From a virus, in the IMG/VR virus record IMGVR_UViG_3300037882_002640, positions 30,811 through 94,810 of that record: a stretch of 64,000 nt of DNA. One strand, given 5' to 3'. The position numbers and the translations under genes are program-made. Of this stretch, positions 1 through 64,000 are shown piece by piece (the first letter of the stretch is position 1; each line of letters starts with the position of its first letter). The notes under the pieces were generated by a model, which was not told the origin of the DNA, searched no databases, and worked only from the letters and a program-made list of their open reading frames with translations.

Positions 1-2
1 CG

Positions 3-3000
3 TCACTTAGTTATGATGCTTGGGTTAGAGGTGTAGTGGGGGAAAACTACAGTGATGCTAAGACTGCTTTTGATTTCTATGAGCAATCTAATTTTGTTAA
101 ATCACTAGTTGGCGCTGTGTCTTCTCTAAGAAGGAACAGACCCGCTGTTGGTGTGAGAACTTACGATGAAGGAGTCTACAAGACTAGTTACATAGGTGTA
201 AAAGAATCTGGAGCTCGTGCTGTACTTGAGAATGATATTATCAATGGTTTCATGAGGGCTAATGATAAGGCAGATAAGAAGATATTCAGTGACGAGATTC
301 TAAAAGAACTCGCTAATTTCAAGTTCAGTGAAGACTACGATACTACCTACAACCTTGCTAAAAGACTGCTCTTAACGTTTGGTATCAAGATTAAGAAGGG
401 AGATGCGTCTTCACTGGAACTTCAGAACTTCATAAAAAGATCTAAGACCGTTTTACCTAAGATAAACGAGAAGACTGACACCCCTTACAATGTTATTACC
501 AACGAATCTAGTTTAATTAGTTTGATTATTGAAGCTGCATCCACAACGGCTAATCTAGTCCAGCCTACCTCATTTATGCGGGGAGATGGTAAGAAAGCCT
601 TCTTGTGGGTTGATGCTTCGTATCAAACATCCATCCTCACATCTATTGTAAACTCGATAAACGGGTTGAAGGGTATGAGGACTAGGTACTTCAGTATCAA
701 CAAAGGAGAATTAAAGTCTACTTCCCCATTCCTTACGAACAATATATTCTTTAATGGCTTATCTAGGATATATTCATTTTTAGATCATGATTCTATAAAA
801 TGGAAGGGTAGAGAAGAGAACGCTAAGATTCTACATCGTGAGGGTCCAACAGAAGCCTTGATACGGGCATTTGATTTAGGTTTTATAAACAAGGCTGCTA
901 ATGGTGATACTTATATTCAATTCCTACCAATACCTTCTAATAGAAGAACTATTAATGGAGTTGAGGTAAGTAGGCTTTCACCTAAACAATTAGATTCTGC
1001 CTTAATGGGTTTAATCAAATCCCAAAAGAATCGACCTGAACCTACAGGTAAACTTGCTAACAATGATAACTACCTTAAGAATTACAAGAAATTTAATCTT
1101 CCTGGTCTAGATGGACTGGATGTCAACTCCCTTACTGAAGCAGAAGCTTTGAAGAAGTTGAAAGAAGCACTCGCAGAGATTAAGGAAGATTACAAGTCTA
1201 AAATACTTGAGTACCTTGTTCGGGAATCTACTGGAACTGAGGTTAGTGAATCTAATTTGCAGGTAGATGTTGACTCTTTACTAAGGACTTACACTAAGAT
1301 TAGTAGCAAGAAAGCTAACTTATCTAGAGCTGGTGAGTACCGTAAGAAATTAGCTGCATATAAAGCAGAGATTGATAAACTTAGTTTAGCTGGTGATACC
1401 GATGCAGCTTTAAAGATTACTGAAGAGGCTAATGAGTTTGTTAAGAGTAGAACCGCATCTCTAAATGATATTCTGGACACTGTGGTTGAGAATTTTGTAG
1501 CAAATCATGTTGTAAACTCTTATAACCTTTCTCAGATGCTTTATGGGGATGGCACCTTCTACAAATCAAAAGAAGATTTAACTAAACGTATTCAAGTATT
1601 TACTGCAACTGGTGATGTACCTATTGTAGACGAAGCGGATGGTTATCCACCAGTATCTAGGATTGGTGTAATTCAAGACATAGAATCTGCTTTGGAAGAG
1701 TTAGAAGATATGAGAGATGAGGCTGCTAGAGAAACAGTTAATGAAGCGGATGGGCAAGGATTCATGTTACCAGAGGCTTACGAACAGCTCGCAAAGGCTC
1801 GTGGTAGGCATACTGAAGATGACATTACTCTTAAGACAGTGTACTCATCAACTGATGAACTTGGCATACCAACCCTCCTCAAGTATTCCATCATTGTTCT
1901 TACTGACGAGCTTATTGGGTACAACGCTGGTAAACCTATTAATGTTGCCTTACACAACTTAAGGGAAGCAATGCGCAACCCTGCAGACGGTAAGGGGAGG
2001 TTAGACCAAGCTATATTTTCATCTGGTGTTAAATCAGGTGGTCCAAGCAATAAGAACCAGGCTAGGGTTAACATGGAGGACATGAGTATATCATTCCAAG
2101 ATTCTTCAATTATCAGTATTGACAATCGTCACTTTAGGTTCCAGTTGAATCCTGCGAGTGAAGTTGAGAAGACTGTGGCTAACCCGTCACAGATAACTGC
2201 CTTTATAGACAGCAATGGTATCAACCCAAACGAAGCTTATGAAGTACATAAGTTGAATGCAGGTATAATGGCTGTGGGTATGCGATTGATTTCACATAAG
2301 TTGGGTATATCAAGGAAAGGAAGACTTACCAAATCTTCAGAGAATGTAATGCGTAAAAGAGCAATACAAGCAAATGAAGGTATGACGGGTAAGGAATCTT
2401 TAGTGAATGCGTTAGCCGCTAAACGTAATGGTAAGTACTCCGTATCTCTTAACCTACCTATGATTGGAGATGGTCTGGTATCATCCTTAGCCTCTATTGT
2501 TTCTTCTTCTACAGTTGGATTTCGATTTCCAGGCTCTAAGCTTGTTCTTCAATCAGAATTCGGTACATATACCAATACTAAGGAGAAACTCAAGTTCAAA
2601 GATAAAGATGGCTTTACAGAAGTAATGCTTCCAGAAGTCTTCAGGGAGTTCCTGTCAGAAGGTGATGTAGTTGCTAATGATGCAATGGTTGGATTCCGTA
2701 TTCCATCCACAAACTACCACTCTGCTATTGCTCTAAGGGTAGTAGGATTCTATAAAGTTCCACCAGGTTCTGCAGGTAATATTGTGATTGCTCCTGCTGC
2801 ACTTGTGTTCTATCATGGTTCAGACTTTGACGTTGACTCTCTATTTCTTATTAAAAAGGATAAACTTAAAGAGGATATATCATTAGACACCATCATCTCC
2901 AAGTACACTAAAGACAAGACTTCCTTGAAGTTTAAGAAAGGGGATAGGATTGGCGCTGATAAGACTATAGATATGGTTGGAGGACTTAAGTTAACTGAGT

Positions 3001-6000
3001 ACTTAGAAAGACTCGTTGGTATAATCGACAATGCTATACAAAGTATTAGATCCTCAGATTCATCAGCAGCTGCTGCAATGGAAGATGATTTAAGGACAGT
3101 AGCCAGTATGTATAACATAGCTGCTCAAAACAGTATTGTGCATATACTCTCGTCTAACATTAGGAATATAAAGAACCGTAAGGATTTGCTAACTCCTATC
3201 TCTTTCGCTCGTGTGTCTAAAATGAAAGCAGATATTCTTAAGAATTTTATATCTGATTTTGATAACATTAAGAAAGATATACTATCCTCTGGGTTGGCTA
3301 CTAAAGAGGAATTGGAAGAGAAGAAGGAGTTGTTATTTACTGAAGGTATTGATGTTCTGGACAAGAAAGACTTAACACCTAAAGCGCAGGCATTAATAAA
3401 CAAGTACTCACTAAAGAGTGAGGATACTGTTATTGAAATGATTGCTAAGTTAGAAGCAACAAAAGAAGGTTTAGATGGAAGTAGGTTAAGTGGGACAGAG
3501 GCTGGAAGGTTAGTTAACCCTAAAGGAACCATGCACTCTCCAACTACCCAACTTCAAATACACTCTAATACTTACTCTGGTGTATCTCTAACGGGTGTAG
3601 CTGCCAATACAGGTAAGATTCTTTCTTATCTATTCTCTGCTGCCAGAATTCTTTCTATAAAGAAAGGAGATGTTATCCTAGAGTTTACTAGGGATGGTAA
3701 ATACTCATCAGAGCAGATGAGGGAGATGCTAAACTCACAAGACCTACCATCAATTAATTCTGCCTTAGCGTCTGGCTGGGAAATTGTTACAAGGGAAGAA
3801 CCTAAGTTGAAGGAAGGCTCACGGATTAAGTTCCTAAACCATACCTTTGACAGTTTATCTAGGAATGAAAAGAACTTGGATGGTACACCTAAGATGGCTT
3901 ACAAGTATGGGGATACTTTAATCAACATATTTGAAACTATTGATACGGTCATTAACTTAGCGATTGATAATGTTAAAGAGCAGAAATTATTCGTGCTCGG
4001 TATCACCAACTTTAACTCTAATGCTTTCCTCGCTGGAATATCTTTAGGTATCCCTCTTAACACAGTTGTGATGATGTTTAAGACTCCATTCATGGCGAAA
4101 GCTTCTTTATCCCCTCTAAATACCTCTAAGATGTCTAAAGACATGTTGAAAGAACTTTCAAACCTGGATATAAATGAAGTAATAAACATGGTTGAAGAGT
4201 ACTCACATTCACAGGTAGGGCAGTTTAAAACTGCTTTAGCTAATGGATTAGAAGCGGCTTTGAAGACTCTTAGTATAAATCCAGACTACTTAGAGCGCTC
4301 TTACTTGGGAGATTCTAATGTTGTAGGAGATTTCGTGTTAAATAGGTACGTAGGGAAGCTAAATGATTTAGGTACTGAGTTATATGATAACTCTGAATTG
4401 TTCTCTATACTACGAGGCATGCCTTCAACTAAAGAGGATATAGATACTGCTGTAGATGCAGGTCTAAAGTACCAAACTATTCAATCACTAGAGGCCACTA
4501 ATACAGACGACTCTATACGTGATCAGTTAAAGACACAAGTTATTAAGGAGAAGTTAGAAGCTATACGCTCATCTGATTTGTATAAAAATAGTTCACCTGT
4601 AAAACAATCTAGCCTAGAGGATTTATCTATAGTGGATAGTTTAATAGAAGCTGAGGTGGAGAGAAGGTACAATGCCACACTTGTAACTAAGATAGTTAGC
4701 AATAAAGTGGCTAAGAACTTCAGAACTAAACAAAACTCAGTATTTGAGGATCTCTCAGTATTTAATCTTCCCCATATGTTCCAAGCATGGAACATTGTTA
4801 AGAGATTGCAATATTTGATTGAGAACACATTTGCTTTGTACTCATCAGACTTGAAAGAATATGCAGATAAGATAGCAGATCATTTAGGTGTTACTTATGG
4901 GAAGGGCCCTCTACGCTACCTAGTAGCTAAAGAGTTCTTTAAGTTTATAACATCTGATATGAAAATTATTTTACCTTACGGGACAGTAGACTTTAAAGTA
5001 CCTAATAACATCACACAAGTTGTTATGAGTGAAAGAGGGGATACCACTCTATACGGCGCAGATGCTTGGGCTCATAACTTTACTAATAAGTTTGAGAACT
5101 TCAGAAAGCAGTATCCTGTTGAAAATGAGTTCCTAAAATCAGTTGAAGTAGTTTCAGACTTTAAAGGAAGAAAATCACTAAAGATTACTTCTGATAAGAC
5201 CACTAATCCTGAAACTATTCTTAAGATTAAGGAAGGAGTTCTTTCGTTACTACAAGAGGAGGAGATAACAGAACTAGGGGTAATTATAAGGCCTAGAGAA
5301 ATGGTACTTGATTTATTTAAGTATGCAGCTTTAAGTCAGGGTATGTTCTACTCTAGAACTGGCTTTGCTTTAGTATTCCCAGTAGTTTTCTCTGAGGCTT
5401 ACTCCAACCACTTAGATGACGCTTTAGATCGTGTGTTCTCACGAGACGAGAGAGGAAACATAAGTCCTCTTTACACTTCAGCTAATACCAGCAGACTGTT
5501 TAATACCTTTATGTACCAGTTAGTTAGAAATAATCCTGACATACTTCCTTACAGGAAAGGGGCTATAAAAACAGCTGGCTACACCAATGCTAAAGGGGAC
5601 TACAAGAGAATTTACACTGGAAACAAAGATGGAGTGTTTTTTGATTTGTCTTACCCTAATGCAGGTGATACCCCTCCTGTGTTTATAAGTGATTTTAATA
5701 AAGAAGTCTTTATGTTTGTCACTACTAAGAATGGTACGGACTATTATCGTAAGTTAACCTCAAAAAATAAACTCACCCTACACCAATTCCCCACTTATTA
5801 TGCTAAGAATGAGGAGCTTGATTTAAGTGTGTTCTCTGATCCAAACCTTGATGGACCTATGTTCGATGCTAAACTTCTACAGGGCAGAACAATTAACTAC
5901 CCTGTGGATAGGAAAGTAGTTTCAGAAGGAGATGTTGTTTATATACACGATTACTCTAATCCTAACCCAACTGAGATATCTACTAGCGTTGTAACCAATG

Positions 6001-6710
6001 TTGAGAAGACAGCAGGAGGGTACTCTATAACTATAGGTGAGAAGAAAAGTATGAGTTTATTGAAGGGAACATCAAAAGAAGTGTTATCTTTGTTACCTGT
6101 TTTAGCTTCGTCTAAGTTTATTGATACTCCCCTTAACATGGGGGCTAAGACCATTGGAGATACAAACTCTGATATTAACTTAGATTTAGCGAAGGGATTT
6201 GAGCATGTACTACAGGCTATTAAAGACCTTCCTGACGGCATATACAAAGCCTACAGAACACTATTTAATGGTTACTACGCTAACAACCCAACTGAGGCTA
6301 TAACTCTCGCTAAGGCCCTTTCTGCGAAGACTAGGACTAGGTTTGATATCTTAGATATTAGAGAAACTGTAACCCCGGAAGATGTTGTAAGCGATGAAGT
6401 TAGTTTCACACCAGAGATGTACAATGAAGATGGAATCTATTACTCTATTAAAAAATCAGAGTCTAAAAAGACTTCCACGCACACTAGAGAATACGCCTCT
6501 CTACAAGTAGGTAACATATACTTTGCTGGCATGTCAGATGGTAATCCTGTTTACTTCTTAGTAAGTTCCGAATCTACTAAGTCTAAGAAAGGGTTACTGT
6601 TAGATGGTGCAGTTGTACAGGCTCTTATTGATAATAACTATATAGTAGACTCACAATTCAATCCTGAAAACATAGAAAATGAACTGCAGAAATTAATTGA
6701 ATCTTGCTAA
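3..6710 (+). CDS. Giant virion-packaged RNA polymerase subunit, crAss-like (5'-truncated by the window)
   Basis: Frame is open from base 3. Double-psi-barrel catalytic motif GSDFDVDS near 2817-2840, preceded by GFRIPS; size and position match the crAss-like virion RNAP cluster. Confidence 0.85.
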   Translation, partial: SLSYDAWVRGVVGENYSDAKTAFDFYEQSNFVKSLVGAVSSLRRNRPAVGVRTYDEGVYKTSYIGVKESGARAVLENDIINGFMRANDKADKKIFSDEILKELANFKFSEDYDTTYNLAKRLLLTFGIKIKKGDASSLELQNFIKRSKTVLPKINEKTDTPYNVITNESSLISLIIEAASTTANLVQPTSFMRGDGKKAFLWVDASYQTSILTSIVNSINGLKGMRTRYFSINKGELKSTSPFLTNNIFFNGLSRIYSFLDHDSIKWKGREENAKILHREGPTEALIRAFDLGFINKAANGDTYIQFLPIPSNRRTINGVEVSRLSPKQLDSALMGLIKSQKNRPEPTGKLANNDNYLKNYKKFNLPGLDGLDVNSLTEAEALKKLKEALAEIKEDYKSKILEYLVRESTGTEVSESNLQVDVDSLLRTYTKISSKKANLSRAGEYRKKLAAYKAEIDKLSLAGDTDAALKITEEANEFVKSRTASLNDILDTVVENFVANHVVNSYNLSQMLYGDGTFYKSKEDLTKRIQVFTATGDVPIVDEADGYPPVSRIGVIQDIESALEELEDMRDEAARETVNEADGQGFMLPEAYEQLAKARGRHTEDDITLKTVYSSTDELGIPTLLKYSIIVLTDELIGYNAGKPINVALHNLREAMRNPADGKGRLDQAIFSSGVKSGGPSNKNQARVNMEDMSISFQDSSIISIDNRHFRFQLNPASEVEKTVANPSQITAFIDSNGINPNEAYEVHKLNAGIMAVGMRLISHKLGISRKGRLTKSSENVMRKRAIQANEGMTGKESLVNALAAKRNGKYSVSLNLPMIGDGLVSSLASIVSSSTVGFRFPGSKLVLQSEFGTYTNTKEKLKFKDKDGFTEVMLPEVFREFLSEGDVVANDAMVGFRIPSTNYHSAIALRVVGFYKVPPGSAGNIVIAPAALVFYHGSDFDVDSLFLIKKDKLKEDISLDTIISKYTKDKTSLKFKKGDRIGADKTIDMVGGLKLTEYLERLVGIIDNAIQSIRSSDSSAAAAMEDDLRTVASMYNIAAQNSIVHILSSNIRNIKNRKDLLTPISFARVSKMKADILKNFISDFDNIKKDILSSGLATKEELEEKKELLFTEGIDVLDKKDLTPKAQALINKYSLKSEDTVIEMIAKLEATKEGLDGSRLSGTEAGRLVNPKGTMHSPTTQLQIHSNTYSGVSLTGVAANTGKILSYLFSAARILSIKKGDVILEFTRDGKYSSEQMREMLNSQDLPSINSALASGWEIVTREEPKLKEGSRIKFLNHTFDSLSRNEKNLDGTPKMAYKYGDTLINIFETIDTVINLAIDNVKEQKLFVLGITNFNSNAFLAGISLGIPLNTVVMMFKTPFMAKASLSPLNTSKMSKDMLKELSNLDINEVINMVEEYSHSQVGQFKTALANGLEAALKTLSINPDYLERSYLGDSNVVGDFVLNRYVGKLNDLGTELYDNSELFSILRGMPSTKEDIDTAVDAGLKYQTIQSLEATNTDDSIRDQLKTQVIKEKLEAIRSSDLYKNSSPVKQSSLEDLSIVDSLIEAEVERRYNATLVTKIVSNKVAKNFRTKQNSVFEDLSVFNLPHMFQAWNIVKRLQYLIENTFALYSSDLKEYADKIADHLGVTYGKGPLRYLVAKEFFKFITSDMKIILPYGTVDFKVPNNITQVVMSERGDTTLYGADAWAHNFTNKFENFRKQYPVENEFLKSVEVVSDFKGRKSLKITSDKTTNPETILKIKEGVLSLLQEEEITELGVIIRPREMVLDLFKYAALSQGMFYSRTGFALVFPVVFSEAYSNHLDDALDRVFSRDERGNISPLYTSANTSRLFNTFMYQLVRNNPDILPYRKGAIKTAGYTNAKGDYKRIYTGNKDGVFFDLSYPNAGDTPPVFISDFNKEVFMFVTTKNGTDYYRKLTSKNKLTLHQFPTYYAKNEELDLSVFSDPNLDGPMFDAKLLQGRTINYPVDRKVVSEGDVVYIHDYSNPNPTEISTSVVTNVEKTAGGYSITIGEKKSMSLLKGTSKEVLSLLPVLASSKFIDTPLNMGAKTIGDTNSDINLDLAKGFEHVLQAIKDLPDGIYKAYRTLFNGYYANNPTEAITLAKALSAKTRTRFDILDIRETVTPEDVVSDEVSFTPEMYNEDGIYYSIKKSESKKTSTHTREYASLQVGNIYFAGMSDGNPVYFLVSSESTKSKKGLLLDGAVVQALIDNNYIVDSQFNPENIENELQKLIESC

Positions 6711-9700
6711 TGATTTGTCCAATAAATAAAAAAGTGGAGGGGCTTAAGGCTCCTCCACCTATTAAATCCCCATTAAGAGATTTAATAAAAGAACAACTCC
6801 TAACCTACAAAAAATATTTTAGGGAAAACTACCCAGAGCTTAAAGATGGTAATCTCACGAAGTCAATCAATTACTTCTATAACCCAGTAAAAGATTTGAG
6901 GGGCAGGGTAGCTGGTAATAATATTATTACCAACAATACGGTAGTTAGTATATTCCCTAAGGGAACTCCTGATACCAAACCTAACTCCAACTTAATTTTT
7001 GTTCTAGACATGATGAAGAGCAGGTTCAACTTCCCTTACATAATTGTCCATGAGCCTGAAAGTAATTTTAAAGGTAAGTACCTAAACATAGATGGGCAGA
7101 AGACTGTAGTAATAAACACAGCTCATGCAACTGATGATACTCCCTTCCATGAATACTTCCACCCATTTGTAAGGTTAATGAAGAATGAAAATCCTGAGTT
7201 GTTTAGCTTGATTGCTAAGGAAGCGTCCTTCTTAAAAATGGAAGAAGAGGAAGCGGTAACTGAATACTTAGGTAAGGTCGCAGCATCCACCTACCGTAAC
7301 AGTTTATTCCATAAGTTCATAGACTTTGTATCAAGAGTACTCTCTGAATATTTTGGGGTACCCTTTAGGTATAACCCATCTGATACTGTTAAGGAGCTTG
7401 TAGATAGATTGCTTGTTACTGGTGCTGATGTTAGTTCAGAGAACACACTCTCTGAAGCCTTCCAGCTTTTAAACACTATTGACAATACTACCGGTGTTTT
7501 ATCCAAAGAGGATAGACGTACTGATATCTTAGGTAAACTAAAATCCTTAACCAAAGACTTCACTACAGATGATACTACAGATTACTATACCTCACCCACT
7601 GGAACCTTTAGGCGCTTAACAAGTTTTGTATCTTCTAAAGAGAAAGGAGCATTTACAACTGTATTCGCTAACTTTAAGTCTTGGGATGCTAACCATAAAG
7701 CTGCTTTGAAGTATAAGGCAGAGAATCTAGATAAGTCCCAGAAGATAACAATCAATGGAACTGAACTTACATTTGATGAGCTTGTGCAAGCTTACGAATT
7801 AAATGAGAAGACCCCTATACTTATAGGTAAGCTCACACACGCCTATATAGAATACCTCTTAACTAAATCAAGAGAAGCTCTTGCTAAGACAGAATCTTAT
7901 GCTGCTGCCTTAGGTGTACCTTATATTGATTTAGATAAGCATCCTAATCTTCGTGAAATACATGATAACTTTGGAGAGATAGTTCGGCTATCTGGTATTA
8001 CAATAGGTGAAAAGCAAAGTAAGTTTGATGATAATATTGGTAGTGAAGTAACACTCAAGTCTGATATATTAAAGGATTCTGAAGGTTATAATCTTGCCTC
8101 CACAGCTGACTTGATAACTGAGAAGTTTAATGGTGATATAGGTCTTGTTGACTTCAAATCAGGTAATATCACATCTAACTACTCCACATCGATTTTTATG
8201 CCTCATGGAGCTAAATTTGGTGTTAGGGACACTAAACTTAATCACGCTTTCATGGAGTTAGCTCTCCGTGCTATAATGATTAAGGAGGCTAATCCTGACG
8301 CCAAATTCTCCTACCTACGAATTGTAAAGACTAGTAAATATGGCCATCATGAGATGTACGAGGGGGAATTAGAATTATTCCTAAACGTGATAGGCAACTA
8401 CTACAAGACTACTAATCCTTCAGTGTACGCCCAGTTAGAGGAGAAGGGATTACTTGATGTTAATAACTATCAAGGAACTTCAATGTCTTCCTTAAAGTAT
8501 TACTCTAAAATACAGGGTAAAAGCCGAGAAGAGTCAATAGCAATTATAAACTCTGAATTAGATAGATTACACTCTATACCATTTACTGGTAAGCAACCTG
8601 ACTATATTCGTGAAGGTATAAAGGAACTAACTGAAGTCCGTTTGGAACTAGAGGGTATAAAGGATATCAAAGCTGATTTGACTACTGATAAAGGTTTCAT
8701 GGCTAAAATCTCTACCTTATCCGATTTAGATAAGAAATCTATTAAGGGCTTGAATAAACTTTTAATAGAGGCAAGGGACAAAGAAACAAAAGAGGTTGGA
8801 ACTATTTTTAACCAGTGGGATAAACTTCTGGAAGATGTGTATGCAGAAAGACCTAACTATGGTAGTAAGAAACAAATGATAGGTAAAACTGCTGCTACTC
8901 TCTCAATACTTTTTGGTGTAGCTACTTTAAATCCTTTTATTCTAGGCATGGGCATAGCTGGGGCGTACGCAGTACGCAGGAGCATTCAGAATCCCAAAGA
9001 TGCTTTTGGATTTATGTATGTTAAATCAACCGATCCTGATAGGCCTGGATATTTCCTAAATAACACAGACTCCCATAATGGAGTCAAGTTAACTAAAGCT
9101 GAGAGATCTCTAAGAGATTACTACAAAGCAAAACTTGCTTCTCTTTACCAAGATAGTATGTCTGTCGTAGTGGATATGAAGGGTAGCATGGAGATAACTA
9201 AGGCGATGGCTATGAGAATGCCACCTACCTTACCTGACAACTTTATTGTTCGCCCTCCTAAGACATTGGATGAGTATAAAGCAGAATCAGAACTTCTCTC
9301 TTCCTTCTTTGGTGTAAAAGACTATCTCAAACACACAATGGCTGCTAATGTAGTTTCCCTGCTAGAGCGTGATGCAGGTATCTCCCAAAAAGATTCCCTC
9401 TACTATCCTGTAAAGAACTTCTATACTAGTGGTAAGGTAGTGGAATCAGAGATGCACTCATTTGATGCTGATCTAGGCTTTAAGATGATGGTTGGTAACT
9501 TAGTTCATAAGAAACACTTTGACACCCTTTACCCTGTGGCTCAAGGAGTTATTAATATAGTAGAGGATGCAACTACTCCAGATGGACGAAAAGCATTACC
9601 TAATATACTGGAGGCTTTGGATAGGCATGTAACCATGCAAGTACACAGTAAAACCTCTGAGGTTCGCTTTAGAAGCACTCCCATAACCATGAAGGTTGGT

Positions 9701-11068
9701 GATAAGCTATCCTCTATACTAGGCGTTCCTAAGGGAGAATATGAGGTTAACCAAGATAAGATTGCAAGAGCTTTAAAGACAGGTCTTGGCTTTACAACCA
9801 TGGCGTTCAAAACTGTAACTGCAACTAAGAACTTTGCGATTATATCCTTTACTAATGGTACTAAAATCCTCTCTCAATTCCTCTCTAAGAGATTTGGGGT
9901 AGAATCTAATGATGATGACTTTACTAAAGGAACTGCCTTAGCCTTAAAGGAGATGACTAATTATTGGAAGGATTGGATGTTAGGTAAACAGAAACAGAAT
10001 AAACTTTACCTCTTATCAGAACATTTAAATTGGATGCCAGATAACTTTGCTTATGGTAAGGCTAAGAATAACCTTCTTAGAGATATATCTAAACCAACTA
10101 TTGGGGGTACTGCCTATATGTTCCATAATTTCACTGAAACATATGGCGCTTTAACCCATCTTGCTGCTGCTCTTAACTCCTCTTTTGTGCTGGTGAATGG
10201 GAAGAAAACTTCTCTTTATGATGCTTATGATGTAGTTAATGGAGAAGTGGTTTGGAAAGGGGGTACTAGAGGTGTGAATACTCTAGGGCAAGAACTAACT
10301 GAGTTAGATGCTAATGAGGTTAAGTCCTTTAAGAGGATATACGAAAGAACCCAAGGTTCCTACCGAGCTGAGGAAAGAACTGCAATGGAATACCACATTT
10401 TAGGGCAGTTTGTGATGCAGTTTAAAAAGTACTTCTACACCTATGCTAAAAACCAGTTTCAATCTGAATTAGAAGATCCAACTATGGGCAGGTATGTAGC
10501 TAATAAGGATATTACCAGGCCTGATGGCCTAACTACTTTCGAGTGGGAGTCTGAGATAATGAAGGGAAGGTTAAACACTCTTGTTGGCTCTTTGATACTT
10601 GCAGGTAAGTCAGGTAAATTTATACGTGGCGGTAAGCAGGGAAAAGGCGATAAGAAAAGACTTGCTGAACTTCTCTCTACTGCTATATTCATGACCTTAC
10701 TCTACTGGCTGCTAGTAGGCTTTGATGACGATGAGGACGAATCTCCACGAGAAAGAATCTATCGCTCACTCATTTACGACATATCACAAGGTTTAAATGT
10801 TAGAGATTATTTGTCAACAGCTACTGAACCAGTAGTACTTTTTACCAGAGGTTCCCAACTTGTTAAAGCCACTCTTGATTTAATGACTGTGAGTGGGGAG
10901 ACTTCAAAAGGTAAATCAGACAGAAGGAAAGCGCGTAGAACCATTGAGAAGACAGTACCATTCTTATCTAATAAAGATATGATGACTGAACTTCTATCTA
11001 ATGCTAAAATAAAAAGCACAGAAAGTTTCTGGGATAAACTATTCACAGATTCAAGTACTAAGCGGTAA
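6710..11068 (+). CDS. Giant virion/ejected protein with HExxH zincin-like motif, PD-(D/E)xK-like motif and hydrophobic segments
   Basis: ATG at 6710 overlaps the RNAP stop (TAATG). Motifs PFHEYFH and ADLITEK...LVDFKSG; hydrophobic stretches ATLSILFGVATLNPFILGMGIAGAYAV and AIFMTLLYWLLVGF. Confidence 0.65.
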   Translation: MICPINKKVEGLKAPPPIKSPLRDLIKEQLLTYKKYFRENYPELKDGNLTKSINYFYNPVKDLRGRVAGNNIITNNTVVSIFPKGTPDTKPNSNLIFVLDMMKSRFNFPYIIVHEPESNFKGKYLNIDGQKTVVINTAHATDDTPFHEYFHPFVRLMKNENPELFSLIAKEASFLKMEEEEAVTEYLGKVAASTYRNSLFHKFIDFVSRVLSEYFGVPFRYNPSDTVKELVDRLLVTGADVSSENTLSEAFQLLNTIDNTTGVLSKEDRRTDILGKLKSLTKDFTTDDTTDYYTSPTGTFRRLTSFVSSKEKGAFTTVFANFKSWDANHKAALKYKAENLDKSQKITINGTELTFDELVQAYELNEKTPILIGKLTHAYIEYLLTKSREALAKTESYAAALGVPYIDLDKHPNLREIHDNFGEIVRLSGITIGEKQSKFDDNIGSEVTLKSDILKDSEGYNLASTADLITEKFNGDIGLVDFKSGNITSNYSTSIFMPHGAKFGVRDTKLNHAFMELALRAIMIKEANPDAKFSYLRIVKTSKYGHHEMYEGELELFLNVIGNYYKTTNPSVYAQLEEKGLLDVNNYQGTSMSSLKYYSKIQGKSREESIAIINSELDRLHSIPFTGKQPDYIREGIKELTEVRLELEGIKDIKADLTTDKGFMAKISTLSDLDKKSIKGLNKLLIEARDKETKEVGTIFNQWDKLLEDVYAERPNYGSKKQMIGKTAATLSILFGVATLNPFILGMGIAGAYAVRRSIQNPKDAFGFMYVKSTDPDRPGYFLNNTDSHNGVKLTKAERSLRDYYKAKLASLYQDSMSVVVDMKGSMEITKAMAMRMPPTLPDNFIVRPPKTLDEYKAESELLSSFFGVKDYLKHTMAANVVSLLERDAGISQKDSLYYPVKNFYTSGKVVESEMHSFDADLGFKMMVGNLVHKKHFDTLYPVAQGVINIVEDATTPDGRKALPNILEALDRHVTMQVHSKTSEVRFRSTPITMKVGDKLSSILGVPKGEYEVNQDKIARALKTGLGFTTMAFKTVTATKNFAIISFTNGTKILSQFLSKRFGVESNDDDFTKGTALALKEMTNYWKDWMLGKQKQNKLYLLSEHLNWMPDNFAYGKAKNNLLRDISKPTIGGTAYMFHNFTETYGALTHLAAALNSSFVLVNGKKTSLYDAYDVVNGEVVWKGGTRGVNTLGQELTELDANEVKSFKRIYERTQGSYRAEERTAMEYHILGQFVMQFKKYFYTYAKNQFQSELEDPTMGRYVANKDITRPDGLTTFEWESEIMKGRLNTLVGSLILAGKSGKFIRGGKQGKGDKKRLAELLSTAIFMTLLYWLLVGFDDDEDESPRERIYRSLIYDISQGLNVRDYLSTATEPVVLFTRGSQLVKATLDLMTVSGETSKGKSDRRKARRTIEKTVPFLSNKDMMTELLSNAKIKSTESFWDKLFTDSSTKR

Positions 11069-11084
11069 TCCCCTAGTAAAAAAT

Positions 11085-11120
11085 AAACCCCCATGACTAA
11101 TCAAAGTCATGGGGGTTTTG
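11085..11120. terminator. Bidirectional intrinsic terminator between convergent modules
   Basis: Inverted repeat AAACCCCCATGACT / AGTCATGGGGGTTT with A-rich left and T-rich right flanks. Confidence 0.85.
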
Positions 11121-11203
11121 TGTTTTGGGGGTGTAGTTAGTTGATTACACCTGATAAGCAGGCAACGCTGAAGAAGAATGCCCAGATTTGCTCAAATCCC
11201 GCA

Positions 11204-11455
11204 TTAACTATTCTCCACGCGATTTTGTGGACTCGGTCCATATATTCCGTTAGCTGTGGTTAGTAATAACAATACAAACGAGATGACTGTAAGGAATAGC
11301 AATACTCCTAAGTCTTCTTCGCAGTTGTATGTGGTACCGTAAAATGTAGAGGTTAGTCCACACTTACCTTTGGAACAGTCGTATAGATTGAGCGACAGGG
11401 ATACACATAATATAATCAGTGCTCCTGCCACTACTAATGCGAGTGCCCTTCTCAT
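11204..11455 (-). CDS. Small two-TM membrane protein
   Basis: Likely start MRRALAL at 11455 (ATGA overlap with the upstream stop); two hydrophobic helices. Confidence 0.6.
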   Translation of the reverse strand: MRRALALVVAGALIILCVSLSLNLYDCSKGKCGLTSTFYGTTYNCEEDLGVLLFLTVISFVLLLLTTANGIYGPSPQNRVENS

Positions 11456-11796
11456 AGTTTTCTTACTATTGTTTCGTATTCCTCTAGTTTTTTCAGTATC
11501 CACTCGTAAGTTCCAGCAAATACTTCAAACACAGGATAACCTTTTCTGTTAGTGTTAATTATCAGTATTGCTGGTAAGTTAGTGTAGGCGCTTGAAATGT
11601 TTAAACTTATGTTTATAGTGCGGGACTGTTCTGACTTATCATTGGTAATAGTTAACCTAGCAAGCTTTTTTTCTAAAGTCAGCCCCTTAATTTTCATGTC
11701 TTTGGCTAACTTTTCATAATCAATTTGGCGTATCCCCCCTGAAAAAATGACAACCCCAATGCCCACTTTAATCCACTTGTTACTATTTCTTTTCAT
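11452..11796 (-). CDS. Hypothetical protein, paralog of 11793-12143
   Basis: ATGA-coupled on both sides; shares the W.K.G, GL.LEK and LP.I.+I...RKG patterns with its neighbour. Confidence 0.7.
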   Translation of the reverse strand: MKRNSNKWIKVGIGVVIFSGGIRQIDYEKLAKDMKIKGLTLEKKLARLTITNDKSEQSRTINISLNISSAYTNLPAILIINTNRKGYPVFEVFAGTYEWILKKLEEYETIVRKL

Positions 11797-12143
11797 AATC
11801 TACGCAATTTTTGTTCAGTTAACTCCATGACATGTGCGACACTGCGCATAGTTCCATGCACTGCCTTGTATAATGATTGCCCTTTTCTAGTTACATCAAT
11901 AACTGCAATATCGGGCAACATGAAAGACCAGCCATTACTTCTAATTTTCATTACGCGAGGTTCGGCACCTTCCACCATCTTTTTCAGTTTTAGAGTATCC
12001 CCAATCTTTTCAAGAAGGAGCCCTCTTTTTTTAAGATCTTCGCAAAGTACAGCAAATTCAGCTTCACTTTCTATGGCTCCCCCCACTATGAGCAACCAAT
12101 TACCTATTTTGTACCATCTTTTGACTATAATTTTACCTTGCAT
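11793..12143 (-). CDS. Hypothetical protein, paralog of 11452-11796
   Basis: ORF in a tight operon, TGA stop in an ATGA overlap. Confidence 0.7.
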   Translation of the reverse strand: MQGKIIVKRWYKIGNWLLIVGGAIESEAEFAVLCEDLKKRGLLLEKIGDTLKLKKMVEGAEPRVMKIRSNGWSFMLPDIAVIDVTRKGQSLYKAVHGTMRSVAHVMELTEQKLRRL

Positions 12144-12516
12144 TATTAAGATGTTTTAAAATTAAGTTAACTAATTGTGTGTCTTTAGGCATACCATCAG
12201 GACTGAGGTTAGACTTAGGTAATTTCTTTCTAAGCCTACTAAGTATGATGTAATCTCTAAATTTCTTATCCCCCAATATGACTGAGCCTAAGGCATCTAA
12301 CTTCCCTTTCTCTTCCTCGTACACTACGATTTCCTCAGGAGATAATTCTATCTTACCAGCCTGATGTAGTATGAGGTACTTGGATGTTACTACTGGAGAT
12401 AGGTTTTGCTTCTCTAGTTCCTCTAAAAGTTTTCTATTGTTTGGATTAGACATTAGCCACACGTATGTGGCTAACAGTATAATGCACAAACTAAGTAAGG
12501 CTACTAGGGTTTTCAT
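12133..12516 (-). CDS. Hypothetical protein with N-terminal membrane anchor
   Basis: Hydrophobic N-terminus; overlapping operon arrangement. Confidence 0.65.
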   Translation of the reverse strand: MKTLVALLSLCIILLATYVWLMSNPNNRKLLEELEKQNLSPVVTSKYLILHQAGKIELSPEEIVVYEEEKGKLDALGSVILGDKKFRDYIILSRLRKKLPKSNLSPDGMPKDTQLVNLILKHLNNAR

Positions 12517-12743
12517 TAGAAGGGTAAAGGATTATCTGCCTCTTCATAATACTGAACGCCCCCACGAGTACCGCTGGGCAAAGATATAATGAAGTCTTGA
12601 TTTTTTGGAATCTCCATATCAGCAGCAGGTACAAGCGTTATCCGCTCATCTATGCTTTCTGGGTAGAATTCTTGGACTAACGCCCCTACAAATTTTCCAG
12701 TAAGGTCAAACAAATGACCTTCTTCGTTTAAATACAAATTCAT
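12516..12743 (-). CDS. Hypothetical protein
   Basis: Coupled to both neighbours; acidic C-terminus ending PLPF. Confidence 0.6.
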   Translation of the reverse strand: MNLYLNEEGHLFDLTGKFVGALVQEFYPESIDERITLVPAADMEIPKNQDFIISLPSGTRGGVQYYEEADNPLPF

Positions 12744-12940
12744 CTTTTTTTATCTTTGTTATGTATGGCGTGAAGGGCAGAATACCATACAAGTAGAACA
12801 AAAGTAACTACTAAAGTAAGGATTAACACCCCTGAACTTTTTATTAGTTTTATCACCCTTATAAACTCTTTTGAAGTTACAAAAGTTATAATCAAATTTA
12901 CAGTGATAAATATTAATATTAGTAGGACTAGCAGAATCAT
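12740..12940 (-). CDS. Small two-TM membrane protein
   Basis: Two hydrophobic helices and a basic tail. Confidence 0.6.
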   Translation of the reverse strand: MILLVLLILIFITVNLIITFVTSKEFIRVIKLIKSSGVLILTLVVTFVLLVWYSALHAIHNKDKKR

Positions 12941-12942
12941 AA

Positions 12943-13260
12943 TTAATATATATTTGATACTTCTTCTAGTAAATGGTTAATTAAATGCCTTCTAAAGACA
13001 AAGATGTTTTTAGAATCTAGGATTTCAGTAATCTCCTCAACGTGTAGCGCTATCCTCAGAGATACTGTATCGGGGCTACCATTAACTTTTATCGCCGTTA
13101 CATCAGCCATAAACTTGTTATGTAGGGATATAATTTGAGCGTTATAAGTTAATGCTCCTATGGCGGATAATTGTTTTTTTGGGGGTTTGCCTCTGTAGAA
13201 GGTCAAATAGCTCCAAACTATTATTAGCGCGAATATGATACTAATTATTGTTGTAATCAT
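12943..13260 (-). CDS. Membrane-anchored hypothetical protein, probable paralog of 13295-13591
   Basis: N-terminal TM; shared Y...I...H..FM..V...K..G pattern. Confidence 0.6.
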   Translation of the reverse strand: MITTIISIIFALIIVWSYLTFYRGKPPKKQLSAIGALTYNAQIISLHNKFMADVTAIKVNGSPDTVSLRIALHVEEITEILDSKNIFVFRRHLINHLLEEVSNIY

Positions 13261-13294
13261 TTTATTTCACTGATTAAATCCATTACGTAAATGG

Positions 13295-13591
13295 TTAGTT
13301 CTTTTTTTTTGATACCCAAGCGTTATTGATATATGTTTGTTCCCTAACATAATTAATATGGTAATCAGTAAGTGTAGGTATTTGATTACCATCACCACTA
13401 CGTTTGTATCTAGCCACACGGTTCATAAATATCCCATGTGCTTCTACTATAGAGGGGGTATACTTCAAAGCCTCTTCTGGGTCTAAAAATTTGCGCGACA
13501 TATTTATATCCAACGCCTTTACAAACTCATGTAGAAGGACTAATACTCCTAAGCCCATGAATGCAAGAAATACAATTTGTTTTGTGTCCAT
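13295..13591 (-). CDS. Membrane-anchored hypothetical protein
   Basis: N-terminal TM; similar to the downstream gene. Confidence 0.6.
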   Translation of the reverse strand: MDTKQIVFLAFMGLGVLVLLHEFVKALDINMSRKFLDPEEALKYTPSIVEAHGIFMNRVARYKRSGDGNQIPTLTDYHINYVREQTYINNAWVSKKKN

Positions 13592-13600
13592 AATTAAAAT

Positions 13601-13634
13601 AAAAAAGGGCCAGTACTTAAATGTACTGGCCCTA
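13601..13634 (-). terminator. Intrinsic terminator after the replication operon
   Basis: AGGGCCAGTAC / GTACTGGCCCT hairpin followed on the minus strand by a T run. Confidence 0.75.
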
Positions 13635-13643
13635 GGTTAGTGA

Positions 13644-14093
13644 TTAGGTTCTTCTTTTTACAATGAGACGCATAGCTAAAAATATTATTCCAGCTATATC
13701 CGCATTCCCTTTCGGGAAGTCTTCCTTTACGAGTTTAGACATTTTCATTCTAATCTCTCCCTCAGTTAGGATGTTGATTGATCCAATCTTGTCCTTGTGC
13801 TTATTATATAACTCTTTGAGGAGTTTAAGGTGTGAGGTGTAGACTTCATCTGTTGTTTCAGTCTTGCCTTCAGGTTTAACTGAGGCATTTTTTCGTAATT
13901 CCGCAAGTTGCTCTGTAGTGATTGCTAATTTATCACAGCAGAACTTTTTAAGCCCTTTATCGTTCACTTCTTTTAGTAGTGCTAGTGCTCTAGTGGTTTG
14001 GGCATCCGTTGGAACTTCAACTTTTTTAGCCTCTGGTTTAGGCTCTGGTTTAGGTGCTGGTTTGCGTCCAAGCAGTGAATCCATTAAACTCAT
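13644..14093 (-). CDS. Hypothetical protein
   Basis: 149-aa ORF in the operon with a Pro/Lys-rich N-terminal linker. Confidence 0.65.
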   Translation of the reverse strand: MSLMDSLLGRKPAPKPEPKPEAKKVEVPTDAQTTRALALLKEVNDKGLKKFCCDKLAITTEQLAELRKNASVKPEGKTETTDEVYTSHLKLLKELYNKHKDKIGSINILTEGEIRMKMSKLVKEDFPKGNADIAGIIFLAMRLIVKRRT

Positions 14094-14547
14094 ATTTTTC
14101 TACTGTTAAATCAGGTATGCTCCAGACTTCTCCTGAAGGATTTAGTGTAATATCAACTCCCTTTAAAGCCCAGTACTCGACCATCGCAGGGTCTGCATCA
14201 AATATCAGCCTATTAGAGTATAGAGGATGGGTGGGGTTCCTAGGAAAGTGTTTGTCCACATAAGTCCTGTCGACTTGTGTGTATTTACCCTTAATAAAGG
14301 GTTCGACAACCTTCTTATAGTCACCCTCGCTTATAGTGAACGTATAAACGGCTTTTTCCCCGTCTCTCTGCATGTTGACGAATGTGGGGGCAGTAGAGAG
14401 TTTGTTATGTGTTTGTTCATCGAAAGTACTATATACTACCTGTAAGGTGTTACCCTCACCAATATAAGTATTTTCAAATGTTTCTGTGGTTAATCCACTA
14501 ACTCCAATGAGTGGAGTCAGGAAAGCTGATGTTTTATTGTACGCCAT
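14050..14547 (-). CDS. Hypothetical protein of the replication module
   Basis: 165-aa ORF overlapping both neighbours. Confidence 0.7.
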   Translation of the reverse strand: MAYNKTSAFLTPLIGVSGLTTETFENTYIGEGNTLQVVYSTFDEQTHNKLSTAPTFVNMQRDGEKAVYTFTISEGDYKKVVEPFIKGKYTQVDRTYVDKHFPRNPTHPLYSNRLIFDADPAMVEYWALKGVDITLNPSGEVWSIPDLTVEKYEFNGFTAWTQTST

Positions 14548-15547
14548 CGAACACGTCTAGTTTTATTACCCCTCCTGAATCGAAGAGATACTTGGGCATA
14601 TCCCAGTAGTCGTTACTGCTATGCCATAGGTAGTCGTCTAATAAGCCCTCTATACCTGGGTATGTCCTGGTGCCTATCTTTCCCCCCTTCAGACCAGCTA
14701 AACGATCGTTGGGGGAAGTGACGAATATTATTGCAGATCTTGTCGATTTCACATTTGTTTCTGCGACTATGAAAACAAAGTCGAGAAGTTTATATCCTTC
14801 CTCTAGTAAGTGCTTTATTGGGGACTGCCCACTGAGCAGCGCTTGCTCATAGAATGCACATTGTCTATAATATCCAAAGGAAAGGAAGGAATCTGGAAAA
14901 TCAAGCACAGATTTGCCTGTTGTCTTTAAATCAAAGGGCTGAATGGTTTTATCAATGTGATTAATTCTAATCCCATCTAATAAAGCTTTACATTCAACAC
15001 CTTTGAAGTCAAAATAAATATCCACCTGGTGCATTAATTCATCCCCATACTCTGACAGTTGAAAGTAACCAATTGTGGGGGGGTTTGATAGTAGTAGTTC
15101 TTTAGCTTTACTTACTGAAGCCATCATATCCTTGGTTAGGAGGATACGCTCATCCTTACTACGCACCTCGTTATAGTACGCTACAGCACTATGATCATTT
15201 CAGAACATCCCAATAACCCTTGTTAAGGAAATTTTATATCCCGATTTATTGTAGGCTTCTTCATAGTCTTCTTTTTGAGACATCGGGGATATACCTTCGG
15301 GTAAGGCGTTAACAAAATTAGCCATGAAGCTAGTCGGCTTTTCTATATCCACTACCCTAAAATCTTCCTCTCAACGCTCTGGTGAGGTTAGAAGACAATC
15401 CACTGCTGCGCCTACACTAAAGAAGGATTTCTCCTCTTCCACTATTACCCCATCCATCTGAAGTTTCATGTAGCGGGGATTTTGTAGCGCTGAGAGCAGG
15501 GAGTTTGATACCCTCTTGGTTTGGAAGTATTGTTTTATCTTGTCCAC
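14534..15547 (-). CDS. PD-(D/E)xK exonuclease-like protein (RecE/Cas4-like), with two in-frame TGA
   Basis: GTG start at 15547; in-frame TGA at 15371-15373 and 15200-15202. Motifs VSNSLL, GAAVDCLLT, CKALLD, FDLKTT, YYRQCAFY. Confidence 0.8.
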
Positions 15548-15914
15548 CTAGTTCTTTTATGATTTCTATACATTCGTCTAATTGTTTATTGTTCCTAGGC
15601 ATTAATAATGTATAAGGAGCACCTAAGGTGTGGAGCATATGTTTAAACAATTTCCACCTCAAATCGAAATCAGGGCGTCTATGCCCCTTTACCTCCATTA
15701 TCCAGTTACTACCCACAAAGTCTGGTTTATAGGTTATTGGCAAGACCAATTTCCTTTTCTTTACCAATTGCCTACCTCTTCCTTCGTAAACATCTCCTTC
15801 AAAACTGAACTGAGGCGAAAGAATTATACTCACAGGTTCGTAAGTAAAACTTATATTCGCCTCAGTCAGTTTGTCTCATGCCCTATCTTCCAAGGGGGAT
15901 CTCAATTTTTGCAT
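15417..15914 (-). CDS. Endonuclease I-like / Holliday junction resolvase (PD-(D/E)xK), with one in-frame TGA
   Basis: ATG at 15914; LRSPLEDRA*DKL...FTYEP, then YKPDF...MEVKG; TGA at 15876-15878. Confidence 0.75.
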
Positions 15915-16603
15915 TACTTTAATGACACTGGACCTCTTAGTGCCCCAGTATTTTCAATCTGCTCTACTGCTTCTTCTACCGCGTCCTCGACAATTACTTC
16001 TGCTATAGCCCCCACTATTCTATCTTCCATGGCGTTTTTTACAATGTATGGAATCAACTCTTTAGGCACTTCGCCTATTTCCAGAGTATTGGCATCCACC
16101 ACTGAGTACCCTCCATTCGGGGCTTTAGCAAGTACAACCACCGCTATTGCTAGGTCTAAAGCCCTGGCCACGCCCATAGCTGTTTTTGCAGCGTGCGGAT
16201 TCACTTGTTCGTGATTCACTACCCCATGTTTAACGTAGTTCGTAGGGTCGCCCAAGTACACTTTTCCTTGGGAAGCTGCTGCAGGACATACTGTGACAGA
16301 GGTTACGGTTTTAGGATTAACATTCGCCTGAATGATTGACCCTGGGGTTTCAGCGTGTTTACCAATGGAGGTTAACTTCTGTATGAAACCGCCTCCCATT
16401 TCGCCGATTTGACCACCTGCCATGATACGTGTACCATACCCACAATCAAGTGAATCTAATTCTCTCTCAGAGAAGGAGTTCCCGACAGGTAGATAACTTG
16501 GCACGTTGAAGCCAGTCTTCTTGGCCAACTCCATCAGCATCAATTTATCTTGTGTCAGTGCTTGGTCCTCTTCGAGGATGTTTAATAGATTTTGCATATG
16601 CAT
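15914..16603 (-). CDS. Hypothetical protein
   Basis: 229-aa ORF, TAATG-coupled to the endonuclease. Confidence 0.7.
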   Translation of the reverse strand: MHMQNLLNILEEDQALTQDKLMLMELAKKTGFNVPSYLPVGNSFSERELDSLDCGYGTRIMAGGQIGEMGGGFIQKLTSIGKHAETPGSIIQANVNPKTVTSVTVCPAAASQGKVYLGDPTNYVKHGVVNHEQVNPHAAKTAMGVARALDLAIAVVVLAKAPNGGYSVVDANTLEIGEVPKELIPYIVKNAMEDRIVGAIAEVIVEDAVEEAVEQIENTGALRGPVSLK

Positions 16604-16611
16604 ATTAACAG

Positions 16612-16905
16612 TTAAAATTTTAAAATTTCAAAATAAATCGTGTCCGCTATGGATTCTCCTTGGTCGTACCTGTAGTACTGCATGGAGTCCTGCATAATTT
16701 CTTGCACTACTATACGCCTATCGAAACGAGTGACCCCGAATTCTACCAGCGTATCCCTCACCACCTCTTCTCCCCTGTCAGAATGCTCTGTGTAAACTAT
16801 TGTTGTTTTTTGAGTGTACGTTGTGGGGTTAACAGCATGTACTAAAAGTGCAGTTAAAAAAGCAGTCACGATAATCACGATGATTGCGCTAATATGGGAC
16901 TTCAT
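16612..16905 (-). CDS. Exported or membrane-anchored hypothetical protein
   Basis: Hydrophobic N-terminus. Confidence 0.55.
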   Translation of the reverse strand: MKSHISAIIVIIVTAFLTALLVHAVNPTTYTQKTTIVYTEHSDRGEEVVRDTLVEFGVTRFDRRIVVQEIMQDSMQYYRYDQGESIADTIYFEILKF

Positions 16906-17893
16906 AGTTTGAATTTGTTGTTTTTAGCACTTTGGACAAGCGCTTTTTTAAGTAGCGAAATGAAAAGTGGCTTTTCCGCAATTTCACTAAATCTGATATG
17001 TCCTTCGCTGCATATAAGAACATTAGTTTTAAACGATATTCTCCGCTCAATCTGTGTCCATGCTTAAGACCGCTCTCATCGTTATCATACAACACTACGA
17101 TATGTTCAAACCTTTCTTTCAAATTGTTGAATAAATCCTCAAAAATCCCATCTCGATAGCCCATACCCTCTCCATTAAACGAAATCGCAGGAATCCCCAT
17201 TTCATAGAGAACCATCACATCCTTCATAGACTTTGTAACTATTAGAAGTTTGCCCTTTTTAGGGAGTTGCTGTAAACCAGCTATGTCGTCTATAGACGAA
17301 TTGCCTCTTCATTTCTTAGTCTTATCTGGACTCAATGGCCTATATAATTTGATTCTTCCTGATGGAAAGTAATAAGCAAAAATTGGATTGTCGGTAGTCG
17401 CTCGAAATTGTATTTTCTTATTTCTGTACACGCTCTGGACGCCATGTACATTAAACTTCTTTAGAGTCTCTGGCGTGATCCCAAACAGGGAAAAGTATGG
17501 GTGTAATTTTTCGGAAACTACTACATCAAGCTCCACATCCTCTTCCTCCAACTTGCTTACATTTACAGCCTTAATCAAGTTTCGATCTTCTCTTATTTTC
17601 TCCAACGCATGTGCATAAGTGAGGTTGTACTTGCACCGAACTATTGATGCCCACGAGTAGTGCACTCCAGTCGCAAAGTCATGAAAGAACAAGGTATCAT
17701 TTTTACTGTAGTAAAAACCGCAACTAGGATTATTATCTTTCCTTAGTGGATTGCGGAAAAGCACACCCAATTTTATCTCTAGACCTAAATAGAAGCTAAG
17801 AATTTGCTCCTGAGTTAAGTCCAGGTAGGTTTTGGTTGTTATTATTCAGTCTTTAGCTCTGAATTGTAGTGATTGGTTCGTATGGTTCGACAC
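16889..17893 (-). CDS. DNA primase (Zn-finger plus TOPRIM), with two in-frame TGA
   Basis: ORF-track pieces 17309-17770 and 16889-17227 share a frame and join through KK*RGN (TGA 17309-17311). A second TGA at 17846-17848 (AKD*II) follows a GTG at 17893, so the start is less certain. Motifs NPLRKDNNPSC, TKSMKDVM, YDNDESG. Confidence 0.85.
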
Positions 17894-18128
17894 TTGATTT
17901 TGTTATTTCTACTGTATTTAATCTCTTTGTTTCCATAAGATAACACTCAATTTGCCATATTGGGCAGATGTACGGGGACACTACTCGTATCCCCGTACCA
18001 CCTACTTTTTTGTTTAGACTGTTAACTCCTGAATAGGAGAACCTTACGACTACAAATTCATTGATTTGCTCTTGAACTACTTGTATTATCTCCTCGCTGT
18101 TCTTCTTTAAGAAATCTGATACTTTCAT
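17853..18128 (-). CDS. Hypothetical protein
   Basis: 91-aa ATG ORF in the operon. Confidence 0.55.
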   Translation of the reverse strand: MKVSDFLKKNSEEIIQVVQEQINEFVVVRFSYSGVNSLNKKVGGTGIRVVSPYICPIWQIECYLMETKRLNTVEITKSSVEPYEPITTIQS

Positions 18129-18283
18129 ATAGCGTGGCTATTGGTGGGTAGAATTTGCGGACATAAACATCCTTTCTATTCACCCTAGTGGAATGATGCA
18201 TTTTTAATACTAGAAACAGGAAAATTCCAGCTTCTCGTGTACTCAGCCCCAGACTTCTCATAGTTTCATTCCACACCTCAAGG

Positions 18284-18871
18284 TTAGAATGGGTGGTCAG
18301 GGGCTTCTTCTTTTTTACCGTCTGAGTTGCTACTTGCAATGTCTTTGAGTTCTTTTTGTGAAAAATTTAAAGTTGAGGGGACCCCTTCTGTGTACAATTC
18401 CATATACCCATTGTATGCTGGTATGTTAGCATACACAGTGGTTCCACCCTCTTTCTTTTTGGTTACTTTAGGTACAACCTTTAGATTTACCTTTGTCCCT
18501 TTAAAGCCGTTGGTTATAGTGATTGCTTTTTCTGCAAATTCCGTGTACGTTTTCGCGGTTAATTTGTCTATGCTCGCTTCGTCCCCTACTACACTTAGTA
18601 CGTAGGTCAGTGCGACCACATTTCTGTGTTGTTCCCGTTCAAGCGCTTCGGCGGGAGTTTCCATCACTTTATCAGCCTTCTCGAAAGGCATTGCGCCAGT
18701 TGGTTTGAACAACCGTTTACGCGCAAACCGTTTTTCTGTATCTATAAATGTGATATCTATGGAGTCTCCATCCTTTACCAGTCCGCTAAAGGTTACACCT
18801 TCGTGTATCCCTACTGGTATACTACCTACCGACGCTAGGTCGCTCTCGAAAATTAATTTTGCTTGAAACAT
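18284..18871 (-). CDS. Putative single-stranded DNA-binding protein
   Basis: Follows the Sak4-like ATPase; acidic tail ending EEAPDHPF. Function is inferred from context. Confidence 0.55.
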   Translation of the reverse strand: MFQAKLIFESDLASVGSIPVGIHEGVTFSGLVKDGDSIDITFIDTEKRFARKRLFKPTGAMPFEKADKVMETPAEALEREQHRNVVALTYVLSVVGDEASIDKLTAKTYTEFAEKAITITNGFKGTKVNLKVVPKVTKKKEGGTTVYANIPAYNGYMELYTEGVPSTLNFSQKELKDIASSNSDGKKEEAPDHPF

Positions 18872-18875
18872 TGTT

Positions 18876-19535
18876 TTATCCTTCTTTTTCTATAATTGTG
18901 TCCACAACGAACTTCAAGTCGTTGGGAATTCTTGGTGGGAATACTCCCATCACAGACCTAGCCTCATTTATTCCGTTAGAATTGGTCTGTAATTCATAAA
19001 GTGGCTCTCCAGCGTCAAAAGTTAGATCTGTATAGAGATTGTATGTGAGAAATGAATTCAGGTTAATCTTAGTGAGCTTCTTGCCATTAGTTTTTATCCT
19101 TAAGCATTGCGCACCATTCATCTCGTAAGCCTCTACATGAGACATTACGATTACTGTAAAATCTTCCCGACTCAAGTCTCTAATTGCTTTAAACAGATCA
19201 TAGACCTCGCTTGCTAAGTCAGCCCATTGGTCTCTTGATGGGTTCTTGAGTATCTCCATCTCTGCATTTGTCATTAAAGTAGAGATGGTGTCAATAACTA
19301 CTACCTTAACTTCTGGCACCTTATCATGGATACTCTTTACAAAAGTCTCAGCTTGCTTTGCAGTGCTGACCTTAAAGTAATTTTTATTTGCAGTATTGTA
19401 ATCTTTCTTTCACCCCACCCAAGCCATTCCTTTGCCATCGCCATCTAGGAATACTGTGCTTTTAGGATCTAACGTCATTACTCCTGTGGTCTTCCCTGTT
19501 GATGGGAATCCCGAAATCATTATTAATCTACTCAT
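18876..19535 (-). CDS. AAA_24/Sak4-like P-loop ATPase, with one in-frame TGA
   Basis: ATG at 19535; Walker A GFPSTGKT lies upstream of the TGA at 19410-19412 (MAWVG*KKDYN); Walker B VVVIDT lies downstream. Confidence 0.85.
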
Positions 19536-20526
19536 TTGGGTTTCTCTCGCTTATTTGGTTCTTATTGAATTGCTCTATACATGCTATCACTACTGGAGTT
19601 CCAAACCGCTCCTTAATAACATGCAGATATATCATGGATTTATTTAGAGTGGGGTGTATTACTGGAAGTCCATGTGGAAACCCATCTCTTGGGGGCCCAT
19701 AGTATGCACCCATTCCTGAAACCACCACAGGCCTATGAAGTATCACAACATAATCAGAGCATTGATACGCTGAAGATGATGCGAATAAGTCATTCTGGGT
19801 GGGGTAGTGTAATTTAGGGTTTGATACCCTCTCGTTACTTTGTATATCACGATTAAGTTGAGACAAAAGTACGAACATTATTTTGATATTTTCGTGTGAA
19901 AAATGTTTTTTTAATTCCACGAGTGATAAATAAAGTTCGTCCACCCTTTGCTTTTCAGCCTCTCCTTTATTGTTTTTAGTTAGGAGGGTGTGATCAATAG
20001 TCACTACTAATCCTTTGTTTTCACTTTGGAGATTTCTAACCTCAGCAAAATTAAGTATTGTCTGAGTAATATCTCTCGCTGTACCAACCTTATCTACATA
20101 GAATATAGGCAGCAAAGCAATATTCTCAACTTCATTCTCAATTTTGTTGTATAAATCCTGTGATATTGGAGTTTCAGAGGAATATATTTCCTTTAGGCCT
20201 ACACCTAAACTGCTAGATAAATCTCTAGCAATTTGGTCTTCCATGCGCATCTCGAACTCAAACGAAAGTATTTCAAAATTCTGGTCTTTGTTCAACGCAA
20301 TGAAATCTCTTCGCAACTCTGATAAGAATGTGGACTTACCACTTCCTGGCAAGCCCGCAACTGTTGTTATCCTTCACCAATCAAGGCCATTCAAGAAAGT
20401 CTTGTTAAACTTACTTTTAGAGGTCTTAAGTGACTTTATCTCCCCTGTTCGTAGAGAATGGATAAATTTCTTGGAAGAGGTAGCTGCATGAGATATGTGT
20501 CTTACATTAAGCGAGATCTGTTCCAT
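19528..20526 (-). CDS. dnaB: DnaB-like replicative helicase, with one in-frame TGA
   Basis: ATG at 20526; GLDW*RITTVAGLPGSGKS (TGA 20374-20376); motifs FEFEM, IDHTLL, LSQLNR, KERFG. Confidence 0.88.
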
Positions 20527-21046
20527 AGGTTACCGTTCTTGCTGGGGCTGCCACTTCGTAATCTAGAAACGTTTTAGACTTCAGAAAACTACTAGGCCCC
20601 TTCATATATGTAACTTTGTTTTCAGTATAGGAAGTTTTCTTTAGATATTCATAGTAGGCTTTAAGCCCTTCTATTATCACATCGAGGTCATACCTTAACC
20701 TCGCTTTAGTAAACTCTAGTTTAGATTCATCTCGATTTGTCCGTATGACTCTAGTTGACTCAAATCTGCCAAAACTATTGTCAAGAGGGTATGCCTTTCA
20801 GAACTTCTCGAACTCATCCTCATCAGATTCTACCCCACCTTCTAATTCTGTTACTAAAACATAGAAAGTGTTGGTGAGGTTACCAGCCCTATCTAAAAAC
20901 CCTAAAGTTTTCATTTTATTCATACTCTCTGTTGTTGGGTAGTTACCCCAATCCTCGTCTAAATACAGAGAGTAAAGATACGCAAATTCTTCTAAATCAA
21001 GAAGTAATTTCGTAACCGTTTTGTATAATTTATTAGTAAAATACAT
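20507..21046 (-). CDS. Putative replication initiator / replisome organizer, with one in-frame TGA
   Basis: FEKF*KAYP (TGA 20798-20800) restores the F..FW..YP motif of phage initiator C-terminal domains; open to TAA at 20507 with YMKGPSSFL; lies directly upstream of dnaB. Confidence 0.7.
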
Positions 21047-21299
21047 ATTCTTTTATGCCTTCTCGACCATTCGTTATATGGTCGAGTTCCGCTCTTTTTA
21101 GATCATCTATTGCTTTACCCCACGTTTCCCACAAATCTTTAGTCTGTTGGGAACCGTTGCTGGAGACCAGTACTTTCCGTTTACCTCCCTTCAAATAGTA
21201 ATATATCTGAACATTCCATAAACCCTCATTTCTGTAGACATGTATTTTGTAATCCTTGTAGTTGAACTTTATGTTATCTTTGATATTTTTTTTTGCCAT
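21033..21299 (-). CDS. Hypothetical protein
   Basis: 88-aa ORF in the operon. Confidence 0.6.
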   Translation of the reverse strand: MAKKNIKDNIKFNYKDYKIHVYRNEGLWNVQIYYYLKGGKRKVLVSSNGSQQTKDLWETWGKAIDDLKRAELDHITNGREGIKEYVFY

Positions 21300-21301
21300 A
21301 C

Positions 21302-21529
21302 CTAGTAACGAAATAATATTTTTTCCAGGGATTCACATTCATCCTGTATATTGTAGTACAGAGAGAAATTTATGTCATACTCCCTAATAGATTTAGCTTC
21401 ATCCTTTTTTCCTGGGTAGGAGCCTACAAAAAAGTAACATATCACAGTGTTTGTATTGTTACTTGGCCTGTACTGGCTAGTTACCTGCACGCAAAACCTA
21501 CCAATATGGATAACTTTTATCTCCTCCAT
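21302..21529 (-). CDS. Hypothetical protein
   Basis: 75-aa ORF coupled to the upstream gene. Confidence 0.55.
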   Translation of the reverse strand: MEEIKVIHIGRFCVQVTSQYRPSNNTNTVICYFFVGSYPGKKDEAKSIREYDINFSLYYNIQDECESLEKILFRY

Positions 21530-22578
21530 TAGAAAGGGTAATCCAAATCAAAATCAATTTTTCTTTGTAAATTGAAATCAGGTTTAATAGTTTCAAGTTT
21601 TAGCACTTTGGTTACATTATGGTTATGAAATACCATCTTGTAGATGTAGTCTCTTTTGTTGTTAAAGACATAAACCACTTTGTCTGCGCTTCTTTTTACT
21701 ATGATGGGGGCCTTACCTTCGTGATTGCAGATCTTGCAAAGGTATGACTGGCCTTTTAAGTCCCAGTCTAGTTGTTCCCTGCTAAGCATCAAGTCAATTT
21801 CTTGTACTATATCACATTCACAGGTGAAGTGATTATACCTTTGAGTAACTCCTATACCTATAGTGTATGGGCTCATTCTTGAGTCGTGTGCTCTTTGGAT
21901 CGCTGTACATTCACCACAAAGATATGTATAATCTGCGATGACTGCAAATTTTCTCCAACTTTTTTCAGAGTTATCAATGAGATAATCTTCGTTGCAGTGT
22001 GCGCACACTCTGCTGTAACTCCTAAAGGAAAAGAGGTTCTCTCTTTTCCTACCGCTTGTATTTTTGATAAATGTTTCACAACTATCACAAACTTTAACTC
22101 TGCCTCCTGTAGTTTCGTTGTTCAAGTTAGAGTATTCCCTAGATACTGGTATATTTACTATTATCGAAAACATAGGCATGGCAGTTTCACAGAGGATACA
22201 GTACTCACTAAGGTCCATACCATCATAATATTTAGCATGTGAGTAGTAGTTACCTAATCGTGGAAGACCATAATTATGTATCATAGTATACCTGTCCAAG
22301 ATTTTATGATTCTTTCTTTCCATGACTTTCTTTTTTTCTGTTTTGATGCTATTTTGACATTCTTCGCAGGCAAATATGTGAAGGTTAAGTTCATTATACT
22401 CACTTGTAGACATAGAGTGTGTTGTCCTCACTTCATTTACGTGGAAGTAACACTCTCCCATTCTCGCCCCTGCCGTGACATTAGGCAACCATGTGTCATC
22501 AACAAACCTAAAGTCATGTTCAATGTACCGTCTTAGCCTCCAAGGGTATCTGGGGAGGTCGGAATTGATTTCAACCAT
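21529..22578 (-). CDS. Multi-CxxC (zinc-finger-like) hypothetical protein
   Basis: CEEC, CILC, CDSC, CAHC, CGEC and CKIC motifs. Confidence 0.65.
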   Translation of the reverse strand: MVEINSDLPRYPWRLRRYIEHDFRFVDDTWLPNVTAGARMGECYFHVNEVRTTHSMSTSEYNELNLHIFACEECQNSIKTEKKKVMERKNHKILDRYTMIHNYGLPRLGNYYSHAKYYDGMDLSEYCILCETAMPMFSIIVNIPVSREYSNLNNETTGGRVKVCDSCETFIKNTSGRKRENLFSFRSYSRVCAHCNEDYLIDNSEKSWRKFAVIADYTYLCGECTAIQRAHDSRMSPYTIGIGVTQRYNHFTCECDIVQEIDLMLSREQLDWDLKGQSYLCKICNHEGKAPIIVKRSADKVVYVFNNKRDYIYKMVFHNHNVTKVLKLETIKPDFNLQRKIDFDLDYPF

Positions 22579-23690
22579 ATAGGTTTAATTTTTAAAGTTT
22601 TAGTTTTTACCCATTTTTCTTCCCTTGTTCCTTCAGTGTAAAGATTAAAGAATAAGGCTTTCTTATCCTTACCTAACCTCACTGTACGCCCAAGAGCTTG
22701 GGTAAATACCAGTAACGATGAGTCTCCTGACACTGAAATGCCAGCATCTAGACTAGGAATGTCTAACCCTTCATTTAGAGCATCAACACCTATTAACCTA
22801 CTTACTTTACCAGTTTCCATCCTTTCAAGGACCTCTGCTTTTGCTTTCTTGCTCATCTTAGAATGGTAAACTGCTGAATTAGGTAGTAGTTTTCCGCAAA
22901 TTTCAGCTTCTTTAATACTTTTGAAGAAGATTATCCATCTTCTCCCTGGGTATTGATTAACCAACTTTATAACGGCGTCCATCTTGTTACCGTTACTTCA
23001 TACCGCTTGCTTCCGCATAGTCATTGCCCCCCAAAATTCCTTACTAGCACTACTAACCTCCTTATCAGGATGATTTCTATAGTGTTTAGCGTTCTCGAAG
23101 GGGGATGAATATTCCAGGTTTTTTTCTTTGGCTAATCTCGCTAAATTCTTAGACGCTTGAATTAATTTAGCGTTGAACACTGAGTACCTCTTCCCATTCG
23201 ACTTATCGTTGGGTAAGGCTATGTTGTATACCGTGAAATCACTTATTGCCCCATCTTCTAGGGCTTCATCAACTGTTTTCTCCTTTGCTATTGGCGCAAT
23301 GCTCACCATAAAATCCAGGTACTCTAGATTAGATGGGGCTGTTGCTGTTAACAGTAAGGTGTAGTTTCTGCTTATGTTGGAGTATAAACTCCTGTAGGCT
23401 GGGGAAAGGCTTCGGTGCGCCTCATCAACTATGAGTAGATTAACGCTTTTCTTCTGCTTGTACGCTGAATTAATTGTTGTAACCTCAGCCTTTCCCCCCA
23501 CCACTTTTTTTCATGCCTCAACTAAATTTACTCTAGATGAGACGATCAGTACTTCTCCTCCAATAAGCTCTACTGCCATTTGACCGACCCTGGTCTTACC
23601 ATATCCTGTCGGGAGAAGCACTGTGACGTGTTTATGTTCTACTAATTTATTTACCGAATCCAATTGCTCGGCATCTCTGATGGTTTTCAT
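22533..23690 (-). CDS. Superfamily 2 (DExH) helicase, with two in-frame TGA
   Basis: ATG at 23690; LPTGYGKT, TGA 23511-23513 (LVEA*KK), DEAH, TAT, TGA 22998-23000, NEGLDIP, QALGRTVR, all in one frame. Confidence 0.88.
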
Positions 23691-24547
23691 TAGTTATGGG
23701 CATTACATATTTTATATTTAGCCGATATTTGGGTATTACACCCAGACACCTGGCATTCGTGTGTAGTTAACTTACAGCCTCTGCATATTTCGCCTCCTGA
23801 AGATACCCGACTTGTTGCGCACCTAGCACAATAATGTATTTTTCTGCTGTCGCAATTGTCACATAAACCTTCACGAGTCAAGTCATATCCTCCAGGTAGC
23901 CTAACATATGCGCCACATCTCAAGCAGTTATCTGCTGAATCCTTTTCACATGTATTGCAGAGAGTCTTGGTGTAGTCATTACTCTCGAATCTGCACTTAC
24001 AATTAGAGCAAACATTTGAATGCTCTAGACAGAACTTAGATCCATTTATGGTGTGTTCACTGCATATTAAGCAGTAATTTGGGAAAATACTCCCACAATG
24101 ATCGCATTCTCTGTCTTTACCTAAGTATACGTCACACTTTGGGCATTTCCTGTTACAAGACTTGCATGTAGTATCGGCCAATAAATCATCCCCACAACCG
24201 GGGCATATACCAAAGGTACAACCTCTGCATATATTATCCGAATTTATTTTCTTAAACAAATTACACTTAAAACATTTACCTAGTTTAGGGCCGTTATCAA
24301 CGCTTACACAATCATGGACAGTCGTAGAAGGGTATACTTCCGCACAAGTTTTGCACGTTACATGATGCTCTTTTAAGCAGTCAATACACATTGCTTTTGC
24401 AACTGCTCTGTCTTCTGCAGGGCTTACCCATACACCCACTGTTAAATTGGCCGTCTTACCACACTCTTGGCAAGGACTGTGTATACACATGTCGCATAGT
24501 TCTTTAGTGGAACTAATAAGTGTATCACATTTAAAGCATGTGTTCAT
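23690..24547 (-). CDS. Cysteine-rich protein built of tandem CxxC knuckles
   Basis: About 20 CxxC motifs in 285 aa. Confidence 0.7.
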   Translation of the reverse strand: MNTCFKCDTLISSTKELCDMCIHSPCQECGKTANLTVGVWVSPAEDRAVAKAMCIDCLKEHHVTCKTCAEVYPSTTVHDCVSVDNGPKLGKCFKCNLFKKINSDNICRGCTFGICPGCGDDLLADTTCKSCNRKCPKCDVYLGKDRECDHCGSIFPNYCLICSEHTINGSKFCLEHSNVCSNCKCRFESNDYTKTLCNTCEKDSADNCLRCGAYVRLPGGYDLTREGLCDNCDSRKIHYCARCATSRVSSGGEICRGCKLTTHECQVSGCNTQISAKYKICNAHN

Positions 24548-24636
24548 ACAAACACACTGCGCACCTAAGGTGCACTTCTTTACCTTCCTGCCAAAGTGTG
24601 GCGACGACCTATTTATACATGTGAATGTACGGGTAA

Positions 24637-25647
24637 CTAGTTTGGGAGTACTATACCTAGGCCACCATCAAGGATGGAATCCTCAAAGAGAGCTCTAACA
24701 GCGTCGACTTCGGGTTTTTTACCCTCGTTAATCCTGTTGCTGATTTCAGCAAATGTTAGCATTAGTTTGATTGCAGATTCTTTTTCTGCTTCATCATCAG
24801 ATGACGAGTATCTATCCTTTGCTTCCACCACCTCTGCGTATATCTTGTCTGTTTTGGTCTTATCAGTTATACCGATATACTTAAGCAAATTAAGCACAAC
24901 AGATTTATCCTTGTCTGGATTCTTGGGCTTATCATCTCCGCTACTAGCAGGGGTTGTACTTTGCTGCCCTTTATCATCCTTCATGTAGTTCTCGCTATTA
25001 GTTCCTAGTGAGTAGAATATCTCCACCACTAAGATTAAATAGTGTACTACTATAGTGGCGATCATTAAGATTATTGGAGCAGCTAGTATTGCCCAAGGAG
25101 AGGTGTAGACCCTTAATCCCATTTGCAAGCACTCTTGCACATACTCCTGTTTATTAGTGAACGGGGATATCCATGAGTAAAACAATCCTAGGTGTGGAAT
25201 TTCTCCCAAACCCGCAGCCATTATGGTCAAGTTGAAGTAGGGCGGTAGAAACAGCCCCAAAAAAGAAACCCCCATGATAATGACGTTTATCAACATTGTC
25301 CCGAATTTCGACTTAATAAAACTGTCATAGATTGCTGCCATGGTGGAGGCAATAATCATACCAGATACAAACTGGTAAAATCCTAGGATTATATGAGTCA
25401 TAATCCTAGCTATAGGATTAATTTCCACCTTAGCCCCCGCTAAATGGGTAGTGGCCGCAACAAGACATTCCCCCACTGTGGCTATCAGTAGGATGACTAG
25501 CAACCACCCCGAAAAATCATTTCGGAATTGGTTCAGAATTAAATCTGTCAGTTTTTCATCCGGGTTTGAGTTTTTTAGGCGGATGAGTACTATGGCCACG
25601 CCAATAATCCCGCAGACAGCGAGAATTGAAATTAATAGATCCGACAT
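24637..25647 (-). CDS. Polytopic membrane protein
   Basis: At least five hydrophobic segments plus a soluble C-terminal domain. Confidence 0.7.
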   Translation of the reverse strand: MSDLLISILAVCGIIGVAIVLIRLKNSNPDEKLTDLILNQFRNDFSGWLLVILLIATVGECLVAATTHLAGAKVEINPIARIMTHIILGFYQFVSGMIIASTMAAIYDSFIKSKFGTMLINVIIMGVSFLGLFLPPYFNLTIMAAGLGEIPHLGLFYSWISPFTNKQEYVQECLQMGLRVYTSPWAILAAPIILMIATIVVHYLILVVEIFYSLGTNSENYMKDDKGQQSTTPASSGDDKPKNPDKDKSVVLNLLKYIGITDKTKTDKIYAEVVEAKDRYSSSDDEAEKESAIKLMLTFAEISNRINEGKKPEVDAVRALFEDSILDGGLGIVLPN

Positions 25648-27495
25648 TTATTTTGTCCATATTGTAGAGTGAGAAGTGTCACTCTTTGGTGAGCAATTTT
25701 TTAGTAAGAGTTTCCCAGCCTGCATCATGGCGGAGCTAACTACTTGCTTTACTTTTTCCACATCTTCATCCCTGCACCTAATAACCCATTCATCATGGAT
25801 TAAGATACATATCTCGAAATTGTGGATACTGCTTAATTTTCTTAAGAGATTACCAGCTAGTTTAATCATATCCGCTCCAGTTGACTGAATTGGGTAATTA
25901 AATGCTTTTCTCCTTACTTGGGATTCAAACTTATTAATCCATTCCTTCATCGCTTGGTTCTCGTAGCCCCTTGCAATTAAGTCCGAATAAATTTTCTTAG
26001 CTTTTAGGTACTCGTCATGCCCTTCAAATAGTATTCTCCTTTTAGAGTAATTGTTGGTTATTACGTAACCATCTATTAGGGCCTGTGCGGCCTTCTTTTC
26101 CAATCCCTCTATCAGAGTAGGGTACAACGCTTTAACGTCCTCTACGGCCTTTCTAGCCACCTTCATAGGCAATCCGAATTGACTTGCAATCTTTCCTGGA
26201 CCACCACCATACAGAATTGTAAATACGATGGTTTTCGCAATCTGCCTATGTAGTGATGGAATCATATTCTCACCCCAGACTACACTTGCAGTTTTCAAAT
26301 GCAAATCAACTCCTTCCTTAAACCAGTCAAGAATTTTAGTCTCCCCATATAAATCCGCAGCTATTAACACCTCTTGTGAGGAGTAGTCAGCAGTTACAAA
26401 GGAATAACCTTCTCCTGCTTCAAAACAGTTGCGGTACTCATTCATCCTAGGAATTTGCTGCATATTAGGATTAGACGATGAAGTTCGTCCCGTGTCCACC
26501 ATTTGCATGTAACTACTATGGATTTTGCCAGTAAGTGGGCTAATCTTTGATAGAAATTTCTCACCATATGATGTCTTAAGTTTCATTAACTTCTTATACT
26601 CCAAATACAAATGTACAAGTTCATTATCAATCTTAGACAGGACAGTGGAGTTTACCCCCTCTTTTATTTCACCTGTTTTCTTATCTATAAACGAAACTGA
26701 TACACCAGTATTTTTCATCAAATCTAGAACTTGCTTTGGCGAGTTCCAGTTGATATCCCCATACACCGAAAGTTTTTCCAGAGACTTTTCAATTTCATTT
26801 TCCTGGTGCTTAATTAAAGCATTTCATTTATCGCGGTTAACATCCACACCATTAAGTTCCATGTCCGCTAAAACCAAAATAAATTCCTTTTCGACTAGGT
26901 TGTAGACATCCAGTAACCCGTCTTTTTCCATTTTAGCATGTAGGACTTCATATAGTGTGTACGTGTATTCTGTGTCTTTTGCAGCATATGCTGCTTGCTG
27001 TGGGGTTAGCTTCCCACCAAATGTTCGTCGGATGTCCTTAGTTACAGTGTAATCAAATAAGTCAGTCTGTAGCGTATACGCATACTTGTCAACATATTCC
27101 CTAGCCATACTTTCTAATGAAAAAGTACCTTTAGGGTTTGTTAAACCTAACTTAATTAACTGCCCCATAACCATGGTATCATCTACATCATTATGTACGT
27201 ATCCTGTGTGTCTTTTTATCACAGAATAATCGAATTTGCCATTATGGCAAATCCACCCTATCTTTTTTAACTTCCCTAGGAGCATCTTAGAAAATCCTTC
27301 CTGAACATCCACTAGTATAGTATAATCTTTACCTGTTATCTGTACAGTAAGAATCTCTTTGGCCTCATCCCAAGTAGTTTCCGTGTCCAGGGCTACCTTA
27401 TCTTTTATTTTACTACAAGCCTCAACTAAACTAATATTAATAAAGCCGTCAATCTTATAGTCCCCTACGAAATACCTAGTAAATTTCTTTGCCAT
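25648..27495 (-). CDS. polA: Family A DNA polymerase (3'-5' exonuclease plus polymerase), with one in-frame TGA
   Basis: Exonuclease motifs LDTET, HNGKFD, YAAKD; GVDVNRDK*NAL (TGA 26824-26826); then TGRTSS, ADYSSQE, RQIAKTIVFTILYG, IHDE in the same frame. Confidence 0.9.
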
Positions 27496-27781
27496 CGATT
27501 TCTAAAAATCTGTCTATTTTGTAAGATGAGCTCGTAAACTCATCCATATTCCTTACCACTCCCTTACTAGATACCACCCTACGTATCTTCCTAATGCAGG
27601 TGAAATTATTTAACTTCACCTTTCACTTATCGTGTTGATAGGTAACTTGGTATTTGTCAGGCACCTCATCTAGGATGAAGGGAAGGCCCTTACCCATGTA
27701 TTCCACAAGTTCAGCCTCCCCTTCGTAACCTAAATTTTGATAAGGGTCAAGGTACACTGGTACCATCTGCCCTACCTTCAT
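27476..27781 (-). CDS. Hypothetical protein with one in-frame TGA (missing from the ORF track)
   Basis: ATG 27781, TGA 27623-27625 (HDK*KVK), TAG 27476; fills the gap between its neighbours. Confidence 0.65.
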
Positions 27782-27783
27782 AC

Positions 27784-28374
27784 TTACATTTCTATATGTA
27801 TGTGACTTCCTGTAGCGCTGGGGTTGTAAAATATATAAGGCTTACATTCCTCGCGTGTAGCGTAAGTTTCCACCTCTTTACATCCTGGCTTGCCTTCGAT
27901 GTACATAGTTAGCCCATGTTCTTGTAGCCATTTCTTACCAGATTCTGATACTAAATAATCTACAAGGTCTTGAGACAAATCTAAGTCGCAGGCTTTGCCA
28001 TGTTCATGTTCTGACTTTGTCCCCCAATTCCTACGAAGTGAGGTTATCATTGCCTTGGGACCACTGTACTCCCCCAGTGCTGTTTTTAAGGCACTACAAA
28101 TATCCGTGTTTACACCTCTATACAGTACAAACCCTAGAAAGTTAGCTTTGCAGCTACCGAATTTTTTACTTTTCGGATTCTTTCATGGGTGTATTTTCAG
28201 TAGTGTATCTAGTTGTAGTTTAATGGAGTCTGTTACTCCACCATACTCTAAAACCTCCATTTTAAGGTGTTCAAGAGCATCACGTTGGTCGTCGATAATC
28301 CTATTTTGTTTTATTTGAAAACTAATAAGTGCTGCGACCATTATACCCTGTAGTGCCAATCGTATGTCATTCAT
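27784..28374 (-). CDS. Peptidase M15-like cell-wall peptidase with N-terminal anchor, with one in-frame TGA
   Basis: 28183-28374 and 27784-28050 join in frame through HP*KNP; motifs ITSLRR, SEHEHGKACD, HIHIE. Confidence 0.75.
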
Positions 28375-28419
28375 ATGTTTGCTGTCTTGTATTTACTAGT
28401 GCTCTAGTTCCAAGCACTT

Positions 28420-28707
28420 CTAGTTAGCGGGGTATAAAAGCTTGTAAGCTTTGTTTACTACAAAGAACTCCGCCACTTGGGCACCTGTATTTGGATGGTT
28501 ACGAGGAACAAACTTTTCGACTATTACGCCGTCTGATTTATTTCCGTTCCTATCGTAATACAAGTTAACGCCCCTTTTATCAGTAGTTCATGTCAGTCCC
28601 ACCTCGCTGTATGACACATTTAGCGCCATTCCAGTCCTGGCGGACCTCAAAACTACCAATCCACTGTTACTTAAGTAAGTAACAGCTCGCTCATCAATAT
28701 TGTTCAT
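28420..28707 (-). CDS. Hypothetical protein with one in-frame TGA (missing from the ORF track)
   Basis: ATG 28707 directly after the upstream stop, TGA 28588-28590 (GLT*TTD), TAG 28420. Confidence 0.65.
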
Positions 28708-28708
28708 T

Positions 28709-29269
28709 TTAACTTAGAATTGAAACAGGCCTTGGTCCATCCAAGTCCTCTCTTGGCAGTAGTAATTTCTGGAACTCTAAGTCCCATGAAATATACTCCC
28801 CACCTATCAACATGGCGTTGTTAGCCACGAAGCATCTCTTTTTATCATCGAATTGGATAGGATCGCGATAATCGCTTATCTTCACTATCCCCCCTTCGAT
28901 AATTAGTTTTACTGTCAACTCGTTCGCAACCTGCCACATGCAGGCCATCATAATAAAGGAGTTCCCTTCACATATTATCCTTACACTACGGTCATATAAA
29001 TATCTGTAATGCTTGTCACGTACAAACCCTTCTATGTGGTTTGGCCAATTACCAATTGGGGGTTTCCCATGTGGGTAATTGAAGAAGTGTGGGATATTGG
29101 TAGAGAACCCCTCAAAGTGGGGAATGTACAGGTAGTCCATTTTACTGGTACTGTCCCCAGGTAAAATTAACTTAACACTGTATCCCAACTCTAGGAGTTT
29201 GGATATATCGGGCAACTTTAATGGGTCCACCAAGACCCCTATTGTTACCTGTGAATTATTTTTGATCAT
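28709..29269 (-). CDS. Hypothetical protein, possibly a degenerate class I glutamine amidotransferase-like fold
   Basis: Strand/helix pattern IGVLV...GYSVKLI...MDYLYIP, but no intact nucleophile motif. Confidence 0.45.
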   Translation of the reverse strand: MIKNNSQVTIGVLVDPLKLPDISKLLELGYSVKLILPGDSTSKMDYLYIPHFEGFSTNIPHFFNYPHGKPPIGNWPNHIEGFVRDKHYRYLYDRSVRIICEGNSFIMMACMWQVANELTVKLIIEGGIVKISDYRDPIQFDDKKRCFVANNAMLIGGEYISWDLEFQKLLLPREDLDGPRPVSILS

Positions 29270-29436
29270 TAGCCAGTTTCTTTAGGCGAGTCAATAACTC
29301 ATACAAAAGTATGGATTTATTTTGACTGCACAAATTTATTTCCTTAAAGAAATTTTTTTTTGTGTGTTGAGGAGCAAATACTCTATGCATGCCCTCTTCT
29401 TCTGCTATAAATATACCTAGGCGGTTCATTGCCAAT

Positions 29437-29754
29437 TCAAGCTCCCCGTAGGTACGCTGCCTGCACTTGAATCTCTTGCCTAAGCTCTTCGATTTTGCGG
29501 GTGTATACAGTGATTTGTTTTTTGGCCCTGCCATACTTGATTTTTCTTTTATTATTGTACACTGCAATATCTTGGTACTTACGAACAACCCTACGTGCTT
29601 CTACAATGATTCCATGGAACCTGTTGTGTGCTGTGTTTACTTTTTCGTAGAGAAAAACTTCTTCCTTTTCATCAGGGGTGGGGAAATCGGGGAGTGGGTC
29701 AATACCGAGGTCTTCAAACCCCTCCCCTTTCAACCATCTTCTTTTTGCGTCCAT
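29437..29754 (-). CDS. Hypothetical protein
   Basis: Probable start MDAKRRW after the upstream TAA. Confidence 0.5.
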   Translation of the reverse strand: MDAKRRWLKGEGFEDLGIDPLPDFPTPDEKEEVFLYEKVNTAHNRFHGIIVEARRVVRKYQDIAVYNNKRKIKYGRAKKQITVYTRKIEELRQEIQVQAAYLRGA

Positions 29755-29764
29755 GGTTAGTGAA

Positions 29765-30307
29765 TTAATAGTTAATGATTTGCCCCACTTTTGGGATTTT
29801 TGGAATGGCTTCACTAGGAATCCCTAATGCCTGTAAGACTTTTCGGGTTTCTCCAGGCCTTACTACATGCGTCTTAGTAACCTTCCTTGAATTGGATGGT
29901 AAAACGGCTGTGTACGCTATGTTACCTAGGTAAATTACTTGATTTGTTGTGTCAACCCGAACCGAATATATTTCCACCACTTTTCGTGGGAAATGATTTA
30001 TTCGATATCCAACAGCCCCATCCCCTAGTGAAAATATATCCCCTTGTGATATATGAACCGTATCTAAATCGACAACAATATTCTCTGGGGTAATAAGGAA
30101 CTTCTTAGGTTCCTCCACTATGGATTGATTTTCTAATATGAACTTGGTGAAGACTTCCACCTCACACTCTTCGCAGAACCCTGTAAGTTCTGGATTAGTT
30201 TGAGGAGTTGTAAACTCCTGTGGCAGGGCTTCGTTGCCACCGCATCTGGTGAGCAGTATAAGTAGTAATACCAGAATTGTTCTGGCGTAATAAACAATTG
30301 GTTGCAT
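29765..30307 (-). CDS. Putative lipoprotein with C-terminal LysM-like motif
   Basis: Signal peptide ending LLTRC; C-terminal THVVRPGET...PKVGQII. Confidence 0.6.
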   Translation of the reverse strand: MQPIVYYARTILVLLLILLTRCGGNEALPQEFTTPQTNPELTGFCEECEVEVFTKFILENQSIVEEPKKFLITPENIVVDLDTVHISQGDIFSLGDGAVGYRINHFPRKVVEIYSVRVDTTNQVIYLGNIAYTAVLPSNSRKVTKTHVVRPGETRKVLQALGIPSEAIPKIPKVGQIINY

Positions 30308-30753
30308 AAATTTTTAGGTGATGCCAAGAGAGCGGCGATTTGTATATGGTCGCTCCCTTGAAGGTTATCGAAATTTATTTTTAGTAGGTCTGAGGATGCA
30401 AAGTTAGGGTTTTCTTCCATGGCTCGCTTTATTGCTACTGGAAAATAATTATTCAGTTTTTCCCTGCAAAGCAACTCGTTTGCCAATTCCTGTTCCATCC
30501 TAGGCATCCGTGTACACCATAATGGGCAATATTTATCCCGTAACAGGGAAGTGTATGCTACTTCTCTACTAAAAATAGTAGTGCAGCGGATTTCCCACAT
30601 CTTTTTACCCTTATTGAGGACCATAATCGATGGGCCATAGGAACTCCCGTCTTCATACTTAAATTCAGGGGTAGCGTGCACAAAGTATCGGCTAGACCCT
30701 GTGTTAGATTGTAGTTCTACTTTATATGTAGGACCTGTATCGGTATTCTCCAT
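30133..30753 (-). CDS. Hypothetical protein
   Basis: 206-aa ORF whose 3' part overlaps the next gene. Confidence 0.55.
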   Translation of the reverse strand: MENTDTGPTYKVELQSNTGSSRYFVHATPEFKYEDGSSYGPSIMVLNKGKKMWEIRCTTIFSREVAYTSLLRDKYCPLWCTRMPRMEQELANELLCREKLNNYFPVAIKRAMEENPNFASSDLLKINFDNLQGSDHIQIAALLASPKNLCNQLFITPEQFWYYYLYCSPDAVATKPCHRSLQLLKLIQNLQGSAKSVRWKSSPSSY

Positions 30754-31328
30754 AGCGTTCCGTTTACTTCACACATGATTACTCGGTTTATGTGGGAAGG
30801 TAAGCCAATTAGGGGCTCTTGGGCATTTCTGCTTATATGCTCATGTAGCCACATTTTCTTACCCCTTCTTGTCAGCTGATAACGTACAATGATTTCAAAC
30901 ATAGACACCGCGTATTGCGGAGCCAGAAAATCCATCATTCTACCTACATCAGCCTCGAAGTACTTGATTTCGTCGTCTACCTCTATTTGTTCTTTATCTC
31001 CCACCATTTGGTGATGGTATCTGTTATTCCACTTATATATGATTAAATCACACTTTGACTCCTCATCTCTGAAGACGTTAGGGCCAAATAGTGGTTTTAA
31101 CATGTAATCTTCTGCATAGTCTTTATGGTACAACGCGTAGTACATTGGATGTAGATGGTTCCAATATATGCAGAATGGGAAGATAAAACAGGGAAGTGTA
31201 AACTTAATACCATTAACAGCAACCTCAAGTATTTGAGTCTTTTCGTTTTTTGATATTATTTCTACACTTCCCTTGAATGTGGCTTCTCTAGGCAGTTGGA
31301 CCGCTGCCTTTTGCTTGTGCCTGGTCAT
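30717..31328 (-). CDS. Hypothetical protein
   Basis: 203-aa ORF in the operon. Confidence 0.6.
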   Translation of the reverse strand: MTRHKQKAAVQLPREATFKGSVEIISKNEKTQILEVAVNGIKFTLPCFIFPFCIYWNHLHPMYYALYHKDYAEDYMLKPLFGPNVFRDEESKCDLIIYKWNNRYHHQMVGDKEQIEVDDEIKYFEADVGRMMDFLAPQYAVSMFEIIVRYQLTRRGKKMWLHEHISRNAQEPLIGLPSHINRVIMCEVNGTLWRIPIQVLHIK

Positions 31329-32595
31329 AGATTTCTGACAATGAGAAGGACGATACTCCTTCTGGTAAAGTTGTTACTTTACCTCCAGATATGAGGTTAA
31401 CCACTTGCTTCGCGGCTTCCACCTTAAATTTGGTTATCTCGACTACTAGGCTTCTTCCAGGGCGATAGAAGGCTGGGCATGCCTTCTTTGCCACAGCTAC
31501 ATCTGTATTTGTCACAAATACATAGGATATAGAAGGAGAGGCTAATCCGTCAAGAAATTTGCACATATCCCTAATTACAGCAGACTCCATGTTGAAGTCA
31601 TCCATAATGAGTATAACTTTCTTCCCCAATCCTGCTACAAAAGCCACAAATTCGGTGTAATTTTCCGATACAGCGGTGAGTATCAACTCACTTGCGAACA
31701 CAGCTACAGTTTGATCTAGAGATCTTGCAATTGTTTTAGCAATTGTAGTTTTTCCAGTGCCAGGATGCCCAAAAAGAGTTAGGGATCGTCCCCCTCCTTG
31801 GTTCAGGTATTTAATGGCCTGATCCGTAAACACTTGGGGGTCCATCTCTGTACCTCCCATTAGAATGGGGGCATAGTACTCCATTCGTGTCTCTGTATTA
31901 ATTACAGATAGTGGGTTGAGCTTGAAGCCCCCCGTATAACTTAGCGCATATAAAGGAGCAGAAGTGCCATACTGACGTTGTACTTTGAATTTATCGAATT
32001 CCTTGAAATGAACACGCATTACGTCGATACACTCGTCGTTGCAATTCACCAGACTAAAGGCCACTTGAACTTTACAAACGGATGGGACGGAAACTCCGTC
32101 TTTAACGAATATATTTGGAGCACTTTGGTCTTCGGTAACCTCTAAGATTACTTGCTGCCCGTTCACCTCCCAAGAATAATAAGAAACTGCCCCCCTATCC
32201 GTTTCGCTACGGTGGTGCATTGTTTTTGGCTGAGCATTGACCCATGCCATCACATCAGATGTTGAGAGGAAATCATCCCCTATCTGCTTAAAAAATACAG
32301 ACGTGTTGGGGAATAGTACCCCAGCATACCCCTTAAGGCCGTTGGCAACTACTGAGACCATTAGTTCGTTTGTTAACGACCTCTGGGCCAAGGCTTTTAA
32401 GCCATTGGTTACTGTGCGTAGGGCACTTGTAGCCACAGCTACTTCTTCAACAGCAGCGGTTACCTCTGCAACCGCCTCTACCTTTGCTTGGCTGGCCGCT
32501 TTATGGTTAAGGTTCATGTTGACAACCACAACCACCAAAACGATGAGAAGGGATGCCATCAGCCATAGCGCACCAGTGATGGATAGTAATATCAT
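31288..32595 (-). CDS. Membrane-anchored AAA+ ATPase
   Basis: N-terminal TM; Walker A GHPGTGKT, Walker B LIMDD, VTN sensor and RPGR arginine finger. Confidence 0.8.
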   Translation of the reverse strand: MILLSITGALWLMASLLIVLVVVVVNMNLNHKAASQAKVEAVAEVTAAVEEVAVATSALRTVTNGLKALAQRSLTNELMVSVVANGLKGYAGVLFPNTSVFFKQIGDDFLSTSDVMAWVNAQPKTMHHRSETDRGAVSYYSWEVNGQQVILEVTEDQSAPNIFVKDGVSVPSVCKVQVAFSLVNCNDECIDVMRVHFKEFDKFKVQRQYGTSAPLYALSYTGGFKLNPLSVINTETRMEYYAPILMGGTEMDPQVFTDQAIKYLNQGGGRSLTLFGHPGTGKTTIAKTIARSLDQTVAVFASELILTAVSENYTEFVAFVAGLGKKVILIMDDFNMESAVIRDMCKFLDGLASPSISYVFVTNTDVAVAKKACPAFYRPGRSLVVEITKFKVEAAKQVVNLISGGKVTTLPEGVSSFSLSEIYDQAQAKGSGPTA

Positions 32596-32848
32596 AATTA
32601 AAATTTTATTGTCTCAGCAATCTTACTGAGCTTTTGAATGTTTTGTTGAAAAGTCTCGTCGTGCTCTTCTATCGGGTGCATAACACCTTCTATAACGAAC
32701 ACTTTGAAATCGAAATATACTGTTCCTCCTGCCAAGTATCTAAAGCGGACTATTGTCCTGTCCATCAAGTCTATGTCGACTTCGTACTCTAGTAGGGTTA
32801 CCCCTACGAAAATGGTGGTGGCAGGTACCGCTATATAGTTTGCAAGCC

Positions 32849-33517
32849 TCACAGTATAGAGACTGCTCTGCGTGGTGAACTTACAGGCAGCACAGGCTTT
32901 GGGGCTTTCTCGTAGCCCACCTTCCACAGGTAGTCTTCTACTACGTATTGCAAAAGGACTCTTTGAGGGATGTCTTTAGGCGCTGGTTTGGCCTGGGTTC
33001 CACCCATCATCAGGCTGGTAAATTGGCTGTATACGTCTTTAGGTTGTACTGCCATACTCTCGTTGTAGTACCGTAATACTACAACTTCTCCAGCAAACAC
33101 TGCGCTGCCGATTTCCCTGCCCGCCTTTACTATTACAAGACTAGTCAGGCCGCTGTCTATTACAGTAGATCCCCTTGTTGTCAGTATGTTGGTTTCTTTT
33201 ATCTCGAAAATAGGTCGCATTTTAATACTGTAGACTGCAGGCATCTGAGCCACAGCATACCCCGTGTCTCTATACACTACATCTAGTGTCATGTGTTCGA
33301 CAAAAACACTAACCATACTTACATTTTTTAGCGTAAATGGTATTCCGTACTGCTCCTGTATAGCAGTCATGACCATTTTAGCACTTGCGGGCACTTTCGG
33401 CAGGTTGATCTTGACCTTTATATGCTCTCCGTCACGGTTCACTGTGATTAGGATTGCTGGGCCCTGCCCTTTGTCTGGAACCATTATTCCAGATGTATTT
33501 TTTACTTTTAGTTGCAT
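32849..33517 (-). CDS. Hypothetical protein
   Basis: 222-aa ATG ORF. Confidence 0.6.
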   Translation of the reverse strand: MQLKVKNTSGIMVPDKGQGPAILITVNRDGEHIKVKINLPKVPASAKMVMTAIQEQYGIPFTLKNVSMVSVFVEHMTLDVVYRDTGYAVAQMPAVYSIKMRPIFEIKETNILTTRGSTVIDSGLTSLVIVKAGREIGSAVFAGEVVVLRYYNESMAVQPKDVYSQFTSLMMGGTQAKPAPKDIPQRVLLQYVVEDYLWKVGYEKAPKPVLPVSSPRRAVSIL

Positions 33518-33531
33518 TGTGATTAACTTTG

Positions 33532-33556
33532 AAGGGGGAAGGTTTCCCTTCCCCCA
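33532..33556 (-). terminator. Putative terminator or processing hairpin
   Basis: GGGGGAAGG / CCTTCCCCC inverted repeat. Confidence 0.55.
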
Positions 33557-33578
33557 ATGATGAATGATAAATTGTTCC

Positions 33579-34445
33579 TTAGACTTCAGTGGCCGCAGGT
33601 ACTGCGGCAGACTCTACTACCGCGTCTTCTACTGTAGCCGTTTTTTGACTGCCTGCACTGTTTTTTACCATCAATTCAAGCGTTCGGGCTTGAACCAGAT
33701 TGGTTTGTGCAGCATCCCCCACTGCTTGTGTGAGTTTAGCGACTGTCTGCAGGGCGAGATCCACCTGTGCTTCACGCAATTCAATACCGGATGTCGTTGT
33801 TGCTGTGACCAAGCCATTCTCAGACTCGGTAGTAGGAGCTTCTTCGGCAGGCGTTTCAACAGCCTCTTCCTCAACAGGTACTTCTGAGGTAGGAGTCTCG
33901 GCAGGAGTTTCATTGGGTGCTTCGGCAGGAGTTTGATCAATGAGCACTTCTTCTTCAGTGTTACCAGGAGCCTGCTCTTCTTCAGACGCTACCGCATCCA
34001 CTGCTTCCGCCACATCTTCAGGAGCCGCTGCATAGAGCATAGTGGGGTCAGTGTCGAGCACCAGTGCCGAGTAGAACTCTTTTGCTTCTGGAGGTGTGGC
34101 GAGTGTCGCACCTCCAGGGATTTCTCCATTTTCGAGGAAGAATTCCTGCAATTCTTCAACGAAAGCTGTTGTGTTTTGTGTCGTGAGCGGTATTGTGCCG
34201 TCTAGGATGGCCTCTGCCACCCGTGCACGGTAATCTACGCTCAAGCCCTCTACAGCCTGCTGCATATCCTTGTCGCCTAACTTCGCCTCTATAAGAGGAA
34301 CGGCTACGGCGAATGACGCGACATCCCCCAAGTGTTTGTCTGTTCCATCGTCGTTCTTATTCGCTAATGTGAAGAACGCATCTTCTGTGTCGAAAACTTT
34401 CGCGATAATGGCGAGTGTGTGGAGATTTTTCTGTGTCTGTGACAT
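33579..34445 (-). CDS. Acidic protein with an E/A/P/T-rich low-complexity linker
   Basis: Repeats TPAEAP / TPAETP / TPAEEAP. Confidence 0.75.
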   Translation of the reverse strand: MSQTQKNLHTLAIIAKVFDTEDAFFTLANKNDDGTDKHLGDVASFAVAVPLIEAKLGDKDMQQAVEGLSVDYRARVAEAILDGTIPLTTQNTTAFVEELQEFFLENGEIPGGATLATPPEAKEFYSALVLDTDPTMLYAAAPEDVAEAVDAVASEEEQAPGNTEEEVLIDQTPAEAPNETPAETPTSEVPVEEEAVETPAEEAPTTESENGLVTATTTSGIELREAQVDLALQTVAKLTQAVGDAAQTNLVQARTLELMVKNSAGSQKTATVEDAVVESAAVPAATEV

Positions 34446-34524
34446 AGAGTAAAAAATAAATTAGTGATTTTAACTGTGTTAGGTTTTTTGGTAGGACTTT
34501 TCCTACCAATTACCTATACAGCCG

Positions 34525-34824
34525 TTAAGTTGTTGGGATTAAATCAAATATATACTCGTCACAATCTACAATGGACTGTAGTTTGTGCAAATCTTCGTCT
34601 CTTATTTTCAGTACCCCGATATCTCCTTGAGTATATCTTTTTAGTTTATGGGGTAGTGGTGCTTCTTTTAGATGCACTTTCTGATCGTTGTATTCAGCTT
34701 CTAGTATTGTTTGAGATTTGTTCGTAGACGAAACTACGAAAATTCTCTCACCTATACAGAAGCCTGGTCTTATCTTCCGATCATTATAGACGTTATTGTA
34801 GCGGTATAGGTATATACCCTTCAT
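34525..34824 (-). CDS. Hypothetical protein
   Basis: 99-aa ATG ORF. Confidence 0.55.
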   Translation of the reverse strand: MKGIYLYRYNNVYNDRKIRPGFCIGERIFVVSSTNKSQTILEAEYNDQKVHLKEAPLPHKLKRYTQGDIGVLKIRDEDLHKLQSIVDCDEYIFDLIPTT

Positions 34825-34832
34825 TATATTTT

Positions 34833-35963
34833 TTACGCTTTTACATAGTTAAATGTCCCACCCGATTTCAAGCAGAACTCCTGCAAGCCTTCGTTCTTAA
34901 GGCCTTCATAATGTTGGAACATTAAAGCGTGGGTAGTGATTTCTGGAACACCACTTACATGGTCTTGACCGTCATTTACAATGACAATCTCAACGCTGGC
35001 TCCGATGTCATTGATGGGGTGCTTACCCCACATTCCCTTACTTATCATGTCAGCCACTTCTTTGACGCAGTCTCCCACTTCTGTTCCTCCCCCACTTCCA
35101 GCAGGGAACTTAGCGAACATCTTGTCAAAAGATTCAATGTCCGTTATCTTCTTGAATTTATGGCACTCCTCTAGAAACCGGCATAAATATAGCTCGGTTT
35201 CTCCTTTGAGTATTCCTGGTCTTACTGCAGCTAGAACTGCCTTTACATAGGAAAACATGCCATGCATAGATCCAGAGTCGTCGATCATCATGTAGATCTG
35301 CTGCTTCTGTATGATATACTTGTATTTCTGAGCCACTCTAAACTGCTTGCCTACGAGCTTCAGCTTGAATGTGGGGTCCATAAATTCCGATGGATCCACC
35401 GAAGCCAAATCCGAGTAATCAGTCATCCTGACCATACGGTTTTTACCTTTTGGGGATTGGACTTTTTTCTTTTTTCCACCTACTTTGAATGTGGGCATAT
35501 TTTCAAAGAGATTTAAATAGTTAATCCACTCTAAATCTATGTCGTCCAGTTCCAATTCCTCGGCGTCTATAGGATCACCTTCTCCTTTCCCGCCCTTCAA
35601 CCCGCCTGGGATTTTACCTTCTTTTAAGGCTTCCCTGGCTTTTTCAAGAGACTCTATGGCCTCCCCTAAATTCCCACCATTAGGATCTAGGTAATTTTTT
35701 ATAAATTTAGCGTAATTCACCGCTTTTTGGGTGGGGGTAATTCCGCTTAAGTGAGTGTCAACTCCTCTAACTGCCTTTAACGCCTCTAGCGATTCCTGGT
35801 TATGAGAAATCAATGCATCCCTACCGTCTAGACCTCTGTCTGTGTACGATGTGATGTCTTGATACGCCTTCGCATCATAAGGATGGTCAGTCAACGCTTC
35901 AAACTCACTCACACCCATCCCAATGTAATTAGAATGGGTGTGAGTCACTTGTTGATTTAACAT
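34833..35963 (-). CDS. vWA (MIDAS) domain protein, ViaA-like
   Basis: IDDSGSM, GGGT and VNDG motifs; adjacent to a MoxR-type ATPase. Confidence 0.8.
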   Translation of the reverse strand: MLNQQVTHTHSNYIGMGVSEFEALTDHPYDAKAYQDITSYTDRGLDGRDALISHNQESLEALKAVRGVDTHLSGITPTQKAVNYAKFIKNYLDPNGGNLGEAIESLEKAREALKEGKIPGGLKGGKGEGDPIDAEELELDDIDLEWINYLNLFENMPTFKVGGKKKKVQSPKGKNRMVRMTDYSDLASVDPSEFMDPTFKLKLVGKQFRVAQKYKYIIQKQQIYMMIDDSGSMHGMFSYVKAVLAAVRPGILKGETELYLCRFLEECHKFKKITDIESFDKMFAKFPAGSGGGTEVGDCVKEVADMISKGMWGKHPINDIGASVEIVIVNDGQDHVSGVPEITTHALMFQHYEGLKNEGLQEFCLKSGGTFNYVKA

Positions 35964-37063
35964 AACCCGGCAAGTAAGTTATCGACGTTTATAGTTGGTG
36001 TATACGTATTCGCTTTGGCGGTGAAGTCGGATAGCTCCTTCTTAATCACCACATATTTGCTGTAGAGCTCGGTATTACTATGTGACAACCGAGCGTTTTC
36101 CAACTCAGATTTTAGCGAAGCTGCTACCGTAAGTAACTGCGAAATCTTTCCAGCCACATTTACTTTAGATAGGTCTACACCCATCAATTTCTTTGCATTA
36201 TCTAATAGTATCCTTACTTGCGCAGTATCCTCAATTCCCATGAGTGACTTTCTCACTGTTCCCACACCCGCTTCTGGCAGCGTGGTAATCATTGTGAAGG
36301 CTGCTTGTTTTTGCGATGGGGTGGTCGCATCGTTATACATGGGTATAACAGCGTTCAGGAAAACGCGGGGAGACAACTTGATGTTATTTGCTGCTAATTC
36401 CGCAGCCACACTTGCCACTTCACTAAGTATCTTCTGGTTGTGGTTTGGATATCTCAATATTGCTGTCTTGTAGTAAGCGTCATATGAGTAGTCTTCCCAG
36501 ACTACTTTCATCTTGAACATATAGCGCTCCAAGAACGCCATGCTGTCATCAGGGTTTTCACATGTCTTTGCCCACTCTAGTGGGTCATAGTTCGTGCCTA
36601 TAAAGTAGATTCCTTGTAGTGGTATACAAATATCTCCTTCGCACATAAATCCGCTAGTCATAACGTACTTGAGTGCGTTCAGTACGTCGGGTTGGGCTTG
36701 CAGCCCTTCCTCGAACACACCTACTTCCCCGCTGAATATTGACTGCTCGATATTCTTGCGTAGTTCATTCTCAGTTATGAGCTTCTTCAGATCGTAACCC
36801 CCAAATAATTCAGGGACGGTAGTGCTGCTCGATAGCGCCATCACTTTGGGCATCTTCGCGAAGAAATACTTTGAGAACAGTTCCATTATCTGTGTCTTAC
36901 CATACCCCCCAGGGCCATAAAGCACAACGTGGGGTACTCCCCCTGATTGGTGTTGGCGATATGCTTGAAATAACATTTCAGCAAATTTATCCATCTGGGT
37001 AAATTTACTGTTAACCAATTTTAGCCACTCCTTAAGAGTGACTTCTTTTTTTACAGGTGTCAT
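35957..37063 (-). CDS. MoxR/RavA-like AAA+ ATPase
   Basis: GPGGYGKT, ELFGG, VFEE, LNAL, GTN, AFLERY and SPR motifs. Confidence 0.8.
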   Translation of the reverse strand: MTPVKKEVTLKEWLKLVNSKFTQMDKFAEMLFQAYRQHQSGGVPHVVLYGPGGYGKTQIMELFSKYFFAKMPKVMALSSSTTVPELFGGYDLKKLITENELRKNIEQSIFSGEVGVFEEGLQAQPDVLNALKYVMTSGFMCEGDICIPLQGIYFIGTNYDPLEWAKTCENPDDSMAFLERYMFKMKVVWEDYSYDAYYKTAILRYPNHNQKILSEVASVAAELAANNIKLSPRVFLNAVIPMYNDATTPSQKQAAFTMITTLPEAGVGTVRKSLMGIEDTAQVRILLDNAKKLMGVDLSKVNVAGKISQLLTVAASLKSELENARLSHSNTELYSKYVVIKKELSDFTAKANTYTPTINVDNLLAGLC

Positions 37064-37219
37064 AGTTTTTCAGCTGTTGTTTAACCAGCTCATAATAAAT
37101 TCCTGTAAAAACTCATCCTTTATCCAGTTATTCTTGGCCGGAGAATCGGTCCGAATATCAGATGAGTGCTATGCCTCCACCACTCTTTAGTGATGAAGGG
37201 AGGTATATGTTGGCCAGTA

Positions 37220-37612
37220 TTAAATTCTGTTTTCTTTAAACACCTGTGTGATTTGGCGGCTTATTAGCCGGATGGTGTTTTTATGGATAAGAGAATAAAA
37301 TCCCTGATACTCTGCCTCAATCCTTACTTTACCGTAATTCTTACCATGGGGAGTCCCAAAATGGGACACGATTCTTATGTTAAGGTAAGAGGTTGTGAAC
37401 CTTTGGGCGAGGGAGTTTAAATGCCCCCTTATTTCCTCTGTCCTGGCGACCTTCTTCATGAAATCTGGATCCCCTCGTAGGGTGTTCACTGATTTTGGAA
37501 TTAGTCTGCGATAGACGCATTTTGTGCCAAACACCACAGCATTATCATTGTCCAGATAACACTTTTGGGTGATTTCCATCCCGTCTTTGTAGAAACTCTG
37601 TTCTTGAGTCAT
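37220..37612 (-). CDS. Hypothetical protein
   Basis: 130-aa ATG ORF. Confidence 0.6.
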   Translation of the reverse strand: MTQEQSFYKDGMEITQKCYLDNDNAVVFGTKCVYRRLIPKSVNTLRGDPDFMKKVARTEEIRGHLNSLAQRFTTSYLNIRIVSHFGTPHGKNYGKVRIEAEYQGFYSLIHKNTIRLISRQITQVFKENRI

Positions 37613-37697
37613 AATTAAATTAAGATTTAAAACCCCATTCCCCCTTTAACAGGCTTGAGTTTGGACCCCAAGGGTACGTCCGTGGAATGGGGCATAT

Positions 37698-38078
37698 TTA
37701 ATAATCTGTTGGATTTGATTCCCAGTCAGTACGTGGATTCTTGTTTCTAGCACGTCTCTGGGCTTTTGCGTTACCCTTTAAGGGTAACTCTTCTTCTAGG
37801 GCTTCGATAACTATTTCGTTACCGATGGCCGTTATGTTACACGCCCTCGAGTAACATGTTTGTATGAAGAAGAGCAATCTGATGGGGTTACCAGTAAATT
37901 CAAATTTAATAGCAACCTCATCATATACTAGTGGTGCACCAAATCGATTAGCACCCCGATTGCGGTTTTTATACTTTTGGTACGCTTCTGGCCCTATCAC
38001 TGACCTAAGTTCCCTTAATATGATAGCCTTACCTGCGTAAGCCCGACGCATCCATACTAACTTAATGAAGATTTTCAT
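37698..38078 (-). CDS. Hypothetical protein
   Basis: 126-aa ORF in the operon. Confidence 0.6.
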   Translation of the reverse strand: MKIFIKLVWMRRAYAGKAIILRELRSVIGPEAYQKYKNRNRGANRFGAPLVYDEVAIKFEFTGNPIRLLFFIQTCYSRACNITAIGNEIVIEALEEELPLKGNAKAQRRARNKNPRTDWESNPTDY

Positions 38079-38352
38079 AGTTTTTAACTATGTCCATAGC
38101 TAACAGTTCAGAATCTAGGTCTTCTAGCGTAAATTTCCACTTTCCCACTTCTCTGCACCCTTCCCTACTCCTAAAGTGGGTGATTAAACTGTTATAGTTA
38201 ACGAAGGACACACCTCCATCATCTATCAGTAATTCCTCCAGCACTCCCTCAAGGAATTGGAACTTAGTAACAGCCCCAAGCAGTTCGCCATCATATTCTA
38301 TGGTAATTTGCTTAGTGCATTCCTCTGCATCGCCATTAAATATGTTTTTCAT
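38062..38352 (-). CDS. Hypothetical protein
   Basis: ATGA-coupled ORF. Confidence 0.6.
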   Translation of the reverse strand: MKNIFNGDAEECTKQITIEYDGELLGAVTKFQFLEGVLEELLIDDGGVSFVNYNSLITHFRSREGCREVGKWKFTLEDLDSELLAMDIVKNYENLH

Positions 38353-38591
38353 AATAAAAAAAGTACTAGTAGTGATACAAAGCCTAACAAAGCAACTGCC
38401 AGCAGTCTTTGCAGGTGAGAAATTTTGTTTGACTCCTGATACGCTTGGTTCAGAGGTTCAAACATTGATAAGGCGTCTTCAGCCCTCTTCAATCTGTCTT
38501 TGGTTCTCTCCTTGTTACTAGTTATCCTAGACACAAAGATTAGGAAAGAGACAAAAATAAAGAGGCCGAGCATAACTGGTAAATCATTCAT
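38349..38591 (-). CDS. Small two-TM membrane protein
   Basis: Hydrophobic ends; TGA stop in an ATGA overlap. Confidence 0.55.
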   Translation of the reverse strand: MNDLPVMLGLFIFVSFLIFVSRITSNKERTKDRLKRAEDALSMFEPLNQAYQESNKISHLQRLLAVALLGFVSLLVLFLL

Positions 38592-39075
38592 GTCTTCCAC
38601 CCTCCTTGTCCATAAGATATAAGTTGTAGACTACACCGTCCTTTCGGTGCGCAACCAGCATCAGACCTTTTCTAGGTAAATCAAAACCTAAGGTATGGAA
38701 AGGTGTGGTGCTTTCCATACCCTTTTCGGTGAACGTTATTCTACACCAGTTAAGGTGGATGTGCCCTCCTACTTTACGCACTCTGTATTCCATTGGACTT
38801 GCCCACGGTACATCAGTCCTATTCTTAGGTGGGTAAAACAATATAAAAAAGTACCCAAAGGGCATAAGCCCCATACTTAAAAATAAGGCCCTAAAGAAGG
38901 GGTAATTCTCCCTCACGTATGAGGGGTGGTAGTAGGCTAAGTGCTCGTTTACCAGTAGGAGGTTGATTACCCCCTCTACTACAATAAGGCACGCTAGTTT
39001 TGAGTTGGTGACATAATATACTACACAACCAAGCAGTATTTTAAAAAATAAAACAAAAAAGAAACGTTTCTTCAT
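38584..39075 (-). CDS. Membrane protein
   Basis: Two to three hydrophobic segments. Confidence 0.6.
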   Translation of the reverse strand: MKKRFFFVLFFKILLGCVVYYVTNSKLACLIVVEGVINLLLVNEHLAYYHPSYVRENYPFFRALFLSMGLMPFGYFFILFYPPKNRTDVPWASPMEYRVRKVGGHIHLNWCRITFTEKGMESTTPFHTLGFDLPRKGLMLVAHRKDGVVYNLYLMDKEGGRHE

Positions 39076-39086
39076 AATAAAATTTG

Positions 39087-39094
39087 TATCTTTG
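39087..39094 (+). promoter_or_regulatory. Bacteroidota-type -7 promoter element TATCTTTG, pointing into a non-coding gap
   Basis: Exact match to TAnnTTTG; no clear -33 TTTG at the usual spacing. Confidence 0.5.
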
Positions 39095-39488
39095 TGTCAC
39101 GTCCAGGGAAGTTGGAACTCCTTGAACACCCTATAGGCAGGCTGATAACCTAACGCTGATTGGGATAGACGTCGGATTTGACTAAGAAATTAGTATTTTT
39201 CTCCGATAGACGTGAAAATGAATGGAATATAATAGATAGTTGATAGTTGTAGGCCCTGTGGACAGGGATAAGCCAATACATTACGTAACCAATCGTGTCG
39301 TTTCTAAGTTTACGATAAAACTTATTGCAACAACTAAGGGATTAAACGCACTGGCTATAAAGAAGTTTTCATTTAATAATATAAAAAAGAGGGGTGTAAG
39401 ACCCTAGGGACATCTTATGGAGTTTTGTAAAGAGTAATTATATTACCACGTACTTCAACTACTTTACTCATAATTAATAAAAAATTTA

Positions 39489-39511
39489 AGGGGGAGTATT
39501 TCATCCCCCTT
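39489..39511 (-). terminator. Intrinsic terminator after the lysozyme gene, possibly bidirectional
   Basis: AAGGGGGA / TCCCCCTT hairpin with AT-rich flanks. Confidence 0.65.
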
Positions 39512-39521
39512 CATAATAAAT

Positions 39522-40367
39522 TCATTTTTTGATTCCATAGTCTCGCTTAAGCACCAATTCACGATACCGCTTACCATGCTTGAACAGGTAGGCAGTGTCT
39601 CCTTCAAACGCAGCGATTTCCATCTTACGGGCAGCTACAAGTGCAGGTGAACTAACCATCTTACCAGTCTTGGTACTGCGGTATTTTGTACCGAATTTAA
39701 GGTTTTTAATGGCTGGAGGTAACTTACCCTTTATCAGGTAAGCATCGAGGGATGTTATCCCTCGTTTCCTGTCTCCTTTATTATATCGTAGACCCATTGT
39801 TCCCCCTCTAATGTTGTAGCCAAGTGAAGCCATGGCTAGCACTTGATGTGGATTTAGTTTGGGATACATATGCTTTACTTCTATGCAAGCCTGCTCAATA
39901 TCCCTCTTGAGTTGCGCTGACGCCTCGTTGATATCCATCTTACCATCCTTCATAGCGGGGGTTTTACCCCTACTTTCATGATTGTACCCATAACCAATAG
40001 TTTGATAACCGGCAGGGCAATCATAAGAGGTGGGTACAAATCCTTCCTTATACTTAATCATGTGCATCATCGCAGCGTAGACTCCATAGGTTTTTACCTC
40101 TGCCTTTTCTATCTCCACACTGGTTGTATCGACAACCTCAATGGAGCTCTCTTCACATTCCATTTCTGCATACTTTTCAGCATACAGAAATGATAGTTGG
40201 TACAACCCACATACTCCTATCACTAGAAGCATTAAATGGGTTTGGAAATTTGATGGGCCGTTCCTACACCACCTAAAATAGGTGAATTTCAGACCCTCAT
40301 AGAACAGTAGTATGGAAGCAATAAAGTATTTATTCGCCCCCTCGTCTTTTCTTGGTAGCATACTCAT
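39522..40367 (-). CDS. GH24 (T4-type) lysozyme with N-terminal hydrophobic segments
   Basis: KEGFVPTSYDCPAGYQTIGYG catalytic E..D..T pattern, SLGYNI, LVAARKME. Confidence 0.8.
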   Translation of the reverse strand: MSMLPRKDEGANKYFIASILLFYEGLKFTYFRWCRNGPSNFQTHLMLLVIGVCGLYQLSFLYAEKYAEMECEESSIEVVDTTSVEIEKAEVKTYGVYAAMMHMIKYKEGFVPTSYDCPAGYQTIGYGYNHESRGKTPAMKDGKMDINEASAQLKRDIEQACIEVKHMYPKLNPHQVLAMASLGYNIRGGTMGLRYNKGDRKRGITSLDAYLIKGKLPPAIKNLKFGTKYRSTKTGKMVSSPALVAARKMEIAAFEGDTAYLFKHGKRYRELVLKRDYGIKK

Positions 40368-40396
40368 AGTATATTTAAAATGTTAACGTAAAGGAT

Positions 40397-40984
40397 TTAA
40401 TCACATCTAACATACTTGAACTCAGGTTTTACCCCTCCCAAGTATTTAAAATAAACGACATTACTATCAATACTAACATGATAGTTTTTGAATTGGTAAT
40501 TAATAGATGGTTCAGCAGAAGCATGGAAAGTACCAACTCCAAACGCGCCGCCAAACTCGACAAGCGCATATGGGAATAGATACACTAGATTCATATTCAT
40601 CCTCCGACACGGGTGGATTCCCTTATCATCTACGTAATTGTATTCGTATTGAAATTCTTTCGCAATAACATCCAAATTTGTGTATGCAGTTGGCATATCG
40701 TCATCATGATAGTTGAATATGACTGTTTCTCCATCCACAATAACTGTAGCTCCACTTTTTAGTTGGAACATATTGTCCGCTACCTCTGTAACCTGAAGAG
40801 CGTTACCATCCATTGATATCCCCTTCTTACTGACTACCCAATCGTGTACTGGTATGAATGTTCCAGTGGTGTCCCACTTACCCCCTGGAATGTACCACTT
40901 ATCAGTGGTGAAGTGGCGGGTGTCGGTGGTTTTGCAGTTTGACAGTAATACTGTCAACAATGCAATGAAAAATACTTTGTGCAT
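40397..40984 (-). CDS. Putative lipoprotein
   Basis: Likely start MHKVFFIALLTVLLSNC, a signal peptide with a lipobox Cys. Confidence 0.6.
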   Translation of the reverse strand: MHKVFFIALLTVLLSNCKTTDTRHFTTDKWYIPGGKWDTTGTFIPVHDWVVSKKGISMDGNALQVTEVADNMFQLKSGATVIVDGETVIFNYHDDDMPTAYTNLDVIAKEFQYEYNYVDDKGIHPCRRMNMNLVYLFPYALVEFGGAFGVGTFHASAEPSINYQFKNYHVSIDSNVVYFKYLGGVKPEFKYVRCD

Positions 40985-41203
40985 ATAAAAATAATTTTTA
41001 AATGTGAAATGATTTAAATTCTGTGTGATATTTGTTTTCGCTTGCGAAACAGACATTTGATGTCTGTGTCTTCCATAACTCCATCTAGTGAGTACTCTCT
41101 GAGGATTTGCCTTTTGAATTTCACCATTAGGCTTTGGCTAGGAAGGCCACCAGTAACGTGGTGAAGAATATCCCTGATAACCTTTTTGATGTTATAACTA
41201 TTC

Positions 41204-41752
41204 TCATATTTTATACAATACTTTAGGCCAACCTTTGTGATATCGGCCATCTGGTGTGAATAATTGCACCCCATCCCGGAATTGTACCTCTAGGTTGTGC
41301 TTGGTTACCATAGTTATCACTCCTTCACCCGCCTCCCTAAGACATCCCACCAAGTCTCCAAGTTGTGGATTTACTAGTGCACGTTTTACAAGATATGGGT
41401 TCTGACTTAGCGGAAAGCATTGATCTGGTTCAACCCAGATTCTTCTGTCCTTGTGAGTATCAATTGCGTGTTTGCAGTAGAAATCACTTTGTACATTGTA
41501 GCGCCCAACAATGAAGGTGTTAACCCATCTGTTATATGCGCAAACGATTTCCCCATGTTTGAACTTGGTTCTTACATGTTCAATCCTATAAAATGGATGC
41601 AGAGAGAACTTCAACCCATCTATCTGTCCTTGGATGTGTTTTTCACCATTGAAGTGCTTTTGATATTTCAATGGTATTTCAACTTTTACAGCATCCTCAG
41701 TAAGAGATATTACTGGGCACTTGCCAAATAAATAGTGGTATACGTATCTCAT
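41204..41752 (-). CDS. Hypothetical protein
   Basis: 182-aa ATGA-coupled ORF. Confidence 0.6.
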   Translation of the reverse strand: MRYVYHYLFGKCPVISLTEDAVKVEIPLKYQKHFNGEKHIQGQIDGLKFSLHPFYRIEHVRTKFKHGEIVCAYNRWVNTFIVGRYNVQSDFYCKHAIDTHKDRRIWVEPDQCFPLSQNPYLVKRALVNPQLGDLVGCLREAGEGVITMVTKHNLEVQFRDGVQLFTPDGRYHKGWPKVLYKI

Positions 41753-42072
41753 ACTTTTTTGCGTCTTGATTTTGAGATCTGCGCTATGAGCTTGAGGATG
41801 ATTTTCTGCTCACTAGGAGTTAATTCAAGGTACAACAGCAGGAACTGCGCCCTACGGTTTAGGTCATAACCACTCTGAGAATAGGTAGGTATCACCTCAA
41901 GAAATGAGGATAGTTTACCTACACTAAACATCTTGTGCGCTAGCCTCAAGGCGTGGGCATCACGTATATTATGCTTTTTAAGATAGTCCGAGTAGTCTAT
42001 CTTATTACGGCACATACTTATGAGTCGGTTGTGTTCTTCCAGACTAATCATTTTTTGTGTACTTTGTCCCAC
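41749..42072 (-). CDS. Hypothetical protein, paralog of 42048-42407
   Basis: Shared KM...HN.L...C and FL.V.P...GYD.N patterns. Confidence 0.6.
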   Translation of the reverse strand: MGQSTQKMISLEEHNRLISMCRNKIDYSDYLKKHNIRDAHALRLAHKMFSVGKLSSFLEVIPTYSQSGYDLNRRAQFLLLYLELTPSEQKIILKLIAQISKSRRKKV

Positions 42073-42407
42073 CTTGCTTTATCTGCAATAATGATTTTCG
42101 CAGAAGCCGGGCTAGGTGGGTTGGTTAGAAACTGAATCTCTTTCTTTTTGACATGGTAACACTCCAATACCAAATCAGTTATTGGGTTGTAATCATATCC
42201 TTCTGTTCTTTCTAAAGGCATAACTTGAAGAAAGGTGTGTATAACACCTGCTTCAAACATTACTTTAGATACTTTTTCCCTCACGTAAGGAGGCCTACCC
42301 TCTAAAAATAGAGCATATTCTTCCGCAAATTGGCATTCAACTACCAAGTCATTGTGTTGCTTGATAGTCATTTTCTTGGTGACGGTTACAGATATTTTAT
42401 TTTCCAT
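42048..42407 (-). CDS. Hypothetical protein, paralog of 41749-42072
   Basis: Same shared patterns as its neighbour. Confidence 0.6.
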   Translation of the reverse strand: MENKISVTVTKKMTIKQHNDLVVECQFAEEYALFLEGRPPYVREKVSKVMFEAGVIHTFLQVMPLERTEGYDYNPITDLVLECYHVKKKEIQFLTNPPSPASAKIIIADKARWDKVHKK

Positions 42408-42706
42408 TTACCTTCTTTGTAGACGATTACGCCCATTTTATAATACACGACTTTGTCCGTGCCAGTGAATTTCTTGACCCACACTACCCTACCTTCGTAG
42501 GTGTATTGAGAGCCATCTACCTTGCAGTAGGGCTCCAGTTTGTACTTCTGGATGAGGTCTACGGAGTCAACACGGGTCGTGATTTCGCCTCCAGATATTT
42601 TTGCGGATTTTGTGCGAATGACGCTTCCCTGATGAGGGATAGTGTTCTGAGCACAGGATTGTAGACTCGCTACAATCATAATGATGAAAACAAATACTTT
42701 GTTCAT
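42386..42706 (-). CDS. Putative lipoprotein
   Basis: Signal peptide ending SLQSC. Confidence 0.6.
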   Translation of the reverse strand: MNKVFVFIIMIVASLQSCAQNTIPHQGSVIRTKSAKISGGEITTRVDSVDLIQKYKLEPYCKVDGSQYTYEGRVVWVKKFTGTDKVVYYKMGVIVYKEGKWKIKYL

Positions 42707-42952
42707 AAAAGTTTAAAATAATTTGACTGTGAGAAATACCCACTTAGCGATGAAAAATATCACTAATAGGGCAATACATAAGTTTTGGAAGGGGGAGTGC
42801 CCCTCTTTAATTCTTTTTAGTGATGGTTTCATAGTGTGAGTTAAAAATTAAGAGAAAAATGAGCACCCACCATTACGGCTGGCACTCACGTGTACTTTGG
42901 GACTAGCAAAAACCATTAGCGAAACCTAGCCCCTATTATTCACCTTGCTCTG

Positions 42953-43036
42953 TACCACTGTTGGGACTCGAACCCAAACTCCGATTAAGGAAGGAGACAA
43001 AAAATCTCCCGCGTCCACCAATTGCGCCACAGTGAC
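42953..43036 (-). tRNA. Type II (Leu-like body) tRNA with anticodon loop TTTTTTG, nominally UUU; atypical or pseudo
   Basis: GTCACTG TG GCGCAATTGGTGGACGC G GGAGA TTTTTTG TCTCC, long variable arm, TTGGG TTCGAGT CCCAA CAGTGGT A. Confidence 0.65.
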
Positions 43037-43419
43037 CATTTGAAAGTGCGAGGGGGCATATTACTACGCCACCCTCACGTCAACACATTCTGTCTGGTTC
43101 AATCACTATTATCTTTAGGTGAATGCCCACCCCCACTATAGAGCAGAGATGGGCTCCAAACATTCACCAATTCAAAGCTGGGGGAGGTGTGTCTCCCTGG
43201 GAGATTTGGAAAAATCAACCCTCAACCCACCCACATGGGCCAGCAAATTCTTTAGTAGGAATAAAATTCCCCACACTGTATTACTACAGGCAGGGAGTCA
43301 CAAAGGGTATTTATTCACTTAGAGGATTGCAGGGTAACGAACCCTAATAAACACAAATGCCACACCCACCCTCTTTTGGGCAGATGCAGCAGGTTTCCAA
43401 TCCGTAATATCTTATGATG

Positions 43420-43493
43420 TGCGCCATCAGGGATTTGAACCCCGGACCTACTGATTATGAGTCAGTTGCTCTAACCTGCTGAGCTAATGGCGC
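43420..43493 (-). tRNA. tRNA with CAT anticodon (Met or Ile2)
   Basis: Canonical cloverleaf GCGCCAT/ATGGCGC, ACTGA CTCATAA TCAGT, TTCAAAT T-loop. Confidence 0.92.
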
Positions 43494-43577
43494 GAGAATG
43501 CCCTACAATCAATTATTATTTAATTCTGATATACTGATACCAAAAATAAAAGATAATTGATTGTGGGTAGGTTTAAA

Positions 43578-43868
43578 TTAGTTTGAAGCCCGTTGTGGAG
43601 CGTAGGCAGGGCTTACAAATGACGCAATACGTGTCAGGTGCACATACTTGGCATCACCAAAGGCCACTAATTTATTATTGTGATAGTAGTGGCGATTGTG
43701 TACCCTGCACGTTAGTGTTACAGGATTTTGGCCCTGTAGTTGGACTGTGAGGTTATTCCCTTTTACACTGAACGTGTAAGGGATTATTTCCTGCGCATGC
43801 GATTTCCCGCTCTGCCCCCACATGATGAATGGGAGAATAGTGAGGATAATGATGATGAGTTTTTTCAT
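43578..43868 (-). CDS. Exported hypothetical protein
   Basis: Signal-peptide-like N-terminus. Confidence 0.6.
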   Translation of the reverse strand: MKKLIIIILTILPFIMWGQSGKSHAQEIIPYTFSVKGNNLTVQLQGQNPVTLTCRVHNRHYYHNNKLVAFGDAKYVHLTRIASFVSPAYAPQRASN

Positions 43869-43913
43869 TATGCTGCTTATTTTAGTGTATAGATTATAAT
43901 GGACAATACTATG

Positions 43914-44210
43914 CTAGCCTCGATTTTCCCAAGCCGCGTTAACAGCTTTGAGTTTTGCATCTTTCTGGTTCTTACCATCCCCATAGAAATTTCCATGTGA
44001 TGTAGACAGGTTTACTTTAATAGTAAGTTTTCCAGTTTTATCAGTAGTTTGACGCACATTAAAGCTGGCGGAGCGGCCATAAGCTTGTTGGTGCCATAAC
44101 ATGTACTGTGATACTGTTATGGCAGGAGCCATAAGATGGCTAATCTTATTGAATGTGCTCGCTTTCTCTTCTGCAGAGAGTTTAACGAATAATACAATGA
44201 TTTCTTCCAT
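43914..44210 (-). CDS. Stand-alone dsRNA-binding-domain-like protein
   Basis: C-terminal TIKVNL...FYGDGKNQKDAKLKAVNAAW resembles the dsRBD G.G.SKK.A...AA signature. Confidence 0.55.
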   Translation of the reverse strand: MEEIIVLFVKLSAEEKASTFNKISHLMAPAITVSQYMLWHQQAYGRSASFNVRQTTDKTGKLTIKVNLSTSHGNFYGDGKNQKDAKLKAVNAAWENRG

Positions 44211-44271
44211 GATTATGTTAGTTTTTTATTTGCTCTTGTAGCATAGCTGTTAAAAATTAATAAATAGTTAG

Positions 44272-44350
44272 TGCCCCGTGCTGGACTCGAACCAGCTACC
44301 TACTGACTCCAAATTGAAGGCAGTTGCTCTATCCTCTGAGCTAACAGGGC
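44272..44350 (-). tRNA. tRNA-like gene with UCA (opal) anticodon and enlarged 13-nt anticodon loop
   Basis: GCCCTGT TA GCTC AGAGGATA GAGC A ACTGC CTTCAATTTGGAG TCAGT AGGTA GCTGG TTCGAGT CCAGC ACGGGGC A. Confidence 0.7.
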
Positions 44351-44721
44351 GTTTAAAAACCAGGGGACACTTTACAGCATCCCCCAGAAATTATGGGTGT
44401 CAATCATATTGGGAATTTCACCCTTGACCTCATCCACCTCTACGCGGGTGGGACAAGCAGTATACCAACTTACTTGTTTAAAACGCGACCCCAAGAGACT
44501 GAGGGATTTGTGGTTTGCACTGCGGTCTTGCTTTGGGAAAGCACAGTGCTGGGTATAGTGGTTTAGGAGGAGTTATATGCCCCACATGCTTGTCTACATT
44601 ATTAACGTCTCTTGGAGTTACATAATGTACTCTAGAAAACTAGAGAAGGATTCTCACCTTAAAGATGGTTCTACGCTTATACTCTCTTATCTCCTATGAA
44701 CCAAAAACAGTCTCGCGCTTC

Positions 44722-44979
44722 TTAAGGATCAAACTCCACCGCAATCTTATAATGCGGTATTTTTGTCCCAAGAATTTTTATATACTCTTTTACTGCACTA
44801 TCCGCACCAAATGCTGGGTGTGCTGTTTTGAAGAGTACCTCATCCTTAACACGTACCCTCCAGTAGCCTGCGAGGTTACACTCAAGGTGGACTTGCTCCT
44901 GTGAGTAACATGTTTTCCAACTGGCGTACTGCCAATCGAACAAGTCACTGTAAGTGACTTTTACTTTCTCTTGTGTCAT
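44722..44979 (-). CDS. Hypothetical protein
   Basis: 85-aa ATG ORF with an AT-rich leader. Confidence 0.6.
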   Translation of the reverse strand: MTQEKVKVTYSDLFDWQYASWKTCYSQEQVHLECNLAGYWRVRVKDEVLFKTAHPAFGADSAVKEYIKILGTKIPHYKIAVEFDP

Positions 44980-45192
44980 GATTTTTTTAATTTATGTTAG
45001 TATCCATGTCCTTACCAATGAATGCTTTAGAGATTGAATACCCCCTCCCTTTGGGTCGTGGTGTCGGCTGCTGGCTCGTATAGCAGGGCAATCTTTTCGC
45101 CGTACTGGTGCGGGCCTTGACAACTGTATAGGAGCGCGAAGGCGGTAATGATGGTTGCGAGTTTTGTTTTTTGCATGGTGTGTTATTTTTAT

Positions 45193-45438
45193 TTAATTAA
45201 ATACCTTTTTTCGTAGTTTTTTGGCAATTTCACTTGCACGAGCAATTTCATCGCCAAAATCTATAACAGTTTGGTATTTATACTTTGCATCTAACTGCTT
45301 GAATTCTTGAGATTCTTTTTGCCCTTGTTTTGCCAGTAACGCCATTCGCCGCAAGTCGGCAGTTTTTTGCTTCAACAGCGCGTCCTTTCGCTCGATGGCA
45401 AAAGCGATTTCTACTAACTCTTTGAAGTAATCTTTCAT
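45193..45438 (-). CDS. Hypothetical helical protein
   Basis: 81-aa ATG ORF. Confidence 0.6.
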   Translation of the reverse strand: MKDYFKELVEIAFAIERKDALLKQKTADLRRMALLAKQGQKESQEFKQLDAKYKYQTVIDFGDEIARASEIAKKLRKKVFN

Positions 45439-45453
45439 TTCATGTTGTTTTTA

Positions 45454-45486
45454 AAAACCCCCAATCGCGTTAACGATTGGGGGTTT
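45454..45486 (-). terminator. Intrinsic terminator
   Basis: AAACCCCCAATCG / CGATTGGGGGTTT inverted repeat with a T run. Confidence 0.75.
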
Positions 45487-45718
45487 GATTGGTTTGGCTG
45501 TGCTAATTATGCGTTATATTCCTCCCACGCTTCCTGCAACTCGCCTTGGAATTGCTGGAAAGTAGCGTAACATAACGAAGCGGCATGTTGCATCGCGTCA
45601 CTGTCAGACGTGTCGAGGTTCGGGAACAGGTCTGTGTGTTCCAATATGAACTCACCGTACTGACGGCTTTCGTGGTCAATTTGACTGCCGTCATTTATGA
45701 GTTCAAAAAACGCATCCT

Positions 45719-45955
45719 TTACCGCGTTTTGGTCGAATAGTTCGGCGGCAGTGTATAGTCTATCAAATCTACGAAGAGAGTCCCGTAAGACTCTTGTACA
45801 AGTCTTAGCACTTCCGCATCCTCAATGCGGTCTAAATATTTTTCTTCTAAAAGTATAGAAGCCTCTTCTGGCTCCCCTAATGGTTTCTCTTCCTCATCAG
45901 GGGAGATTCTTTGGACTATTACTTTTACTTTTACGACTGCGTTGTGTTCGGTCAT
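45719..45955 (-). CDS. Hypothetical protein
   Basis: 78-aa ATG ORF. Confidence 0.6.
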   Translation of the reverse strand: MTEHNAVVKVKVIVQRISPDEEEKPLGEPEEASILLEEKYLDRIEDAEVLRLVQESYGTLFVDLIDYTLPPNYSTKTR

Positions 45956-45986
45956 GATTTTTTAATTTATTCTTGTTTAATGTTTT

Positions 45987-46030
45987 TACTGTTTCGATCC
46001 TCAATTAGATCATCATCAGGTTGAACAGTA
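45987..46030 (-). ncRNA. Hammerhead-like RNA (type III arrangement) lacking a normal stem I
   Basis: TACTG TT CAAC CTGATGA T GATC TAATTGAG GATC GAAA CAGTA. Confidence 0.55.
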
Positions 46031-46116
46031 GTCCAACGACAGTTAAGCATCTCATTTTGCAACAAGATGCTTAATTTATTATATTATTTGAGTTATTTCC
46101 CACTTTTCTAACTTAG

Positions 46117-46152
46117 TACCCCGTACAGGACTCGAACCTGTGACCATACGTT
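46117..46152 (-). pseudogene. Isolated tRNA 3' half
   Basis: AACGTAT GGTC ACAGG TTCGAGT CCTGT ACGGGGT A; no matching 5' half was seen upstream. Confidence 0.6.
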
Positions 46153-46343
46153 AGTCTTTCTCATTCTTTACGAAAGAACAACTCTCTATTTTCAAGAGTT
46201 GATAAGAAAAAAAATAAATCAGTTGCATAGCCCTTGAATTTAATCACCGGGCCAGTTCCTTTGAGCGAGAGACTCTTTTATTGAGTTGCGCTGCTGGACA
46301 ATTTTGTTAAGGCACTTTATCTCTTGCCCCAACTGATTTAAAT

Positions 46344-46378
46344 AAGCCCACACAGTCATTATGACTGTGTGGGCTTTT
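46344..46378. terminator. Long perfect hairpin, terminator-like
   Basis: AAGCCCACACAGTCAT / ATGACTGTGTGGGCTT. Confidence 0.65.
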
Positions 46379-46744
46379 CACTTACCTTCATTTTTTGATT
46401 GAGTAAACGGGTTGCCTATAGAAAAATTTCTTCAAGTTCTTTAAGAACCTGTTTCAGGGTAGACCGCCAAACTGGCGTGTCGAATTTTTTCTGGAGTAGT
46501 CCTTTGACTTCCTCCAAAATCTGAGACTCTTCGATTTTTAGTTCTTCTAACCCGGCTATTGCTCCTTCCGCGTAAGAAAAAATTATACTGTATCTCTATT
46601 CTGTCATAATATTTTGAGTGAAATTAAGTTAAAAATCCCCGATTCCAGACTACACTGCTTTAAGTTTAATGCGCGGGTTTACGAGCCCTCATAGGCAGTG
46701 CGCGGTAGCCGTGTGTTGGAATCGGGGTTAAATGTGAAACTGGA

Positions 46745-47581
46745 TTAGCAGTCTAAGTTAATGATTGTAGAGTCCTCTGCTTGTGCAGTGGTTTTACGGT
46801 CACCACCACCTCTGCGGGGTTGAGGAGGGTTGATTATCTCGTCTATTACCTTGCGAAACTCCCAAGGGAAGTCGAACTCGGCACATTTCATAGTGCCATT
46901 CACGTTCAAAACTCCATACTTGCAACCCTCGAAAGAAAGGCTGCCGCGTCCAGCCCATTCAGATGGGTTTTGAACTACAGTGAAGAATTCACTTCTTTCG
47001 ATTCTACTTTCTGGTACTGGAACGTAATAGTTCCACCCCTTGAGTCGATAAATCTCTTTGTTTTTTAGGTACACAAACCCACGAGAATGTGCAAGGACGG
47101 ATTCAACAACAGTCTCTCTTTCTGCCCGAATATCAGGTAGAAGAGAGTACAACACTCCACGGCAGAATGCGGGGATTAAGAAAGTCTGGAGGACATAGGA
47201 GTCCTCCACCTCTAAAATAGTGCTCACTCTGGTGTTTAGAACCTCAGCCCCAACGCCTTCCAAATATTCCCCCAAAGTAGTGATGAAACATCCTTGGAAG
47301 GATACCTCCTTCCAATTTAGCGATTCGTTGAAGAAACCTTCTTGTGCGAAGGAAGTTTTGGTGAAATAGATGAATTCACAGCCCCCCTCAAAGAAAGGCA
47401 CTATGAATTGTATGTACTCATTGTCATCTGTTGTGACCAGTCCCGATATCGGCACTTGGCAGGATTCACCTGCCGCGTACTCGGATTTTAACTGATTACC
47501 CAACCGCGTTGGGAGAGTGGCATCGAAGAGTATTTTCATACCCGTGTATCCACCCTGTGTTTTATTGAGTGTAATTTTCAT
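46745..47581 (-). CDS. Hypothetical protein
   Basis: True start is probably MKITLNK at 47581; the ORF-track start lies inside a tRNA-like gene. Confidence 0.7.
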   Translation of the reverse strand: MKITLNKTQGGYTGMKILFDATLPTRLGNQLKSEYAAGESCQVPISGLVTTDDNEYIQFIVPFFEGGCEFIYFTKTSFAQEGFFNESLNWKEVSFQGCFITTLGEYLEGVGAEVLNTRVSTILEVEDSYVLQTFLIPAFCRGVLYSLLPDIRAERETVVESVLAHSRGFVYLKNKEIYRLKGWNYYVPVPESRIERSEFFTVVQNPSEWAGRGSLSFEGCKYGVLNVNGTMKCAEFDFPWEFRKVIDEIINPPQPRRGGGDRKTTAQAEDSTIINLDC

Positions 47582-47613
47582 AATAAAGATGAATAATAAA
47601 GATGAATAAATAG

Positions 47614-47692
47614 TGACCCAAACAGGACTCGAACCTGCATACTCCAATTACTCAGTTAACGACCGCTTAGAAGGCGGTTGAGATATTGGGCC
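47614..47692 (-). tRNA. Non-canonical tRNA-Arg(TCT)-like RNA with no standard D-arm and a long variable region
   Basis: GGCCCAA TATCTCA ACCGC CTTCTAA GCGGT CGTTAACTGAGTAATTGGAGTAT GCAGG TTCGAGT CCTGT TTGGGTC A. Confidence 0.65.
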
Positions 47693-48109
47693 AATTTCCT
47701 GCGTCGTAGGCTGTTGCTATGCAGGGTGAGTATGTGTTTCTACCAATAGATTTCTTCGGCGGCTAATCACCTGTGTATCTATCATACTCTTTGTGCTTTG
47801 GGATGTTATCCCTTTTCGAGAGCACCAGTCTCTATCCCAACCACTTATCGTATGGTCCTAAGACATACTGGGGTTGAGAACATTAAGCAGTTTATCGGGA
47901 TGCTTAGCCTAATTCTTAATCTTGATTGCTCAAACCTTCACATTAAGATTATTTGTGAAGTACTAGTACCTTTCGGGTAATTCATTTGTTAGTAATCATC
48001 TAACAAATATACCATAAACTACTCACCTTATCTCACGACTTAGGCTTCCTTGTGACAATTACATAACAATCCTTATGGCGAGTGTTATAACTAAAGTACT
48101 GTTGTTCCC

Positions 48110-48376
48110 TTAGGTTGTCATTTTGAGAATCTCGATAACATAACTTAATTCTACATCTTTGGTGATGTAGTTTGTTGTGCTAAAGGTTTCCTTCAGTGCG
48201 GACGCTATATTCCCCCTGTTCAGGTTGAAATATATCCACTCATGTTTTGTAGAAACAGGTTTGAACCCAACTTCGAGTATTGCTACTACTTGATGGGTTG
48301 TTGTTTCCTTACATGCTTGAAGGAATCCTAACTCTTGTTTATACGTACCTATGACGTATAGTTCTACAGTCTTCAT
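48110..48376 (-). CDS. Hypothetical protein
   Basis: Likely start MKTVELY in an ATGA overlap with the upstream stop. Confidence 0.55.
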   Translation of the reverse strand: MKTVELYVIGTYKQELGFLQACKETTTHQVVAILEVGFKPVSTKHEWIYFNLNRGNIASALKETFSTTNYITKDVELSYVIEILKMTT

Positions 48377-48567
48377 ATCTGAATCTTGTAGAATAAAGAG
48401 TCGAGGCTCTCTGTGCAGTATTGATCCCACACCAATAGTCCTTCCTGTAGAAGAAAGCACTCTGATTTATAACCTTGAGATTTAGCCCAAGGTGTCGGTA
48501 CCAATACCACAACATCTTTTGTTACGCCCAGTTTGATTCTGGCGTAACGTTGTAATGTTGTTAACAT
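48373..48567 (-). CDS. Small hypothetical protein whose ATG lies in stem I of a hammerhead ribozyme
   Basis: 64-aa ORF, ATGA-coupled to the downstream gene. Confidence 0.6.
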   Translation of the reverse strand: MLTTLQRYARIKLGVTKDVVVLVPTPWAKSQGYKSECFLLQEGLLVWDQYCTESLDSLFYKIQI

Positions 48568-48630
48568 GACTTATAAATAAGTTTCGGCACTTATATTTAT
48601 ACTCCTGTGCCATCATCAGATGTTTGGAGT
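48563..48630 (-). ncRNA. Type I hammerhead ribozyme
   Basis: AACAT CTGATGA T GGCAC loop GTGCC GAAA CTTAT TT ATAAG TC^ATGTT; loop II GGAGT can pair with upstream ACTCC. Confidence 0.85.
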
Positions 48631-48923
48631 TGGTAAGTACAAACTTACCTTTCACCTGTGAATTTTAAATAAACACCCAAGCATTGCAACCCAGAGGTTT
48701 CAGTGCATTATACTATGATTTCTCATAGTCAAGTCTTGCTTGGGTGTTCTATTCGCTGTTACTCAAGATGAGACATACTCGCCAGAATAGTTCACTGGCT
48801 TTTATCAGACCATCCTTGGTGGATTCTGACTTTCTTGTTATTTCACTTACAACCCCGAAAGGTAGAAATATACAAACGCCAGATTTCACCGCAGAAATCT
48901 GGGAAATGGCAGCAAATAGTGTT

Positions 48924-48995
48924 ACCACGATATAATTTCGCCTGTACCTCATCAGGTGGTTTTATCATTTATTTATACTCCCTGAATAGTACAGG
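48924..48995 (-). ncRNA. Minimal type I hammerhead ribozyme
   Basis: ACCAC CTGATGA GGTACAGGC GAAA TTATA TC^GTGGT; GTACAGG has a perfect upstream complement CCTGTAC at 48989-48995. Confidence 0.7.
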
Positions 48996-49060
48996 TTAGG
49001 AGTTAAAGAATTACTGCTATCATAGTTGAGAAAGCAGTAATTCTTTGCATATGGAAGAGT

Positions 49061-49249
49061 TCAGATAAACTCTTCCGTCGACCAGGTGAAGAATACTATC
49101 AACCCTACACATATGTGTAGGAATATGTAGAAACCATGAGTGATAGTTTCTACATAGCTAAGTGGCGTAACTACTGATAGTCCGAAGACTATTAATAGTG
49201 GCAAAAAGACTACCACTAATAGTTTGGCGGTAATTTTAAGAGCTTTCAT
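49061..49249 (-). CDS. Small two-TM membrane protein
   Basis: Two hydrophobic helices. Confidence 0.6.
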   Translation of the reverse strand: MKALKITAKLLVVVFLPLLIVFGLSVVTPLSYVETITHGFYIFLHICVGLIVFFTWSTEEFI

Positions 49250-49337
49250 AAATTACTATAAAGAGATAAAGAGGTGAATAAATTAAAAGGGATGGTAACA
49301 ATGGGGTGGGGAGTGTGTAGTAGGATTGTTTATTGGT

Positions 49338-49865
49338 TTAGGCTGCCTTAACCCATGCGTTATGAGTATAGCGCGGTGAATTTGAAGGTGCGCAAAAGAT
49401 GTTGATATTGGTTTTACCACCGTTTGCCGCTGCATTGATAGCAATCTTAGCGGGTAACGAAAATGTAAACGTTTGGCCATTCATGTTAAAAGTTGTGTTA
49501 ACAACTAATTCCTGAATTGCTTTTCCCGTTTCGTCCGTTTTTACCTGTGCCAACCGTTCTACTCGTCCATTTGGACGGCCTTCGCCGTCCTTACCTTCGT
49601 AAATTACGTTGTTTACACGGTTTTTAATGGTTGATTCACCAGTGGCCAAAACCGTAATTTCAACCGTTTTTTGTGTCTGCTGTGTTGTACACATATCCAA
49701 TGCAGCCAAAGTCTGCATAAATGCAGCATCTTTGGTGGCCGTTGGTAGTGTATTGATTGATGCACCATCGAATTGGGTTGTTAGACCGTTTTCTTGTGCA
49801 AAGATAGCAAGTGTTGACGCGCTGGCTTTGAGGATTTCAGCGGGTGTCAGTGTGGATACTGCCAT
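49338..49865 (-). CDS. Hypothetical protein, first gene of the leftward unit
   Basis: 175-aa ATG ORF next to the divergence point. Confidence 0.75.
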   Translation of the reverse strand: MAVSTLTPAEILKASASTLAIFAQENGLTTQFDGASINTLPTATKDAAFMQTLAALDMCTTQQTQKTVEITVLATGESTIKNRVNNVIYEGKDGEGRPNGRVERLAQVKTDETGKAIQELVVNTTFNMNGQTFTFSLPAKIAINAAANGGKTNINIFCAPSNSPRYTHNAWVKAA

Positions 49866-49947
49866 AATAAAAATTATTTAGTATATTAAAAAATGAAATA
49901 AAATGATACCCCCACCCCATTTGTTACTACAATTACGATGGGGGGTG

Positions 49948-50042
49948 TTTAGTTGGGGACCATACTAACGTTTAGAAATATAAAAAATTTTTAGTTGGGG
50001 ACAATATCAAAAGATAAAAACATAAAAAAATTTTTGAGTTGG
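49948..50042. repeat. Direct repeats at the divergence point
   Basis: TTTAGTTGGGGAC at 49948 and 49990, with a degenerate third copy near 50033; spacing about 42 nt. Confidence 0.7.
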
Positions 50043-50066
50043 TTTCACTTTTTATTCGTATCTTTA
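50033..50066 (+). promoter_or_regulatory. Bacteroidota-type promoter variant (TTTG ... TATCTTTA)
   Basis: One mismatch to TAnnTTTG, a few bases before the ATG at 50071. Confidence 0.55.
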
Positions 50067-50070
50067 CACC

Positions 50071-50337
50071 ATGAATAACTTAAGTAATGTCTATGGGTTT
50101 TACCACGCTAGGTATAATCTTAAAAAACAAAAAGAAGAAATAAAGGTTTACAAGGAAGCTTTAAATTCTCTTAATAAGGTTATACTTCTACATAAAGGAA
50201 GACGAGTAGTACATATACCAGACTATTTAACTCAAGCTAGGAAACACCTAAAGGATAGAGTAGTCTCTAAAACTAAATCCCTAAGAAAGATGCGTAGAGA
50301 TTTATACCAGCTTTATAAAGAACACAATGAAAAATAA
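50071..50337 (+). CDS. Basic hypothetical protein
   Basis: First rightward ORF; K/R/Y-rich. Confidence 0.6.
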   Translation: MNNLSNVYGFYHARYNLKKQKEEIKVYKEALNSLNKVILLHKGRRVVHIPDYLTQARKHLKDRVVSKTKSLRKMRRDLYQLYKEHNEK

Positions 50338-50584
50338 TTTAGGAAAATATTATTCGGAAGAGGTTAATAGGGCTGTAATGTTTGACTCGATTCCTCTTAC
50401 TGAAGAGCAAGAGAGTGATATAGATTATATTAAAGATTTAACAGCCAGGCTGTACCAGTTTATACTCTCAAGAACGAATGAGAGTAATACTAAATCCTCT
50501 ACCGTAGCACTTTTTAATCTAGAAAATACTGTGATGTACGCAGTTAAAGCAATAGTACAATCTAACTTACAATCAAATGACTAG
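50327..50584 (+). CDS. Putative Acb2/Tad1-like nucleotide-sponge family protein
   Basis: Two-helix pattern PLTEEQ...IK...LY...VALFNLENTVMYAVKAI, matched by eye. Confidence 0.45.
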   Translation: MKNNLGKYYSEEVNRAVMFDSIPLTEEQESDIDYIKDLTARLYQFILSRTNESNTKSSTVALFNLENTVMYAVKAIVQSNLQSND

Positions 50585-50927
50585 AGAAGAACACATCGAA
50601 ACACTAAGCAACATTATTGCTGCATACGCCACACCAGTAGAGAAGTACCTAGAGGTATTTAAATACATACATTCCCCAGCACAAGAGTCTGCCATAACTC
50701 TAGAACTATTACTGGATTGCAGGAAAGAGTATTTTGAGTTGAGCTTAACTCAGATAATTCATTTTGAGCATTTAGGGGATCCTACTTTAGGATCTGAGAA
50801 AGAGGTTATTAATAGGCGTATAAAAGTTGATAGTGAGAATATATACACTATTCTAAAGGCTATACTCCCCTCTTACCCTAATAAGTATGTGCACACAGGC
50901 TCGTTAAATCCTTACAGTGGAAAGTAA
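50577..50927 (+). CDS. Hypothetical protein
   Basis: Overlapping operon. Confidence 0.6.
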   Translation: MTREEHIETLSNIIAAYATPVEKYLEVFKYIHSPAQESAITLELLLDCRKEYFELSLTQIIHFEHLGDPTLGSEKEVINRRIKVDSENIYTILKAILPSYPNKYVHTGSLNPYSGK

Positions 50928-51186
50928 AGAAGAAATCAAGCTAGACCCTACCTCTTATCTACACCAAAGAATATGGGAATTATCAGAATCTCTCTCTAAA
51001 CTAGAGGGTAAGGTTAAGGAGTTAGAGTTTGAATTAAATTGTTTTAAAGCAAGGTTAGTTCCTTCTTACCCTTATTATAATCCCCAACCTTTTTATCCCT
51101 CTTATCCTGTGCATGTAGAATGCAGCCCATATGTATCTAATTTAACATACTCTCCAACTGCTACAGATGAAAATAATACGCCATAA
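50917..51186 (+). CDS. Hypothetical coiled-coil protein with a Pro/Tyr-rich tail
   Basis: Heptad pattern followed by PSYPYYNPQPFYPSYP. Confidence 0.55.
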   Translation: MESKEEIKLDPTSYLHQRIWELSESLSKLEGKVKELEFELNCFKARLVPSYPYYNPQPFYPSYPVHVECSPYVSNLTYSPTATDENNTP

Positions 51187-51643
51187 AGAGACGTTTGAAT
51201 ACTTCTCTCGCATTATAAAAAAGCATAAGAAACTTATATCTAGATATAAGTATAAAATTAAGGTACTAGAATTAACTATCAGGGGTACTACAGATATAGA
51301 TGCTTGGCATTATTACACTAGAGAGGCAAGCATTTACTTAGAGAAGATTTCCTCTTTACAGGAGCGTATAAGGTATTATAGGAAGAGGAATAAATACTGC
51401 TATCTCTACGGTTTTGATGTGTTTAAGAATGGGAATTCTATGAGTTTCCAAACTTCAGAAGGTTATATAAGGGTGCATAAAATAGAGGATATATCTACAA
51501 GGATAGAAATCGTTAAGTCTCTTATAACACAAGTTAAACGACATCCTATCCGCTACCTCATCTACACTATAATGCCCACTCTTAACAAGTCACTCAGACT
51601 TTATAGAAATATTAATAAGATATATTATGAATCAACAAAATAA
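51167..51643 (+). CDS. Basic hypothetical protein
   Basis: K/R/Y/I-rich 158-aa ORF. Confidence 0.6.
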   Translation: MKIIRHKETFEYFSRIIKKHKKLISRYKYKIKVLELTIRGTTDIDAWHYYTREASIYLEKISSLQERIRYYRKRNKYCYLYGFDVFKNGNSMSFQTSEGYIRVHKIEDISTRIEIVKSLITQVKRHPIRYLIYTIMPTLNKSLRLYRNINKIYYESTK

Positions 51644-52052
51644 AGTAATTGTTGCAGGCTCAAGAACCTTTACTAATTACGCAATATTAAGTGAAGTACT
51701 TGATAAATACTTACCAGTAAATGCCAGTATAATATCTGGAACTGCTAGAGGTGCTGATAAGTTAGGTGAGCGATACGCTGAAGAGAATAACATAACCCTT
51801 ACTAAGTTCCCAGCCGATTGGAATAAATATGGTAAATCAGCTGGGCCTCTACGTAATAGAGAGATGGCAGATATTGCACACACAGCCATCATATTTTGGG
51901 ATGGACATTCCAAAGGTACTCTAGATATGATTGAAGTTTCTAAGTCTAAAAACTTAGATTTGATTGTTATTCGGTATAGAGAATATGAAGGCTCAACCTA
52001 TTATATTGTAGAAACAAAAACTTCGATACAGCATCAAACATTAAAACAATAA
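51627..52052 (+). CDS. SLOG-family (DUF2493/YspA-like) protein
   Basis: VIVAGSRTF, IISGTARGAD, ADW.KYGKSAGP.RN.EM, FWDG.SKGT motifs. Confidence 0.85.
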   Translation: MNQQNKVIVAGSRTFTNYAILSEVLDKYLPVNASIISGTARGADKLGERYAEENNITLTKFPADWNKYGKSAGPLRNREMADIAHTAIIFWDGHSKGTLDMIEVSKSKNLDLIVIRYREYEGSTYYIVETKTSIQHQTLKQ

Positions 52053-52160
52053 ATTTATGGAAAAGATAGATAATGATGGACAAAGTTAGACAAGAAGAAA
52101 TTGAAAAAATAGAAACTATAATGGAGGCAATAATTCCAAAACCTGAAGATATCATTTTGT

Positions 52161-52406
52161 ATGAAGACTAGTATTATTATAAAGGAAGATGATATAGTAA
52201 CTATCATTGGTATTTCTAGCCCCCAGAAATACTCTGAAGCCAAGAGAACTATACTGTATCTAAAGCAAACACATAAAAGACCAATAGATTTTATCAATGC
52301 TCTTAACGCTCATTTTACTATTACTTCTATTGATGAATCGCCCAAAGTACCAAAAATAGATAATTCGATACGAATAACTTATGAAACTACTTACCCTAAT
52401 AATTAG
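52161..52406 (+). CDS. Hypothetical protein
   Basis: 81-aa ORF. Confidence 0.5.
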   Translation: MKTSIIIKEDDIVTIIGISSPQKYSEAKRTILYLKQTHKRPIDFINALNAHFTITSIDESPKVPKIDNSIRITYETTYPNN

Positions 52407-52710
52407 CTTATTCCCACTAGTATCGTATGCACAGTCATACGATACTACTAAAGTGGAGTATATACACTTTAATATGCGTGTGCGAGACTCTACTCTTATA
52501 GAGGGGGACTTTACTCTCTTTCACGATCATTCTCATTTTAGAATGACTTATAAGAATAACTTAATACATAACTTTCATGCTCGTCTTTACGCTAAGTCTG
52601 ATGACACTTTAGTCTACATGATTAACCCTAACTCTTTCCTATATCTCTCTAAAGACTATTTAAAGATTTCTACAGAAGAGGGAACTATCTACTATTTAAA
52701 AAATGATTAA
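52381..52710 (+). CDS. Exported hypothetical protein
   Basis: Signal peptide ending SYA-Q, typical of Bacteroidota. Confidence 0.6.
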   Translation: MKLLTLIISLFPLVSYAQSYDTTKVEYIHFNMRVRDSTLIEGDFTLFHDHSHFRMTYKNNLIHNFHARLYAKSDDTLVYMINPNSFLYLSKDYLKISTEEGTIYYLKND

Positions 52711-53035
52711 TATTAAAGAAATACTAATAGACAATACAAGAATATATGTTGATATAGAACACGATAAACTTCTATACCCGCATAGAGTAATTGGTATGAG
52801 GCACTCTAATGGTCTAATACTATTAGATTCAGATAAAATTGCAAAATACAAGGCTTTACTTAAGAGGTATAAGAGTTATCTACGTGGTTTTGTTTCTAAA
52901 AGAGGAAGATTTAAGGATAAGATATGTAGGGATTATTATACCTACCTAAGAAAAGTTAAAGAGATTAAGCGGTACTTTAGGTTGCTTAAAGCAGTACGTT
53001 CTATACTTGCTGCTAGAGGTGTAGTAATTATTTAA
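52703..53035 (+). CDS. Basic hypothetical protein
   Basis: K/R/Y-rich C-terminal half. Confidence 0.6.
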   Translation: MINIKEILIDNTRIYVDIEHDKLLYPHRVIGMRHSNGLILLDSDKIAKYKALLKRYKSYLRGFVSKRGRFKDKICRDYYTYLRKVKEIKRYFRLLKAVRSILAARGVVII

Positions 53036-53052
53036 AAATAAACAGCAAAAAA

Positions 53053-53084
53053 TTCGTAGTTTCACTAAACTATTATTACCTTTG
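53053..53084 (+). promoter_or_regulatory. Bacteroidota-type promoter (TTCG-N20-TACCTTTG)
   Basis: Exact -7 match; the spacer shares GTTTCACT with the 50033 promoter. Confidence 0.65.
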
Positions 53085-53702
53085 CATAAAACCAGCAGTT
53101 TCCCCTAAGAAGGAATAAAAAACAAAGCTTACCACCGGAGAGTTGACCGGTGCCACCACCCTAGTCTAGGGGTAGGATGGGTTAGACAAGGTTCTAACTC
53201 TTAGGGTAAAAGGGAATACCTATGAAAGGATAGGATAAAAGCTAGGACCAGGTTGACAACCTATCCGCTAAGATGGCCCCAAAGGGTAGTTATTAGTGTA
53301 GAAGTCGGTAAATAATTCTTGAAAATCATCCTTGGATAAGATGAATGGCGAATGAAGTAGATAAGTAAGGTAATGGCTCCCCAGGTATCTCCAGTAGAAT
53401 AATGATTCACCGATAGGTCCGATAAAGATATACATAGTAAATAATTTATGGTGCGTGACATTTGTCATAAAAAAAGTCAATTAAAGGGGAGAGCGCTTTC
53501 TCGCTCTCGTCACGAGGTAAGTTCCAACGAACAGCACTGCCATAATAAGATGAAAAGTCTAATACCCCCAAGAGGTATATAAATTGTATATTGTTTCCAC
53601 TATTACGAGAAATTGACAGTATTAAATACTGGTCCTAGAGAAATCGAAGTTTGCAATTTTTAGTAAGGGCCTTGCCATGCTTATTTTTAAGGTTTTTAAG
53701 AT

Positions 53703-54176
53703 ATGTTAGTAAAATTTGATACTAAACTTGAGGCACTAACAAAGTTTCTCTGCCTCATATCAATCTCCAGAAATGATACAGTATCCCCTATAGAGTGCCT
53801 CACACTCGCCTCGATTATACTCTTACCTCCAAAGTATAAGTATTCTCCCCTCTCTACCAGAGCTAGACAATATCTACAGTCTACCCTACAGATGTCTCCT
53901 CAACTACTTAACAATCACATATACAAACTTACTAAAGCTAAGTATCTATATCGTGATGAGGATTCCCTCTTACAGATTACACCCTACTTTCGTAGACTAC
54001 ACTCTCAACCTCTCACCTTAAATGTCACGTTTACTTCCAACACAGACTCTCCTCCAGATAACATCCAAGATCTCAGAGTCAACCTCGGTTCCACTCTCAA
54101 CCGTGGAAAAAATAGTATCCCAACATTACAAGTGGATTCAGAGTCACCTGAACTCTCCAACAGTGACCAAGATTAA
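53703..54176 (+). CDS. Putative winged-HTH DNA-binding protein
   Basis: LQMSPQLLNNHIYKLTKAKYL followed by a wing-like segment. Confidence 0.55.
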   Translation: MLVKFDTKLEALTKFLCLISISRNDTVSPIECLTLASIILLPPKYKYSPLSTRARQYLQSTLQMSPQLLNNHIYKLTKAKYLYRDEDSLLQITPYFRRLHSQPLTLNVTFTSNTDSPPDNIQDLRVNLGSTLNRGKNSIPTLQVDSESPELSNSDQD

Positions 54177-54390
54177 CTTACCCTACTTTGGTAGACTCAC
54201 ACTTAATCCCGCCTCACTTAAGAAGATAATATCCCAAAAACTTCTACTCTACAAGTCCACTAGATCTCCCATCCTAAGAGATGAGATTCTACATCTAATA
54301 CAACTATACAAACAATCCACTTCTTACAAGAAATCTAAAAAATTCAAACTAAGATTTGGTAACTGGCACAATGGAAAAATACAAGAATAA
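54022..54390 (+). CDS. IHF/HU-like DNA-binding protein
   Basis: ISESTSVPLSTVEKIV...INLPYFGRL pattern; usual position in the crAss-like capsid module. Confidence 0.6.
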   Translation: MSRLLPTQTLLQITSKISESTSVPLSTVEKIVSQHYKWIQSHLNSPTVTKINLPYFGRLTLNPASLKKIISQKLLLYKSTRSPILRDEILHLIQLYKQSTSYKKSKKFKLRFGNWHNGKIQE

Positions 54391-54554
54391 ACCTAATTTA
54401 GACCTCCAAGCAGAGGCTATGCGTCATGAACTTCACTTACGCACTATACAAGTACTTGGCTCACTGATTACTCCCAATGCTCCACCCAAACTACTTAATA
54501 CTGTAGAGAGTACACTTCTATCCCTAATCCAACCATTTAATCAGCCTATACCCA

Positions 54555-54905
54555 ATGCTACTGAACTCTAATGTTCTTGTTCTCTTAGACAAAAAAGAAA
54601 CACACGATGAATCAAATATCATCGTACCACTCTACGAGGCTTTCACCACTGATGGTGGTAGACCTTCTGCAGAGATATCTAACAAGCAGTATCTACTTAA
54701 AGGAGTAGTTGTAGACTTTTCTCTCTCTGCTTTAAATAAACTTGAAGAAGATGGTATTACCCTCTCTAAAGGAGATAAAGTATTTGTACACCCATCTGCT
54801 ATATCTCAGCACTTCTTCTACTACCCCAATCGTGATAACTTGGTTATAGACTTTGATGGCCATGTTCTTATTCCATATACACTAATACAAAATGTTAATC
54901 CCTAA
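54555..54905 (+). CDS. GroES-like co-chaperonin
   Basis: NVLV...SNIIVP...KGVVV...LSKGDKVFV pattern; close to groEL. Confidence 0.55.
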   Translation: MLLNSNVLVLLDKKETHDESNIIVPLYEAFTTDGGRPSAEISNKQYLLKGVVVDFSLSALNKLEEDGITLSKGDKVFVHPSAISQHFFYYPNRDNLVIDFDGHVLIPYTLIQNVNP

Positions 54906-54906
54906 T

Positions 54907-55167
54907 ATGTCTGCTCAAAAAATTGAAACTCTAGAAGCTACTATAGCATCACAAACATCGCTCCTTATGCAGCGTGAAATCCAAGTTGATAAGCTCGCTA
55001 ATCTTGTCGCATCAATTGCTGTAAAGATTGATGAAACTAACCTTCCTAATAAGTTTACATTCTCTTATGTAGTATCTAATTGGAGGAAACTATCAGGATT
55101 GATTGCTGATATAGTTAAACTTATCAAGAATTACAAAGCGCAATTAAGTGTTCGATCTGACATCTAA
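54907..55167 (+). CDS. Hypothetical coiled-coil protein
   Basis: Likely start MSAQKIE. Confidence 0.55.
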   Translation: MSAQKIETLEATIASQTSLLMQREIQVDKLANLVASIAVKIDETNLPNKFTFSYVVSNWRKLSGLIADIVKLIKNYKAQLSVRSDI

Positions 55168-55618
55168 TTTCTTTGATAACTCTCAATACAGAGTTATATT
55201 TAAGGATGATATTAACACTCCATCAGAGGTAATGTGGGCTTTGATGTTGATATATCACCCTAAATCCGAGTATTACGAGATGCCTCTCTCCTCTAGGATT
55301 AACCTAGTTTTGAAGGATCAAGGAATATCAGGTTATGACATCACCACACACCAGTCAACAATAGATAAGATTCAGTTAATCTACCTTACTAAGACTCAGA
55401 TGTCCCTCTTTAACTGGGAGAAGAAGTTAGAGGAGAGAGATGCTTTCATAGCATCACATCCTTATGATGCTAATACATATGAGATGTTAGATAAACTTAT
55501 GTCTTCCACCCCTAAACTGTGGGATCAATTCTTTTCCTTACAGAAACAATTAGAGAAGGAAGAAGGTAAGACAAGAGGAGATATAGAAGAATCTTTAACT
55601 GATAAAAATATAATATAA
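55148..55618 (+). CDS. Hypothetical protein of the packaging module
   Basis: 156-aa ORF upstream of groEL and the terminase gene. Confidence 0.65.
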   Translation: MFDLTSNFFDNSQYRVIFKDDINTPSEVMWALMLIYHPKSEYYEMPLSSRINLVLKDQGISGYDITTHQSTIDKIQLIYLTKTQMSLFNWEKKLEERDAFIASHPYDANTYEMLDKLMSSTPKLWDQFFSLQKQLEKEEGKTRGDIEESLTDKNII

Positions 55619-55818
55619 TGGAATATAACGTAAATTTTGATTTTAACATCTCACTAAAGAGTGAAGAGGCAGTAACAGAGGTTCGTACTAAGATAGCACA
55701 AATTTTAGCAGACTATAACTGCGATAACTATCGCTACTCACAGTACACACGTAAAGAGGAAAAGTATTGTGGTGGCTGTCCTGCACAAGGCATAGAGCTT
55801 ACCGAAAAGAGTATCTAG
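55618..55818 (+). CDS. Small hypothetical protein
   Basis: TAATG-coupled; one CGGC motif. Confidence 0.55.
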   Translation: MEYNVNFDFNISLKSEEAVTEVRTKIAQILADYNCDNYRYSQYTRKEEKYCGGCPAQGIELTEKSI

Positions 55819-55858
55819 AAATAATGGGGGATGAAAGTCCCCCTTAACACATTATTAA

Positions 55859-57427
55859 ATGAAAAAAGTAATATTTAATCCCACTACAAGGGAACAACTC
55901 TTAGAAGGAGTTAAAACACTATCCGATGCTGTAGGCACAACCCTCGGACCTAAAGGCAATAATGTGGTTATCCAGAACTCTTTTGGCACTACTCTCGTCA
56001 CTAAAGATGGTGTGACTGTGGCTAAGAATATCGTGCTTGAAGATCCACTACAGAATATGGGTTGCGACATTATCAAACAAGCAGCTTCTAAGACCGCAGA
56101 CATCGCAGGTGACGGAACTACCACTGCAACTGTTTTAGCATATCATCTAGCTAAGAATGGTATGTATTTAGCTAAGAATGGGATATCTCCAATCAATATT
56201 AAACGGCAGTATGAACTCCTCTTACAAGAGGCTTTACTGTACCTACAGAAGGAGTCCAAAGCTGTAACACCTACAGATGTAATCAACATTGCTACCATCT
56301 CTGCAAATAACGATCCTGAACTTGGAAAGTTAATTGCTGAAGCTGTCTCTTATGCAAGCTCTTCTGGTTTAGTATCTGTAGAAGAATCCAAGACAGGTGA
56401 GACATACATTGATACTGTAGAGGGCTCAATCTTCGATAGAGGATTTGTTTCCCCCCTCTTTATTAATAACAATAAGAATACTGTAGTATTAGAAAACCCC
56501 ATCTTCCTTATTACTGATAAGAAGATTCGCACAGCTAATGAGATTGTCCCAGCAATGGAAATTGCATCTAAAGAAGGACGACCTTTGGTAGTTATTGCAG
56601 ATGAGATTGAAGCTCAAGCTCTCCAGTTACTTCTTATTAATAAGGTAAATGGACGTCTAAATTCAGTTGCCATTAAAGCTCCTGCATTTGGTAATCGTAG
56701 GCAAGAGATTCTAGAAGATTTATGTTCCCTAACATCCTCTACCTTAATTACTGAAAACCGAGGACTTAAACTTGAAGGAGTTACTGCTGAACATTTAGGT
56801 GAGGCTGGAAAGATTGTAGTTACCTCTGATGAGACTACCATTACTAAACCAGTGCATGCTTCCGATGTAGTTGACCGTATAGAAGGAATTAAGAGCAAAC
56901 TTAATGATAATCCTTCCTCTTACGATTTCGATAAGTTAACCGCTAGACTATCCCTACTACAAGGACAGGCTGCTGTTATACATGTTGGTGCTTTCACTGA
57001 GACTGAGATGTCTGAGAAAAAAGACAGAATTGATGATGCTCTTCGCGCTACAAGAGCAGCTTTAGAGAAAGGTTATGTAACTGGTGGTGGTTATACTCTT
57101 GTAAAGATTGCTAAACTACTTGGCCCAACTGACCCAGTTTCAGAAGCATTTATTGAAGCTTTGATTGCTCCAGCTTTACTGATACGATCTAATGCAGGTC
57201 AGACAGTTAGAGATATAATTGAGGAATACACTTTTAAAGGTGAATTTAATTCTCACACTATGGAGTTTAGTAATCTGCTGGAAGATGGAGTTATTGACCC
57301 CACACTTGTAACTGAGCAAGTGCTTAAAAATGCAGTATCTGCAGCTTGTATGATTCTTCTTTCAACAACAGCTGTTTACCCAATTGAGAAACCATACTCA
57401 CCTGGGAACTTAGAAGATTACCAATAA
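55859..57427 (+). CDS. groEL: Chaperonin GroEL
   Basis: TLGPKG, TKDGVTVA, AGDGTTTATVLA, KAPAFG, EKKDRIDDAL, GVIDP motifs. Confidence 0.95.
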   Translation: MKKVIFNPTTREQLLEGVKTLSDAVGTTLGPKGNNVVIQNSFGTTLVTKDGVTVAKNIVLEDPLQNMGCDIIKQAASKTADIAGDGTTTATVLAYHLAKNGMYLAKNGISPINIKRQYELLLQEALLYLQKESKAVTPTDVINIATISANNDPELGKLIAEAVSYASSSGLVSVEESKTGETYIDTVEGSIFDRGFVSPLFINNNKNTVVLENPIFLITDKKIRTANEIVPAMEIASKEGRPLVVIADEIEAQALQLLLINKVNGRLNSVAIKAPAFGNRRQEILEDLCSLTSSTLITENRGLKLEGVTAEHLGEAGKIVVTSDETTITKPVHASDVVDRIEGIKSKLNDNPSSYDFDKLTARLSLLQGQAAVIHVGAFTETEMSEKKDRIDDALRATRAALEKGYVTGGGYTLVKIAKLLGPTDPVSEAFIEALIAPALLIRSNAGQTVRDIIEEYTFKGEFNSHTMEFSNLLEDGVIDPTLVTEQVLKNAVSAACMILLSTTAVYPIEKPYSPGNLEDYQ

Positions 57428-59670
57428 TGATAATTAATCCAAAAAATTTTATACAGGAAATACCCTTGATACATCCACTTTCAAGGGAGTATATAGATTT
57501 TTGGAGAGAAGAAAAGAGGAAGTGTATAGAAGGTACCTGGGTTGGGGGCTATTATATGCCACCAGCCCTTTACTTTTATACAAACTATGCTACCATCAAA
57601 CTAAATAAATCTAGATTTGACTCTAGAAAAGTTTACTCAAGGCCCTACTTGCGTGACCTGGAATGGGATTTATTCCAAGCCTGGACTGCTTGTCAGGGCT
57701 TTTCTGGTTTCATGGATGACCCTGAGTACACCTCTCTAATCTATATTGATGATCCCTCTGAAGATTTAGAGGCGTTAAGGGTCTCCCTTCCCTATGTGTT
57801 TAAGGAAGATGGGACACCAAAGAGATACATCCCTGCTTTAGACTATTTAAAACTAAGGCATGATAAGCACTACAAATACCCACTATATCAAAACCCTTCA
57901 TATAATTTACTTATTGCTGGATCTCGTGATAGTGGAAAAAGTTACGCTGTTGGATGTGGATTCGTACTACACCAGTGGTTATTTGATGGTGCTTTGAAGT
58001 ATGATAGGAACACATTAGAAGATCCAAAGCAAGTTGATATAACTGTAGGAGCTGAAGGAGCTGAGAAATCAAAACTTATCATGGATAAGATTAAGGTTTC
58101 TTTAGAGATGTTACCTGGAAGCCAGGAGATAAACGGTAAGCACTACAAATCCCCCTTTAGTAAGCAGTATACTGGCTCATGGGCATTGGGTAAAGAGATA
58201 AAAGCGGAGTACCAAAAGAAGGTGGGTGGAGACTGGAAACCTCATGGTTCTCGCTCTATGCTAAAGCACCGCTCCTTCCGCGATAATCCCTTCGCTGACC
58301 AAGGCTCCCGTCCCACTACTATTGTTTTAGAAGAAGCAGGTCTATTCTCCAATTTAAAGGAAGTGTACCATAATACTAAGGACAACTTAGCTGATGGTTT
58401 AAAGAAGATTGGCTCGCTAGTAATGATGGGAACTGGAGGCGATATGGATAAAGGCACTATTGATATGGCAGATATGTTCTATAATCCTGCTGCATACTCC
58501 ATATTACCCTTCGAGGATAAGTGGGAGAATAAAGGGAAAATAGGGTATTTCATCCATACTGCCATGGTTCTTAATGAGTATTTAGATGATGACGGTCATA
58601 CAAGATGGGATATCGCTTTAAAGCATATACAAAAACAAAGAGAAGAAGCTAAGAAAAAATCCTCCTACGAGCTTAATAAGATAATGCAATATCGTCCTAT
58701 TAAGCCTTCTGAGATGTTCTTAGCTAAGACTGCTAACATATTCCCATCCCCTGAATTAAGGAGGAGATTATCCGAGATTACAACTGATAAGTTCTACGAA
58801 TCAAGTAGGTTAGTAGTTGATTTAATGTTTGACCCTAATTCCTACAATGGGGTTAAGTATGAAGTAAACCACTCTTTAGAGCCTATTGATACTTACCCTA
58901 CAAAAGATAATGCGGACCGTGAAGGAGCTGTTGTACTATACGAAGTTCCTAACTATGTAGATGGAAGGGTTCCAGAAGGAGCTTATATTATAGGATGTGA
59001 CCCATTTAAGGATGATTCTAGCACTGGAGGTTCGTTAGCCTCTATTTATGTAGTTAAGACTAATAAGTACCCACATATGGGTTATTCACAGATAGTAGCT
59101 TCCTATGTTGGCAGACCATATACTGGTAAGGCTGCAGTCAATGAGATACTACTAAAACTCTCCTTACTCTATGGTAATGCAAAGATTTACTTTGAGAATA
59201 ATGTGGGTAACGTGAAAGATTATTTCGAGAAAATTAGACGATTAGATTTACTTGCTTTACAGCCTACCACAGTCTTTAATAAGAAAGCAGCCTATAACAC
59301 CACTACACCTAATATATATGGTTACGCAATATCTAACGATAAAGTTAAGTGGGAAGCTCTTCAGTATCTACGTATGTGGCTATTGGAAGATAGGGAAAGT
59401 ACTGAAGATAATGTTACTCGTAACTTAGATTTGATTCCAGACCCTGGACTGCTCCAAGAGTTAATGAACTTTACTCTTGAGGGTAACTTCGATAGGGTCA
59501 TGTCATGTGTAGGATTTGTGTTGGGATTAGAGGAGCTGTATAACACCTCTAAAAGACGACAAGACTACGAGTCTAGCATATCTGAGATGGACAAAGAATT
59601 TGAAAAAGTGTTTACAAACAACAAAAAAATATTTAATGTGGGATTTACCAAAACAGAGACTCTCTTTTAA
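57427..59670 (+). CDS. terL: Terminase large subunit
   Basis: Walker A GSRDSGKS, Walker B IVLEEAG, GTGGDM, RNase H-like IGCDP, NFDRVM. Confidence 0.9.
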   Translation: MIINPKNFIQEIPLIHPLSREYIDFWREEKRKCIEGTWVGGYYMPPALYFYTNYATIKLNKSRFDSRKVYSRPYLRDLEWDLFQAWTACQGFSGFMDDPEYTSLIYIDDPSEDLEALRVSLPYVFKEDGTPKRYIPALDYLKLRHDKHYKYPLYQNPSYNLLIAGSRDSGKSYAVGCGFVLHQWLFDGALKYDRNTLEDPKQVDITVGAEGAEKSKLIMDKIKVSLEMLPGSQEINGKHYKSPFSKQYTGSWALGKEIKAEYQKKVGGDWKPHGSRSMLKHRSFRDNPFADQGSRPTTIVLEEAGLFSNLKEVYHNTKDNLADGLKKIGSLVMMGTGGDMDKGTIDMADMFYNPAAYSILPFEDKWENKGKIGYFIHTAMVLNEYLDDDGHTRWDIALKHIQKQREEAKKKSSYELNKIMQYRPIKPSEMFLAKTANIFPSPELRRRLSEITTDKFYESSRLVVDLMFDPNSYNGVKYEVNHSLEPIDTYPTKDNADREGAVVLYEVPNYVDGRVPEGAYIIGCDPFKDDSSTGGSLASIYVVKTNKYPHMGYSQIVASYVGRPYTGKAAVNEILLKLSLLYGNAKIYFENNVGNVKDYFEKIRRLDLLALQPTTVFNKKAAYNTTTPNIYGYAISNDKVKWEALQYLRMWLLEDRESTEDNVTRNLDLIPDPGLLQELMNFTLEGNFDRVMSCVGFVLGLEELYNTSKRRQDYESSISEMDKEFEKVFTNNKKIFNVGFTKTETLF

Positions 59671-61927
59671 AGAGAAGTCAAAAAACGATTTTGAGTGGGC
59701 TAAGAAGACAATTGACGCTATCATAGCCACATCTCCAGATCAAAACAAGGACATTCATAGAATGAAGTCCAACTACCAGCTGTATAACAATCAACTTAAC
59801 CAACAAGATTTCGAGAGGGAATGTAATCCTTTAAATATTGATGTTGGCCAGTTTAAAGATACAATACAGCCTTACAATAAGACATACAATAAGATTCAGG
59901 TACTACTATCTGAAGAACTATCTCGTCCCTTCGTGTTTAAGACTCTACTAGTTAACGCTGATGGGGTTAAATCTAAACTGATGTATCGGGACAATCTCCT
60001 AAAGACTTATATACAAAATAAGGTATCTAATACTATTAGGGGATTGTATGGAGAGCAGGCAGAGGAAGAGGGTATGATGCCTGAAGAAATTAATAAGTAC
60101 ATGAAGTATACTTTCCTGGATGCTAAGGAAGTTACTGCAAACAGGATAATGGAATACTTATGGAAGAAATTAAGTATAGATGGATTAAAGAATGAGTCCT
60201 TTAAACATGGACTAATCTCAGGAGTTGAGTTATGCTATGTAGGCAGAAAGGATGATGATCCTTATGTGTCTATATTAAATCCCTTAAACACCTTCTACTA
60301 TAAATCTGAGGAGACTCGTTATGTGCAGGATGGATTATATGCTGGGTATAGAACTACCTTATCTAACTATGAAATACTAGATAGGTATGGAATGTATCTT
60401 AGTGACGAGGATAAGAGGAGTTTAGAGGATAAATTCCCGACAGGTAACTATATTGGTAACGAGATGAAGTACCCTGAAGGGGTAAGACTGTATGATTACA
60501 ATACCTACCAGACATACACTGATGGTAACGATGAGGTAAGCTCCCAAACTGTTGTGCATGTAGAGTGGAGATCAGCTCGAAAGGTAGGATTCCTATCATG
60601 GGAAAATGAGTTTGGTGACCCTGAGCAAATGATAGTTTCAGAAGACACTGCTATACCCCCACATGCTGAGACTAAGATGGTGACTAAGAAATATGGTAGG
60701 AAATGTAAGTACTACTACTTTGATGGTTATTCCCTCTACTTTGACTATGTTCCAGAGATATGGACTGGTATAAAAATAGGTAGCGAGATTTATTGTAAGA
60801 TTGGACCAAAAGAGGATCAATTCAGATCTATGGACAACCCTTACGACGTTAAGTTAGGATACCATGGTATTGCTTATTCCTCTTTGAACGCACCTAACAT
60901 ATCCCTTATGGATAGAATGAAGCCATTCCAGTATCTATACTTCATTGTTATGCACAAACTTAAGAAGTTAATTGCTAGAGATGAAGGTATGGTATATAAG
61001 TTTGATTACTCAATGGTTGATCCTAAACTAGGTATTGAGAAGACACTATATTACATCAAAGAAATGGGTATAGATATCTATAACTCTTTACAGAACGCAG
61101 ACCAACCTGGAAGTGGCCAACGAGGAGTAGTAACTCAAGCAGTTAATATGTCTAATATGCAATATATTATGTCATATGTTAATCTACTTGCATCTATTGA
61201 CCAGCAGATTTCAGATGTAGCTGGTGTATCTCGACAGAAAGAAGGGCAAATGGTTGCTAATGAAGCAGTTGGCAATAACCAAGCAGCAATCCAGATGTCA
61301 TCTTTAGTAACTGAGATATACTTCCATATTCATTACTCTATGTGGGGTGAGGTACTGACCTCCCTATTGAATACAGCCTCATCTTGCTACCAAGGAAAGC
61401 ATGTTGTAAAGCAGTTTATATTGGACGATTTAAGCATTGGGAGTCTGGAAGTAAGCCCAGGCGATTTGATTAATTCTGATTTTGGAATATTTGTATCTTC
61501 CTCTATTAAGGATAACAATATGTTTAAGTCCTTACAAGGAATAGCAGCTGACTTGATTCGCTCAACAAGAGCATCATTCTCAGACTTGATTTCTCTGTAT
61601 ACTTCTACGTCTTCTGAGGAACTTAAGAATACTATAATTGCATCTGAAGAGAAAACTAATGCTCAAGCACAGCAATCTCAACAAGCACAGATTCAAGCTC
61701 AATTACAAGTAGAAGAATCCAAAAAACAAACTCAGCTGGAACTTGCCAATATCGCTGCTGAAACTAAAATTAAGGTTGCAGAAATTGGAAGTTTTGCTCG
61801 ACAGATGGACCAAGATGTGAACGATAATAATGTGCCAGACCAGCTAGAGTTGGAGAAATTAAGGGTCAATACTAGGCTAAAAGAAAGAGAGCTTGATATC
61901 AAAGAGAAAGCTTTAAATAAAAAATAG
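59636..61927 (+). CDS. Portal protein
   Basis: Start MWDLPKQR; about 760 aa between terminase and scaffold/capsid genes; SLMDRMKPFQYLY and AGVSRQKEG segments typical of crAss-like portals. Confidence 0.85.
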   Translation: MWDLPKQRLSFKEKSKNDFEWAKKTIDAIIATSPDQNKDIHRMKSNYQLYNNQLNQQDFERECNPLNIDVGQFKDTIQPYNKTYNKIQVLLSEELSRPFVFKTLLVNADGVKSKLMYRDNLLKTYIQNKVSNTIRGLYGEQAEEEGMMPEEINKYMKYTFLDAKEVTANRIMEYLWKKLSIDGLKNESFKHGLISGVELCYVGRKDDDPYVSILNPLNTFYYKSEETRYVQDGLYAGYRTTLSNYEILDRYGMYLSDEDKRSLEDKFPTGNYIGNEMKYPEGVRLYDYNTYQTYTDGNDEVSSQTVVHVEWRSARKVGFLSWENEFGDPEQMIVSEDTAIPPHAETKMVTKKYGRKCKYYYFDGYSLYFDYVPEIWTGIKIGSEIYCKIGPKEDQFRSMDNPYDVKLGYHGIAYSSLNAPNISLMDRMKPFQYLYFIVMHKLKKLIARDEGMVYKFDYSMVDPKLGIEKTLYYIKEMGIDIYNSLQNADQPGSGQRGVVTQAVNMSNMQYIMSYVNLLASIDQQISDVAGVSRQKEGQMVANEAVGNNQAAIQMSSLVTEIYFHIHYSMWGEVLTSLLNTASSCYQGKHVVKQFILDDLSIGSLEVSPGDLINSDFGIFVSSSIKDNNMFKSLQGIAADLIRSTRASFSDLISLYTSTSSEELKNTIIASEEKTNAQAQQSQQAQIQAQLQVEESKKQTQLELANIAAETKIKVAEIGSFARQMDQDVNDNNVPDQLELEKLRVNTRLKERELDIKEKALNKK

Positions 61928-61980
61928 GCTATACCCCATTTAGGTATAGTTAGATATAACAATTCATTAACAATAAATTT

Positions 61981-62925
61981 ATGGAAGAATTAGAAGATCT
62001 GTTCTCTACAGAGGTAGATAACGAAGATATTGATGGCGAGGGTACGGACCCTATTATAACAGATCCACCTGCTGAAGGTGGTGAGGGTACTGGTAAGGAA
62101 GAAGACCCAGTCGCTAAATATTTAGTAGAATTAGGCATATTAGATGAGGACGAAGACCTGTCTGATTTAGAGGTAGCTATAAAATCATCGAAAGATAAAG
62201 CAGATAACAAAGCTGTAGAGGCGCTACTCTCGAGATTACCAGAAGACTTTAAGCCTCTATTGGAATATGGTTTAAATGGTGGTGCTTCGCTTCAAGAATA
62301 CCTTCAAGCAAACGCACCAATTGATTACGATAAGTTAGACTTAGACGATGAGAATGTTCAGAACTCAGTCATGTTCAACTACTATAAGCAAACATCAAAA
62401 TACTCTGACGAGAAGATTGAAAAACTTATAGCAAGGTTGAAAGACGCAGATGCTCTAAAAGAGACTGCTGAGGAGACTGTAGCTGAACTCAAACAGATTC
62501 GTGAGGAAGCTAAAAGTAAGCTAATTGATGACCAGAAAAAACAACACGCTGATTATCTAAAGGAAGTAGCTAAAGAAACTGAAAGGTTTGAAAAATCTTT
62601 TGAGGAGTACAAAGCTCCTGCAGATAGGAAAGAGAAAATACAAAAAATGTTTACGGTAGGAAAAGATAACAAAGTTCCATTCAATGATACCATGAACACT
62701 ATACGCTCTAACTACGATCACCTCTTACAATTATCTGATTTACTTTTAGATTATGACCCTAAGAAAGGTTTCAACATGGATCGCTTTATAAAAAAAGCAC
62801 AAACAGAAAAGGTTAGTAATCTAAGAAATATTCTGGAAGAGAGGATTCAAAATTCAAAACCTGGTGGAGAGGGTCGACCCACCAAAGAAAATAACTTCGA
62901 CTTTGAAAAATTCATATCCCTATAA
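61981..62925 (+). CDS. Acidic scaffold-like protein upstream of the capsid gene
   Basis: Very acidic N-terminus and helical body; conserved position. Confidence 0.65.
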   Translation: MEELEDLFSTEVDNEDIDGEGTDPIITDPPAEGGEGTGKEEDPVAKYLVELGILDEDEDLSDLEVAIKSSKDKADNKAVEALLSRLPEDFKPLLEYGLNGGASLQEYLQANAPIDYDKLDLDDENVQNSVMFNYYKQTSKYSDEKIEKLIARLKDADALKETAEETVAELKQIREEAKSKLIDDQKKQHADYLKEVAKETERFEKSFEEYKAPADRKEKIQKMFTVGKDNKVPFNDTMNTIRSNYDHLLQLSDLLLDYDPKKGFNMDRFIKKAQTEKVSNLRNILEERIQNSKPGGEGRPTKENNFDFEKFISL

Positions 62926-62927
62926 AA

Positions 62928-64000
62928 ATGGCAACTCCACAAAGTTCACTTATAATTAAAAGATGGGAAGGTTTTGGCGGTAATTTCGTTGATGCTGACT
63001 ACTTAGGTCACTCATACGAAGCTTCCAAACCTTATGTGTTCGAGAACACACTCATGAAACTGTACTCATCTAAATCACGTTTCTTCACAGGCGGCAAACT
63101 TCTCCAGCAAATGCTTGGTAGTACTTCTGCTGGTATGAAGGAAATTGATACTGATATATTCCGTTGGAAACTTCAAGGCGCTGAGCACAAGTCTGCTCGT
63201 GTAGTAGAAGTGGTAGAAACATCTACAGCTCCAGGTCTTGGCTTGACTACATTCCGTATTAAGCTTGACCTTAACTACTTCGCTCGTCCTGACGTTCTTA
63301 TGGGCGAAGACAATGAATATCCTTTGGAGATCGTAAATGGTCCAATCCCTGATGGTACTGGTTATGTTTATGAAGTACGCATCCAAGGCGATAGCCCATC
63401 TGTATTCCTTCCTGTTTCTGAAATTCAACTTGGTCGTCGTTTCGATAAAGTTTGGACTTCAGTATCTAGCGAGCATAACGAAGAGTATGGTACCCAACAG
63501 GCTCCTGCATCCTTAATGCTTGAGAACCAACTTGGCTACTTCGCTCAAAAACTTAGTGTAACTGACAAAGCCCTCCGTACTGATGGCCGCTTGGGTCTTG
63601 ATTTCATCATGACTGACGGCGCTGGCAAGCAAACTAAAATCAGCAAGTTCATCCCTTATTACGAGGCTCGTATGCAAGAAGAACTTTACAATTCTGTAGA
63701 GGCTCAACTTGTTTATGGTAAAAAGCAAACTCGTCCAGGTTCACAAGGTTATGTACTCCGCACAGGTATGGGTCTTCGCGAGCAGTTGAAAGACTCTTGG
63801 ACTTCTTACTACTCTGGCGCACTTACTGTTAATCTTCTTCGTGACTACCTCATGGATATCTTCTTCACACGTGAGAACGAATCTAATCGTGTAGTTCGCA
63901 TGATGACTGGTACACTTGGTTCACTCCTGTTCCACCAAGCACTTTCTAACTTGGCTAATGGTTTCTTGACTGTAGATACACATCACATCAAGTCTATTGG
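62928..64000 (+). CDS. Major capsid protein (3'-truncated; missing from the ORF track)
   Basis: ATG 62928, MATPQSSLIIKRWEGFGG..., open to the window end; TGMGLREQL motif; strong CGT/GGT/GCT codon bias of a highly expressed gene. Confidence 0.85.
   Translation, partial: MATPQSSLIIKRWEGFGGNFVDADYLGHSYEASKPYVFENTLMKLYSSKSRFFTGGKLLQQMLGSTSAGMKEIDTDIFRWKLQGAEHKSARVVEVVETSTAPGLGLTTFRIKLDLNYFARPDVLMGEDNEYPLEIVNGPIPDGTGYVYEVRIQGDSPSVFLPVSEIQLGRRFDKVWTSVSSEHNEEYGTQQAPASLMLENQLGYFAQKLSVTDKALRTDGRLGLDFIMTDGAGKQTKISKFIPYYEARMQEELYNSVEAQLVYGKKQTRPGSQGYVLRTGMGLREQLKDSWTSYYSGALTVNLLRDYLMDIFFTRENESNRVVRMMTGTLGSLLFHQALSNLANGFLTVDTHHIKSI

Follow-up and report, generated by a model that had tools for sequence, protein, structure and literature searches.

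Is a hammerhead motif with very short stems II and III, set among the small genes and tRNAs of a phage, a working ribozyme and, if so, of what kind? No small ribozyme has been studied better than the hammerhead, and a crystal structure of its PK form came only in 2024. The motif in question, which we designate HH2, occupies positions 48924–49003 on the minus strand of the window, the 64,000-nt stretch analysed here, which corresponds to positions 30811–94810 of a 94.8-kb IMG/VR virus record (95% complete according to CheckV). The minus strand carries every gene between about 11.4 kb and 49.9 kb, and same-strand tRNAs and two further hammerheads lie within 3 kb of HH2; the nearer of these hammerheads (48563–48630) is referred to below as HH1. 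The sequence-only reading described HH2 as a minimal hammerhead with a 7-nt complement upstream. The hammerhead stands, as does the importance of the complement; what escaped recognition is that the complement is the pseudoknot strand of the known PK/RAGATH-1 architecture, and 'minimal' therefore undersells the element. Our preferred interpretation, to which we assign a probability of roughly 0.78, is that HH2 is a cis-acting PK/RAGATH-1 hammerhead of a compact sub-form lying beyond Rfam's model. It would be transcribed leftward, from the minus strand, together with the small-gene and tRNA region of this roughly 95-kb uncultured phage.

Architecture of HH2 and its likeness to the PK hammerhead

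A search of the window at the Rfam gathering thresholds returns three tRNAs and nothing else. In a permissive Rfam scan of 131 nt, 48924–48993 aligns to RF03152 over its full length with a score of 14.9 bits (cut-off 56.3); as this is the noise level for this genome, in which a site lacking the core reaches 14.6 bits, the architecture was examined directly.

All parts of HH2 lie on the minus strand, those described in the sequence-only reading at the coordinates given there. From the 5' end, helix IV (P0) is formed by ACUCCU (48998–49003) and GGGAGU (48977–48982), and its 15-nt loop contains CCUGUAC (48989–48995), located 28 nt 5' of stem I. The latter is the 7-nt complement noted earlier, and it matches the whole of loop II perfectly. 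There follows a 16-nt linker, AUAAAUAAAUGAUAAA (48961–48976), the first five bases of which constitute the AUAAA strand. Stem I pairs ACCAC (48956–48960) with GUGGU (48924–48928) and leads directly into the intact catalytic core C3–A9, CUGAUGA (48949–48955). Stem II (48940–48948) is reduced to a single pair, G10.1 (48948) with C11.1 (48940), closing the 7-nt loop II, GUACAGG (48941–48947), which supplies the 3' strand of the pseudoknot. Within 48930–48939, G12, A13 and A14 belong to GAAA (48936–48939), and stem III, AU-UAU-AU (48930–48936), comprises A15.1–U16.1 and a U–A pair around the loop UAU. C17 (48929) and the 3' strand of stem I complete the element (48924–48929), and hammerhead geometry predicts cleavage between 48929 and 48928, in agreement with the AUC cut site previously proposed. 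Stem I, the intact core, the 1-bp stem II and the 2-bp stem III were thus each found as described, and HH2 has every residue that the hammerhead core requires (C3 U4 G5 A6 N7 G8 A9, G12 A13 A14, A15.1–U16.1, and H17, which may not be G).

The reference point for this arrangement is the PK (RAGATH-1) hammerhead (Rfam RF03152), the crystal structure of which shows a pseudoknot in place of helix II, an additional helix IV and an AUA4 strand that stands between helices IV and I and occupies the minor groove of the former (Zhan et al. 2024; PMC11300833). From the family geometry, helix IV of HH2 (ACUCCU/GGGAGU) would form first, and the AUAAA strand would settle in its minor groove, a triplex role that we infer for HH2 from the crystal structure. 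Once the core had been made, all seven bases of loop II would pair with CCUGUAC to give a helix replacing stem II, and the 2-bp stem III and 5-bp stem I would close the junction. Cleavage, predicted to follow C48929, would leave nearly the whole ribozyme on the upstream RNA with a 2',3'-cyclic phosphate, and the downstream RNA would begin at G48928 with a 5'-OH.

About 20 phage copies of the classical PK family came out of a pattern search of IMG/VR, and 16 of them score 64–86 bits on RF03152; a further contig (L054) falls below the threshold despite having every feature of the family by inspection. The classical design was parsed from 13 distinct IMG/VR copies. Its 5' hairpin has 3–6 bp (in cleanly parsed copies) and a loop of typically 9 nt; next come an AUAAAA linker and then stem I, with about 5 bp (4–7), and stem II is one G–C pair. 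Stem III ranges from 4 to 13 bp in all but one of the 13 copies, where it has 3 bp. The pairs between hairpin loop and loop II covary: CCAAG/CUUGG, CCUAG/CUAGG, CCCGG/CCGGG, CUAGGA/UCCUAG and UCCCAG/CUGGGA. HH2 shares with this family its type I connectivity, an identical core, and the G10.1–C11.1 pair closing a 7-nt loop, as a single G–C pair does in all 13 classical copies parsed. It also has the same loop–loop pairing, in which loop II meets the loop of a 5' hairpin (helix IV) that is itself tied to helix I; AUAAA again comes after helix IV, and stem I again measures about 5 bp. The closest classical copies, in L042 and L066, even read ACUC..GAGU-AUAAA, and L066 continues with ACCAU-CUGAUGAG.

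The departures are equally clear. The pseudoknot of HH2 has seven Watson–Crick pairs and takes in the whole loop, versus five to six pairs in the classical PK form; the helix IV loop has 14–15 nt in the HH2 form versus typically nine (8–9 in cleanly parsed copies); and the linker has 15–16 nt, about 11 of them beyond AUAAA, versus 3–11 (typically 5–8). Finally, stem III has 2 bp and a triloop, in contrast to the longer stems listed above. The HH2 form thereby takes the PK design further, with a total of three base pairs in stems II and III and a reliance on the 7-bp loop–loop helix.

The classical copies sit among tRNAs, Hatchet, Pistol, type III hammerhead and RAGATH-14 ribozymes in phage contigs of 96–190 kb (L041, L044, L052, L059 and L066). 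TAG codons occur inside the terminase match in four of five records with classical PK copies that were checked, which suggests TAG recoding in those phages. One contig, L068, has two classical copies flanking a 73-codon ORF; the first (9820–9897, plus strand; 75.6 bits) has the core CCGAUGA, in which U4 is replaced by C, and lies 310 nt upstream of the canonical copy.

Two further comparisons were considered. Penelope-like element hammerheads, as described in the portion of PMC5737381 that cites Lunse et al. (2016), have a short stem III and cleave as dimers, the palindromic stem III loop giving a long intermolecular helix. HH2 resembles the hammerheads of that account in its very short stem III, but it has a 7-bp intramolecular pseudoknot and its stem III is not palindromic; a dimer model was rejected by inspection, as AUUAUAU is not self-complementary and would form 2 + 2 pairs around three mismatches. 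An interpretation of HH2 as a non-circular block permutation of the kind described in PMC10085705 was also discarded, as CCUGUAC is not followed by GAAA.

Relatives and covariation

This phage has no close relatives and, therefore, there is no orthologous site to compare. A phage blastn search with the 1-kb region around HH2 found no match, IMG/VR contained no relatives of the neighbouring ORFs 49338–49865 and 46745–47647, the neighbouring ORFs had no PHROG or Pfam match, and P0001 had no homologue among 5.8 billion proteins. Relatives of the phage's GroEL-like protein reach about 40% identity at best, and are too distant to be of use for a non-coding comparison.

The relatives of HH2 came instead from a metagenome pattern scan, which required only GAGUAUAAA, 10–24 nt, CUGAUGAG, N7 and CGAAA, and demanded no pairing. 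There were five matches: two by chance, and three contigs (L145, L146 and L147) that depart from the classical design as HH2 does, in ways that the pattern had not specified. All three carry ACUCC/GGGAGU and a perfect 7-bp pseudoknot. The pseudoknot sequences differ in each (UCUGCAC/GUGCAGA, UCCACAC/GUGUGGA and UCCUACC/GGUAGGA, respectively). The linkers are 15–16 nt and stem I has 4–5 bp, reading GGUUC/GAACC in both L146 and L147. Stem III has 2 bp and a triloop in L146 (AC-AUA-GU) and L147 (AC-AAU-GU), and is irregular in L145; given that L146 and L147 have the same stem as HH2, a 2-bp stem III is a trait of the sub-form. Other searches yielded nothing of use. Blastn with the 80-nt element and with the L147 copy produced only noise; the sole match to an exact 20-mer of core plus loop II was an unrelated GC-rich contig; GGAGUAUAAAUA...CUGAUGA had 20 matches in IMG/VR, all by chance; and GGGAGUAU...core had none there. 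Of two scans of prokaryote genomes, the first returned no match; the second picked up two copies of the classical PK form, both from Bacteroidales contigs, and otherwise only chance matches. When a model was built from the four members and run on five phage records, nothing new emerged.

In the four-member alignment (HH2 and L145–L147), 97.6% of the pair cells are paired, versus 34–47% in controls with slid partners, and 11 of the 21 pairs change on both sides; none of 500 shuffles reaches any of these measures, although with four members known the statistics are thin. In the pseudoknot, 100% of the cells pair, with both partners altered in five of the seven pairs across the four members. In stem I, all five pairs change on both sides when HH2 is set against L145–L147, and the second pair of stem III shows a compensatory change from U–A to C–G. 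The covariation that the sequence-only reading had proposed looking for in relatives is present across four sequences. By contrast with these variable helices, ACUCC of helix IV and the AUAAA strand are invariant in all four members; the sixth pair of helix IV is U–G in three and C–G in one. These U–G pairs would become A–C if read on the plus strand, which identifies the minus strand as that of the ribozyme.

L145–L147 share the departures of HH2 from the classical design, and a search of them with RF03152 gave no match at E ≤ 1, so that the whole group misses the 56.3-bit threshold. Moreover, a comparison of the proteins flanking the sites in these contigs (and in L085, see below) with this genome gave no matches, the flanking proteins being unrelated. 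We therefore place HH2 in a conserved PK sub-form outside the catalogue; as far as sequence can tell, this is a conserved sub-form, and neither chance nor decay. HH2 itself is very probably a self-cutting RNA, judged from the same sequences. It follows that the current Rfam model overlooks real PK relatives, and four natural sequences with compensatory changes provide a test set for the minimum junction helix.

Predicted products of cleavage and the neighbouring ribozyme

One base before helix IV of HH2 ends a 17-bp hairpin (49005–49046, minus strand; inverted repeat I18, 94% complementary), which may terminate transcription or protect the 3' end of the upstream RNA. L146 and members of the classical PK family also have a hairpin or terminator immediately before the ribozyme, and HH2 resembles the latter in its setting as a whole, with a hairpin in front, small phage genes on either side and tRNAs close by. 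The predicted cut lies 20 nt before the AUG of a 100-codon ORF in L146 and 19 nt before that of an 88-codon lipoprotein-like ORF in L147, and neither contig has a second hammerhead within 1.5 kb. We infer that HH2 cleaves and that it serves a biological role, which, by analogy with these relatives, is likely to be 5'-end processing, which would separate the next unit from the RNA and hairpin ahead of it. It would be a further case of phages placing predicted self-cleaving RNAs ahead of small genes in tRNA-rich regions.

HH1 (48563–48630, minus strand) is a good type I hammerhead: each of its three stems has 5 bp, A9 is followed by an additional U, and the predicted cut is at GUC/AUG (48568/48567). 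ACUCC (48626–48630) pairs with GGAGU (48601–48605) in its loop II, an arrangement known from type I hammerheads in which a 5' extension of stem I forms a pseudoknot with loop II (Perreault et al. 2011; PMC3088659). The HH1 design is also found in a 110-kb phage contig (L085, about 2700–2800, plus strand), with a compensatory change to ACUCG/CGAGU. A type III reading of HH1, to which a weak 16.5-bit Rfam alignment corresponds, was rejected: stem I would have 3 bp and 2.1 would be unpaired. The predicted cut falls directly before the AUG of a 64-codon ORF (48373–48567, minus strand), which overlaps the next ORF (48110–48376, minus strand; MKTVELY...) by ATGA at 48373–48376; such an overlap points to real, coupled genes. 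Just upstream of HH1, TAAGUUUG (48640–48647, minus strand) fits the Bacteroidota −7 promoter motif, TAnnTTTG; with this promoter-like sequence adjoining it, HH1 may have its own transcript start.

HH2 has the same core as HH1 and the type I form of PMC3088659, and in each a pseudoknot braces stems I and II. HH1 and HH2 also share an ACUCC/GGAGU helix followed by AUAAAUA, within a 12-nt identity: the 12-mer GGAGUAUAAAUA has exactly two copies in the window, one per ribozyme. In HH2, it forms the 3' strand of helix IV and the putative triplex strand; in HH1, it lies inside loop II, its GGAGU pairing with the ACUCC just 5' of stem I. The two differ in how this helix is connected: HH1 has a normal 5-bp stem II and the helix joins the 5' flank to loop II, whereas in HH2 it is a separate hairpin, the loop of which gives one strand of the stem II replacement. 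The order of parts in HH1 is helix IV 5' strand, stem I 5' strand plus CUGAUGA, stem II 5' strand, helix IV 3' strand, AUAAA linker and stem II 3' strand; moving the block 'stem I 5' strand plus CUGAUGA' to a position after the linker would turn this into the order of HH2. The reordering recalls the non-circular permutations of PMC10085705, but it is not among the block orders given there. It is tempting, if rather doubtful, to regard HH1 and HH2 as two connectivities of one module, a natural non-circular permutation 336 nt apart, both cutting at start codons (AUG and GUG) to yield leaderless 5'-OH mRNAs by means of a ribozyme. Since HH1, a cousin of HH2, joins up the same helix IV and AUAAA module differently, the two provide a concrete pair for studying the interconversion of ribozyme topologies.

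The start codon at the HH2 cut bears on a variant of our main reading, in which cleavage leaves a 5'-OH-GUG that opens a 59-residue protein, just as HH1 cuts before AUG. A frame of 59 codons (48749–48928, minus strand; within a 67-aa ORF) does begin with GUG at the first base of the predicted 3' product, and we estimate the joint chance of this at about 0.1%. The parallel with HH1, whose 64-codon ORF ends in the ATGA overlap, also favours it, as does a terminator-like hairpin after the stop codon. The frame has a codon score of 0.16 bits per codon, however, which is not above that of the antisense frame and does not discriminate; no homologue of it was found, and there are no longer ORFs under code 4 or with TAG read as glutamine. 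The earlier statement that the excised piece has no convincing ORF was, then, half right: the frame opens exactly at the cut, but with neither a telling codon score nor a homologue. Moreover, the GUG is forced by stem I, and, with AUG 19–20 nt past the cut, the mRNAs of L146 and L147 would not be leaderless. Leaderless translation in Escherichia coli favours AUG and a 5' phosphate, which also counts against a 5'-OH-GUG. Overall, we consider this variant distinctly unlikely.

Competing readings and genomic setting

Could HH2 be a decayed, inactive copy, i.e. a former PK hammerhead that has lost most of stem III? The 2-bp stem, compared with at least 4 bp in the classical copies other than the single 3-bp one, would suit this explanation, as would the low Rfam score. 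In the nearest-neighbour model, stem III is destabilizing and the junction is predicted to be unstable. The most favourable nested fold (−21.6 kcal/mol) retains the pseudoknot helix at the expense of helix IV and stem I, although energy models of nested structures cannot rank the pseudoknotted fold thermodynamically. In that fold (48952–48985, minus strand), UCAGG from the loop and 3' strand of helix IV pairs with CCUGA from stem I and the core, and the model raises the possibility of an inactive conformer in competition with helix IV plus stem I. Against decay, every core base and all seven pseudoknot pairs are intact, and the 2-bp stem III with triloop recurs in L146 and L147, including the compensatory U–A to C–G change. 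Furthermore, weak stems III are reported to be common in active natural hammerheads, in which stems II of 1 bp are also documented (PMC3088659). Decay is, on balance, quite improbable.

A different reading takes HH1 and HH2 together: the sequence-only reading envisaged the excision of an RNA of about 360 nt and its circularization by an RtcB-type ligase, here taken to be that of the host, to give a structured non-coding RNA. The layout is real. The predicted cuts of HH2 (48929/48928) and HH1 (48568/48567) are on the same strand and bound 361 nt, and the piece (48568–48928) folds better than shuffles (z = −4.6), although this score takes in the body of HH1. Pairs of ribozymes around short prophage units are known (PMC3088659), and the two PK copies of L068 lie 310 nt apart. 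Excision would, however, require transcription through terminator-like structures: a 9-bp hairpin between the two ribozymes (48879–48902, minus strand), and a branched stem-loop with a 13-bp closing helix followed by UUUAUUU (48672–48749, minus strand; −31.7 kcal/mol, z = −5.4), which resembles the terminator-like end of a unit. As both intervene, co-transcription through to HH1 is not assured. Nor is joint excision a conserved feature, since L146 and L147 have a single ribozyme 19–20 nt before a protein gene; in L068, the unit is the 73-codon ORF. Excision of the piece together with HH1 is possible, and that part of the proposal retains some standing, but circularization is unsupported speculation: no RtcB or RNA-ligase domain was found in the 95%-complete phage record, and nothing joins or pairs the two ends. 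In ribozyme-bounded circular RNAs such as viroid-like RNAs and retrozymes, the ribozymes are alike, the ends are brought together and there is a route through a ligase; the 361-nt unit also has two same-strand ribozymes, but these differ in topology and no end-pairing helix is seen. We regard release and circularization of a 361-nt RNA as very improbable.

The paired layout has a precedent in the multiple ribozymes reported to flank genes and short units in prophages and phages (Perreault et al. 2011; PMC3088659). As there, two to three same-strand ribozymes within 3 kb flank short units in this window; unlike those, the ribozymes here are of different types, one each of the PK form, type I and type III. 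Such a layout does not in itself imply a circular RNA.

As regards chance, when the whole genome was scanned with a generic type I pattern, HH2, the 48563 ribozyme and two weak look-alikes were found. Of 3000 dinucleotide shuffles of the 94.8-kb genome, 14 contained the bare block CUGANGA-G-N7-C-GAAA and none contained it together with stems I and III; because this descriptor was partly composed after seeing the sequence, the covariation in three independent relatives is the stronger evidence. That the motif is a chance likeness, a plus-strand element or a stretch of some small coding frame is scarcely credible: a terminator-like plus-strand hairpin match (48938–48959), 41- and 67-codon ORFs overlapping the motif, and a covariance-model score at the noise level point that way, but they are outweighed by the shuffles, by compensatory changes in unrelated contigs that are RNA-like rather than protein-like, by U–G pairs that would be A–C on the plus strand and by the uniformly minus-strand genes from about 11.4 to 49.9 kb.

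Apart from HH2 as a PK hammerhead and HH1, the region contains other structured RNAs. A complete type III hammerhead (45988–46043, minus strand) is the sole type III match in the genome, with 0.03 expected per shuffle. It has stem III ACUGU/ACAGU, a cut at GUC/G (46038/46037), a stem I hairpin GUUGGAC-UACU-GUUCAAC, CUGAUGA, an extra U and stem II GAUC/GAUC; an ORF (45719–45955) begins about 30 nt after it. The branched stem-loop at 48672–48749 is one of three such RNAs on the minus strand, the others being at 46637–46727 (z = −3.9) and 46215–46340 (z = −3.6). All three have a closing helix of 11–13 bp followed by a U-rich tail and are without a reported Rfam match; they may be unusual terminators or small RNAs.

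The tRNAs of the region also show peculiarities. The tRNA at 44272–44350 has an enlarged anticodon loop, and the tRNA-like sequence at 47614–47692 is without a normal D-arm. A third copy of a sequence resembling the 3' half of a tRNA (46105–46141, minus strand), with a GGACTCGAACC T-arm, is 70–76% identical to the copies at 44260 and 47602, and is called by neither ARAGORN nor Rfam. Finally, the GroEL-like chaperonin is encoded by the phage itself at 55859–57427 on the plus strand (PHROG 5725, E = 6e-131), where it directly precedes the large terminase and portal genes.
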